Source: Macrostomum lignano (lineage: Eukaryota). Taken from it: a stretch of DNA of 64,000 nucleotides. Numbering within the stretch: position 1 is the stretch's first letter; every line of letters begins with the position of its first letter. Position numbers and translations under genes: made by a program. Below the pieces are notes generated by a model. It was not told the DNA's origin. It saw only the letters and a program-made list of their open reading frames with translations, and did no database searches. The stretch covers positions 186,001 through 250,000 of the forward strand of contig NIVC01000040.1 of the NCBI GenBank assembly GCA_002269645.1. The letters run 5' to 3'. This document shows, piece by piece, positions 1 to 64,000 of this stretch.

Positions 1-50
1 GTTGTACGCCTTGCTGCTGAACTTCTGTACCTGAGTTAAAAAGATTGTCT

Positions 51-299
51 CTAGGGCGTCGCCACTGGGGTGACAGGGGGACATGTCCTCCCCCAAGTAA
101 AAGCTATGGGGGCCTTCCTCTCTCCGCCCCACCTTGTGAACCGTTATGGAAATCAATAATTTTTCTTTAGGGGGTGCCAAAATGACTGGCGCCAAAATGA
201 GTGCTAACAACACCGATTTCCAAAATAATGTAGAAATTTAGTCAAGTGGAATTCTGGGCTTTGCCCCCCCCCCCCACGAAATCCATGGCGACGCCCCTG
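51..299. mobile_element. hAT-type MITE (non-autonomous)
   Basis: Imperfect 14-bp TIRs: CTAGGGCGTCGCCA at 51, and TGGCGACGCCCCTG ending at 299. Flanked by a near-identical 8-mer, gattgtct (43-50) / ggttgtct (300-307). No coding capacity. Confidence 0.55.
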
Positions 300-433
300 G
301 GTTGTCTATATTTACCTGTTTGAGCAACCAATCAGTGCTACGCTCGTACTCGTATAAAGGACTCTACGCTCGTACCGTCCTGACCCCATGCGGGATTACA
401 GCAGCGCCCGCAATCAACCATCATTCATCGCAG

Positions 434-919
434 GTGGTCTCCAACGCATGCGTGGATCTCTCCAGACCGCGACTCCTGCCAGCGTTCTCTGAGTCGTCAA
501 GTTACGGGGACGCTGGTCCATCGACCAGCCACGAGGAGGAAGCTATCGAAGAAGAGGTCGACAGAGTTCGAGTTGGCGACGTCCGACTCGACGTGATTCT
601 CGCATCGATGTCGCCATGGCCAGCGCCGAAGCTGCTGATCAAGTGGGACATGGCGTTCGCCGGGCTGAGCAGCCTGCAGCTCGCCGCCAGCGGTCCGCTC
701 GCGTGGTCGAACGTGACGGGCGTGCTGCTGCTTGGGGTGCCGGCCGAATCTGCGGCTGCTGCGGCTCGGCTAATGTCCGAGCAGCTGCGCTTTGCTCCGC
801 ACAAGCTGCTGGCTTCCTCAGCAGGGGCGGAGCCGTCCGTTGATGATCCCGGAGCCAGGTTGGACTTGTCAGAAGTTGACACCTGGCCGAAAGATGTCAT
901 GTGGCTTCGAGAGACGTAG
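434..919. other. GC-rich segment with open frames on both strands; possible exon of an unidentified gene
   Basis: Plus frame is open 302-919 with an acceptor-like atcgcag at 427-433. Minus frame is open 987-502 with an ATG at 900. No recognisable domain; strand unresolved. Confidence 0.2.
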
Positions 920-1377
920 CCAGCCAAGGACCATTTTTGGTAGTATAGGAACAAGAAAATTCCCAAGAACATACTCGTAAATGCCAATAATGTTTTCTTG
1001 TATTTGGAAATTCCAGTTTGTGAATTTCAGCGTGTACTCTTGTGTCAATGATGATATATTTTTGAAGGCTTTCTCGATTTCATTAGAAACTATTGGAGAC
1101 GTAAGCGATAGTTCCGTGAGTTTTCTAAATAGATCTTTTGGTGGAAGGAAGTTTTACTACAGACAATTTTCCTGTTTTCCAGTAACCATGCCGTTCTGAT
1201 TAAGAAGTTTATAAGGTGTTGAAAATTATCAAATTTAGCAATAAAACTAGAAATCTTGTGCCCTTCGGGGCGTCCAATAAGCAAGGCGCAAGGGACGAAA
1301 TTTATTTATGTATATCCTATCCTTGTGTGTAAGTCTTAACGTCTCAGCGATTCCACCAGTGAGCTTTGATATCTTAG

Positions 1378-1610
1378 CACTTCCCCCCGTAAGCCTTGAC
1401 ATTTAAGCAATTCCCCCGGTAAGCCTGGAAATTTTAGCAATTCCCCCGGTAAGCCTGGAAATTTTAGCAATTCCCCCGGTAAGCCTGGAAATTTCAGCAA
1501 TTCCCCCAGTAAGCCTTGACATCTCAGCAGTTAAACTCGAGTTTGACATCTCATCAATGCCCCCAGTAAGCTTTGCCATCTCAGCCGTTCCCCCGTAAGC
1601 CTTGAAATAA
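1378..1610. repeat. 30-bp minisatellite
   Basis: About 7 degenerate copies of agcaattcccccggtaagcctggaaatttt. Confidence 0.9.
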
Positions 1611-1688
1611 AAATTTGTAAAACTTTCCAACTTACAAATGTACGTGCTACGTGTGAATTGAGCCTTCAAATAAAATACTGTTACCTAC

Positions 1689-1874
1689 CAGTGGCGTAGG
1701 GAGGGGGGATCAGGGGGGATGTATCCCCCCCCCGAAGAGCCTGACCAAAACTTTTTTGTTGCCCTTTTTCGCTATACATGCTACCATGTGAAGCACTTTT
1801 ACCTTGGTGTATCCCCCCCGTAGAAAATTCACCTTGGTGTATCCCCCCGTAGGAAATTCCTGGCTACGCCCCTG
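1689..1874. mobile_element. hAT-type MITE
   Basis: TIRs CAGTGGCGTAG / CTACGCCCCTG (11 bp, 1 mismatch). Perfect 8-bp TSD ttacctac at 1681-1688 and 1875-1882. Confidence 0.8.
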
Positions 1875-2862
1875 TTACCTACTACGTTGCCACCCAAATT
1901 GATTCACTGCTTATTCTACCAAGTGATGACATAATATACAATTATTCCTGTCTAACCAAAAAATTTCTGCTCTCATCAGCATACATTTTTGTTCAACAAG
2001 CTTATAATTCATTTCTCCCGATTGTTGAGAATCAGAACCTTATAGACTACTTATAATTCCCATTAGTAGTGCAACTATTACATGAATCGCAATTTTTGTT
2101 TTTAGACTATAGAAAACCGTTTTATTTAATTAAATTAGCAATTGTCTTAAAAAATCACTGGAATTAAATTCGCGAACTAGATAAAATGTTAAATAGCTAT
2201 ACAATACAATTACAACTTTTCAAGGTGTGCTCTAAAAGACAGGTGGAAGGTTACAGGTTTATTACAAATGCAAGCCTTTGCAGCTAGCAAAACCTGAAAA
2301 CAGACATCGGTTGGTCCCTCTCCACCTATCTAAATCCACAGGCATCCCCACGCGAGGGTTCTTCTTTTCTGAAGTCGCCAACTATTGCATAGGTAAGCTA
2401 GACAGACAGACGCATAGATATTAAGGGTCATGGTTTGGTCTGTCTTGGTTCTGTCTGCAAAGGCAATGAATGGTTGGCAGAAAAAAAACTTTACGAATGG
2501 AAGAAGGATAGAGAGGGGGAGTGGTTGGCGTAGGGGTGGGGTGGCATTAATTCACTGGTTACATTGTGGTAGTGGTAAGTGGTAACCTATATTACCTGGG
2601 CTAATAAAGCGTATAAATATAAACTATGCATAGTAAGCAGTACTAAGAGATTGGCTCGGTAAGGGAATTAAGAAAATGGAGGACAGAACAGAAAGAAAAG
2701 GGAAAATAAGGAGTTTTTGTTTGAGTCGGCAATTGGCATTGCCCTTATAGTTGCTGCCGCCACCAATTCATGCAGCAAGTCGAAGAAAGGGTTCGTTAGT
2801 CACGGAGTTCAAAGATTCTGAGTGGGATGCGGAAGGGTGGTACAAGTGGTACTTGATTTGCT

Positions 2863-3059
2863 AGCACCAAGGGGCGCCAGCACCAAGGGGCGCCAGCACC
2901 AAGGGGCGCCAGCACCAAGGGGCGCCAGCACCAAGGGGCGCCAGCACCAAGGGGCGCCAGCACCAAGGGGCGCCAGCACCAAGGGGCGCCAGCACCAGGG
3001 GGCGCCAGCACCAAGGGGCGCCAGCACCAAGGGGCGCCAGCACCAGGGGGCGCCAGCAC
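2863..3059. repeat. 16-bp minisatellite
   Basis: About 12 copies of agcaccaaggggcgcc. Confidence 0.95.
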
Positions 3060-3235
3060 ATAAAAATACCGTTTTTAGAATTCTATCCCTAATTTAAAAT
3101 GGAACAGACAGTTTCCACTCCAGATAGTAGTGAAATCTAGTAGTCCCTGTCTGGTGTGGTGGCGTAGCGTAAAAAAGCACTGCAAATCTGCAATTGCATT
3201 GGCGCGTTGGCCCAGTCCAGCCGCGCGCGCCTGTG

Positions 3236-3358
3236 TGGCGGTAAAGATCAAAGAGAAGTTAGCTTTGGTCGGACGGGGAGAGGTTATAATGGAGCCTTGC
3301 GCGCAGAGGGGCGGTTGGCGGGTCGGGTGGGCTTACATGGGCGGGCCCCCTAAATTGG
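3236..3358. promoter_or_regulatory. Candidate cis-regulatory module (TCF site + helper site, GC boxes, CArG)
   Basis: TGGCGGT at 3236-3242 sits 2 nt from AGATCAAAG at 3245-3253. GGGCGG motifs are present, and CCTAAATTGG at 3349-3358. Motif match only. Confidence 0.3.
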
Positions 3359-5994
3359 TTGAATTGAGAACAGTGGCCGGCAGCCGGTATTGTGAAAATT
3401 GTCCAGTGGCCATAATACTTTATCCTACTATATGTATATATAATACAATACTTCATTCGCGCCGACGCACACTAATATTGCACCACAAAATGCCCCCCAA
3501 TACCACTTGAATTCGAATGCAATGCCACTCTCTCTGCATATGCAATTACATACAGCATTGCACTGGCTCTTTCTAAACACGCAAAAAAAACAATTAAAAT
3601 TTTGCGACTCTTCTCAACTCAATTTAAAACAGTCTCACTAGTGGAAATGGTTTAAATAATAGCATTTTTGTTTAAATTTAACGCTTTTTTAATCGATTCA
3701 AATTTTCAATCAAATCACGTGTGGGTGTTGGCGTGTGGGACATGAGTTGAGAGTCGAGAGCTGAGCTGATCCCTTCCTTCATTTCTATTCTATTTTTGCC
3801 ATTCATTGATTTGAGTAGATCATTGTCTCTACATTGTATCATTTCACATCACATTGTTGTAAACGATCAAATATGAATAAAAGAGGCCGGATCCCACATT
3901 CCCAACTCAAAATACACAGGCAAAGTTTTAGAAGTAGAAATAAAAAGTAGTCGGCACGACTCCCCGGATTGGATTGGCACACCGCCATATCAGAATCAGA
4001 CTCAAAACATGCAGACTTTGCGTCTGAAAGACACAAACATGAGACGATATAGCAACAAGGCAAGATCAGACTTAGATCTCAAACAAGACAAAATCTTGGT
4101 TGATTCTTTCTCATACAGTACAGACGTACAGAGGATTTCTGTTGCATTGTGCTTTTCTTCTTTCTGCCAAATTCTTTTCTAACTAACAAAACACGATAAA
4201 AATCGTGTAAAATGTAAACATTTACATCTTAATTTACATTGAACATAAAAATTCTGTATCATATACGTGATTGTCGTCAATTTGAGATTAATAGGAGGTA
4301 GTAGCTAGTAGTTGATCATTTCTGTAGGATTAGATTCAAAACCAAATTCAAAATTCAAAACCAACAACATGTTCGTTCGGAAAAGGACAAGTGTCCTTGT
4401 CTTCTTTAGTCTAGTCTCTCGGACCGAGCTCCGAACTAACAATTTACTTTTACACAGACACAACACAACACAATACAACCCACACTTCGCCTACTACTTA
4501 CTGGCCATTAGTATGGGCCACCCACTGGCAATGGCCCCTCTTATCCCAGTTTTTTCGGAAACGAAAACCAGCCCCACTCTCTCGGACGCGGGGGGGATGG
4601 GGCTCGACCGTATGTGTGTGTGGGGGGTGGTTGACTTTTATGACCTTCCCCGTCCCGGCCCGAGCCACTGGTAAAGTTATTGCCTCCCTCAACTGAAAGG
4701 CGCAACCCCGGACCCCAACCCAACCCCTTACCCAGACGGAAAGTAAAAATAAACTCAGTAGGTTGAAACGAAAACTGTTTTCAGCTTTATCCCTTTCTCG
4801 AGTCATCATCATTCTCATTATTAAAAGCGGCGTAAAGTTTCTACGTAAACTATAAAAAGCAAAGCAACGTAAACTCTGACAGTCCGACTATCAGTGTGAA
4901 ACTAATGAATGAAAGACTACCTTATTATGTAATTAAATTTTAATTTACCTTTATCTAATCAGAACAAAAATAAATAAAGCAACTAAACCGTCCTGAAAAA
5001 AAACTGTAAATTAGACTACTTCAAACTTGGTGACGAGGTAAATCGCTTTCGAATTCGGATTCAAAATTGTCACTAATCACTAGATCGTATTGAGAGATTT
5101 TAAAGTATAAACCACCAATGGTACATATTTAGCACTCTATCCATGGCTTTTGTTAATTAAGTAATTAAGAAAAAGCATCTGAGAGTCTGAGCTGAGCAAA
5201 CCTTATTTAACTCTTCTTCTCTCAGTCTCACCTGGCCTCACAAAGTCAAATTTTAATTCGGCTTTTTGAGTGAGTAAATTATGAAGATCTTAATTGTGAC
5301 CGGATTGTGCCATGTGCTCTCTATCTCTGGAGTCTGGGAGCCATCTATTATTATAATATAAATACAACACCTTGCTCGCTTTGTCACACTTAATCAGGCT
5401 ATATTATTAAATTAATTTAACACCTGTGTTTGGTTGGCGGTAAAAACGGGTGGGGTACTGCAGGTAGGCGGCGGAAAAAGGCCAAAGGCGCGGCTTCGTT
5501 TGAAGTTGTTTAAAGAATTAGAATTTTAGCGCGGCGTAAAACGGTGCTGTAATAAATACAATGCATTTTCAACCGCTAACCAGTTACCAAAGTGGGTCCA
5601 TTTTCAATGATCAATGGTCGTGTAAATTGTGAGTGCAGATGCAGATAATATAAATATTATGCTCGGACTAATTCAGCGGCATCAAGTTTATTAACTTTCT
5701 AATGTTTCCTTCAGAAGTGCGCGATACCAGACTTAAGCAGGTGCAGTGTCTGTGCAGTTGTTGTAGTTACTATATGCAGTTCTTACGAGTACATTAGTTT
5801 AGTGCAGTGTCGTATCCAAGGTTTTTCCCTGGGGGGGGGGGGGGGGCAGCCGACACCCGCTAAATCCATAAGTGTTGTAGAGATACAAAACTACCAGAGT
5901 TTAAAACTACAAAATTCATGTACACGACAAGCTGTATCAATAATGCACAAGATTACATGATGCACGAGTATTGAGAACACGCAACAGTACTCCT

Positions 5995-7580
5995 TGCATC
6001 TGCATCTCCCATCCTTCTGCATCTCACCCTGGCCTCCCTCTGCATCTCTATGCGTCTCACTCTACCATCCCTCTGCATCTCATCCTAGCATCCCTCTGCA
6101 TCTCATCCTAGCATCCCTCTGCATCTCATCCTAGCATCCCTCTGCATCTCACCCTATACTATCCCTCTGCATCTCATCCTAGCATCCTTCTGCATCTCCA
6201 TCTCCCATCCTTCTGCATCTCACCCTGGCCTCCCTCTGCATCTCATCCTACCATCCCTCTGCATCTCTATGCGTCTCACCCTACCATCCTTCTGCATCTC
6301 CATCTCCCATCCCTCTGCATCTCATCCTAGCATCCTTCTGCATCTCCATCTCCCATCCCTCTGCATCTCATCCTAGCATCCTTCTGCATCTCCATCTCCC
6401 ATCCCTCTGCATCTCATCCTAGCATCCTTCTGCATCTCATCCTAGCATCCTTCTGCATCTCCATCTCCCATCCCTCTGCATCTCATCCTAGCATCCTTCT
6501 GCATCTCATCCTAGCATCCTTCTGCATCTCCATCTCCCATCCCTCTGCATCTCATCCTAGCATCCTTCTGCATCTCCATCTCCCATCCCTCTGCATCTCA
6601 TCCTAGCATCCTTCTGCATCTCCATCTCCCATCCCTCTGCATCTCATCCTAGCATCCTTCTGCATCTCCATCTCCCATCCCTCTGCATCTCATCCTAGCA
6701 TCCTTCTGCATCTCATCCTAGCATCCTTCTGCATCTCCATCTCCCATCCCTCTGCATCTCATCCTACCATCCTTCTGCATCTCCATCTCCCATCCCTCTG
6801 CATCTCATCCTAGCATCCTTCTGCATCTCATCCTAGCATCCTTCTGCATCTCCATCTCCCATTCCTCTGCATCTCACTCTACCATCCCTCTGCATCTCAT
6901 CCTAGCATCCTTCTGCATCTCATCCTAGCATCCTTCTGCATCTGCATCTCCCATTCCTCTGCATCTCACCCTACCAATCCTCTGCATCTCACTCTACCAT
7001 CCCTCTGCATCTCATCCTAGCATCCCTCTGTATCTCCATCTACCATCCCTCTGCATCTCTATGCGTCTCACCCTACCATCCCTCTGCATCTCATCCTAGC
7101 ATCCCTCTGTATCTCATCCTAGCATCCCTCTGTATCTCATCCTAGCATCCTTCTGCATCTCCATCTCCCATCCCTCTGCATCTCATCCTAGCATCCCTCT
7201 GTATCTCATCCTAGCATCCTTCTGCATCTCCATCTCCCATTCCTCTGCATCTCACCCTACCAATCCTCTGCATCTCACCCTACCATCCCTCTGCATCTCA
7301 TCCTACCCTCCCTCTGCATCTCACCCTACCATTCCTCTGCATCTCACCCTACCATTCCTCTGCATCTCACCCTACCCTCCCTCTGCATCTCACCCTACCA
7401 TTCCTCTGCATCTCACCCTACCATTCCTCTGCATCTCACCCTACCCTCCCTCTGCATCTCACCCTACCATTCCTCTGCATCTCACCCTACCCTCCCTCTG
7501 CATCTCACCCTACCATTCCTCTGCATCTCACCCTACCCTCCCTCTGCATCTCACCCTACCATTCCTCTGCATCTTACCCT
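5995..7580. repeat. About 22-23-bp minisatellite
   Basis: Variants of catccctctgcatctcatcctag; 1.6 kb, downstream of Cdx. Confidence 0.95.
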
Positions 7581-8427
7581 CCCTCATCACTCACCTCTCA
7601 ATTAATTGCATTTCACTTCTAAGATAAACGCGCATGGGAAAAAACAAAATCTTAAATAAAAATCAATCAGTATTATTTCAAACGATTAAAAGTTTAGCTT
7701 TAATAACAAAAGTAAACTAAAGTTTATAAAACAGTAACAAACAATATTATTATTTGTATGAAATGAAACAGAGTTTCTATATTATTCAATATACATGCCG
7801 AAAAGCTTTTTCCTTAGGACAGATTACAGAAAAAATGCAATAGTTGAGAAGTAAAAAGGCGAGTTGCATCAGGAGAGAAGGAGTGGACTATAATATTCAT
7901 AATTATAGGCGAGCACATGAGTGGATTTTAATCAGATTTCCATACACACACAAGACACAGAAGGTGGCAATAGCCATGCATGGTCAAACCGAATTTTCGA
8001 ATATTTCTTGAATCTTCACTAAACTAAATAATGTTGGCACATTAACATATATTAATCAAGCATATAGTTAATATGAAACTCCTCACTGCTGAAAAAGAAG
8101 CATTATTAAAGGAAAGAGAATTAGTGCTCGAGCGCAAAAGAAAATAAACAAAATAATTATGTAATATGCATGTGGCCGTGGGCCTGGCATTCAGGCTTCT
8201 ATGATCTGTACAAACAAATCATATTTGTAGTGATGATAACAGCACAGCTAAATATAATAACAAGAAACTCACATTGCATTTTATCGTGCAACAAGGCGGT
8301 AAAGATTTTTTTAAATCCCTTTTTGTAGGAAAGAATTCCTTCGAAAGTTGTTGAACTTCGAAGCGTTTAAAATTGATAAAAGGGACAGGGTAAAATGCTT
8401 TGATTAAATTGTTGAAAATATATATTG

Positions 8428-8844
8428 TTAAGCGTGCTCCAGCTTCACTTCTGTTGATGAAGCGTGAAGATGCTGCTGCTGATGCTGTAACATCATGTGA
8501 TGCTGAGTTAAGTGATGCTGCTGTTGCTGCTGCAGTTGATGATGCTGCTGCTGCAGCTGCTGATGAGGCATCAGATGCGATGCAGCAACCGCTTCAGATA
8601 ATAACATATTGGACATTGATGACGGACTGCCCAGCTGCACCGCACCGTCCTTGAGGCTGCCGCTGTTATTGTTATTATTGTTGTTGTTGTTGTGGCAGAT
8701 GTTGCTGAAATCCTGCTCAGAGTGAGCACTCGAAATGTCCGCAGCCGCAGCCGCCGCCGCTGAAGGCTTCGAACCTCCGCCGCCGCCGCTGCTCTTCTTC
8801 TGTCGGCGCTCCTTGGCACGGCGGTTTTGAAACCAGATCTTGAT
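8428..8844 (-). CDS. Cdx: Cdx exon 3 (homeodomain helix 3 IKIWFQNRRAKERRQKK + N/Q/H-rich tail, stop)
   Basis: Acceptor cccgcag|ATC AAG ATC TGG TTT CAA AAC, phase 0, matching exon 2. Continues in frame into ORF 8428..8640. Confidence 0.93.
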   Translation of the reverse strand: MKIWFQNRRAKERRQKKSSGGGGGSKPSAAAAAAADISSAHSEQDFSNICHNNNNNNNNNSGSLKDGAVQLGSPSSMSNMLLSEAVAASHLMPHQQLQQQHHQLQQQQQHHLTQHHMMLQHQQQHLHASSTEVKLEHA

Positions 8845-8931
8845 CTGCGGGATATGGGATATGGGATATTTAAAGTGGATGGCTCTACGGCTAGGGAAAC
8901 TTGACCTTTTAGTAAATGTTGGTACACTTGA

Positions 8932-9450
8932 ATGGGATCTGTTTGAATTCTACCTGGGATCTGTTTGAATTCTACCTGGGATCTGTTTGAATTCTACCTG
9001 GGATCTGTTTGAATTCTACCTGGGATCTGTTTGAATTCTACCTGGGATCTGTTTGAATTCTACCTGGGATCTGTTTGAATTCTACCTGGGATCTGTTTGA
9101 ATTCTACCTGGGATCTGTTTCGGGACTGTGGGATCTGGTTCGGGACTGTATAGGATCTGTTTTGGGACTGTGGGATCTGTTTCGGGACTGTTGGTTCTGT
9201 TTTGGGACCGTGGAATCTGTTTTGGGACTGTGGGATCTGTTTTGGGACTGTATAGGATCTGTTTTGGGACCGTGGAATCTGTTTTGGGACTGTGATTTTT
9301 ATATTGGAACTGTGGGATCTGTTTTGGGACTGTGGGATCTATATTGGGACTGTGGGATCTATATTGGGACTGTGGGATCTGTTTTGGGACTGTGGGATCT
9401 ATATTGGGACTGTGGGATCTATATTGGGACTGTGGGATCTGTTTCGGGAC
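8932..9450. repeat. 22-bp then 20-bp minisatellites (Cdx intron 2)
   Basis: tgggatctgtttgaattctacc x about 8, grading into gggactgtgggatctgtttt variants. Confidence 0.95.
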
Positions 9451-10644
9451 TCATTGGATTTCAGGACAGTGGGGATCTCGGGGACAAAAATTTTCAAAAT
9501 AAGAAGCTCATGAACAGTTTGTTGCATACTCTGCACAGAACTCCGAAATGATCAACCAAATTTAAAATTAATGCCTTCACGAATTTGAAGCCCACACAAA
9601 CCCTGTCTTTGCTTCAGGAGCATGATTTATGACAATCTAGTTGGGCAACGCGGCAACAATGCAGATTAACAACGAGCATCAGAACTGCATCAGAAGTTTG
9701 ATAATTGAAACTGATAAAAACTGTTCTGCTGATAATTATTCTCCGAATATGTGAGCACAGCAGAGCAGACCGTGAGACCACGCCCCCTTTCCATTCCTAT
9801 ATGTGTATGCATAGCGCCAATTTGCACAGTTACAAATTAATAAGTCAAAAGATTGCGTCATCAATCTCCCCTAGCAATAATATAACAATAGGATTATATA
9901 GAATAATATATACCATGACAGATCAGCAGCTAATCTTAGCCTTGTAAAAGTTACTCTAGTCAGAGTATAGAATGTGCCTAAATAACTAAACATGAGCATA
10001 GTTGTTTGTATACATGAGACAAGCGGGGAAATTAGTCAACCATAACCGCGCTTGCAAAGATTTTTAGATAAATTTCAGTATAGAGAAGAACAATAGAGGT
10101 ATATATGACACACTGGCAAATATATAGTATAGAGCCTTAGATACCAATTGACCAGATCTTATAAATCCAAGGCGTGGAGGATGAATGAATGAATGGATGG
10201 GATGGATGGAGGGGTCAAGTTTTGCGAGTCAGGCTCCGAGAAATGCACAGTGAAAGACAGACAATAAATTCCCCCGGTCACAACCCGTTACAGATCGCTG
10301 CTTTCGAGTTTCAGTTCTCTTTCCTAATACAACAGACAGGCCTATTGCTGACCCACCTGCAGGACAAACAGGGTGCGGGAGAGGAGAGGAGAGGAAAGGT
10401 TGAGGGTTGCGTCAGCATTGTGTTACCATGCAGAGTTGAAAATTTTATTTTGATTTGCGATCTCTATAACTATTGTATATACAATAGCCTCAAACCGCGT
10501 GCTCACTGCAGGAGTCACTCTATGCTCAATTTGATCGGCTCACAAAATCAAAGTACGAAATCTTGATGACTTTCCGAGTAAACACAACTGTTTTGATTAA
10601 AACTTAGACAAGCTTAAAGAGCTTAAACTTAGGGCGCGTTCTGA

Positions 10645-10723
10645 ACCCGAAACTGCATGACAAATACCCGAAACTGCATGACAAATACCCGAAACTGAAT
10701 GACAAACACCCGAAACTGCATGA
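10645..10723. repeat. 21-bp minisatellite
   Basis: About 4 copies of acccgaaactgcatgacaaat. Confidence 0.85.
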
Positions 10724-10775
10724 ACCTAAAACTTTATTATCCCAAAAGCTAATAAAATTATGAGCATAGACTCAC

Positions 10776-10924
10776 CTGTCGCTCGGACAAATGCAGAATG
10801 CCGGACAATTCTGATTTTCTAGCCGAAGTTATGTACTTCTGATAGTGATACTCCTTTTCCAGCTCAAAGCGCTGCTGGGAGTTGTACACCTGCCTGTATT
10901 TGTCTTGAGTCCGAGTTTTCATCT
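10776..10924 (-). CDS. Cdx: Cdx exon 2 ([48 protein letters not shown])
   Basis: Cdx-diagnostic KTRTxDKYR motif plus homeodomain helices 1-2. Acceptor tttcag, donor CAG|gtgagt. Both intron positions match vertebrate CDX genes (just before KTRT; between Q44 and residue 45). Confidence 0.95.
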
Positions 10925-10996
10925 CTGAAAGGCGAGCAAAGGAACACAAGGAAACGTATAGTATATTGTTCTTACCAGAACACCATTAAACCATAG

Positions 10997-11560
10997 AGTG
11001 AGATAAACTGCAGCGACAGTGAGATAGAAGAGTGAGATAAACTGAAGCGACAGTGAGATAGAAGAGTGAGATAAACTGCAGTGACAGTGAGATAGAGTGA
11101 GATAAACTGCAGTGACAGTGAGATAGAAGAGTGAGATAAACTGCAGTGACAGTGAGATAGAGTGAGATAAACTGCAGTGACAGTGAGATAGAGTGAGATA
11201 AACTGCAGTGACAGTGAGATAGAGTGAGATAAACTGCAGTGACAGTGAGATAGAGTGAGATAAACTGCAGTGACAGTGAGATAGAAGAGTGAGATAAACT
11301 GCAGTGACAGTGAGATAGAAGAGTGAGATAAACTGCAGTGACAGTGAGATAGAAGAGTGAGATAAACTGCAGCGACAGTGAGATAGAGTGAGATAAACTG
11401 CAGCGACAGTGAGATAGAAGAGTGAGATAAACTGCAGCGACAGTGAGATAAAGAGTGAGATAAACTGCAGCGACAGTGAGATAAAGAGTGAGATAAACTG
11501 CAGCGACAGTGAGATAAAGAGTGAGATTAACTGCAGTGACAGTGAAATAAGAGTGACAGT
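10997..11560. repeat. 31/34-bp minisatellite (Cdx intron 1)
   Basis: gagtgagataaactgcagtgacagtgagata(gaa), about 17 copies. Confidence 0.95.
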
Positions 11561-12159
11561 AGTGAATATAGCTCGTAAACAAATCACAGATACTTATATA
11601 GAGCCAATATTTAAAAATAAAAAGCAATTTTGAATTGAACCCATGCAGAAGGTGGGAATGGAATGCAATAAAGGTGTTAAACTGCAGCTGCTCGGTAGAA
11701 TGTGACCGTAAAAAGACAGAGAAAATAAACTGCCTGGTTAGAGAAGAAAAGAGGTTAGAACCCCTCGAAAACATCCCTAAGAACTTGTCATTGTCATGTC
11801 ATTATACTTAAGGAATGCTGCTTCGTGAATTCAGAGTTGTACTGCTCATAATTTTGCTGAATTCCTACTGTTCTGAATCCCACGAGTATAACAGATGCGC
11901 GTATTTGCACAAAGCAATAGAAAGAATGCCATGTTGAAGCGCTGTAAAACTGTATCTATACTTAGACACGAGACAGCTATAGGTGTGACAACTGGCTGGG
12001 TTGTCACACTTGAAACCAATGTTCTAACAGCTTCGATTGCTCTGTAAACTATTTATTTTTGTAGCGCCTCCTTTAAGGAGCCAAGATTAATTTGACCTCG
12101 ATTGTTAGTGTGACAACAGAGTACAGCCGAATCCATAAATACAGATGCTCATGGCACTG

Positions 12160-12710
12160 TGGTTTTTGGAATCCATAGTTGAAGGGATCCATGGCTTTAG
12201 AGATCGATGGTTTTGTGGATCTATGTTTTTTGATTGCGGGTTTTGAGGATCCGCGGTTTTTGGGGACTCGCGGTTTTTGGTTTGGGATCCATGGTTTTTG
12301 GGATTCATGGTTTTTTGGATTTCAGATTTTGGGGATCCATGGTTTTGGATTGCGGGTTTTGAGGATCCGCGGTTTTTGGGATCCATGGTTTTTGGGATCA
12401 CTGGTTTTTGGGATCCATGGTTTTTGGGGATCACTGGTTTTTGGGATCCATGGTTTTTGGGGATCAATGGTTTTTGGGATTCATGGTTTTTTGGATTTCA
12501 GATTTTGGGGATCCATGGTTTTGGATTGCGGGTTTTGAGGATCCGCGGTTTTTGGAATCCATGGTTTTTGGGGATCACTGGTTTTTGGGATCCATGGTTT
12601 TTGGGGATCAATGGTTTTTGGGATTCATGGTTTTTTGGATTTCAGATTTTGGGGATCCATGGTTTGGGGATCCATGGTTTTTGGGATCCATGGTTTTGGA
12701 TTGCGGGTTT
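12160..12710. repeat. GGGATCCATGGTTTTT-family minisatellite with higher-order duplication
   Basis: Repeated ttttgggatccatgg / gaggatccgcgg units. Confidence 0.9.
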
Positions 12711-13574
12711 TGGGTCCCACCAAATATCTCTATTTAGGGGCGCTAGCAGTGGCGGCCGTGCATGGTTCAGGGGCACCGGTCCCTGTTTAATTTTATGCAA
12801 ACTCTCTTCTACTTACGGATGCATGCGCGCAGAGGTTGCACAGAAGTTGCAATGGCAGGTGAATAAAGCATTTATAGCTTTCATAGATTAAAGGCTGCTT
12901 ATTGTTTGTTGCTATGGGCCGGCGCACGACTGCAGCAAACACGAAGGAGGGTCATAAAACATTAATAATGCCAGTCAAGAAGATATCAACTTGACTCCCG
13001 AGTTCGACTTCGTCTTTGTCCTCGGTTGATCGGTGGGCGGATTTTAAGAGAGCTGCTGGTGCAATATCAATGATTGCCGCGCTACCTACTTGCCTTATAG
13101 ATGTATGGATATTTATTGCATTATTACCCGAAAACGGAGTTTCTGTTCGGTAATAAATTAATCAGTTCAGTTGGTACCCATATCCCTAAGGATATTGGTT
13201 GGTGGGAGGACAAGATAAGTGGATGCCCTTAGAGACGCAATCTGCATAAATTCTTTCTGGTGTTGTGTTTCCCTGTGACCTCAAGCTCAAGTAGCTTCTT
13301 TTGTTCGCCGGAAAAGTTAATCTAATGGATTAATCGGTCCGTAGGTTTTCTAGTTTAGTCCTGCTGAGACTTGGATTTACCTTTATATCTCTGGCTAGGA
13401 ATCATCATGATCTCGCCAATGTTTCTCGTTGATATTACGAAAATCAACGATTTTATAGAGAAAATTTAGAACGGGGCGCTTATTACTAAGATACATGTAT
13501 ATGCGTATTAGGAACAAAATCAAACTCGATGGGGGACACGCCCTGTGCGCCTCCCCCTATATCCGCTACCGATC

Positions 13575-15410
13575 TTTAGTCTCCTGACTCTCCTATCTAT
13601 ATCTAGTCTCCCGATTGACTCTCCTATCTATATCTAGTCTCCTGACTCTCCTATCTATATCTAGTCTCCCGACTCTCCTATCTATATCTAGTCTCCCGAT
13701 TGACTCTCCTATCTATATCTAGTCTCCCGATTGACTCTCCTATCTATATCTAGTCTCCCGATTGACTCTCCTATCTATATCTAGTCTCTTGATTGACTCT
13801 CCTATCTATATCTAGTCTCCTGACTCTCCTATCTATATCTAGTCTCTTGATTGACTCTCCTAGCTATCTTTAGTCTCCCGATTGACTCTCCTATCTATAT
13901 CTAGTCTCTTGATTGACTCTCCTATCTATATCTAGTCTCCCGATTGACTCTCCTATCTATATCTAGTCTCCCGATTGACTCTCCTATCTATATCTAGTCT
14001 CCCGATTGACTCTCCTATCTATCTTTAGTCTCCCGATTGACTCTCCTATCTATCTTTAGTCTCCCGATTGACTCTCCTATCTATATCTAGTCTCCCGATT
14101 GACTCTCCTATCTATATCTAGTCTCCCGATTGACTCTCCTATCTATATCTAGTCTCCCGATTGACTCTCCTATCTATATCTAGTCTCCCGATTGACTCTC
14201 CTATCTATCTTTAGTCTCCCGATTGACTCTCCTATCTATCTTTAGTCTCCCGATTGACTCTCCTATCTATATCTAGTCTCTTGATTGACTCTCCTAGCTA
14301 TCTTTAGTCTCCCGATTGACTCTCCTATCTATATCTAGTCTCTTGATTGACTCTCCTATCTATATCTAGTCTCCCGATTGACTCTCCTATCTATATCTAG
14401 TCTCCCGATTGACTCTCCTATCTATATCTAGTCTCCCGATTGACTCTCCTATCTATCTTTAGTCTCCCGATTGACTCTCCTATCTATCTTTAGTCTCCCG
14501 ATTGACTCTCCTATCTATATCTAGTCTCCCGATTGACTCTCCTATCTATATCTAGTCTCCCGATTGACTCTCCTATCTATATCTAGTCTCCCGATTGACT
14601 CTCCTATCTATATCTAGTCTCCCGATTGACTCTCCTATCTATCTTTAGTCTCCCGATTGACTCTCCTATCTATCTTTAGTCTCCCGATTGACTCTCCTAT
14701 CTATATCTAGTCTCCCGATTGACTCTCCTATCTATATCTAGTCTCCCGATTGACTCTCCTATCTATATCTAGTCTCCCGATTGACTCTCCTATCTATCTT
14801 TAGTCTCCCGATTGACTCTCCTATCTATATCTAGTCTCCCGATTGACTCTCCTATCTATATCTAGTCTCCCGATTGACTCTCCTATCTATATCTAGTCTC
14901 CCGATTGACTCTCCTATCTATCTTTAGTCTCCCGATTGACTCTCCTATCTATATCTAGTCTCCCGATTGACTCTCCTATCTATATCTAGTCTCCCGATTG
15001 ACTCTCCTATCTATATCTAGTCTCCCGATTGACTCTCCTATCTATCTTTAGTCTCCCGATTGACTCTCCTATCTATATCTAGTCTCCCGATTGACTCTCC
15101 TATCTATATCTAGTCTCCCGATTGACTCTCCTATCTATATCTAGTCTCCCGATTGACTCTCCTATCTATATCTAGTCTCCCGATTGACTCTCCTATCTAT
15201 ATCTAGTCTCCCGATTGACTCTCCTATCTATATCTAGTCTCCCGATTGACTCTCCTTTCTATCTTTAGTCTCCCGATTGACTCTCCTATCTATAGTCTCT
15301 GACTCTCCTATCTCTCGTCTCCCGACTCCTATCTTTAGTTTCCTTTCTGTAGTCTCCCGAATCTAATACATGTATCTAGTCTCCAATTTTACTATCTCTA
15401 GTCTCTCAAA
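13575..15410. repeat. 31-bp minisatellite (Cdx intron 1)
   Basis: ctagtctcccgattgactctcctatctatat, highly homogeneous, about 1.8 kb. Confidence 0.97.
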
Positions 15411-15504
15411 TCATATCTCTAGGTCTCCGACTTTCTTACCTCTAGTCTCCTGACTCGCCGATGCTCATCTCTCATCTCATCACCAGAGCAAAAGCGCAAC
15501 TCAC

Positions 15505-16315
15505 CACAGCTGACCCGTCGCTTCTGCCGCCACGATTTGATCATCTCCTGCTGCAGCCGGGTCGCCTCGCGAACGTCCATCACGTCGTCCATCGGATCGT
15601 CTTGGTGCGGCGGCGACAGGGCCTCGTCGGAGGAGGCCTGGTCTCCCGTCACCACCGGGTTGGGCAGCGAGGAGGCAGCCGCGGCGGCGGCAGCGGCTAC
15701 CGCGGCCGCGGCTGCTGAAGAAGCCGAAGTGCCTGTCGATGCCGCCACCGACGACTGCTGCTGGGTGCGGGCGGCGTTGGCAGACTGGAGACTTGATGCC
15801 GACGAGGTCAGCGGCAGCGGCGCCGCGGCCGCCGCCGACCAGTTTGTAGCGCAGGCGGCGTGCATCGAGGATGTCAGCGGCCCCGCCAGGCTACTGCTCG
15901 CGGCTGCTGCAGCTGCGGCGGCGGCAGCTGCGGCGGCGGCTGCAGCAGCGGCTGATGGAGTTGAATTCTGTGACTGATGCTGCTGCTGTTGCTGCTGCAT
16001 CAGCGAGCTCATATTTGCTGAGTTGCTGAAGTTATAAGCCTGATGCTGATGCTGCTGGTTGTGATGAGGCTGCTGCTGTTGATGATGCTGGCTAGGGTGG
16101 AGTGGGTGCTGCTGCTGCAAAGGAAGCTGATGAAGCGCGCCGGGATGCTGCACGCACAGGCTGCAGAGACAGGGCCCAGCTGACGGATGCTGCTGGTGCT
16201 GTGAAAACAGCAGGTGATGCGGCTGAGCCGGAAACTGGTACTGCGGCTGATTGGCGGCCAGGAAACCTGCACCGGAAATGGGGCTCCAGGAGGACGTGCT
16301 AGACATGGCTGCCAT
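15505..16315 (-). CDS. Cdx: Cdx exon 1 (Q/H/A/S-rich N-terminal region, ends ...MIKSWRQKRRVSC)
   Basis: ATG at 16315, 811 nt, donor G|gtgagt. Phase 1 matches exon 2 (G+AG = Glu). A Trp lies at the hexapeptide position. Poly-Ala/poly-Gln composition is typical of transcription factors. Confidence 0.85.
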
Positions 16316-16716
16316 TTGCTTTCAGTCAGTGATGAAGAGCTTTTGTTAATTGGGGGAAAACTTTGTATAATTAGAAGTGTCAACAAGGCGGGGAGTTGCG
16401 GAGCAAAGAGAAATTGATCCACAAACCACAATCCAACTGGATATTAACAGGTAGCGGCCAGGTAGTTGAGTTTGGTTTCTCTGCCTTTTCGCTCTCTCTC
16501 TCTCTAACTTGTCTTTCTTCTTTACACAGAGACGCCGACACGGAGCGAGTTGACTGTTTCTATATTAAGTGAGTGAGACCACTTCAAGTTCTGCGCTCTT
16601 GGGCGGCGGGACCACCTATTTTAACACCCCCCCCCCCCCGCTGTGAGAGTGGGGTGTGGGGTTTCGGAGTCAGAAATTAGAGAGGGAGGAGGTGCAGGAC
16701 GGAGGTGGGGCAGCGG

Positions 16717-17030
16717 TGGCGGCGGCGGCAGCGGCGGTGGCGGCGGCGGCAGCGGACAAGAACAGAAGATCAAAGGAAGCCGCTCGGACGCTATTGGCTC
16801 CGCGCGCTGGGTATGAGGGGGGGCGGGAGGGGAGGGAAGGGGAGGGCAAGACTGGAGCGCGGCCCTCTAAACTATGAGAGTATCAGTGGCATTATGAGGT
16901 GGCGTGGCTTTTTGACCGCCGGCCCACCTTTTCCTGGACTTGACTCTCTCCCCCCTCTCTCTCTCCACCCCCTTTCTCCCCACCCCCACCCAAGCGCCGG
17001 AGTCCGTTTGATCTCTGCCGCCTAATTAAC
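16717..17030 (-). promoter_or_regulatory. Cdx proximal promoter with CCAAT box and TCF/helper-site pairs
   Basis: AGATCAAAGG at 16767-16776 beside GGCGGC runs at 16717-16751. AGCCAATAG on minus (ATTGG at 16793-16797). CGTTTGATC at 17005-17013 followed by GCCGCC at 17017-17022 and TAATTA at 17023-17028. Confidence 0.5.
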
Positions 17031-17509
17031 AGACGAGTTTGCGGACCAGTGGCCCAGTGCTAGACTGCTAAAGCTAGGCTTGGGGAGGCCTGCCCGCCGG
17101 CGTATAACTGGCTAGGAGCTGGTTCAGCCAACCAAAAAAGGGCAGTTCTTCTAAAAGCCTTCTAAAGCTGGACTATTGGAATTCTCCGCCCCCGGGTCCC
17201 GTTGTATGTGTGTTGGTCTTGGACCCCCTGTCGGTTTTATATCACCTTTGGTTGGAGCCAGTGGAAGCCAAGCCTTGGGATTTGGCACAGCGCTCGTGAG
17301 GGGTTGAGGGGTGCAGCTGTAAGCAACTGCATCCCCTTCCAAGTTCCTTTCAAGTTCCTTGAAGCCAAGGGGAACTAAAAAAGGCCTTGAAAATGCCCCG
17401 ACGTTACAGAGTACTTACAGACTAAAGACAGGAAGGCCTCCCAAATTTATACTATTGCACTGGACTCTAAAAAGCAGCTGAAATCCGAATGAAACGCCTG
17501 AACTTCAAA

Positions 17510-18645
17510 TGACACACTTGGAATCCGAATGAAATAACCGGAATCCGAATAACACACCTGGAATCCTAATGACACATCTGAACTTTTAATGACACACCTG
17601 GAATCATAATGGCACGCACACCTGGAATCCTAATGACACACCTGGAATCCCAATGGTACACCTGAAATCCTAATGACACACCTGGAATCCTAATGAAACA
17701 CCTGGAATACTAATATATGACACCTGGAATCCCAATTACACACCTGAAATCGTAATGACACACCTGGAATCCTAATGACACACCTGAAAACTGGAATCCT
17801 AATGACACACCTGAAAACTGGAATCCTAATGACACACCTGAAAACTGGAATCCTAATGACACACCTGAAAACGAATCCAAATGACACACCTGAAAACTGG
17901 AATCCTAATGACACACCTGAAAACTGAAATCCTAATGACACACCTGAAAACTGGAATCCTAATGACACACCTGAAAACTGGAATCCTAATGACACACCTG
18001 AAATCCTAATGACACACCTGAAATCCTAATGACACACCTGAAATCCTAATGACACACCTGAAAACGAATCCAAATGACACACCTGAAAACTGGAATCCTA
18101 ATGACACACCTGAAATCCTAATGACACACCTGAAAACGAATCCAAATGACACACCTGAAAACTGGAATCCTAATGACACACCTGAAATCCTAATGACACA
18201 CCTGAAAACGAATCCAAATGACACACCTGAAAACTGGAATCCTAATGACACACCTGAAAACTGTAATCCTAATGACACACCTGAAATCCTAATGACACAC
18301 CTGAAAACGAATCCAAATGACACACCTGAAAACTGGAATCCTAATGACACACCTGAAAACTGAAATCCAAATGACACACCTGAAAACTGGAATCCAAATG
18401 ACACACCTGAAAACTGGAATCCAAATGACACACCTGAAAACTGAAATCCTAATGACACACCTGAAAACTGGAATCCTAATGACACACCTGAAAACTGGAA
18501 TCCAAATGACACACCTGAAAACTGAAATCCTAATGACACACCTGAAAACTGGAATCCTAATGACACACCTGAAAACTGGAATCCTAATGACACACCTGAA
18601 AACTGGAATCCAAATGACACACCTGAAAACTGGAATCCTAATGAC
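17510..18645. repeat. 27/20-bp minisatellite
   Basis: aatgacacacctgaaaactggaatcct and shorter variants. Confidence 0.95.
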
Positions 18646-19340
18646 GTTAGGTTTGCCGAGTTTCGCAGTGGCCGAGCGTCGCTTGAAGACGCAGCCCGGC
18701 CTGGGCGTCCTGTGACTGCCACGTCGGATGCGGACGCAGCTGGTGGACGAGGACTCACGACTGACGGTGCAGCAAATAGCCACTGTCCTGGGTATCTCAT
18801 CGGGAAGTGTCACCACAATCCTGCACAAGCGGTTGTGCCTGAGCAAGGTGTCCTCATGATGGGTCCCCCATCACCTGACTGAGGGTTGAATGGTGCCGCT
18901 CCATGCTGCGCAGGTTCAACGGCGGCAGCTCAAACTCGGTGTCTGAGGTCGTGAGAGACCTGGGTGTACAGCTACGACAGCTACCCTGAGTCCCAGCAGC
19001 AGTCGGCGCAGTTTCTGCAGCAGCAGCGAGTGCAGCAGCTCGGCCACTCGCCGTAGGCGTACAGCCCTGACCTCGCACCGTGCGACTTCTTCGTGTTCCC
19101 TGCGGTAAAGCGGCAGCTGAAAGGAACTCGATTTGAGTCGCCAGAGCAGGCTCAGGGCTTCTGTGAGCGACTCGAGGGGATCCCGCATTCCGAGTGGTGC
19201 AGCTGCTTTGTCACTTGGTTTACGAGGATGCAGAAGTGCATCGATGCTGCTGGGGACTACTTTGAGAAGTAGCGCACTGAGTTTTAGTTCTTGCTGCTAT
19301 AGTGGCCAGTCGTGTCCGGAAATTTATTGAACCCCCCTCG
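18646..19340 (+). mobile_element. Decayed, 5'-truncated mariner (DD34D) transposon
   Basis: Broken frames give FRSGRASLED..RPGRP (HTH), KVSS*WVPHHLT, ETWVYSYD, YSPDLAPCDFFVFP and GDYFEK*. The 3' TIR reads ...aatttattgaacccccctcg followed by TA at 19341-19342. Stops, frameshifts and internal deletions are present. Confidence 0.92.
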
Positions 19341-20759
19341 TATAATTAACCGCTGGTTTAGTCGGTGCAGCCACGCGGCTAAACGGCGAACAATTTCTGA
19401 TAGAAAATTTAGGGATATTCACAGAGATTTCACTAGAAGCTACCCATATTTTACAATATCAGAAAAAGCAGCAAACCTATGGGTGAAATTAATAGCGTGG
19501 CTGCTGCATACATAATCATAATTTTTGGAATATATAGCTTCATCAGCAGGAGCGCTGAGGAGATGGGGATGTGTATATAGGAAAAATCCTGAACGGGATT
19601 TTCGCACAGATTAAATCCAAAAACTAATCCCAGAAGCTCAAATTGGATTGAGGAAGCAATATATTGAAGCATCACTTTTTACGACGCAACTCTCTCCTCC
19701 CCTCCCGTTACTGTCCCCCCCCCCAATAAACAGTAATTAATTCTTGCATTTACAGCGCTATAAAATCAATACAGCCGTTTGCGCGGTGCAGCGCCTGAGC
19801 TCTCAATCCTTCCCGTTAATCCTTGCCGTCCTCGTTGACACTTCGGCTTTAGCCGCGGCTAGACTTGTATGGAAGGGACTTGGTAGCTAAGGACGCCTGG
19901 GGAACACTTGAAAAGGTACCAGTAGTTGCTAGCCCTAGAAGAGATTCCAAACGGGTTGCTAACGACACTAGAACAGGTACCGATCGAGCCTCGAGCCTCG
20001 GGCCTCTAGAGGGGTTCTAATGGGTTCTGTAATCCTGCACTGTGTGGGATTCTGTAATCTTGCAGTGTGTGGGTACAGAATTATAGAGATCTTTTATCCC
20101 AGCTGAGTATACAAGCAGCTCTATTAAAGGATTATAACAAATTCCAAATCTGCATTCAGAAGCGCAAGACAAGATAAAATTATTTGCAAAATTTCATACG
20201 CAACAAGCCTACAAGTTCGAACAAGAGCATACAGCTGCTATCAGGAGTTATGCAACAATTGAAAAAGAATTTCATAGATCAAGTGACGTCTATGCAAGCT
20301 TAGTTTCACTTGTTATCGAAATCAGCTTGATATCAACTGACAATGGAAGCAGATTACCTGTACAGGAAGGAAGTTTTGTGTATGCACATTTCTGGTCCGG
20401 ATAAACAGTTCCGAATTCAGACTCCAGACTCCGCGATGACGATTCACAGTTTCACAAAGGTAAATAAATATAGATCTCTAAATGCGCATATACTGGTAGC
20501 GGATCACCGGCCCAGCGCTACGTAGTACGACTATAGAAAGCATGATAAAATGAAAATGAGTACACGAATGTTTGATCGAATTTTCCTACCGCAAGTGACG
20601 CAATGCAATTCACACCCGCACGCCCCGCGGTTTTCATCTCGTCCTAACTGTGGGCGATGTAATTTGCGTCCCAAGGCCCTAGCTTAGGCTGAGGAGGAGA
20701 GAGTGGAACGCTATGGCCACAGTTGGATTAAAGTTGCCCCCTGTTGACCACTGCATGCT

Positions 20760-21090
20760 TTCGGCGTTGGAAAAGAGATAGGAAAGGAGAAAATGCGAAG
20801 TCAAAAAGGAAAGATGAGATGGTAGGAGAAGAGAAGAAAGGTGAGGAGAGAAGGGGATGAGACTGAGAGAGAAGAGGAGGTGAGAGGAGAGGGGAGTTAA
20901 GTTAACATTGCTAACAGACGAAAGGGGAGGACTCGAGGAGAATAGGGAAGAGGAGTCGGGAAAGAAGAGTAGAGAAGGGGAAGAGGGGAGAGGAGAGGAG
21001 AGATGAGAGGAGAGGGGGGAGAGGGGAAGAGAAGAGAGAAGGAGAGAGGAGAGAGAAGGAGAGGAGAGAAGGGGAGATAATAAGAGAAGC
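20760..21090. repeat. GA-rich low-complexity tract
   Basis: gagagga/gaaga runs. Confidence 0.8.
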
Positions 21091-21999
21091 CTTCTCACAG
21101 TCTCACTGTAGGAAGTTGCATTTTTGACACGCGTGAATGCAAAAGCGATGACGTTGAGTACCAAATTTGGGATAGATTGGCTTTGGGCCTGGCTGACAGA
21201 TAAGTAAGTGAAGCGAGCAAAGTATGCTCAACGCTCAACTCAGACTTGAGCACAGACAGGCATGCAGTAGGTCATGGGGGACTCATACGTCAGGGTCAGG
21301 GGCAGGGCACTCAAATTTTCGATCGTTGAGCAGCCGCTCCCAAGCCATACTCCGCCGGCCCCCGCCAGAGAATTTTAAATTTTGAAAAGCTTCTGCTAGT
21401 ACTAGCCTGTAGCCTCTAGGGGAGTAGAAAATATAAATTTTGTAGGTAGGTTAGGCAGGTAGGCGGCAAGGCAGGTCCAGAATCGGATGAATTGCTGCAT
21501 ATATGCTCGTATATGCTCCCCAGCCAGGGGAGGGGGCACAACACACCCACTCACACGAGGCAGAGTTTTATGGCTTAGCTTTATACGACCCGCGTCTGTG
21601 CAAGAGGGGGGGGGCTGCACCATGGCGTCTCACAGCCAGCCCAGCTACACCCCCCTGTAGTTTAAGGCTTTGTGGCGGCTTTTGGACCCCCAGGTAGGTA
21701 GGGGTCATAAAAGTCTTAACGACTCCCGCATGAGGTCCTCTCTCTCCCAGTATGCTGCCGGGTTAGCTGCCTGTGTCCCTGCAGTGTCGCTCCTTGACTG
21801 GTTTTTAGTAGGGTTAGTTTTAGTTTTAGCAGCTAGTCTAGTAAGTGTATAATACTCGTAGAGATCGAAAGCGGTGTGTTTATGCATGTATTCGACGTTT
21901 TAAGTGCTCATTTAAAATGCTCAAAATTATTAGCTACTATCGATCGAATACTAACTCCTGAGTAGTTAGCATTATTAGGATCAATTTCTATCAAGGATT

Positions 22000-22310
22000 G
22001 GCGATTCTTTCATTGATTTCAGGGGCGATTTCCATCGTGTAGATAGGCGATTCTATCTCATTTCAGAGGCGATTTCCACCTTGTGGATTGGCGATTCTAT
22101 CTCATTTCAGAGGCGATTTCCACCTTGTGGATTGGCGATTCTATCTCATTTCAGAGGCGATTTCCACCTTGTGGATTGGCGATTTTATCTCATTTCATAG
22201 TCGATTTCTATTTCGTGGATTGGCGATTCTTTCATCTCAAGGGCGATTTCTATTTTGTGGATTGGCGATTCTCTTTTTATCTCAAGGGCGATTTCAATTT
22301 TGTGGGTGAT
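22000..22310. repeat. 44-bp minisatellite
   Basis: gattggcgattctatctcatttcagaggcgatttccaccttgtg and degenerate copies. Confidence 0.9.
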
Positions 22311-22984
22311 TCTCTGTTACATTGAAACCTTTACTTTAAGAAACTTTTAACAATTAATATTTGAAATTTACTATCAAGTTTGCTGAATCGAACACTGACT
22401 AGACTACTGAAATAAGAAAAGATTAGTCAGTAGTATAGTGAGGCAATGATAAGAAAATCTCAAAAGTGAAAATAGCACATTTTCAATTGAAGTGCTTATT
22501 TAACAGTTGAACATGCTCTCCAAATATAATATTTTGCCAGCTTTTTCATTGTATAATAATTGTACAAATAACAGGATGATACTACTTAGTTACAACGAGT
22601 AGGCAGCTGAGAATTTTAATCATCGAATGCAAGTAGACAAGTAAATGTCAGTTTATCTGAAATAAACAGCGTGCAGTCAAGGTAAAGCTGATAAGAACGC
22701 ACAAATTTTGGAATGGAAGACAAAAAATAAACAGAAGGTGAACAAACTAATCACAAATAGCAAGTATATAAAGCAACAACTTTTAAAGTCAGAATAACAT
22801 GACGAAATTAACAAACAAGTGCGAAAAACACAGTAAAAATTAAAATAAAGAAAGAAATCTTTCAGATTCATGTTTAATCGTAGATTCAACGGGGAAAATT
22901 CGATGCAAAATTCTCGCGCTAGAAAGGACTTAAGAGAGGGTTCAGGGGTCAATATAAGGGTAGAGTAGAGACGAATTCATGCTA

Positions 22985-23640
22985 GATTAGAGATGATTTT
23001 GAGGGGAGATTAAAGACGATTCTTAGAAAGATCAAATACGATTTTTAAGGGAGATCAGGGACGATTCTCAGTGGAGATTAGAGACGACTCTCAGGGGAGA
23101 TTAGAGACGATTATCAGGGAAGATTAGAGACGATTCTTAGCGGAGATTAGAGACGACTCTCAGGGGAGATTAGAGATGATTATCAGGGAAGATTAGAGAC
23201 GATTCTTAGCGGAGATTAGAGACGACTCTCAGGGGAGATTAGAGATGATTATCAGGGAAGATTAGAGACGATTCTTAGCGGAGATTAGAGACGACTCTCA
23301 GGGGAGATTAGAGATGATTATCAGGGAAGATTAGAGACGATTCTTAGCGGAGATTAGAGACGACTCTCAGGGGAGATTAGAGATGATTATCAGGGAAGAT
23401 TAGAGACGATTCTTAGCGGAGATTAGAGACGACTCTCAGGGGAGATTAGAGATGATTATCAGGGAAGATTAGAGACGATTCTTCGCGGAGATTAGAGACG
23501 ACTCTCAAGGGGAGATTAGAGACGATTCTTAGCGGAGATTAGAGACGACTCTCAAGGGGAGATTAGAGACGATTCTTAACGGAGATTAGAGACGACCCTC
23601 AGGGAGATCAGAAACGATTCTCAGGGGAGATTAGACGCGA
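22985..23640. repeat. 23-bp minisatellite organised as a 69-bp trimer
   Basis: Three gattagaga(c/t)ga... variants cycle with a 69-nt period (e.g. 23101 vs 23170). Confidence 0.92.
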
Positions 23641-23744
23641 CTCTTAGGGTAGATTGTATTCTCAGGTCATCAAGATTCTAAAGTAACCGGTCTCGTAAAG
23701 TCGCAACCGCAATCGATAGCTAATGGATAAATCAAAGATGAATA

Positions 23745-24038
23745 TTATTGATCATTGCTCTCTCCAGATTGGCTGCTACTATTATCGGAGTTGCCAGGTG
23801 AAACAGCAGCCTCATTATCGTCATTATTGTTGGCAGTGTTGGCCCCATCAGCATTGGCGGCAGTGCGGCCGGAGGCTGCGGCTGGAGATTTGGCGCCAAA
23901 ATGAGCCGAGCGGTGGTGAAAGTAGGAGCGATCGGGCTGCTGGTGAACTGGCTGCGCTGTGTCTGCGGACTGCGACTGGTGCTGCTCCTGGGCGATTCGG
24001 CGATGGCGATTTGGTCGACGGCGAAATAGAGTGACTTC
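23745..24038 (-). CDS. VPS26: VPS26 last exon (EVTLFRR + about 90-aa low-complexity tail, stop TAA)
   Basis: Acceptor atcgcag|GAA GTC ACT CTA TTT CGC, phase 0. KQQ|EVTLFRR aligns with the conserved KQQEIxLWR. Not shown in the ORF track in this frame. Confidence 0.85.
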   Translation of the reverse strand, partial: EVTLFRRRPNRHRRIAQEQHQSQSADTAQPVHQQPDRSYFHHRSAHFGAKSPAAASGRTAANADGANTANNNDDNEAAVSPGNSDNSSSQSGESNDQ

Positions 24039-24099
24039 CTGCGATTGGGTAGGCGGTGAGCGGTGGCCGTTTTTTCGAGTACTCGTTGCTTATGGGAGT

Positions 24100-24860
24100 G
24101 ACAGGGGAGGCTGTGAAGTGACAGTGAAGGCTGTGGAGTGACAGTGAAGGCTGTGGAGTGACAGGAGGCTGTGGAGTCACAGGGAATGCTGTGGAGTGAC
24201 AGGTGAGGCAGCAGGAATACAGATGAGGCAGCAGGGAGACAGGTGAGGCAGCAGGAAGACAGGTGAGGCAGCAGGGAGACAGGTGAGACAGCAGGGAGAC
24301 AGGTGAGGCAGCAGGGAGACAGGTGAGGCAGCAGGGAGACAGGTGAGGCAGCAGGGAGACAGGTGAGGCAGCAGGGAGACAGGTGAGACAGCAGGGAGAC
24401 AGGTGAGACAGCAGGGAGACAGGTGAGACAGCAGGGAGACAGGTGAGGCAGCAGGGAGACAGGTGAGACATCAGGGAGACAGGTGAGGCAGCAGGGAGAC
24501 AGGTGAGGCAGCAGGGAGACAGGTGAGACAGCAGGGAGACAGGTGAGGCAGCAGGGAGACAGGTGAGGCAGCAGGGAGACAGGTGAGGCAGCAGGGAGAC
24601 AGGTGAGACAGCAGGGAGACAGGTGAGGCAGCAGGGAGACAGGTGAGACAGCAGGGAGACAGGTGAGGCAGCAGGGAGACAGGTGAGACAGCAGGGAGAC
24701 AGGTGAGGCAGCAGGGAGACAGGTGAGACAGCAGGGAGACAGGTGAGACAGCAGGGAGACAGGTGAGACAGCAGGGAGACAGGTGAGGCAGCAGGGAGAC
24801 AGGTGAGGCAGCAGGGAGACAGGTGAGGCAGCAGGGAGACAGGTGAGACAGCAGGGAAAG
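24100..24860. repeat. 20-bp minisatellite filling most of the last VPS26 intron
   Basis: gacaggtgaggcagcaggga, about 35 copies. Confidence 0.96.
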
Positions 24861-24937
24861 GTGTGACAGCAGATTGATGAGACAGTTAGGTAATACCGGA
24901 GTACCGCAATACCTAGCTAGAGAAGCACAACTCTCAC

Positions 24938-25421
24938 CTGCTGTTTAAAGTACCTCCTGTCCTCCTCATCGATAAGCACGAGATTAAGAAAGTAGCGCAC
25001 AGAGAATCTCTTATTAACGTCTCGCATAGTAGGCGTGAGTTCGTAGCCACTGAGAAACAGCCTAATAGGTATAGTCTCGCCTTTCACCGGAGCTCCGTCC
25101 ATGATTTCAAATTTGGCAACGGTCTCGCAGTCGCTCATACTGTTTGGCCCGACTCCAACTAATTCTCTGCGCAGAATTTGCACCTCCATGTGGCGCACCT
25201 TGATTCTAACTAATAGGAAGTAGATTTTACCAATTATGGCGTCCTTCAAATGATATTTCGACTTGTTGTATTCGAATTCAATGTGCAGACAGTCCTCTAT
25301 GCCGACTTCCATTTTGATGCCGCCAAGCGTGTCGGGGTACTGGGCCAGCGTGTGCACCAGGAAGTCCTGCTCTTTAACTAGATCGTTGAGCCGCTTAGTG
25401 ACCGTGACTCTGATGAAGTAC
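24938..25421 (-). CDS. VPS26: VPS26 exon 4 (YFIRV...[26 protein letters not shown]...[11 protein letters not shown])
   Basis: Near-invariant VPS26 motifs. Acceptor ttatcag, donor CAG|gtgaga. Confidence 0.97.
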
Positions 25422-25600
25422 CTGATAAATTTATTATTGATAGCTAAGATATAGCCAATAGCTTGCAATACCTAGGAACCGTCTCGATGAAAACGGTATT
25501 TAGGCCAAGAAGCATCCAATGGAGTCGTTGCAGGGTAACACAGGTAAGATAGGATGAAAGAAGTGACTCTACACGACTCTAAAAAACAGATACTAAAATA

Positions 25601-25945
25601 ACTAGATGAGCCACCCAGGCATATATACGAGTACATATAAAACAGCTTTCTACTTTCAGTTCAGTAGCAAAGAAGAATACATAAGTTATTTCATAAAAAT
25701 AAAAGCAGCTATGATAAGTTTAGAAGCCCAAGCTCGCACGCGTAAACAACTTGCTAATTGGTTCAGCAATAATGTACGTTAGCCAGTCCACTGAAATGTA
25801 CATGGCAGCTTTAGGCTAGAGTTCAGAGAAAGGCAATAAAACTGGGGCTGGGAGGGGTGAGAGCTAATAAATTAAATGATCCTATCTAACCTACTACTGA
25901 ACTGAAAGTAGCTTTCACGCAAATGTGCTGAGTGGCCCATCTAGT
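25601..25945. mobile_element. Palindromic MITE, copy A (VPS26 intron 3)
   Basis: TA|ACTAGATGAGCCAC ... GTGGCCCATCTAGT|TA, with an additional subterminal IR (actttcagttcagtag). Homologous to 41963-42378. Confidence 0.75.
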
Positions 25946-26290
25946 TATTCTAGTATCGGTACTCGAAAACGACTAGATGTCAAAAAGTTGTCAAAGAGTC
26001 GCCTAAGAGTCAATTTGAGTCGCCAGAGTCGCTATAAGTAAAATTGAGTTGCGTCTAAAGCGCATCTTCATCACTTTATGAATTTGAACTCCATGTAGTC
26101 TACTTGAGTTATCAGAAAGGTAAGCGCTGACACAACGATTGTTGGGTGACTTTTCGCATCTCTTTTACGATTCTGCAACTCACGTCATACGCTCGTGACT
26201 TAACGATCTGAGTCATCCCCAGATAGTCACCAAGTGAGGTGTTAGCAATGACACTCATTAGCGATTGTTGTACCCACTTGTTTGTCTTAC

Positions 26291-26447
26291 CTGAGCTTGA
26301 CATTGACGCCAAAATAGCTCTCATATGGTTTCTCAACGCTGACAAATTCGAACTCGAGACAGCAGCTCTGAGTTAGAATGCCCGGCCTAGCCAGCTCCCT
26401 AGCCATAGACAGAAACTCGTGCTGGCTGCTACGATCGGAAAATTGTT
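26291..26447 (-). CDS. VPS26: VPS26 exon 3 (EQFSDRSSQHEFLSMARELARPGILTQSCCLEFEFVSVEKPYESYFGVNVKLR)
   Basis: Matches the VPS26 ELA.PG.L / EKPYESY.G.NV.LR segment. Acceptor gcgcag, donor AG|gtaaga; phases 1 and 2 fit the neighbouring exons. Missed by the ORF track. Confidence 0.93.
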
Positions 26448-26592
26448 CTGCGCGTTGTGTGAAACAGATTATATTACTATTAGTAAGACTAAATGCGAGT
26501 TGAAATTTAAAAAAAACTTACAAGAAACATGGGATGAATTAAGAAATTTTCGACCCAACTTCAATAACTTTATAATGCGTTTGGTAAAATTA

Positions 26593-26764
26593 TTCCTAGT
26601 GGTCTAGTGCGGCGCTCTGGTGTACCAGCGGCCCAGGCTCGATTCCAAGTGCAGCCACATTAATTTGGCTCTGCTCGTGCAGATTAACGCCATTGAGGGG
26701 CCGAGGGCCAACCCCCAAGGCAATATGAAGTGTACATGCGGTAACCTGCCTAACGATAAATAAA
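26593..26764 (+). mobile_element. tRNA-Glu-derived SINE-like element / tRNA pseudogene
   Basis: ttcctagtggtctagtg-cggcgctct...gcggcccaggctcgattcc parallels eukaryotic tRNA-Glu (TCCCTGGTGGTCTAGTGG...CGGCGCTCT...GCGGCCCGGGTTCGATTCC) with part of the D-arm deleted. A and B boxes are visible, and there is an A-rich end (gataaataaa). Confidence 0.55.
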
Positions 26765-27076
26765 GTCACGGCAGCTGTGCACTCCTGTGTGTGTGTGTGT
26801 GTGCCTCTGCTTATGACTGCATGTGTGCCTGCTCAGGGGAGTCGGCGGAATGGGCAGCGATATGCCTCTCGCTGGTTGTGACAATGTCGCTTAAAGTGCG
26901 CTCAGCCTCAGTGCGAACAAAGCTCCCTGCCTCTGATAAGAAAAATAAAGAGATAAGATGAGAGGGGAGAGGAAAGAAGAGAGTTGAAGCGACATAAACC
27001 GTGAGCAGGCTGGATAGAGAGGCTGCAAATGAAAGAGTATATATACTACATAAACAATAAATAACAACATTCTCAC

Positions 27077-27287
27077 CAATAAGTCCAAGCAGTTCAACCT
27101 TAATTCCATAGTGCTCCATCTTGCTCTGCTTCAATCGAATGTTAACCTTGCCACTGACTGCTTCGCCATCAAAGTACACTGGGCAGGCCTCTTTTTTGCC
27201 ACTATCCAGCAGAACGTCACCTTTTTTCCGGTCATCAGAGCCATCCAGATGGATTTCCAGGTCGGCACTCGGGCCGAAGAGAAAGTT
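27077..27287 (-). CDS. VPS26: VPS26 exon 2 (NFLFGPSADLEIHLDG...YFDGEAVSGKVNI...EHYGIKVELLGLI)
   Basis: Matches the VPS26 N-terminus. Acceptor aaacag (phase 0), donor G|gtgaga. Confidence 0.95.
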
Positions 27288-28783
27288 CTGTTTATTGTTT
27301 TCAAAAAATAAATATATTAACAATGGATATGCGACCAAGTGTTTAGCTAGCAGGTCAAATTGAATCACTTAAGGCACTTTGGTATCCAGTCAAATGATTA
27401 CCACATTGAAGTATATATAGGTTATTTTGTTGAATCTTACGTAGATCTTAACTTTTGAAAAGAAAAATCACTGCCATTATATTCAAATAGTATATGCATG
27501 TTTGTTTTAATTTGACTTAGCCTGACTTAGGTCTATCCTATAGGCCAGGTGTGGATCCAGAAAATTTTGAATGGGGGCTATGAATGAATTCCCTTCCTCC
27601 TCTTCTCCCTGGACTGAATTTAGCAATAGTTATACAGTTTCTTGCTACTCGGACATGCTACTAGAAGTATTGTTGAAGTATATTCCTCAATATATTCCTC
27701 AGTAAGAAAAGAGGGATATTTTGTAAAAAAGTGTAACATTTATTAACATTAACATTAACATTTATCCATATTACAGAGCTCATAGGCCTGACATAACTGC
27801 CCTGTGGGCACAATGAAGGTTGGTGTAGATGGACATCTAGCCATCTATTCACTACAAGCAATTATCGGGACAATCAATTGAAACTTATTGAGATAAAGGT
27901 TTGAAATAAATACACAGTTATAATTAAAAATCAATCTAAAACTAATAATCTATGACTATATAAAATTTTGCGCTGTTTGTCTGTATGTATATCCATTATT
28001 GTTTTATTCAAGAAATGTTGAGCTAATTTTTTCAAATTTATAACCTTTAAAAAATTCCCATTTTTTGGAGATGATGCATAACTTTTTTGATAAAAAAATT
28101 CAAAAATGAAGTTGGTCAAACATTTGAAAAATAATTTTTATTGCTTTTAATAGGTGCTCTGTTTCTAAATTTAATATTGTTTAGTTCAACCATTTGGGCC
28201 TCTCTTTGGCCAATGGACAGTGTGGGATATATATTAAAAACAAAGCTAAAGGAGTTTTATGACCCTTCATGCGGTGGGCTTGCAATTTGTAGGGTTGGTT
28301 GAATTTTATTATTATTTACCAACCAGTCTAATAGACAATTAATGAAAGAGTGGGTGTATAAAGTGGTTAAAAAGCTAGCTTGAAGTTGAAATTTATCAAT
28401 CCCTTAAATGTCTCTGGTCTTGCTATCTTATTTTATAAATATAACACAGTATTCAGAAAATACTACAGCGCAGTTGCAGATAGGAGCAGTAGCTAATGGG
28501 CCCAATTAATTCAGATTCATTTGGCAAATTGGTATATATTATACACAATAAAATTTATAGTAATTGTTAGTGGGTCCAAAGAATTTTACCAATTGTTAGT
28601 GGTAGTGAGTCAAATATTTGAAAAAAAAGTTTTTAATGCCTTTGTAATGTAATAGGCTTCATTTTTAGTAGACTAACTTCTTATGAATGTAAAAAACAAA
28701 ACTCTATTATTTGATATATTGTACAAATATTAGAAATATTTTGCATATTTTATATGTTGAAGTACAGTATATATATCTATGCT

Positions 28784-29080
28784 CATACATGCGCAACATT
28801 CGGCCGAGTTGGCCGATCTGACTGACCAATTTGGCGACCAACCAAGGAAGTCGCAAAAATGCCCACCCGAAAAACACCTAAGTAGTAGTACTAAGTAGCT
28901 GACGAGGCATTTTGGCTTAATAAGAGAGTTATAGTTACTCCTGCCGTTTACCCAATGTTGCGTTAATTTTGCTTTACAGTTTTTTTACATGCAAGTCGCA
29001 TTTTTGGCCAAAAACTATGTCGCATTTTCGTTAAAACTAAGTTGCATGGCCGACTGAATTTTGGAGGTTGCGCATGTATG
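28784..29080. mobile_element. hAT-type MITE (VPS26 intron 1)
   Basis: Perfect 14-bp TIR CATACATGCGCAAC / GTTGCGCATGTATG. Perfect 8-bp TSD tctatgct at 28776-28783 and 29081-29088. Confidence 0.88.
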
Positions 29081-29479
29081 TCTATGCTACCAGTAGATTA
29101 ATACATGCACTACTATATATATATATATATATTCTACCAGTAGATTAATATATACACTACTAATAGATATATATGCTATCAGAAGTACAATATCTATAAA
29201 AGTACAAGTATTATGGGAACTATTAGTACAACTTTGGAGACTTAATGAATAGAGAGAAGTTTAGCCCTATGACAACTTAATGACAGTTTATAAGATTATA
29301 TTAAGGATAGAAGTAACCCCTATGTCACTTTCAATGTTTGAATTTTTTATTTGAATGCCTACCTACCATTGGGGGCTTAGAGTCATAATATATTTACTAT
29401 TTAGCAACATTAAAAAGTCACAGTTGCCAGCACAGAAGATTCTATCTGTAGTTGCCCCTTTTAAAGATAGAAGTGAGAG

Positions 29480-29890
29480 GGCATCACAAACCCAAAAAAT
29501 CACAACTCTGAAAAGCACTTTCCATCATAAACCCAAAATATCATAACTCTGAAATTGATAGCAACACACATCATAAACCCTAAAAATCACAATTCCAAAA
29601 AACACATTCGGAGTTATGATATTTTAGGTGTATGATGGGCAATGCTATTTTGGTTTTTGGAGTTGTGATTTTTTGGGTTTATGATGGGCGTTGCTATTAA
29701 TTTTGGAGTTATGATTTTTTGGCTTTATGATATTTCAGGTTTATGATGGGCATTGCTATTTTGTTTTTCAGAGTTATGATATTTTGGGTTTGTGATACTT
29801 TAGGTTTGTGATATTTAAGGTTTATGATATTTTGGGTTTATGATGGAAGGTGTTTTCGGAATTGTGATTTTTTGGGTTTATAATGGTGAC
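29480..29890. repeat. Inverted (foldback) tandem repeat
   Basis: ccatcataaacccaaaatatcataactctgaaa-type units to about 29610, then their reverse complements to about 29890. Confidence 0.8.
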
Positions 29891-31229
29891 CCTTGCAAAT
29901 AAAGTCTATCCATCTTTGCAAGTGACACAACTTGCTACATCATAGCAAGCTTGAGTTGAAGAATAAAGTGGGAGATATAGGGAATTATTTTGGGCACATA
30001 TATTGGGCGAGGCCAAGTTGAGTAAAGGGAAGAGAAGTGATACAATTTACTTAGGTTTATATATATAAAAAGTGGAGAGGTGAGGTGTTATCTAATTAGA
30101 GGTAAGGCTTTAAAGTTTGTACCTCAGCTTAGAGCATTTGGTCTAGCTGACTACTACATGTACATATAAGTGCACCCAACCCCCAACTAAGGCTGATCAG
30201 GTTAAGCGTGCAGGTATACCAATTGTAGACTGGCAGGCTGTCACACTATACTAGAACAATAATAATATTAATAGGCATTAAGAAGACTTACTACAAAGGC
30301 TAATAAATAGTTAATTGATTGACTATAATGGCAATTGATAGTTTTCATTCATTAATTTTATTTTATTTGATTTACTGAAGGCTTTATCATTTCAAACAGA
30401 GCTAAGCAGCCTAAGCTTGGTTTTTTGCTCTAAAAATCCTAAAGAAGGTCTGAGAAGCTTGAATTATATGCATTTCTATTTGTTAAACATTTCTTTTTGC
30501 GAAAACTGGGTATTGGAATAGAGTATTAAAATTAGGGTTTTGCCAATACTTAAATTTGGGTATTAGACTTTTAGAAAGGGTATTGGAGTATTAGTTTTCA
30601 CTGATACTTTTTTGAGAATCATGGCTAATATAGTCCAGAACAAATTTAATAATAGTTAAAGCATACAAACAAACCTTAGAGATTTAGTACATTTGGACTA
30701 TTATTCCCCCTAGTAGAACTTTTTGGCTATCCTGCAGAATTGTTTGTTAAATTCACTGTAGGGGCCTATGCACATTTTTTAGCTATTAGTATTGACAAAT
30801 TGAATGAAACTTTTTAAAAATGAATATTTTCATTATGCCAACATTTTAGAAGTGTTTAGAAGTGTCCATATTTGTTAGTTCAAGGACTGGGCAAACCTCT
30901 TGAGGTGGCACCATGCTTGGGCGCAACCTAGGGATTTACCTGGCCATTTCTATTGGCAACACACATGTAAGTCGCTATAGTATTTAAGGTTAAATAATTA
31001 AGATAATAATAACCCCTACAATACAACAATATATGCATTATGATTATGTACCTTATAACTAGCCTCCCTAGTGGCTAGCCTGCCTCTAGCCAGCTGGTTT
31101 AGGCCTAACATGTCTTGGCCTAGCCATGGCTATGCCTAGGCCTATCCATGCCCCATGGCAATGAATAATTAAAACATTAGGCCTATTTTATGAACAATAA
31201 AAGGCCACATTTGCCAAAAGTTTACTTAC

Positions 31230-31235
31230 CATCAT
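31230..31235 (-). CDS. VPS26: Probable VPS26 exon 1 (ATG ATG only)
   Basis: gaaaaATGATG|gtaagt is a perfect donor in phase 0, as exon 2 requires. A weaker alternative ATG|gtaggt lies near 29366. Confidence 0.55.
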
Positions 31236-31867
31236 TTTTCCTCGTGGTATTACTGGTTGTATGAACTTGGAATCTAATTGATTGAAGCTTATTTAAAAAC
31301 AGGAACTTATGAAAAGATTACTGTTTTATAGGGCCTAGTTATTATTAAAAATTGGCCTAAGTCAAGAGTTAGATTAAAATCAGTCGAACGAATTAGTCCT
31401 TAGATGCCAGTTGGCCAGGGCAGTTAGATTTAAGCGCCTTGATTAACAGTAATATGGTAGCGTAAGGTAGAAAGCAAGTGTGACTTGATTATTTAATTAA
31501 TGATTAAAACATGCATGAAATAGTATTCATCAATAAGGTTCCGTACAGAAACATCTTATAAAAGTAAAACACAGGTTAGTAATTTTTTGCTGCAATAAAC
31601 ATAGCGTTTGCTTACGAGCTTCAAAATCATTAAAAAGCTTAATTAAAAAAGAAATAAATGAAGCAAATAGTGCCTATTAGTTTTAATCGATAATAAAATT
31701 TTCCACGAAAATTATCACATTAATTTTATTTAATCTAGATGCTCTCCGATATTTCCCATATACGTACGTTTTTCAGATTTGTCAGCAGCCAAATTTTTGT
31801 GTTAGTTACTACATAATTCATTTTCGATTTGAATGAGGATAAACTTTCTGCTTTAACTGCAATTTGC
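31236..31867. promoter_or_regulatory. Putative bidirectional promoter / 5'UTRs of VPS26 and Ras
   Basis: Divergent start codons about 640 nt apart. A possible Ras 5'UTR intron runs 31575-31776 (cag|gttagt ... tttttcag). Confidence 0.45.
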
Positions 31868-31873
31868 ATGACA

Positions 31874-31904
31874 ATGTCTGAATACAAAATTGTAGTTGTT
31901 GGTG
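31874..31904 (+). CDS. Ras: Ras exon 1 (MSEYKIVVVG; in-frame upstream ATG at 31868)
   Basis: Canonical Ras N-terminus. Donor G|gtaagt, phase 1. Confidence 0.9.
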
Positions 31905-32768
31905 GTAAGTTATATCAATATTCCTTGTTAGACTTTTACTGCTCTTTAGCTTTGCATCGACAGTAATATGTACTTTTTATAAATGAATGAATTTTATTTT
32001 CTTATGTGAAATTAGATCCAATTTTACCTAAGGCAGTAAGCATAAAAGCAGACAATAAATTTTCATGTTTTCTTATGAACTATACTATGCTTTTTGTTTT
32101 TTGTTGGTTGCAAAATATTCTAATGGGTTTACACTGACAGAAATAAAGATAAAAAGATAAAAAATAAAGAAGTATAACAAATAAATCCTCATTCTAAAGC
32201 TTTTTAGATGACATAAGGGAACTTATTTTTAATTTTTTATTGATTATGTTCAATAATTAAAATTAGAGCTAAAATAGAATTATTTTAGAATAGAATTTTC
32301 AATAATTCAAATAGAAAATTATGTGAATTTATGATAGAAAAATATTTTTTGATTAAAATATTATTGCAATTATATCATATGCTTTTAAGTAGGATACAAG
32401 CATATTAACTTCTTTTCTTGGTATTTTATGTTAGACTTATTGTGCTTGAATATAGCTAATTTGCTTGTATAGATATATTTTCCTAATCATTATACTTTGT
32501 ATTAGAAAATATTCAATTAAATTGTATTCCTAGGCCTAAAAACATTCACTTGTAATTTTAAAATTAAAAAAATTAAACTTTGTATGATTACTTACTAAAC
32601 TATTTTTAAAAGAATAAATTTTATGTTAAATTTATAACTTTATCATAAAGTTTATGTCAAATAAGTTTTAATTTTAACTTTCCTTTTTTGATCACATGAG
32701 CAAAATTGAATTTTTAGTCCACAGTTTATTTATGTTCACTCACTTAGTGCTATTAATCCCTAATTTGA

Positions 32769-32945
<177 letters not shown>

Positions 32946-33099
32946 TAAGCAAAGTGTGGTACTTTCACATTTTCAAATAAAAAAATGGAATTATAGCTTA
33001 CTATAATTCCATTCCATATAATAATTCCATAATTCCATTCCAAGAAGTCAATAATACATTGATAGTCAGAAAAAAAGGGAACTTTGACATCTGAGGAAA

Positions 33100-33500
33100 T
33101 GGCACTTTGATTCCCTAGCATAGTGGAGTGCAAAAGTACCCTGAGCATAGGGGAATGTGGCAAAAGTCCCCAAAGCATAGGGGAGGGTAAAAGTCCCCTG
33201 AGTATAAGAGGAGACAAAAGACCCCAGAGAATAGGGAAGGGCAAAAGTCTCCTAAGCATGCGAGCATAGGTGAGGGCAAAAGTCCCGTAAGCGTAGGTGA
33301 GGGCAAAAGTCCCCTAAGCATAGGTGAGGGCAAAAGTCCCCTAAGCATAGGTGAGGGCAAAAGTCCCCTAAGCATAGGTGAGGGCAAAAGTCCCCTAAGC
33401 ATAGGTGAGGGCAAAAGTCCCCTAAGCATAGGTGAGGGCAAAAGTCCCCTAAGCATAGGTGAGGGCAAAAGTCCCCTGAGCATAGGTGGAGGGGTCAAAT
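33100..33500. repeat. 27-bp minisatellite (Ras intron 2)
   Basis: taagcataggtgagggcaaaagtcccc; reverse-complement relative of the 35.2-39.7 kb array. Confidence 0.93.
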
Positions 33501-34074
33501 GGGGGTCACATCAAATTGTTCTACAAAGTGGTCTCACGAGCTACTTACTGTCTGTAAGCTGTCAATATTTAGTGCGCGAATAATGTTAATTAAGCGTCTG
33601 TACTCAATAGTAATCAATCAGCGAGATGACTTTCGTGCATGCAATTTTCCCCATCAGATTGTCGATCATATGTAATAATTTTCATCCTTAATTAGACTTA
33701 TGCACTATAGACAGACTGACTGAGACTAATCAATTTTAGGTCTACGGCCTTGTAAATCTATTACGAAATGTACTACAAAGAGATGACTTCTTTGCTAAAG
33801 CTAAAATGACTGACAGACTGAACCAATTTTCTCTGACTGCTTGGATTAGTCAGTCTCCTTAAACTGTGCTTTTAGAATTTAGCAGGCTTAGGGTGAGTCT
33901 ATTAACGAAAGCCCATGACGCATGTGCTCCGAAAGGGACTTTTGTGACGCTTGTGTTTGCACCTGTCGATAAAAATGACTAAAATGATAAATTGGAGAAA
34001 AAATGATTTTGCCCAGGTGAACGCAACTCATGGCTTTTGTTGTTTGAAAATTGTTAGGAGTATAAGGGTAGATG

Positions 34075-34805
34075 CATAGGAGAGATGCAGAGTGTCGGAA
34101 GAGATGCAGTGTCGGGAGAGATGCAGGGAGTGTCGGGAGAGATGCAGAGTGTCGGGAGAGATGCAGTGTCGGGAGAGATGCAGGGAGTGTCGGGAGAGAT
34201 GCAGAGTGTCGGGAGAGATGCAGTGTCGGGAGAGATGCAGGGAGTGTCGGGAGAGATGCAGAGTGTCGGGAGAGATGCAGTATCGGGAGAGATGCAGGGA
34301 GTGTCGGGAGAGATGCAGGGAGTGTCGGGAGAGATGCAGGGAGTGTCGGGAGAGATGCAGGGAGTGTCGGGAGAGATGCAGGGAGTGTCGGGAGAGATGC
34401 AGTGAGTGTCGGGAGAGATGCAGTGAGTGTCGGGAGAGATGCAGGGAGTGTCGGGAGAGATGCAGTGTCGGGAGAGATGCAGGGAGTGTCGGGAGAGATG
34501 CAGGGAGTGTCGGGAGAGATGCAGGGAGTGTCGGGAGAGATGCAGTGAGTGTCGGGAGAGATGCAGGGAGTGTCGGGAGAGATGCAGTGTCGGGAGAGAT
34601 GCAGGGAGTGTCGGGAGAGATGCAGGGAGTGTCGGGAGAGATGCAGTGTCGGGAGAGATGCAGGGAGTGTCGGGAGAGATGCAGGGAGTGTCGGGAGAGA
34701 TGCAGTGTCGGGAGAGATGCAGGGAGTGTCGGGAGAGATGCAGGGAGTGTCGGGAGAGATGCAGGGAGTGTCGGGAGAGATGCAGTGAGTGTCGGGAGAT
34801 GCAGG
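34075..34805. repeat. 21/17-bp minisatellite
   Basis: gtgtcgggagagatgca(ggga). Confidence 0.96.
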
Positions 34806-35227
34806 TCATGTTGCAGGAAGCTTGTATAGCTATTTTTATATCTTAGGTTGCTCACTTGCTTTTGCCTCAGCCATCCACTTTAAGGCTTGGCCCTCTGTGT
34901 GAGGAGGAATATGGAAATGGGAATTTGTTGGCTCCCGCAGGCCAGCGCTAATTGCTTTTTTTGCCTCGTTTTTTCATATGCTATTTCTGGCCGTTTAGAG
35001 TCCCTACTCCTTAGCATCCTCCATTATGTCGGTTTTCAGCTTGTCTAGGATTTTCCCAAGGGAGAGCAATTTGTAATTTAGTTAGCCGGACACTAGCCCA
35101 GCTTTTATGTTCGGTCATTGCTACATTTTTTTCAAACCACCTGGTCCCCAGCCTTGCCGGCTGCCCGGACATAGTCCTTCCATGCTAGCTGGCTGCCTAG
35201 TCCTCCCTGCGATGGACTATTGATTGA

Positions 35228-38200
35228 GTCTTCTGGCCTCCCCAAATGCTCAGGGGTCTTTTGCCCCCCTATGCTTAGGGGTCTTTTGCCCCCCACGCCT
35301 ATGCTCAGGGGTCTTTTGCCCCCCCCCCTATGCTCAGGAGTCTTTTGCCTCCGCCTATGCCCAGGAGTCTTTTGCCCTCCCCCCTATGCTCAGGAGTCTT
35401 TTGCCCCCCCCCCTATGCTCAGGAGTCTTTTGCCTCCGCCTATGCCCAGGAGTCTTTTGCCCTCCCCCCTATGCTCAGGAGTCTTTTGCCCCCCCCCTAT
35501 GCTCAGGAGTCTTTTGCCCTCCGCCTATGCTCAGGAGTCTTTTGCCCTCCGCCTATGCTCAGGAGTCTTTTGCCCCCCCCCCCTATGCTCAGGAGTCTTT
35601 TGCCCCCCCCCCTATGCTCAGGAGTCTTTTGCCCTCCGCCTATGCCCAGGAGTCTTTTTCCCTCCCCCCTATGCTCAGGAGTCTTTTGCCCCCTATGCTC
35701 AGGCCTATGCTCAGGAGTCTTTTGTCCCCCCCCCTATGCTCAGGGGTCTTTTGCCCCCCCCCCTATGCTCAGGAGTCTTTTGCCCTCCGCCTATGCTCAG
35801 GAGTCTTTTGCCCCCCCCTATGCTCAGGAGTCTTTTGCCCTCCGCCTATGCTCAGGAGTCTTTTGCCCCCCCCCCTATGCTCAGGAGTCTTTTGCCCCCC
35901 CCCTATGCTCAGGAGTCTTTTGCCCCCCCCCTATGCTCAGGAGTCTTTTGCCCCCCCCCTATGCTCAGGAGTCTTTTGCCCTCCGCCTATGCTCAGGAGT
36001 CTTTTGCCCTCCGCCTATGCTCAGGAGTCTTTTGCCCCCCCCTATGCTCAGGAGTCTTTTGCCCCCCCCCCTATGCTCAGGAGTCTTTTGCCCCCCCTAT
36101 GCCCAGGCCTATGCTCAGGAGTCTTTTGCCCCCCCCTATGCTCAGGGGTCTTTTGCCCCCCCCTATGCTCAGGAGTCTTTTGCCCTCCGCCTATGCTCAG
36201 GAGTCTTTTGCCCCCCCTATGCTCAGGAGTCTTTTGCCCCCCCCCCTATGCTCAGGAGTCTTTTGCCCCCCCCCTATGCTCAGGAGTCTTTTGCCCTCCG
36301 CCTATGCTCAGGAGTCTTTTGCCCCCCCCCCTATGCTCAGGGGTCTTTTGCCCCCCCCCTATGCTCAGGAGTCTTTTGCCCTCCGCCTATGCTCAGGAGT
36401 CTTTTGCCCCCCCTATGCCCAGGCCTATGCTCAGGAGTCTTTTGCCCCCCCCCTATGCTCAGGGGTCTTTTGCCCCCCCCCTATGCTCAGGAGTCTTTTG
36501 CCCTCCCCAAATGCTCAGGGGTCTTTTGCCCCCCTATGCTTAGGGGTCTTTTGCCCCCCACGCCTATGCTCAGGGGTCTTTTGCCCCCCCCCTATGCTCA
36601 GGCCTATGCTCAGGAGTCTTTTGTCCCCCCCCCTATGCTCAGGGGTCTTTTGCCCCCCCCCTATGCTCAGGAGTCTTTTGCCCTCCGCCTATGCTCAGGA
36701 GTCTTTTGCCCCCCCCTATGCTCAGGAGTCTTTTGCCCTCCGCCTATGCTCAGGAGTCTTTTGCCCCCCCCCCTATGCTCAGGAGTCTTTTGCCCCCCCC
36801 CTATGCTCAGGAGTCTTTTGCCCCCCCCCCTATGCTCAGGAGTCTTTTGCCCCCCCCCTATGCTCAGGGGTCTTTTGCCCCCCCCCTATGCTCAGGAGTC
36901 TTTTGCCCTCCGCATATGCTCAGGAGTCTTTTGCCCCCCCCCTATGCTCAGGAGTCTTTTGCCCCCCCCCCTATGCTCAGGAGTCTTTTGCCCCCCCTAT
37001 GCCCAGGCCTATGCTCAGGAGTCTTTTGCCCCCCCCTATGCTCAGGGGTCTTTTGCCCCCCCCCTATGCTCAGGAGTCTTTTGCCCTCCCCAAATGCTCA
37101 GGGGTCTTTTGCCCCCCTATGCTTAGGGGTCTTTTGCCCCCCACGCCTATGCTCAGGGGTCTTTTGCCCCCCCCCCTATGCTCAGGAGTCTTTTGCCTCC
37201 GCCTATGCCCAGGAGTCTTTTGCCCTCCCCCTATGCTCAGGAGTCTTTTGCCCCCCCCCTATGCTCAGGAGTCTTTTGCCTCCGCCTATGCCCAGGAGTC
37301 TTTTGCCCTCCCCCCTATGCTCAGGAGTCTTTTGCCCCCCCCTATGCTCAGGAGTCTTTTGCCCTCCGCCTATGCTCAGGAGTCTTTTGCCCTCCGCCTA
37401 TGCTCAGGAGTCTTTTGCCCCCCCCCCTATGCTCAGGAGTCTTTTGCCCCCCCCCCTATGCTCAGGAGTCTTTTGCCCTCCGCCTATGCCCAGGAGTCTT
37501 TTTCCCTCCCCCCTATGCTCAGGAGTCTTTTGCCCCCTATGCTCAGGCCTATGCTCAGGAGTCTTTTGTCCCCCCCCCTATGCTCAGGGGTCTTTTGCCC
37601 CCCCCCTATGCTCAGGAGTCTTTTGCCCTCCGCCTATGCTCAGGAGTCTTTTGCCCCCCCCTATGCTCAGGAGTCTTTTGCCCTCCGCCTATGCTCAGGA
37701 GTCTTTTGCCCCCCCCCCTATGCTCAGGAGTCTTTTGCCCCCCCCCTATGCTCAGGAGTCTTTTGCCCCCCCCCCCTATGCTCAGGAGTCTTTTGCCCCC
37801 CCCCTATGCTCAGGAGTCTTTTGCCCTCCGCCTATGCTCAGGAGTCTTTTGCCCTCCGCCTATGCTCAGGAGTCTTTTGCCCCCCCCTATGCTCAGGAGT
37901 CTTTTGCCCCCCCCCCTATGCTCAGGAGTCTTTTGCCCCCCTATGCCCAGGCCTATGCTCAGGAGTCTTTTGCCCCCCCCTATGCTCAGGGGTCTTTTGC
38001 CCCCCCCTATGCTCAGGAGTCTTTTGCCCTCCGCCTATGCTCAGGAGTCTTTTGCCCCCCCTATGCTCAGGAGTCTTTTGCCCCCCCCCTATGCTCAGGA
38101 GTCTTTTGCCCTCCGCCTATGCTCAGGAGTCTTTTGCCCCCCTATGCTCAGGAGTCTTTTGCCCCCCCCCCTATGCTCAGGGGTCTTTTGCCCCCCCCCT

Positions 38201-39730
38201 ATGCTCAGGAGTCTTTTGCCCTCCGCCTATGCTCAGGAGTCTTTTGCCCCCCCCCCTATGCTCAAGGGTCTTTTGCCCCCCCCCTATGCTCAGGAGTCTT
38301 TTGCCCTCCGCCTATGCTCAGGAGTCTTTTGCCCCCCCCCTATGCTCAGGAGTCTTTTGCCCTCCGCCTATGCCCAGGAGTCTTTTTCCCTCCCCCCTAT
38401 GCTCAGGAGTCTTTTGCCCCCTATGCTCAGGCCTATGCTCAGGAGTCTTTTGTCCCCCCCCCCTATGCTCAGGGGTCTTTTGCCCCCCCCCTATGCTCAG
38501 GAGTCTTTTGCCCTCCGCCTATGCTCAGGAGTCTTTTGCCCCCCCCTATGCTCAGGAGTCTTTTGCCCTCCGCCTATGCTCAGGAGTCTTTTGCCCCCCC
38601 CCCTATGCTCAGGAGTCTTTTGCCCCCCCCCTATGCTCAGGAGTCTTTTGCCCCCCCCCCTATGCTCAGGAGTCTTTTGCCCCCCCCCTATGCTCAGGAG
38701 TCTTTTGCCCTCCGCCTATGCTCAGGAGTCTTTTGCCCCCCCCCCTATGCTCAGGGGTCTTTTGCCCCCCCCCCTATGCTCAGGAGTCTTTTGCCCTCCG
38801 CCTATGCTCAGGAGTCTTTTGCCCCCCCCCCTATGCTCAAGGGTCTTTTGCCCCCCCCCTATGCTCAGGAGTCTTTTGCCCTCCGCCTATGCTCAGGAGT
38901 CTTTTGCCCCCCCCTATGCTCAGGAGTCTTTTGCCCTCCGCCTATGCCCAGGAGTCTTTTTCCCTCCCCCCTATGCTCAGGAGTCTTTTGCCCCCTATGC
39001 TCAGGCCTATGCTCAGGAGTCTTTTGTCCCCCCCCTATGCTCAGGGGTCTTTTGCCCCCCCCCCTATGCTCAGGGTCTTTTGCCCCCCCCCTATGCTCAG
39101 GAGTCTTTTGCCCTCCGCCTATGCTCAGGAGTCTTTTGCCCCCCCCCCTATGCTCAAGGGTCTTTTGCCCCCCCCTATGCTCAGGAGTCTTTTGCCCTCC
39201 GCCTATGCTCAGGAGTCTTTTGCCCCCCCCCTATGCTCAGGGGTCTTTTGCCCCCCCCTATGCTCAGGAGTTTTTTGCCCTCCGCCTATGCTCAGGAGTC
39301 TTTTGCCCCCCCCCCTATGCTCAGGAGTCTTTTGCCCTCCGCCTATGCTCAGGAGTCTTTTGCCCCCCCCCCCTATGCTCAGGAGTCTTTTGCCCCCGCC
39401 CTATGCTCAGGAGTCTTTTGCCCTCCGCCTATGCTCAGGAGTCTTTTGCCCCCCCCCCCTATGCTCAGGAGTCTTTTGCCCCCCCCCCCTATGCTCAGGA
39501 GTCTTTTGCCCTCCGCCTATGCTCAGGAGTCTTTTGCCCTCCGCCTATGCTCAGGAGTCTTTTGCCCCCCCCCCCTATGCTCAGGAGTCTTTTGCCCCCC
39601 CCCCCTATGCTCAGGAGTCTTTTGCCCTCCGCCTATGCTCAGGAGTCTTTTGCCCCCCCCCCTATGCTCAGGAGTCTTTTGCCCCCCCGCCCTATGCTCA
39701 GGAGTCTTTTGCCCTCCGCCTATGCTCAGT
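35228..39730. repeat. About 28-bp minisatellite, 4.5 kb, with variable poly-C
   Basis: ctatgctcaggagtcttttgccc(tccgc/Cn); source of the 600-1500 aa spurious ORFs. Confidence 0.97.
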
Positions 39731-40664
39731 GCTCAGGATTTGAATCGTCTCCATTTCCTGAAATGTTTTATCATTCATTTTCTAGCAGAATTAAACCGGA
39801 TTGACTGACTTCCAGTTAATCCGGTTTCAGCTACAATATACTATAGAAGCCTAAACGCACACTGCCATGGAAATACTATACTACGTGCTCATGGGGTTGC
39901 TGCTGTTTGCTCCTGTCGTTTTTTTGTCAGTTTTAGACTGCCACTTCTAGGAATACTAGGGAGGAATGGGGAGAGAGGGAGAAGGGACTGCATGGTGACG
40001 ACAAATCCTTGGCCCTAGACCCTGGATTAGCATTTATCTGCAGTATATACCTTACTGCATGTGTTTTGTACTTTTTTCTACAGTATTGGATTGCAATTAT
40101 TGCTATTTGCGAAAGTCTCTCTCTCCCTTTCTGCTATTAGTCCTGTTACTCTGCTCCAGGGTCTCGGTGAGTTAATTGATTGATAGAATCAATTTATGGC
40201 TCTTAGCTCTTACATTTTGTCTTGTATCCCGGACATCATTTTGGATGCGGAATGTACTTTAGTAGTTATATTATCTCTTTTATCTATTGTTTCACTTTGA
40301 AAGTTCCCAGCTGTCGCGAGGGTGTTAATTAAGACAGTAGTACTACAGGTACTTATATAAGCGTACTTATTGTACTGTTCTCTTTTTGAAACAAAAAAAG
40401 CTTTTATTTCGTAAGCTATTAGCTTCGTTGCTTTTAGAAGTAAAATTATAACAGAGAGAAAAGACGGAGAATTTTAGCTAAGGAATTAATGATAATTTTT
40501 AGACCGAACAAAATAAGTAATGCCACATGCACTGAGGTGACAAATAAGGCTAATGGTTACATCCTTTCACATGATATATGTAGACATTTGTTTCTTTTGT
40601 CAACCTTCCAATTATTACTCCAAAATTGGCACTTAGTCGTCATTGCATTTGCTAGGGAATTCTC

Positions 40665-41510
40665 TGCTTTTCTTCCCTTGGAACTCTTGGCTGTTCTTCC
40701 CTTGGAACTCTTGGGGCTGTTCTTCTTTTGGAACTCTTGGCTGTTCTTCCTTTGAAACTCTTGGCTGTTCTTCCTTTGGAACTCTTGGGGCTGTTCTTCC
40801 CTGGGAACTCTTGGCTATTCTTCCTTTGGAACTCTTGGCTGTTCTTCCTTTGGAACTCTTGGCTGTTCTTCCTTTGGAACTCTTGGCTGTTCTTCTTTTG
40901 GAACTCTTGGCTGTTCTTCCCTTGGAACTCTTGACTGTTCTTCCCTTGGAACTCTTGGGGCTGTTCTTCCTTTGAAACTCTTGAGGCTGTTCTTCCCTTG
41001 GAACTCTTGGCTGTTCTTCCCTTGGAACTCTTGGCTGTTCTTCCTTTGGAACTCTTGGCTGTTCTTCCCTTGGAACTCTTGGGGCTGTTCTTCCTTTGGA
41101 ACTCTTGGCTGTTCTTCTTTTGGAACTCTTGGCTGTTCTTCCTTTGGAACTCTTGGCTGTTCTTCCCTTGGAACTCTTGGGGCTGTTCTTCTTTTGGAAC
41201 TCTTGGCTGTTCTTCTTTTGGAACTCTTGGCTGTTCTTCCCTTGGAACTCTTGGGGCTGTTCTTCTTTTGGAACTCTTGGCTGTTCTTCTTTTGGAACTC
41301 TGGGCTGTTCTTCCTTTGGAACTCTTGGGGCTGTTCTTCCTTTGAAACTCTTGAGGCTGTTCTTCCCTTGGAACTCTTGGGGCTGTTTTTCCCTTGGAAC
41401 TCTTGGCTGTTCTTCTTTTGGAACTCTTGGCTGTTCTTCCCTTGGAACTCTTGGGGCTGTTCTTCCCTTGGAACTCTTGGCCTTTCGTCTTTTGGAACTC
41501 TTGGCTGTCT
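40665..41510. repeat. 24/26-bp minisatellite abutting Ras exon 3
   Basis: ttggaactcttgg(gg)ctgttcttcc(c/t). Confidence 0.96.
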
Positions 41511-41538
41511 TGGAACACCACGCTGCCCCCCCCCGCAG

Positions 41539-41917
41539 CGCCATGCGAGACCAGTACATGCGCACTGGCGAAGGCTTTCTATGCGTGTTTGCCGTTAATA
41601 ATCCAAAATCATTCGACGACATCGAGCAATACCGCGAACAGATCAAACGCGTGAAAGACGCCGAAGAAGTGCCCCTAGTGCTGGTTGGCAACAAGACGGA
41701 TTTACACGGTCGCACGGTGGACGTTCGCACAGCCAAGCACCTGGCTGACGAGTTCGGCATTCCCTACGTTGAGACCAGCGCTAAGACGCGCCAAGGAGTC
41801 GACGACGCCTTCTATACTCTGGTGCGCGAGATTCGCAAATTCAAAGAGCGCGGCGGCGATAAACGGCGCCGCGGCGGCAAAAGATCAAAGGCCCGGCTGA
41901 GGTGCAGTCTGATGTAA
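41539..41917 (+). CDS. Ras: Ras exon 3 ([13 protein letters not shown]...NKTD...ETSAK...polybasic tail, CSLM*)
   Basis: Acceptor cccgcag|C completes S65. G4/G5 boxes are present. Polybasic region + CaaX with no palmitoylation Cys gives a K-Ras4B-like anchor. Total 190 aa. Confidence 0.96.
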
Positions 41918-41962
41918 ATTGTTTTTTTTTTATCGGACCTTTGTTGAACCCACACTAGAATA

Positions 41963-42378
41963 ACTAGATGGGCCACTTGGCACATTTGCGTGTAAGCTAC
42001 TTTCAGCTTAGTAGTAGGTTAGATAGGAGCATTTTAATGTATTTTTAAAGCCAAGGCCTCAAGCTTTAGTTTATTGGCTCTTACCCCCCCCCCCCAGCTT
42101 AAACCCTCCAACCGTGCCTTTCCCAGTACCCCCGCGCCCGCCCCAATTTTTATTGCCTTTCTCGGAATTCCAGCCTAAAGCTGCCATGTACAATTTAGTG
42201 GACTGGCTAATGTACATTATTGCTGAACCAATTAGCAAGTTGTTTACGCTTGGCTTCTAAACTTATCAAAGCCATTTCAGCTGCCTTTATTTTTATAAAA
42301 TAGCTTATGTATTCTTCTTTGCTACTGAAAGTAGAAAGCTGTTTTACTAAGTATACATGCCTGAGTGGCCCATCTAGT
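41963..42378. mobile_element. Palindromic MITE, copy B (probable Ras 3'UTR)
   Basis: TA|ACTAGATGGGCCAC ... GTGGCCCATCTAGT|TA. Arms match the reverse complement of 25601-25945. Starts 45 nt after the Ras stop and before AATAAA at 42521-42526. Confidence 0.75.
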
Positions 42379-42887
42379 TATTTTTGTATCTGTGGTTGAA
42401 CCTGAAGCTATGCCTATTATGTCTATTAATTTAGCACCTGTACTTTCTAGACCAGAATTAGTGATCTGGTTGGCCTTGACTTGAGATATTCAAGTTGGTT
42501 TTTTTATCTATTATCGTTTTAATAAACGATATTTTGAGCATCAAATATTGCAGTTTCAAATTTGAGCAGTGCTTAAGTCTGCTTAGAGCATAGTTTTTTA
42601 TGCTTAAGTACTCGTAAATAATTGCATATTTTAAGTTTCTACAAAATATGTTTTCTGTTTTCTCCTGGGTCCAATTAACGACCGTTGCATATGCAATTAT
42701 TTTATCAATTTTGTTATCTTGGTGCACAGTATTGCACACTAATTATGCGCAATATTTTATCTTTGGTAGACTATAATACATTATTTACTGCTTGTTGAAT
42801 GTTGAGAAGAATTTTATTTTTTTCTTTCGCGCCTAAAAGTTTATCACTTTGCCCTCCTAGTGCAGTTGCCTAAATCTCCCCACCCCA

Positions 42888-43278
42888 TCCCCAAATGTCT
42901 CCATCCCCAAATGTCTCCATCCCAAATCTCCCCATCCCAAATCTCCCCATCCCAAATCTCCCCATCCCAAATCTCCCCATTCCAAATCTCCCCATCCCAA
43001 ATCTCCCCATCCCAAATCTCCCCATCCCAAATCTCCCCATCCCAAATCTCCCCATCCCAAATCTCCCCATCCCAAATCTCCCCATCCCAAATCTCCCCAT
43101 CCCAAATCTCCCCATCCCAAATCTCCCCATCCCAAATCTCCCCATCCCAAATCTCCCCATCCCAAATCTCCCCATCCCAAATCTCCCCATCCCAAATCTC
43201 CCCATCCCAAATCTCCCCATCCCAAATCTCCCCATCCCAAATCTCCCCATCCCAAATCTCCCCATCCCAAATCTCCCC
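42888..43278. repeat. 15-bp minisatellite
   Basis: ccccatcccaaatct, about 25 near-perfect copies. Confidence 0.97.
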
Positions 43279-44104
43279 TGCCAAATCTGAAGTTCTTTGC
43301 TATTTTGGCGCAGAAATTGAAAAAGTACTTCTCAATTCACGGTTTTGAAAGGCCTTCTATTGTATTAAGTGTCTAAATCCTAAAGTAAGCAATTAATTGT
43401 TTACTAATGTAAATCTATTGATATGCGCACAGCAACTACTGACAACTATTCCAGCAGTAGTATGATTAGGAATCGTTTGCGTGTCTTACAATGTATATTT
43501 CGAATTAACTTACTAGAATTAATGACATTTTCAACAACAGAAACTGCTGATTGCGTGGCTTCTGTTAGTCAATCAATCAGTCAATCAATCAATTCATTAA
43601 ATTCTAGTCGGACAAGAATCTCCACAGTTATCGTTTTTCTAAACGATCGATCGAACACATTTTATCGTTTTTATGGTAATAAATCTGTCTGTTACCTGTG
43701 TTATTTATTGCTGGTTACTCTAGACCCTACCTCAGTGGCCCAATCAGCAAGTAACTATTGAGGTATATATTATATATTATATATTTTTTCTAATTCAAAT
43801 ATTTTGTTTATTGTCTAACTTGACAAGCACATGTACTAGTATTTTCTACATAAACCAAACTATTATTGACATTGCCCTGTCTATGGTTTCTCTCTAGTTT
43901 CTCTGATTAGGAATCTCAAACCTGTTTTTTATCATATTTTAAATGCTTTGTCTTCAACGTAATATTTTGCTTTTGTTGTTGCAGACTGTTGCTTGACTAA
44001 TCTGTTTCCTTCTTCTTTCTCTGTATGTTGTGCTTTGCTTTTCGGCGAGTTAGCGTCTGTCGGAACTGCAACGTGCGACTTTCGATGTGCTTTTTGGTCT
44101 ACGC

Positions 44105-44612
44105 CCTCTCTCGTCTCTCTTCTTCCGTCTCTCCTCTCTCTTCTCCCCTCTCTCCTCTTCCTCTCTCTTCTCCCCTCTCTCCTCTCTCATCTCTCTTCTC
44201 TCTTCTCTCCTCTCTCATCTCTTCTCTCTCCTCTCTTCTCTCTCCTCTCTCCTCTCTCTTCTTTCCTCTCTCTTCTTTCCTCTCTCCTCTTTCCTCTCTC
44301 CTCTTTCTTCTCCCCTCTTTCCCTTCTCTCCTCTTCTTGGCAGCCTCTCAACTGAAATGGCATCCCCTAAAATGAAATGGCAGCCTCTCAAATGAAATGG
44401 CATCCCCTAAAATGAAATGGCATCCCCTAAAATGAAATGGCAGCCTCTCAAATGAAATGGCATCCCCTAAAATGAAATGGCATCCCCTAAAATGAAATGG
44501 CAGCCTCTCAAATGAAATGGCATCCCCTAAAATGAAATGGCATCCCCTAAAATGAAATGGCAGCCTCTCAAATGAAATGGCAGCCTCTCAAATGAAATGG
44601 CAGCCCCTCAAA
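44105..44612. repeat. CT-rich tract followed by a 20-bp two-variant minisatellite
   Basis: ctctctt runs to about 44340, then ggcatcccctaaaatgaaat / ggcagcctctcaaatgaaat. Confidence 0.92.
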
Positions 44613-45184
44613 CCCCCTTCCCTGAATAAAAATACTAGCTGGGCCCCTTAATCCTCCAGTCTCTTACCCTTTACACCAGCTTCTCATTCGCGGCTAACCA
44701 TTGTTAAAAGCCTATGTGCGTCATATTATATCGTATGTATGATATAATATTTTCTATTCGTTTCGCGCACTCTGTTTCTATTTTTCTAGTTGCTGCTGTT
44801 TCTACAAAATAAATGCATATATACATATATTGATATGAACCATGCCCTGTCTCAGAATTCGTGAGAGTCAGTCATATTTCTTATTTTTGAGCAATACGAG
44901 CAATTGCTATTATGTAGTTAATACATATTTATTTTATATATTTATTAATCATACGGTAAAAATACAATGCAACACGCTGTCAAGTTAACATTGCCTGATT
45001 TTTACAAAGGCGCTTTCTAACTCAGAAATTGATACAGAAAAACAATTCGACAATTTGAAGCCTTTGCTTTTGTTGAACGACTTGAAACTCGTAGAAGCAT
45101 GCTCTCGAATGCTACTGTGAGTAGGTAAGTTTAGCATATGCACTTTTTAGTCTAATTTCTCCGTCTTTCTCCCCATGTTTCTTC

Positions 45185-45860
45185 CCTGCTTCTTACCCGC
45201 CTCTCACCCGCTTCTCCCTACATCTCAACTGCTTCTCCCCGCCTCTCACCCGCTTCTCCCCACCTCTCACCCGCTTCTCCCCACCTCTCACCCGCTTCTC
45301 CCCACCTCCCACCCGCTTCTCCTCACCTCTCACCCGCTTCTCCCCACCTCCCACCCGCTTCTCCCCACCTCCCACCCGCTTCTCCCCACCTCCCACCCGC
45401 TTCTCCTCACCTCTCACCCGCTTCTCCCCACCTCCCACCCGCTTCTCCCCACCTCTCACGCGCTTCTCCCCACCTCCCACCCGCTTCTCCCCACCTCCCA
45501 CCCGCTTCTCCTCACCTCTCACCAGCTTCTCCCCACCTCCCACCCGCTTCTCCCCACCTCTCACCCGCTTCTCCCCACCTCTCACCCGCTTCTCCCCACC
45601 TCCCACCCGCTTCTCCCCACCTCCCACCCGCTTCTCCCCACCTCTCACCCGCTTCTCCCCACCTCCCACCCGCTTCTCCCTACCTCTCACCCGCTTCTCC
45701 CCACCTCTCACCCGCTTCTCCCCACCTCTCACCCGCTTCTCCCCACCTCTCACCCGCTTCTCCTCACCTCTCACCCGCTTCTCCCCACCTCCCACCCGCT
45801 TCTCCCCACCTCTCACCCGCTTCTCCCCGCCTCTTACCCGCTTCTCCCCCCCTCCCATAC
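45185..45860. repeat. 21-bp minisatellite
   Basis: cacccgcttctccccacctct. Confidence 0.96.
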
Positions 45861-47436
45861 GTCTCTCCTAAATTGCTGCTTTCCCTGGTTGAAATTAAAA
45901 GTATTTGGACACCGCATATCACTATAGTAGCATTTTTCGTCTGCGTGCAAGCAGGAAAATTGTCCGAAATTCGAATGCAAAGTGCACGCGCGTACGCAAA
46001 GTCTATGCTATGCTATGCTATGAATGGGTTTGAAAGTTAATATAATTGCCTGCTTCCTACTATTCATCTTGTGCTAAGCTCAATTAAATGCAAGCAATGA
46101 CCTATCTATGAGAATTAAGAAAAAAAGTACTGATCGACAGTGTGGGTTTTTAATGGTTTTTATAGTAGTAGGAGTAGCTTATATTACGGATACAACTGGG
46201 CATATGTATCATATAACCCTTTTCTCGCAATCGCTTTTTGTATAATCTCACTATTATTAATTATAATCGATGTGAAGCTAAATTTCCCTCTAGCAACCGT
46301 TGCTGGGTGGGGGGAGGGGTTGGTGCCTCCCACGCAGCCTTAAATTTCTCCATTCCAATGCAGGCGCTAAAAACTCCAATTTTCCCCTAGAGAGTATCGT
46401 AACTCATGCGGAGGTCTATCTTTATTCTATCTTTATACCCCGCAGCGCGAGAACCCCGGGGTTAAGACCATAGACTATAGCTTTGCTGCTCTCAAGCATT
46501 GTCAGCATGCAGCAGCTGGTGCCTGTGGTGTTGATGGAGACCCACAGAGGAGCCTGAGAAGTAGTAAAGAAATTGTTTTCATTGACATCAATTGTAGTCG
46601 TGCAGCAGGTCCTGTGTTGGCTAAAATACCTTTAAACAATATTGAAGGAGCTTATAGCTTTACTGCTTAGTAGGCCAGCAAAAACAGTTTTATAGGTTTT
46701 TTGGTTTTCCACCTTTTGAGCTGGGGGTTAACACATGTTAATGAGATGCAGGAGTCGGAATTAGTGAGTAAAAGGGAGATGAGTCGTGACGAGAGTGGGA
46801 GGTATACACACACCCCACAAAAACTATACTAATAATTGTCTTTCGGCTGCTAAATTATTAAACGTTTGCTTGGTTGGTTGCTGGTTGCTGCATTCAAAAA
46901 TGCTTCTTCATTCACGATTCTCTGTGCACTCCCTCTATCATTCTAAAGCATTGAAAATAGAATTTTTCCCCTAAAAGTTACTATTTTCCACTGACGCCCA
47001 CACACATATATATAGAAAGGCTTATTAAACTTGCGCTTGTTGCTTTCCGTAAAGTCTACTAAGCTAAAGGCTACATGCGTATAGTCTATAGAGAAGTATG
47101 CAAGTTAATCGCGGCATTGGCTAAAACAAAAGTTCACTTCATATTCCACCGACCAATCCCGCTTTCTATCTTTCCTTGAGCGAGCCTGCCGTGTAGGCTC
47201 CACGGGAGGGTAAGGCTTGGCTAATCTACATTCATTTTACAATATAAGCCTACCCTCCTGGAATTCATTCCTTGTTTAATACCTCTGTCCCGCTACCGAA
47301 CCCAAACTTGATTCTTTCTCCACTCTGACACTCCCTGTCCTTCCACCCACCCCTCCACCAGGCGTGCCCCGCAAGATTTTGGTTGGCCAACTCTTACCCC
47401 CCAACCCACCACCCCTCTGCCCGAGAGCGCGCGCGT

Positions 47437-47563
47437 GGAAGTAAGTGTACATTTCAAGTTAAATCGTGACGCTGGAGCGGGTCTTCGCGTTCTATTTTTA
47501 GAACTTAGCGTCCATTGGCCCGATAGTGGAGTCCGTTCGGATTGGATTGCCATATATGGAAGC
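47437..47563 (+). promoter_or_regulatory. Egr proximal promoter: CArG/SRE with ETS cores, CRE half-site, CCAAT boxes
   Basis: CCATATATGG at 47550-47559 overlaps GGAA. GGAAGT near 47437, TGACG near 47466, ATTGG near 47514 and 47541. About 210 nt upstream of the ATG. Confidence 0.6.
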
Positions 47564-47765
47564 ACGGCGCTCATTCATAAACTTTAACACAAGCTTGCTT
47601 AGAAAGCGGAATAAGCCACGAGGAATTATAGAGAAAAATATTCGCCTCTCTTCCTCCCAACCCAACTATAGCGGACACTGACGCAACCTAATAAGTTTGC
47701 TCTCATCAATTTTCTTGCTTAATCCATTAGCATCGAGGCAAGATTTAAGTTCGACAACCGGCTTT

Positions 47766-48174
47766 ATGGATGGCGCCTCGAATTCTCGCAGCGCTTTCGA
47801 CTTCAGCATAGAACACCTGGAGCAGCTCACGCAGGAGTCTTTAGAAGCCAGCGCGGGCGCTTTCAACACATTTCACACTGGCGACACGCCCAAGACGTGC
47901 GGCCTGGAGCCCGGCGGAGAGCAGCATAATTATTTCTTTGGATCGGTTGATTTAACAGCCGAGCTGAGAACTCCGGGTGCTCTGCACACACCTGGCCCAT
48001 TGACTCAGCAGCAGCAGCAGCAATCGCTATTGTCGACTCCTCCAATTAAATCCGAGCCCAAACAGGAGCCCAAAGTTGTTTTATCATCAACTGTTCGAGT
48101 TTCAACGCTGGATAATAGTTGTAGTACTATTAGTACTGATACTATTAATAGCATCGTCTGCAGCTCGTCAGCTG
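47766..48174 (+). CDS. Egr: Egr exon 1 (MDGASNSRSAFDFSIEHLEQL...SSSA)
   Basis: ATG at 47766, 409 nt, donor G|gtgagt. Phase 1 matches the zinc-finger exon. The two-exon layout with the fingers in exon 2 is typical of EGR genes. No direct homology recognised. Confidence 0.7.
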
Positions 48175-48289
48175 GTGAGTTATCTTCCCTAATCCTTGGG
48201 CTTAATCATACTTTATCCTGGTAAAAACTTGAAAACGAACTGACTTTATTGACAAAAAGCGAAAACAAGACGGCTGATTCACTACAGGA

Positions 48290-48965
48290 TGGCGCCAGAT
48301 TATCAGGTGGCGTCGGGTTTTTAGGTGGCGCCAAATTTTTAGTTTGGCGCCAAACCTCGGGTTGCACCGATTTTTCAGGTGGCGCAGGAAATTCCTGGTG
48401 GCGCCGAGTTTTTAGGTGGCGCCGAATTTTCAGGTGGCGCCGGGTTTTTAGGTGGCGCTGGGTTTTCAGGTGGCGCTGGGTTTTTAGGTGGCGCTGGGTT
48501 TTCAGGTGGCGCTGGGTTTTTAGGTGGCGCTGGGTTTTTAGGTGGCGCTGGGTTTTTAGGTGGCGCTGGGTTTTCAGGTGGCGCTGGGTTTTTAGGTGGC
48601 GCTGGGTTTTCAGGTGGCGCTGGGTTTTTAGGTGGCGCTGGGTTTTTAGGTGGCGCCGGGTTTTTAGGTGGCGCTGAGTTTTTAGGTGGCGCTGGGTTTT
48701 TAGGTGGCGCTGGGTTTTTAGGTGGCGCCGGGTTTTTAGGTGGCGCCGTGTTTTTAGGTGGCGCCGGGTTTTAAAGTGGCGCCGAATTTTCAGGTGGCGC
48801 CGGTTTTTAGCTGGCGCCGAATTTTTAGTTTGGCGCCAAATTTCGGGATGCGCTGGGTTTTTAGGTGACGCCGAATTTTTTGTTTGGCGCTGAATTTTTA
48901 GGTGGCGCCGAATTTCAGGTGGCGCCGAATTTTCAGGTGGCGCTGGGTTTTAGGTGGCACCGGGT
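48290..48965. repeat. 18-bp minisatellite (Egr intron)
   Basis: aggtggcgctgggttttt. Confidence 0.95.
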
Positions 48966-49017
48966 GCCGGTTGAGTGAGTCCCTGCTGCTACCGCGTGAA
49001 TTTCAGCGATTTCTTAA

Positions 49018-49500
49018 GTGAATCACACTGGCTATCACATATTGTATTTCTAAGATTCACAGTGAATCACAGTGGCAATCACATAGTGTGTTTCTATGAT
49101 TCACAGTGAATCACAGTGGCTATCACATAGTGTATTTCTATGAATCACAGTGAATCACACTGGCCATCACATAGTGTATTTCTATGAATCACAGTGAATC
49201 ACAGTGGCTATCACATAGTGTATTTCTATGATTCACAGTGAATCACAGTGGCTATCACATAGTGTATTTCTATGAATCACAGGGAATCACACTGGCTATC
49301 ACATAGTGTATTTCTATGACTCACAGTGAATCACACTGGCTATCATATATTGTATTTCTAAGATTCACAGTGAATCACAGTGGCAATCACATAGTGTGTT
49401 TCTATGATTCACAGTGAATCACAGTGGCTATCACATAGTGTATTTCTATGAATCACAGTGAATCACACTGGCCATCACATAGTGTATTTCTATGACTCAC
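49018..49500. repeat. 44-bp minisatellite with internal palindromes
   Basis: agtgaatcacagtggctatcacatagtgtatttctatgattcac. Confidence 0.95.
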
Positions 49501-50159
49501 AGTTCGGCACGATGAATTTCATAGTAAAGAAATATAGTCTGAAGTCTAAACCTGCCTCATGAGCCCCAGATAAGCAAGGTCATCTGCCCGACAGCAGCTG
49601 CTAAATGTACTTTATTAGTGAAGTATCATCGAGACTTTTATACAACTACGTCGTAACCTCAATATCCTCCATATTCGACCTCGATATCAGACACGCTAGC
49701 TGCCCTTGATACCGCTATAACACTGGCCCCCTCCAGGCACCGACTGCGCCTCAAGGTTGGGAAGAGAGAGGGCATAAGGGCTGCTATGGGAAGAAAGATG
49801 AGGTTATTTGGGGTCACGAGTACACTGAGTAGAGCATTTCTGTCCGGCTTCTTTCGAGGGGCCTGGAAACTAGTGATTCCCTGCTGCTGCTGCCTGAATT
49901 TCAGCGATTTCTCAACAAAAAATGGTCTTGTGTTCCCTCCAAGTGTAGCCATTGAAGCGTTGCTCATAACCCCTATTGGCCCAAGCCCTTTGTGCTATTT
50001 TTCGTTTTGTGAAGCGCGTTGTGACGGACTGTCATTGTGCTGTAGCGAGTACTTTTTTCCTACAGTTCCTTTGTATTTGAATTTTTCCTGTATAGATGCA
50101 TCTCTTGCTTGCAGCTATGCTTTCTGGCGACGATAGTTTGGGGATTTTCGGGATTTTCA

Positions 50160-52000
50160 AATCTAGGATTTGGAGTGAAAATTCTGGATTCGGAGTGATC
50201 ATTCTGGATTCGGAGTGATCATTCTGGATTCGGAGTGAACATTCTGGATTCGGAGTGATCATTCTGGATTCGGAGTGATCATTCTGGGTTCGGAGTGATC
50301 ATTCTGGGTTCGGAGTGAACATTCTGGGTTCGGAGTGATCATTCTGGGTTCGGAGTGAAGATTCTGGATCCGGAGTGAACATTCTGGGTTAGAAGTGATC
50401 ATTCTGGATTCGGAGTGATCATTCTGGATTCGGAGTGATCATTCTGGGTTCGGAGTGAACATTCTGGATTTGGAGTGAAAATTCTGGATTCGGAGTGAAG
50501 ATTCTGGATTCGGAGTAAAAATTTTGGATTCGGAGTGATCATTCTGGATTCGGAGTGATCATTCTGGGTTCGGAGTGATCATTCTGGATTCGGAGTGAAC
50601 ATTCTGGATTCGGAGTGATCATTCTGGGTTCGGAGTGATCATTCTGGATTCGGAGTGATCATTCTGGGTTCGGAGTGATCATTCTGGATTCGGAGTGATC
50701 ATTCTGGATTCGGAGTGAAGATTCTGGATTCGGAGTGAAGATTCTGGATCCGGAGTGAACATTCTGGGTTAGAAGTGAAGATTCTGGATTCGGAGTGAAG
50801 ATTCTGGATTCGGAGTAAAAATTTTGGATTCGGAGTGATCATTCTGGATTCGGAGTGATCATTCTGGGTTCGGAGTGATCATTCTGGATTCGGAGTGAAC
50901 ATTCTGGATTCGGAGTGAAGATTCTGGATTCGGAGTGAAGATTCTGGATTCGGAGTGAAGATTCTGGATTCGGAGTGAAGATTCTGGATCCGGAGTGAAC
51001 ATTCTGGGTTAGAAGTGATCATTCTGGATTTGGAGCGAAGATTCTGGATCCGGAGTGAACATTCTGGGTTAGAAGTGATCATTCTGGATTCGGAGCGAAC
51101 ATTCTGGAATCGGAGTGAACATTCTGGATTCGGAGTGATCATTCTGGGTTAGGAGTGATCATTCTGGGTTCGGAGTGATCATTCTGGGTTCGGAGTGAAC
51201 ATTCTGGATTCGGAGTGATCATTCTGGGTTCGGAGTGAACATTCTGGATTCGGAGTGATCATTCTGGGTTCGGAGTGAACATTCTGGATTTGGAGTGAAA
51301 ATTCTGGATTCGGAGTGAAGATTCTGGATTCGGAGAAAAATTATGGATTCGGAGTGAAGATTCTGGATTCGGAGTGAAGATTCTGGATTCGGAGTGAAGA
51401 TTCTGGATCCGGAGTGAACATTCTGGGTTAGAAGTGAAGATTCTGGATTCGGAGTAAAAATTCTGGATTCGGAGTGAAGATTCTGGATTCGGAGTGAAGA
51501 TTCTGGGTTAGAAGTGATCATTCTGGATTCGGAGCGAACATTCTGGAATCGGAGTGAACATTCTGGGTTAGGAGTGATCATTCTGGGTTAGGAGTGATCA
51601 TTCTGGATTCGGAGTAAAAATTCTGGATTCGGAGTGAAGATTCTGGATTCGGAGTGAAGATTCTGGATCCGGAGTGAACATTCTGGGTTAGAAGTGATCA
51701 TTCTGGATTCGGAGTGATCATTCTGGATTCGGAGTGAAGATTCTGGATTCGGAGTGAAAATTATGGATTCGGAGTGAACATTTTGGGTTCGGAGTGAACA
51801 TTCTGGGTTAGGAGTGAACATTCTGGATTCGGAGTGAACATTCTGAGTTCGGAGTGAACATTCTGGATTTGGAGTGAAAAATTCTGGGTTCGGGTAAAAA
51901 TTTGCAATTTAGAGTGAAATTTCTGGATTCGGAGTGAAAATACTAGATTCAGGGTGAAATTTGCGATTTGGAGTGAAAAATTCAGTGAAAAATGGAGTGA
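50160..52000. repeat. 20-bp minisatellite (Egr intron)
   Basis: attctggattcggagtgatc, about 90 copies. Confidence 0.97.
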
Positions 52001-52039
52001 AAGCAGGTTTTTAATGTTCGGAGCGTTTTTTACATCTGA

Positions 52040-53044
<1,005 letters not shown>

Positions 53045-53084
53045 GGCTTGGGATAAAAATCCTATTGGGATCCCAAAATTTGGA

Positions 53085-53485
53085 GATCTGAGATTGGGGA
53101 TTGGGGATCTGAGATTGCGGATGTGACATTGGGATCTGATATTGGGGATCTGATATTGGGGATCTGATATTAGGGATCTGATATTGGGGACCTGAGATTC
53201 GGGATCTGAGATTGGGGATCTGAGATTTGGGGTCTGCTATTGGGGATCTGAGATTGGGGATCTGAGATTAGGGATCTGAGATTAGGAATCTGAGATTAGA
53301 GATCTGAGATTGGGGATCTGAGATTGGGGATCTGAGATTGGGGATCTACGAGCGTAAGATTGGGGATCTGATATTAGGGATCTAAGATTGGGGATCTGAT
53401 ATTGGGGATCTGAGATTGGGGATCTGAGATTGGGGATCTAAGATTGGGGATCTAAGATTGGGGATCTGATATTGGGGATCTGAAA
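53085..53485. repeat. 14-bp minisatellite (Egr 3' region)
   Basis: attggggatctgag. Confidence 0.95.
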
Positions 53486-53712
53486 TAAACTATCCGAGGT
53501 CATAGCTATTTTGGTAAGTAAACTCTAAAATGGGTCATTTTCTGAATGCATCAAAATCCAGTGTCTGTGAATGAAATAACAATTTTTTCATACTTTCAAA
53601 CTTGTTGCCAGCTTAAATGACAACTTTATCGCATGCCAAAGTTCTATTTTCGTGCTATTTAGATAGACTATTGGTTGAGTTTGTTACTGCTCATGTGAAT
53701 TATTGTCTGCGA

Positions 53713-53721
53713 TTATTTATT
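53713..53721 (+). promoter_or_regulatory. AU-rich element nonamer (UUAUUUAUU) in the probable Egr 3'UTR
   Basis: Exact TTATTTATT. The transcript end is unknown. Confidence 0.3.
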
Positions 53722-53869
53722 GTTTGAATTCTGTCATTTTGAATTTGTTTTAACGATTTTTTTATATGGATTTTTAATTTTCAGCGATATTAAATGCTCT
53801 ACTCGGGCTGCAAGCAGGTCAACAGCACTGACAATCTAGGGCGTCTGTTTTGTGAACACTGAGCTGTAA

Positions 53870-55490
53870 GAGAGTGTCACTAGATCGGAAAGTGTGACAT
53901 CTATTAGATCTACAAGAGTGTCACTATATCGGTAAGTGTGACATCTATTAGATCTACAAGAGTGTCACTAGATCGGAAAGTGTGACATCTAGATCTACAA
54001 GAGAGTCACTAGATCGGAAAGTGTGACATCTATTAGATCTACAAGAGTGTCACTAGATCGGAAAGTGTGACATGTATTAGATCTACAAGAGTGTCACTAG
54101 ATCGGAAAGTGTGACATCTATTAGATCTACAAGAGAGTCACTAGATCGGAAAGTGTGACATCTACTAGATCTACAAGAGTGTCACTAGATCGGAAAGTGT
54201 GACATCTACTAGATCTACAAGAGTGTCACTAGATCGGAAAGTGTGACATCTATTAGATCTACAAGAGTGTCACTAGATCGGAAAGTGTGACATGTATTAG
54301 ATCTACAAGAGTGTCACTAGATCGGAAAGTGTGACATCTATTAGATCTACAAGAGAGTCACTAGATCGGAAAGTGTGACATCTACTAGATCTACAAGAGT
54401 GTCACTAGATCGGAAAGTGTGACATCTACTAGATCTACAAGAGTGTCACTAGATCGGAAAGTGTGACATCTATTAGATCTACAAGAGTGTCACTAGCTCG
54501 GAAAGTGTGACATCTATTAGATCTACAAGAGAGTCACTAGATCGGAAAGTGTGACATGTATTAGATCTACAAGAGTGTCACTAGATCGGAAAGTGTGACA
54601 TCTATTAGATCTACAAGAGAGTCACTAGATCGGAAAGTGTGACATCTATTAGATCTACAAGAGTGTCACTAGATCGGAAAGTGTGACATCTATTAGATCT
54701 ACAAGAGAGTCACTAGATCGGAAAGCGAGACATCTATTAGATCTACAAGAGAGTCACTAGATCGGAAAGTGTGACATCTATTAGATCTACAAGAGAGTCA
54801 CTAGATCGGAAAGTGTGACATCTATTAGATCTACACGAGTGTCACTAGCTCGGAAAGTGTGACATCTATTAGATCTACAAGAGAGTCACTAGATCGGAAA
54901 GTGTGATATCTATTAGATCTACGAGAGAGTCACTAGATCGGAAAGTGTGACATCTATTAGATCTACAAGAGAGTCACTAGATCGGAAAGTGTGACATCTA
55001 TTAGATCTACAAGAGAGTCACTAGATCGGAAAGCGAGACATCTATTAGATCTACAAGAGAGTCACTAGATCGGAAAGTGTGACATCTATTAGATCTACAA
55101 GAGAGTCACTAGATCGGAAAGTGTGACATCTATTAGATCTACACGAGTGTCACTAGCTCGGAAAGTGTGACATCTATTAGATCTACAAGAGAGTCACTAG
55201 ATCGGAAAGTGTGATATCTATTAGATCTACAAGAGAGTCACTAGATCGGAAAGTGTGACATCTATTAGATCTACAAGAGAGTCACTAGATCGGAAAGTGT
55301 GACATCTATTAGATCTACACGAGTGTCACTAGCTCGGAAAGTGTGACATCTATTAGATCTACAAGAGAGTCACTAGATCGGAAAGTGTGATATCTATTAG
55401 ATCTACAAGAGAGTCACTAGATCGGAAAGTGTGACATCTATTAGATCTACAAGAGAGTCACTAGATCGGAAAGTGTGACATCTACTAGAT
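53870..55490. repeat. 44-bp minisatellite
   Basis: cactagatcggaaagtgtgacatctattagatctacaagagagt, about 36 copies. Confidence 0.97.
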
Positions 55491-56164
55491 CAGTAGATGA
55501 GTGTCAGCAGTGCCATATTAAGATTTTTATCCCTAAGCTAGCTAAGTGGGTATCGGTAAATGGCGCTTGAATCCAAACATTCCCCTTCGCTTATTTTCCC
55601 TTTAGAATTAATTCATTTCATTTGAATATTCTAACAACCTTATCACAATGCGAATTGTTTTATTTTAATTTCAAATTTCCAATCGAGTTTGTTATAATTT
55701 TTAGGATTAGATTGGCATATTTTGATCTCTATCTAATTTGAATAACAAACTCAAATTAGGTGACACTTCGGTTAAATAATTCGAAAATATAACGCGATCT
55801 CATTCCAATTTGGTATGTTTGCACCATCTAACCCTTCTCAAATATTTATTGTGCAGAGATTATCTCTTCGACTTGATGCAAATATTATGCTTGTGCGGCC
55901 GTCATGTGTTTGACGATCTTGCTTAATTAACTAAATTTACAATTTGGCCTTTTATCAGTTCCAATCGTTATCAGATATGACGCACATGGTAAACGCGTGC
56001 AGCTCAATGAGACCGAAAATTTATCAGCACAGATCAGTGGAATTATTACGAAAAGCTATGCAAACTACTTTAAGTAAGAAATATTGAGTTTGCACAAAAC
56101 TATTGTGTTTTTGTTGTCATACCAATACACGCAGCTGTTTGTACTGTGTTGCTGATGACCGAAT

Positions 56165-56840
56165 GTGGGGTGGCCTGGGGAGGCAGTGAGGTAGCCTGGG
56201 GAGGCTGTGGGGTAGCCTGGGGAGGCAGTGAGGTAGCTTGGAGAGGTGGTGGGGTAGCCTGGGGAGGCAGTGAGGTAGCTTGAAGAGGCTGTGGGGTAGC
56301 CTGGGGAGGCAGTGAGGTAGCTTGAAGAGGCGGTGGGGTAGCCTGGGGAGGGCTGTGGGGTAGCCTGGGGAGGCAGTGAGGTAGCTTGGAGAGGTGGTGG
56401 GGTAGTCTGGGGAGGCGGTGGGGTAGCCTGGGGAGGCAGTGAGGTAGCTTGGAGAGGTGGTGGGGTAGTCTGGGGAGGCGGTGGGGTAGCCTGGGGAGGC
56501 AGTTGGGGGTAGCCTGGGGAGGCAGTGGGGTAGCTTGAAGAGGTGGTGGGGTAGCCTGGGGAGGCAGTTGGGGGTAGCCTGGGGAGGCAGTGGGGTAGCC
56601 TGGGGAGGCAGTTGGGGGTAGCCTGGGGAGGCAGTGGGGTAGCTTGAAGAGGTGGTGGGGTAGCCTGGGGAGGCTGTGGGGTAGCCTGGGGAGGCAGTTG
56701 GGGGTAGCCTGGGGAGGCAGTGGGGTAGCCTGGGGAGGCAGTTGAGGGTAGCCTGGGGAGGCAGTTGGGGGTAGCCTGGGGAGGCAGTTGGGGGTAGCCT
56801 GGGGAGGCAGTTGGGGGTAGCCTGGGGAGGCTGTGGGGTA
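56165..56840. repeat. About 21-bp G-rich minisatellite
   Basis: ggggtagcctggggaggcagt. Confidence 0.95.
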
Positions 56841-57064
56841 GGGAATTAATTAATGTGACTGCACTTGGAATCGAGCCTGGGCTGCTGGCACACCAAAGAC
56901 CACTGGGCTGCATGTATGCAGCCCTTTAACCTTGTTTGGTTCATGGCTTGATACATGTAGATTGATGGATTGATATCTTTAAAAAATATGGAAGGATGGA
57001 TTGATAGACTGAGGGATCGATGATTTGATGGATCGATGTCTATAAGTGCCACTACTGCAGATGG

Positions 57065-57320
57065 TGATACAGACACACAGCCAGTCTGCAAGGGCTAGAT
57101 ACAGACACACACAACCAGTCTGCAAGGGCTAGATACAGACACACACAGCCAGTCTGCAAGGGCTAGATACAGACACACACAGCCAGTCTGCAAGGGCTAG
57201 ATACAGACACACACAGCCAGTCTGCAAGGGCTAGATACAGACACACAGCCAGTCTGCAAGGGCTAGATACAGACACACACAACCAGTCTGCAAGGGCTAT
57301 ATACAGACACACACACTGGA
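57065..57320. repeat. 34-bp minisatellite
   Basis: cagacacacacagccagtctgcaagggctagata. Confidence 0.93.
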
Positions 57321-57904
57321 CTAAGGGAAGAGAGGATGAAGGCAAGGTTATGGAGAATAAGGATGCGAATCCGTCCTATCTCGATTCCGGACTTTCAGTT
57401 TGACTGACATCCCGGACTCTGAGCTGCAGGGAGTGGGAGGTTTAGGGCAGGGGGGGGGGCGAGGAGGCACCCCAGGGGGCATCGTGAGAGTTGCAGCCAA
57501 TCCATTCCGTGCTGCACTCTATCAGCTGTCCATGGAGGAGACTGAGATGAGGCGGGAAAGGGGGGGGTTGATGGTGGCTGCGGCAATTTTTTAAGCCCAG
57601 CGCGCCCGAGAGAGGTCGCACACCAGTTTAGGGGCCTCCTCGCACAGTAGTGAATTTCCTGAATATCGATTTGTTAAAATTGAGCAACTAGCTGTTTCTA
57701 TTCAAAGTTGTTCACGTGTATACAACTAAGAACACCTGAGACAATTTTTTTTCGCTATTTTTTTCAAATTTTTAAAAGCGGCATGAACTGCAAGTGATGG
57801 GTGAGTTTGGGAGGGCTGGGTCGGGTTCGAGTTTTGCTGTGAAGAGAGGAGACACTGGGAGCTGTAGCTAGGGGGGTGGATGGACTGGTGAGAAATGTAG
57901 CTAG

Positions 57905-58510
57905 GGGGAGGGAGACAGCAGAGAGAGGTAGGTACACAGAGGAAGAGAGGTAGACAGGGGAGAGAGAGGTAGGTACACAGAGGAAGAGAGGTAGACAGGG
58001 GAGAGAGGTAGGTACACGGAGGAAGAGAGGTAGACAGGGGAGAGAGGTAGGTACACGGAGGAAGAGAGGTAGACAGGGGAGAGAGGTAGGTACACGGAGG
58101 AAGAGAGGTAGACAGGGGAGAGAGGTAGGTACACGGAGGAAGAGAGGTAGACAGGGGAGAGAGAGGTAGGTACACGGAGGAAGAGAGGTAGACAGGGGAG
58201 AGAGAGGGGGTAGGTACACGGAGGAAGAGAGGTAGACAGGGGAGAGAGAGGTAGGTACACGGAGGAAGAGAGGTAGACAGGGGAGAGAGAGGGGGTAGGT
58301 ACACAGAGGAAGAGAGGTAGAAAGGGGAGAGAGGTAGGTACACAGAGGAAGAGAGGTAGACAGGGGAGAGAGAGGTAGGTACACAGAGGAAGAGAGGTAG
58401 ACAGGGGAGAGAGAGGTAGGTACACAGAGGAAGAGAGGTAGACAGAGGAGAGGGAAGGCAGTAGACGAGGATAAAGTGAAGTAGACAGAAGAGACAGACA
58501 GGGTAGAGAG
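57905..58510. repeat. About 39-41-bp purine-rich minisatellite
   Basis: gagaggtaggtacac(a/g)gaggaagagaggtagacagggga. Confidence 0.93.
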
Positions 58511-58894
58511 GAAGGTATGGCAAGGCAAATTAATGATGCCTCATGACATTGATACGCATCAATGTCAATGTCAATACGCTTGTACAATATCTAATGACTG
58601 TTGCCAACAGAAATGAATAGGCTCGATAAATGAGACTCAGAGAGCTCTGCTAAGATAGAGCTACCGTCGGTTCACACAGTGCGACCTAATAGATAAGGCT
58701 TATTTCCTTTTTTTCATTTTGCATCTCTATACCTCTCTTCTTATTCAAGCGTTCATTTGCTTGTCTCTTTGGATATCGTTCAGGCCAAGGAGATCTAGGT
58801 GAAAAGCTGTCATCTGGGTGGATAGCTCCTTCTTTGAGAGAAGTATTTCTCAAATATATATATTGTACTTTATAACCGTTTTATTAGACGGTTA

Positions 58895-60070
58895 TGAGAT
58901 GGTTTGAGATGGTTTGAGATTGTCTGAGATTGTCTGAGATGGTTTGAGATGGTTTGAGATGGTCTGAGATGGTCTGAGATGGTCTGAGATGGTTTGAGAT
59001 GGTTTGAGATGGTTTGAGATGGTTTGAGATGGTATGAGATGGTCTAAGATGGTCTGAGATGGTCTGAGATGGTCTGAGATGGTTTGAGATGGTTTGAGAT
59101 GGTCTGAGATGGTCTAAGATGGTTTGAGATGGTATGAGATGGTCTGAGATGGTCTGAGATGGTTTGAGATGGTTTGAGATGGTCTGAGATGGTCTGAGAT
59201 GGTCTGAGATGGTATGAGATGGTCTGAGATGGTCTGAGATGGTCTGAGATGGTCTGAGATGGTCTGAGATGGTTTGAGATGGTCTAAGATGGTCTGAGAT
59301 GGTTTGAGATGGTCTGAGATGGTCTGAGATGGTTTGAGATGGTTTGAGATGGTTTGAGATGGTCTGAGATGGTTTGAGATGGTTTGAGATGGTCTAAGAT
59401 GGTTTGAGATGGTTTGAGATGGTCTGAGATGGTTTGAGATGGTCTAAGATGGTTTGAGATGGTTTGAGATGATTTGAGATATGGTATGAGATGGTTTGAG
59501 ATAGTCTAAGATGGTTTGAGATGGTCTAAGATGGTTTGAGATGGTCTGAGATGGTCTAAGATGGTTTGAGATGGTCTAAGATGGTTTGAGATGGTCTGAG
59601 ATGGTCTAAGATGGTTTGAGATGGTCTAAGATGGTTTGAGATGGTCTGAGATGGTCTAAGATGGTTTGAGATGGTCTAAGATGGTTTGAGATGGTCTGAG
59701 ATGGTCTAAGATGGTTTGAGATGGTCTAAGATGGTTTGAGATGGTCTAAGATGGTTTGAGATGGTCTGAGATGGTCTAAGATGGTTTGAGATGGTCTAAG
59801 ATGGTTTGAGATGGTCTAAGATGGTTTGAGATGGTCTAAGATGGTTTGAGATGGTCTGAGATGGTCTGAGATGGTTTGAGATGCTTCAGAAATTTGCGCG
59901 ACAGTTTGAGATGGTTTAAGACGCTGTGAGATGGTTTGAGACAGTTTGAGACACGTTGAGACATCTTGAGATGGTTTGAGACTCTGTGAGACTGTTTGAG
60001 ACAGCTTGAGATTTTTGAGACTCTGTGAGACAGTTTGAGACAGTTTGAGATGATTTGAGACGGTTTGAGA
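58895..60070. repeat. 10-bp minisatellite
   Basis: gagatggt(t/c)t. Confidence 0.96.
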
Positions 60071-60658
60071 TGGCTCACAGCCGGCAGTTGCATTCCAGAT
60101 ATCAGATCTTATCGTCTCCCAGAAAAGCCTGCACTGGCTTGCAATTATTGTATAAAATTGTCTACTTAAGATTCTCCGGCTGTATCTTTGCCCCCGAGTG
60201 TCTCAGTGGACTCGGAGAGTGCAGCAGCTGAGGCGGGGTGCTCTGTAATAACGCCGTAGTATGTGCAGCGGGCATGAGCAGCCTGGTCAGACACAGAAAG
60301 CGTCGCTAAAAGACAGAGAAAAAAATAGAAAGACAGTTTCTGCAAGCAGAAACAATGTGTAGAATCGCGGCCGCAGCTTCTCTATTGACAGTCGGACACT
60401 TCACCTCTTTCTGCTGGCCTGTCTCTTCTCTTCTCTGCCTCTCTACCTCTCTCCCCTCCTGTCTCCATCTGCCTCTCAACTTTCTATACGATTATAGCCG
60501 ATCTTTTTGTCCACAAAAAAGCTTGGCCGGCCGTTAAGTTGAAAAAGCGCAGCAGCAGCAGCTGAGTAGTGCATGATTCAGTTCTTCTTAACTCGGTGGC
60601 TGGAGGATTAGTGAGCACACACACACACACGCACACACATGTTCAGCGTAGTTTAAGC

Positions 60659-60905
60659 ATGAGCACAAGCTCAGCTAGTGAGTTTGGGTAAGGTCAAGCC
60701 CAGTTTATCACAAATTGTAACATTTAACGACCTACATATTGATCAATACATTTTTTTACATTTCCCCCTTTCTTAGAAAGCCTGACGGGGCTGTCGAGGC
60801 ACGACAGCCGCCTCTGGACTTGCACGGAGGCAGTCAGGAGTTCGAGCCTCCAACTAATCACCTCTTGACTGGCATACCGGAGGAACAGCCTAGCGGGAAG
60901 AAAAG
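60659..60905 (+). CDS. Candidate unidentified gene, exons 60659-60687 and 60777-60905
   Basis: ATG...TTT GG|gtaagg, 89-nt intron, ctttcttag|A AAG...AAA AG|gtgaga. Phases agree and give MSTSSASEFGKPDGAVEARQPPLDLHGGSQEFEPPTNHLLTGIPEEQPSGKKR. No homology recognised. Confidence 0.4.
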
Positions 60906-60944
60906 GTGAGACAATAAAGTAGATTTGGAGTGACTGCAATGACT

Positions 60945-61305
60945 GCAGGTGTCTGAGAGTGACTCTAGGTGACTGAGAGTGACTGTAGGTGACTGAGAGT
61001 GACTGTAGGTGACTGTAGGTGACTGAGAGTGGCTGTAGATGACTGAGAGTGACTGAAGGTGACTGTAGGTGACTGAGAGTGACTGTAGGTGACTGTAGGT
61101 GACTGAGAGTGACTGTAGGTGACTGTAGGTGACTGCAGGTGACTGAGAGTGACTGACGGTGACTAAGAGGGACTGTAGGTGACTAAGAGTGACTGAAGGT
61201 GACTGAGAGTGACTGACGGTGACTGAGAGTGACTATGGGTGACTAAGAGTGACTGGGACTGACTGGGACTGACTGAGAGTGACTGGGAGTGACTGTGAGT
61301 GACTG
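60945..61305. repeat. 10-bp minisatellite
   Basis: gtgactgaga / gtgactgtag. Confidence 0.94.
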
Positions 61306-61859
61306 GCACTGGAGTGCAAGTTCATATAACGGCCCCCAGACCCAATGCAGCTCAGAGGGAAGCATTTGGGCATTTCATTGCTTCCAGGGGAGAGGAGGTG
61401 AGGGGACGGCAGTGGCAATGGAAAAGATCGAATTATAGAGCCGCGGCCAGTTTGAGAAGAAATATCCCAGCAGTTCTTCATCCCCCCCCCCAGAATCCAG
61501 AGCTCGCAGCCTCCCTGCCCTTCTCCCTCTCATGCTCGACCCACCCGGCTCTCTTCTTTCGAAAATTCCTAATTTATCGCTCTCATTTTTGTGCTCGCGA
61601 GAATTCCGCCGGTTTAGCCCCGTGCATGGCTTTTAATTGCTGCCCAGCAACCAGCCTGGGTTAGCTCTGGGAGATGGGATGGAGAAAGGAGAAATCATAA
61701 TTTTGCTATCCCGCAAAGGCACCGGCAGGAGCTGCTCGAAGTATCAGGACAATAAAATGCTGCCCACCATCACCGAACTTTCAGCCGTATGCATGACCCC
61801 TATTGCACTCTGCGTTCTGTTCTCTCAGTGCTCTTTTAAGTTGAGTAGGGGGCCTATTC

Positions 61860-62222
61860 TATCTCCTATTTTCTATCCCCTATCCTATTTTATCTATCCC
61901 CTATTCTCTATTCTCTATCCCCTATCATCTATCCTCTATCATCTATCCCTCATCTCCTATCTCCCATCCCTTATCCCCTAATCATCAATCCCCCATCCTT
62001 TATCCCCCATCTTCTATTCCCATCCCTTATCCCCTATCTTTTATCCCATCCTTTATGCTGCCCTATCCCTTATCCACCAATCCCCTATCCCAACCCCAAC
62101 CCCATCCTCCATCCCATCCTCCATCCCATCCTCTATCCCATCCTCCATCCCATCCTCCATCCCATCCTCCATCCCATCCTCCATCCCATCCTCCATCCCA
62201 TCCTCCATCCCATCCTCTATCC
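61860..62222. repeat. CTATCC-like tract and 12-bp minisatellite
   Basis: atcccatcctcc. Confidence 0.9.
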
Positions 62223-62684
62223 CCTTGCCCGCAAAGTCCATCTTCACTGACCACTACAATCGCAATATAGCAGCAAGTACGGCCAAAGATAATTAATGGA
62301 CCAGAAACGCAATTCAGCTAAAGAAATTACATGTAAACCTGCTGAATGCGTGGGCCGGACACTGCAGCCCTTGTGCTGCACGCAATGGAGGACAACTGCT
62401 CATTATAGCCGTTTAGCTAATAAATATTAACGAAGTCAATTGTGCAGCTGAAGAGCAGGGCAGGTAGGCTTGAGATGACGGCAACCAAGGGGAGGCTGCT
62501 TGAAGGACAGACTGCGGTGGCTGAGACAAGCCAGAGGTGGAGCAGATTGTACCCGTATAACAATAGGACTGGGTGTAGTGAGGCTGGCTGCTCACATACG
62601 AGCGTAAAAGCTCTTTCGTTTACTACTGCTTGATGAGAGCGTGTACTATTAGCTATGGAGCTGTACCTCTAGCTGGTAATAAAT

Positions 62685-63497
<813 letters not shown>

Positions 63498-64000
63498 CAG
63501 GCACAGACGGCAGCCATCGCTACCCGAGTGCAGCTGGATTTCAGCATGTTTAAAATGGCTTTCATCTCGCTAATTAACTGCGAACTGACATTCATCTGCG
63601 GTCAGACGCAGCTGCGCTGTAGGGGAGGGGGTTGCTCAGCAAAGCGGAACAGCAGCTCAGAAAACAGCAATCCGCATCCTCCGCCACACCTCACCAATTC
63701 TCTTCCTTATCTATATTACCTGAGAGAGCTTGCCAAGCTCAGGCCAATGCAGCACCGAGAGCCAGATCGGCGCTGATTGGCCCGACCGCGTGCACTGGTG
63801 GCAAAGCGGATGGGATTTTCGCTTGGATAGGCTGCGCAACCCCCTGCCCTTGTTGCTTGCGGCATCAGCCGAGGTACGTCAGGAGCCTGAGGGAGAGGAG
63901 AGAACAGAGAGATGATGGGTTAGGAGGAAATTAGAAAGACTAAAAGCCGCTCCTCCCAGAGGTTACCTATAGCTTTGTAGATTTCTCTCGCCCCTCCCCT

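Follow-up and report, generated by a model that had tools for sequence, protein, structure and literature searches.

A candidate TCF/LEF site in the 5' flank of a flatworm Cdx gene (Macrostomum lignano)

Whether posterior Wnt/beta-catenin signalling acts directly on Cdx in a flatworm is the question raised by the 5' flank of one Cdx gene of Macrostomum lignano. Macrostomum represents a flatworm lineage that has retained Cdx: homologues are reported in M. lignano, while triclads as well as the parasitic groups, i.e., cestodes and trematodes, have lost the gene (PMC4815179). M. lignano expresses wnt-1 at its posterior and in the posterior blastema, and RNAi against beta-catenin blocks the regeneration of the tail and of posterior structures; no switch of head and tail identity occurs, unlike in planarians (PMC12435804). 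Our literature search found no paper joining cdx to Wnt/TCF in Macrostomum. An earlier interpretation of the locus (the sequence-only reading in the following) had proposed several bipartite TCF elements in the Cdx promoter, each consisting of an HMG site and a helper, and had regarded direct Wnt-to-Cdx wiring as readable in this lineage. Here, we evaluate this proposal within the window, which is the complete stretch of 64 kb of DNA that was analysed.

The gene itself is a true Cdx/caudal (ParaHox) paralogue. It is located on the minus strand with its ATG at 16315 and encodes 458 aa in three exons. Exon 1 (coding part 15505..16315) ends at a GTGAGT donor, exon 2 (10776..10924) encodes the homeodomain over its first two thirds, and exon 3 (8428..8844) starts with IKIWFQNRRAKERR and runs to the stop codon. 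The junction of exons 1 and 2, ...VSC|EMKTRTQ, agrees with ...PNCEMKTRTQ in the M. lignano paralogue P0241, with which the N-terminus can also be aligned, a CxCxxC(V/L)Q motif being common to both. An intron interrupts the homeobox after ...SERQ, i.e., at homeodomain position 44/45 (...CGACAG|GTGAGT, then ATCAAGATCTGG, encoding IKIWFQNRR), and a split at this position is typical of Cdx. The protein has a Pfam Homeodomain match (1.3e-17), its best database matches are all Cdx, caudal or pal-1, and among PDB chains it scores best against CDX1 and CDX2 (E = 4e-24, 87 bits); Ftz, the next natural (non-chimeric) homeodomain, reaches 62 bits, and a chain of an engineered Engrailed fusion 77 bits. 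The earlier assignment to Cdx is thus borne out by domain content, by the nearest sequence relatives and by the closest structures. In the Pfam search, the Caudal activation domain (PF04731) is absent from the N-terminus; since the invertebrate Cdx matches lack it likewise, this domain is not family-defining outside vertebrates. The protein is unusually rich in polyQ, polyA, polyN and polyG. With two further Cdx paralogues in UniProt (P0241 and P0009), the species has at least three.

The segment in question, 16717-17030, sits 400-715 bp 5' of the start codon and was correctly described as Cdx 5' flank. A coding function was considered for it and rejected: an in-frame TGA two codons before the ATG renders the segment non-coding, the N-terminus aligns with P0241 as described above, and the open reading frames spanning 16621-17025 give low-complexity translations.

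Besides Cdx(-), the window contains VPS26(-) and Ras(+), in this order. Two VPS26 exons (24920-25471 and 26814-27368, minus strand) match Pfam Vps26 with 5e-81 and 1.6e-15. The last Ras exon, on the plus strand, ends at 41917 and shows 100% identity over 126 aa to Macrostomum lignano BOX15_Mlig000663g1. The window differs from the NCBI Mlig_3_7 contig bearing the identical Ras protein. NIVC01001668.1:10345-35879 (L001 in the following) encodes an identical Ras protein and resembles the window from 24139 onward. As this resemblance amounts to only 85-95% identity, the window represents a second, diverged copy, either duplicated or homeologous, and a partly duplicated genome has been described for M. 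lignano (PMC5730564). The 10-kb flank of L001 that was compared with the window ends in VPS26, approximately 8 kb before Cdx is reached. The start of NIVC01001668.1 may be expected near Cdx exon 1 and the promoter region, which may in turn explain why its Cdx protein is absent from the databases. A second copy of about 90% identity has little power to judge the conservation of a 10-mer.

Several further features of the locus were recorded. Minisatellites are extremely abundant in the window, as expected for M. lignano. One of them, at 17478-18645, repeats a 20/27-bp unit (CTGGAATCCTAATGACACACCTGAAAA) about 45 times at a distance of 1.2-2.3 kb 5' of the Cdx start codon, with a CACCTG E-box in every unit; it may be a regulatory element or merely one of the many satellites of this genome. 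Another one, with 42 copies of a 31-bp unit, is located within Cdx intron 1 (14000-15294), and a third (24139-24872, 20-bp unit) adjoins VPS26. Upstream of the last Ras exon, a GC-rich satellite of approximately 4.3 kb extends from about 35.4 to 39.7 kb; its counterpart in the second copy measures only about 350 bp (L001 13554-13909), so repeat length is strongly unlike between the two copies of the locus. The plus-strand open reading frames 18526-18879 and 19057-19269 contain ...YSPDLAPCDFFVFP..., which resembles a putative relic of a mariner/Tc1 transposase; Pfam returned no match at E <= 0.001 for either of them. A dUTPase gene and a second gene, of 1422 aa with DNA_pol_B_2 and Endonuclease_7 domains, follow Ras downstream in L001 at a distance of about 9 kb (24440-25535) and look like parts of a Polinton/Maverick-type element. 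A structured RNA was considered as well; Rfam gave no match at gathering thresholds anywhere in the window.

The consensus HMG motif SCTTTGATS occurs only twice in 64 kb, once in a Ras exon and once upstream of Cdx. The latter, site 1 (CCTTTGATCTT, 16766..16776, minus strand), is located 451-461 bp 5' of the start codon and is identical to the 11-bp HMG optimum of a systematic TCF/Pangolin study (PMC4154663). Its plus-strand 10-mer, AGATCAAAGG at 16767-16776, had been named as an optimal TCF/LEF site, and this holds exactly: the match is perfect, and all other motif strings listed in the sequence-only reading were likewise found at their given coordinates.

Close to site 1 there is a helper-like motif that had been overlooked before, GCCGCTC (16779..16785, plus strand), on the strand opposite site 1 and 2 nt upstream of it (arrangement 'AK2'). 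It fits the human helper consensus GCCGCY as well as the short form RCCG (PMC4154663) and agrees with the fly consensus GCCGCCR at five of seven positions. A helper in the vicinity of an HMG site raises TCF/Pan binding in any orientation, and human TCF-1E prefers the spacings AK2-9 or FF0-11 (PMC4154663). The local background for GCCGCT at AK2 of site 1 is 7.9%, a value to be read with the fact that the definition GCCGCY was picked after the sequence had been seen. Assistance by a C-clamp through this adjacent GCCGCT is conceivable, yet we regard it as doubtful.

The sequence-only reading had instead paired site 1 with the tandem TGGCGGC/GGCGGC run, cautioning that this run might be a microsatellite. 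The caution was justified. Tandem Repeats Finder (TRF) reports a (GGC/GCC)n tract of about 47 bp at 16709..16755 with periods 3, 6 and 9, in which 16713-16755 consists of two copies of a 21-bp unit with 100% identity; such a perfect tandem duplication marks the run as a microsatellite. On the gene strand it comprises six overlapping matches to GCCGCCR (16717-16750). The one nearest to site 1 starts 15 nt downstream ('FF15'), with unrelated sequence in between, and no GCCGCCR occurs within 0-12 bp of site 1. Functional HMG-Helper spacings were studied over 0-12 nt, where the FF orientation performs best at 0-2 and falls off sharply beyond, and HMG and Helper sites set far apart gave no activation (PMC4154663). 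At FF15, the pairing therefore lies outside the known functional range and is not supported as a bipartite element. A helper role of the microsatellite is improbable in our estimate.

A second pair had been proposed at the distal end of the segment, and both of its strings are indeed present (CGTTTGATC at 17005-17013, GCCGCC at 17017-17022) at the ideal spacing FF1. The full pair reads CGTTTGATCTC-T-GCCGCCT (17005-17023), and both half-sites are degenerate. The HMG-like 11-mer, site 2 (CGTTTGATCTC, 17005..17015, plus strand), has one mismatch in the CTTTGAT core, since position 2 is G instead of C and the complement becomes CAAAC rather than CAAAG; the helper, GCCGCCT (17017..17023, plus strand, 1 nt downstream), carries T instead of R as its seventh base. 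That site 2 is functional in any way appears quite unlikely. A palindromic TAATTA of the homeodomain type (17023-17028) overlaps the last base of GCCGCCT (17023); it could be an input for homeodomain proteins, such as auto- or cross-regulation, or a chance occurrence. The third component, ACCGCCG (16915..16921, plus strand), exists as described, but no HMG partner is found within 84 nt, the distances being 84 nt to site 2 and 139 nt to site 1. ACCGCCG, like most GCCGCC matches, is a compositional by-product. The claim of multiple bipartite elements is not supported, since it depends on the microsatellite, on site 2 with its broken core and on the orphan ACCGCCG.

Two general promoter motifs accompany site 1. 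A CCAAT pentamer (GAGCCAATAGC, 16793..16797, minus strand; ATTGG on the plus strand) is located 17 nt upstream of site 1, and its flanks agree in part with the NF-Y consensus RRCCAATSR, with A at the S position; an NF-Y box would be expected 60-100 bp upstream of the transcription start. Another 23 nt upstream of the pentamer, GGGGCGGG (16820..16827, plus strand) resembles a GC box of the Sp/KLF type; it is a motif match within a G-rich tract (16808-16848).

The segment would be best explained as the GC-rich, low-complexity proximal promoter, and possibly in part the 5' leader, of one Cdx paralogue. In the direction of transcription, a GC-box-like tract and the CCAAT pentamer would be followed by a single putative high-affinity TCF/LEF HMG site, CCTTTGATCTT at 16776..16766, flanked by the opposite-strand GCCGCT at 2 nt and by the (GCC)n microsatellite 15 nt downstream. 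Posterior Wnt/beta-catenin would then act via TCF at site 1 directly on Cdx, in a similar manner to the mammalian CDX1 promoter. We consider such a direct Wnt input, similar in kind to that of CDX1, plausible and assign it a probability of about 0.45. For the function of site 1, we weighed a prior of about 5-10% for a functional proximal TCF site in a given bilaterian Cdx paralogue against a probability of roughly 1-3% that a perfect site turns up by chance within 1 kb 5' of Cdx, with the Ras copy as empirical floor. The outcome is roughly even odds that site 1 is a genuine TCF binding site. As to the wiring claimed earlier, the Cdx promoter, one strong candidate TCF site and the CDX1 precedent speak in its favour, but it cannot be read directly off the DNA. 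A point against Wnt input is the presence of at least three Cdx paralogues, of which the one studied here is perhaps not the posterior, Wnt-dependent copy, if there is any.

The main competitor, to which we concede a substantial share of the probability, is that site 1 is a product of chance and composition: a lone TCF-like 11-mer in a GC-rich promoter or leader, with the helpers as by-products of GCC repeats and of Ala-Gly codons, and with Cdx driven by the GC box, the CCAAT box and distal enhancers. The 10-mer AGATCAAAGG is found twice in the window against 0.27 expected, a count reached in 5 of 100 shuffles. Motif statistics support the chance reading in several ways. The shorter CTTTGATS is not generally enriched (4 in the window, 7.5 expected). 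TCF sites do not cluster in the Cdx locus, which has 4 CTTTGWW in 9.5 kb (8-17.5 kb), and the 1 kb upstream of the ATG contains only 2 CTTTGWW matches instead of several clustered HMG sites. In this stretch, between 38 and 48% of all positions are no more than 50 nt away from GCCGCC or RCCGCC, which makes the location '15-50 nt from the GGCGGC run' a very lax criterion. Moreover, the Cdx locus alone accounts for 26 of the 39 GCCGCC matches in the window, most of them in repeated codons for Ala or Gly, and helper-like motifs are thus a general compositional feature of this gene. The perfect 21-bp duplication in (GGC)n is typical of slippage and occurs in a genome of which 15% consists of simple or tandem repeats (PMC5730564). 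Site 2 has a broken core, and ACCGCCG is an orphan.

Other figures are less favourable to chance. The expectation of meeting a perfect SCTTTGATS in any one stretch of 1 kb is only about 3%: among 210 9-mers of the same composition, the real motif included, 2.9% are present in the kilobase preceding the Cdx start codon. When this kilobase is searched with the 209 permuted controls, none falls within 20 nt of GCCGCC. We also applied a stricter configuration based on the literature, namely GCCGCY at AK0-9 or FF0-11 of SCTTTGATS. Both SCTTTGATS sites of the window (2/2) show it, compared to 0 of 365 occurrences of control motifs, one of the two lying in the coding exon of Ras. The positional background for GCCGCY in this configuration is 0.86% window-wide and 7.9% in the Cdx promoter; SCTTTGATS together with a favourably placed GCCGCY is expected at about 0.2-0.6%. 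Finally, direct TCF input to Cdx is established in vertebrates (PMC4999783).

The Ras exon serves as an internal control here. That the 10-mer recurs in Ras coding sequence had been pointed out before and is confirmed by a second AGATCAAAGG at 41882-41891. The composite in the last coding exon (41872-41891, minus strand) reads CCTTTGATCTT-TT-GCCGCCG, i.e., the perfect 11-mer and a perfect fly-type helper at the optimal spacing FF2. This is the best bipartite match of the window, better than either Cdx site. Its codons specify RRGGKRSKA in the polybasic tail, and the second copy has it unchanged (L001 15490-15509). Its position in a coding exon indicates that such composites arise where an enhancer role is not expected, and it would set an empirical false-positive rate of approximately one per 64 kb (about 1.6% for each kb). 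On one reading, purposeless composites would occur about once per 64 kb, so that the chance of meeting one in the Cdx promoter would be about 1-2%; on the other reading, the HMG-Helper grammar would be genuinely enriched.

A second alternative accepts the HMG-type motif as real and assigns it to a Sox protein, which would make the input other than canonical Wnt. The core ATCAAAG of site 1 presumably fits the generic Sox consensus WWCAAWG, and nothing in the window separates TCF from Sox. On the other hand, the extended match CCTTTGATCTT equals the TCF optimum (PMC4154663), and the helper-like GC motifs nearby are a feature of C-clamp TCFs (PMC4154663, PMC4999783). Use by Sox is therefore very unlikely in our view.

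Only slightly more remote is an effect at the RNA level, according to which (GCC)n and site 1 belong to a long 5' UTR whose stable GC-rich structure affects translation, the DNA motifs being irrelevant. Directly upstream of the start codon, the sense strand is free of ATG over 575 nt (16316..16891, minus strand), where dinucleotide shuffles predict 4.0 (P about 0.009) and the antisense strand has 3. This absence of ATG hints that site 1 and (GCC)n may be part of a long 5' leader. With such a leader, CCAAT and GC box would come to lie just before the repeat and the transcription start site (TSS), at a place where one would look for a TATA-less TSS. Against this, a TATA-like TTAATATAG at 16568..16560 would set the TSS near 16530, downstream of the repeat, and trans-splicing, which affects 39% of M. 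lignano genes (PMC5730564), would remove the leader. A transcribed position is in any case no bar to TCF: its binding to DNA is compatible with either position of the TSS.

The most far-reaching proposal, that (GCC)n forms a length-variable array of C-clamp helpers by which slippage tunes the Wnt response of Cdx, within an HMG-Helper grammar that is conserved and enriched in flatworms and with the Ras-exon copy bound as well, is very improbable.

Direct Wnt input via site 1 would be a regulatory link of an expected kind, for which the evidence consists of motifs. If it holds true, the link from TCF to Cdx would be a concrete downstream effector of posterior Wnt in a flatworm, and the Platyhelminthes would join the groups that have the Wnt-Cdx module, possibly together with the C-clamp/helper grammar. 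Transgenesis works in M. lignano, and proximal promoters suffice for reporters, tissue-specific expression having been achieved with no more than 2 kb of sequence 5' of the TSS (PMC5730564).

Several known systems can be set beside this locus. Microsatellites of the CGG/GCC class in promoters and 5' UTRs resemble 16709-16755 in that a (GGC)n tract lies near a start codon, here with a perfect internal 21-bp duplication; the tract of M. lignano is short (about 47 bp) and is not known to be polymorphic in length or to affect expression. A C-clamp follows the pattern C-X12-C-X2-C-X5-C; the window contains no TCF gene. Most invertebrate TCFs have a C-clamp, and POP-1 of C. elegans is another such factor with bipartite recognition, its helper being GCCRAnW (PMC4999783). 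The helper consensus drifts between lineages, and hence that of fly or human may not apply to a flatworm. The Drosophila W-CRMs of nkd, Notum and others, bound by TCF/Pangolin, share with our locus the motifs SCTTTGATS and GCCGCCR, with AK and FF both as preferred orientations (PMC4154663). In these modules, several HMG and Helper sites are clustered, whereas M. lignano Cdx has no cluster. The Drosophila optimum is AK6 and FF0-2, while the helper of site 1 at AK2 is imperfect and its perfect helpers are at FF15; site 2 has FF1 but a broken HMG core. The mammalian CDX1 and LEF1 promoters need C-clamp TCFs (TCF-1E/TCF-4E) and bear helper-like motifs (PMC4999783). In M. lignano there is one candidate HMG site of consensus sequence, its nearest helper is GCCGCT, and the perfect helpers reside in a microsatellite 15 nt away. 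What both have in common is the proximal 5' region of a Cdx-family gene, CDX1 in the mammalian case, in which a TCF HMG site is combined with GC-rich helper-like motifs.
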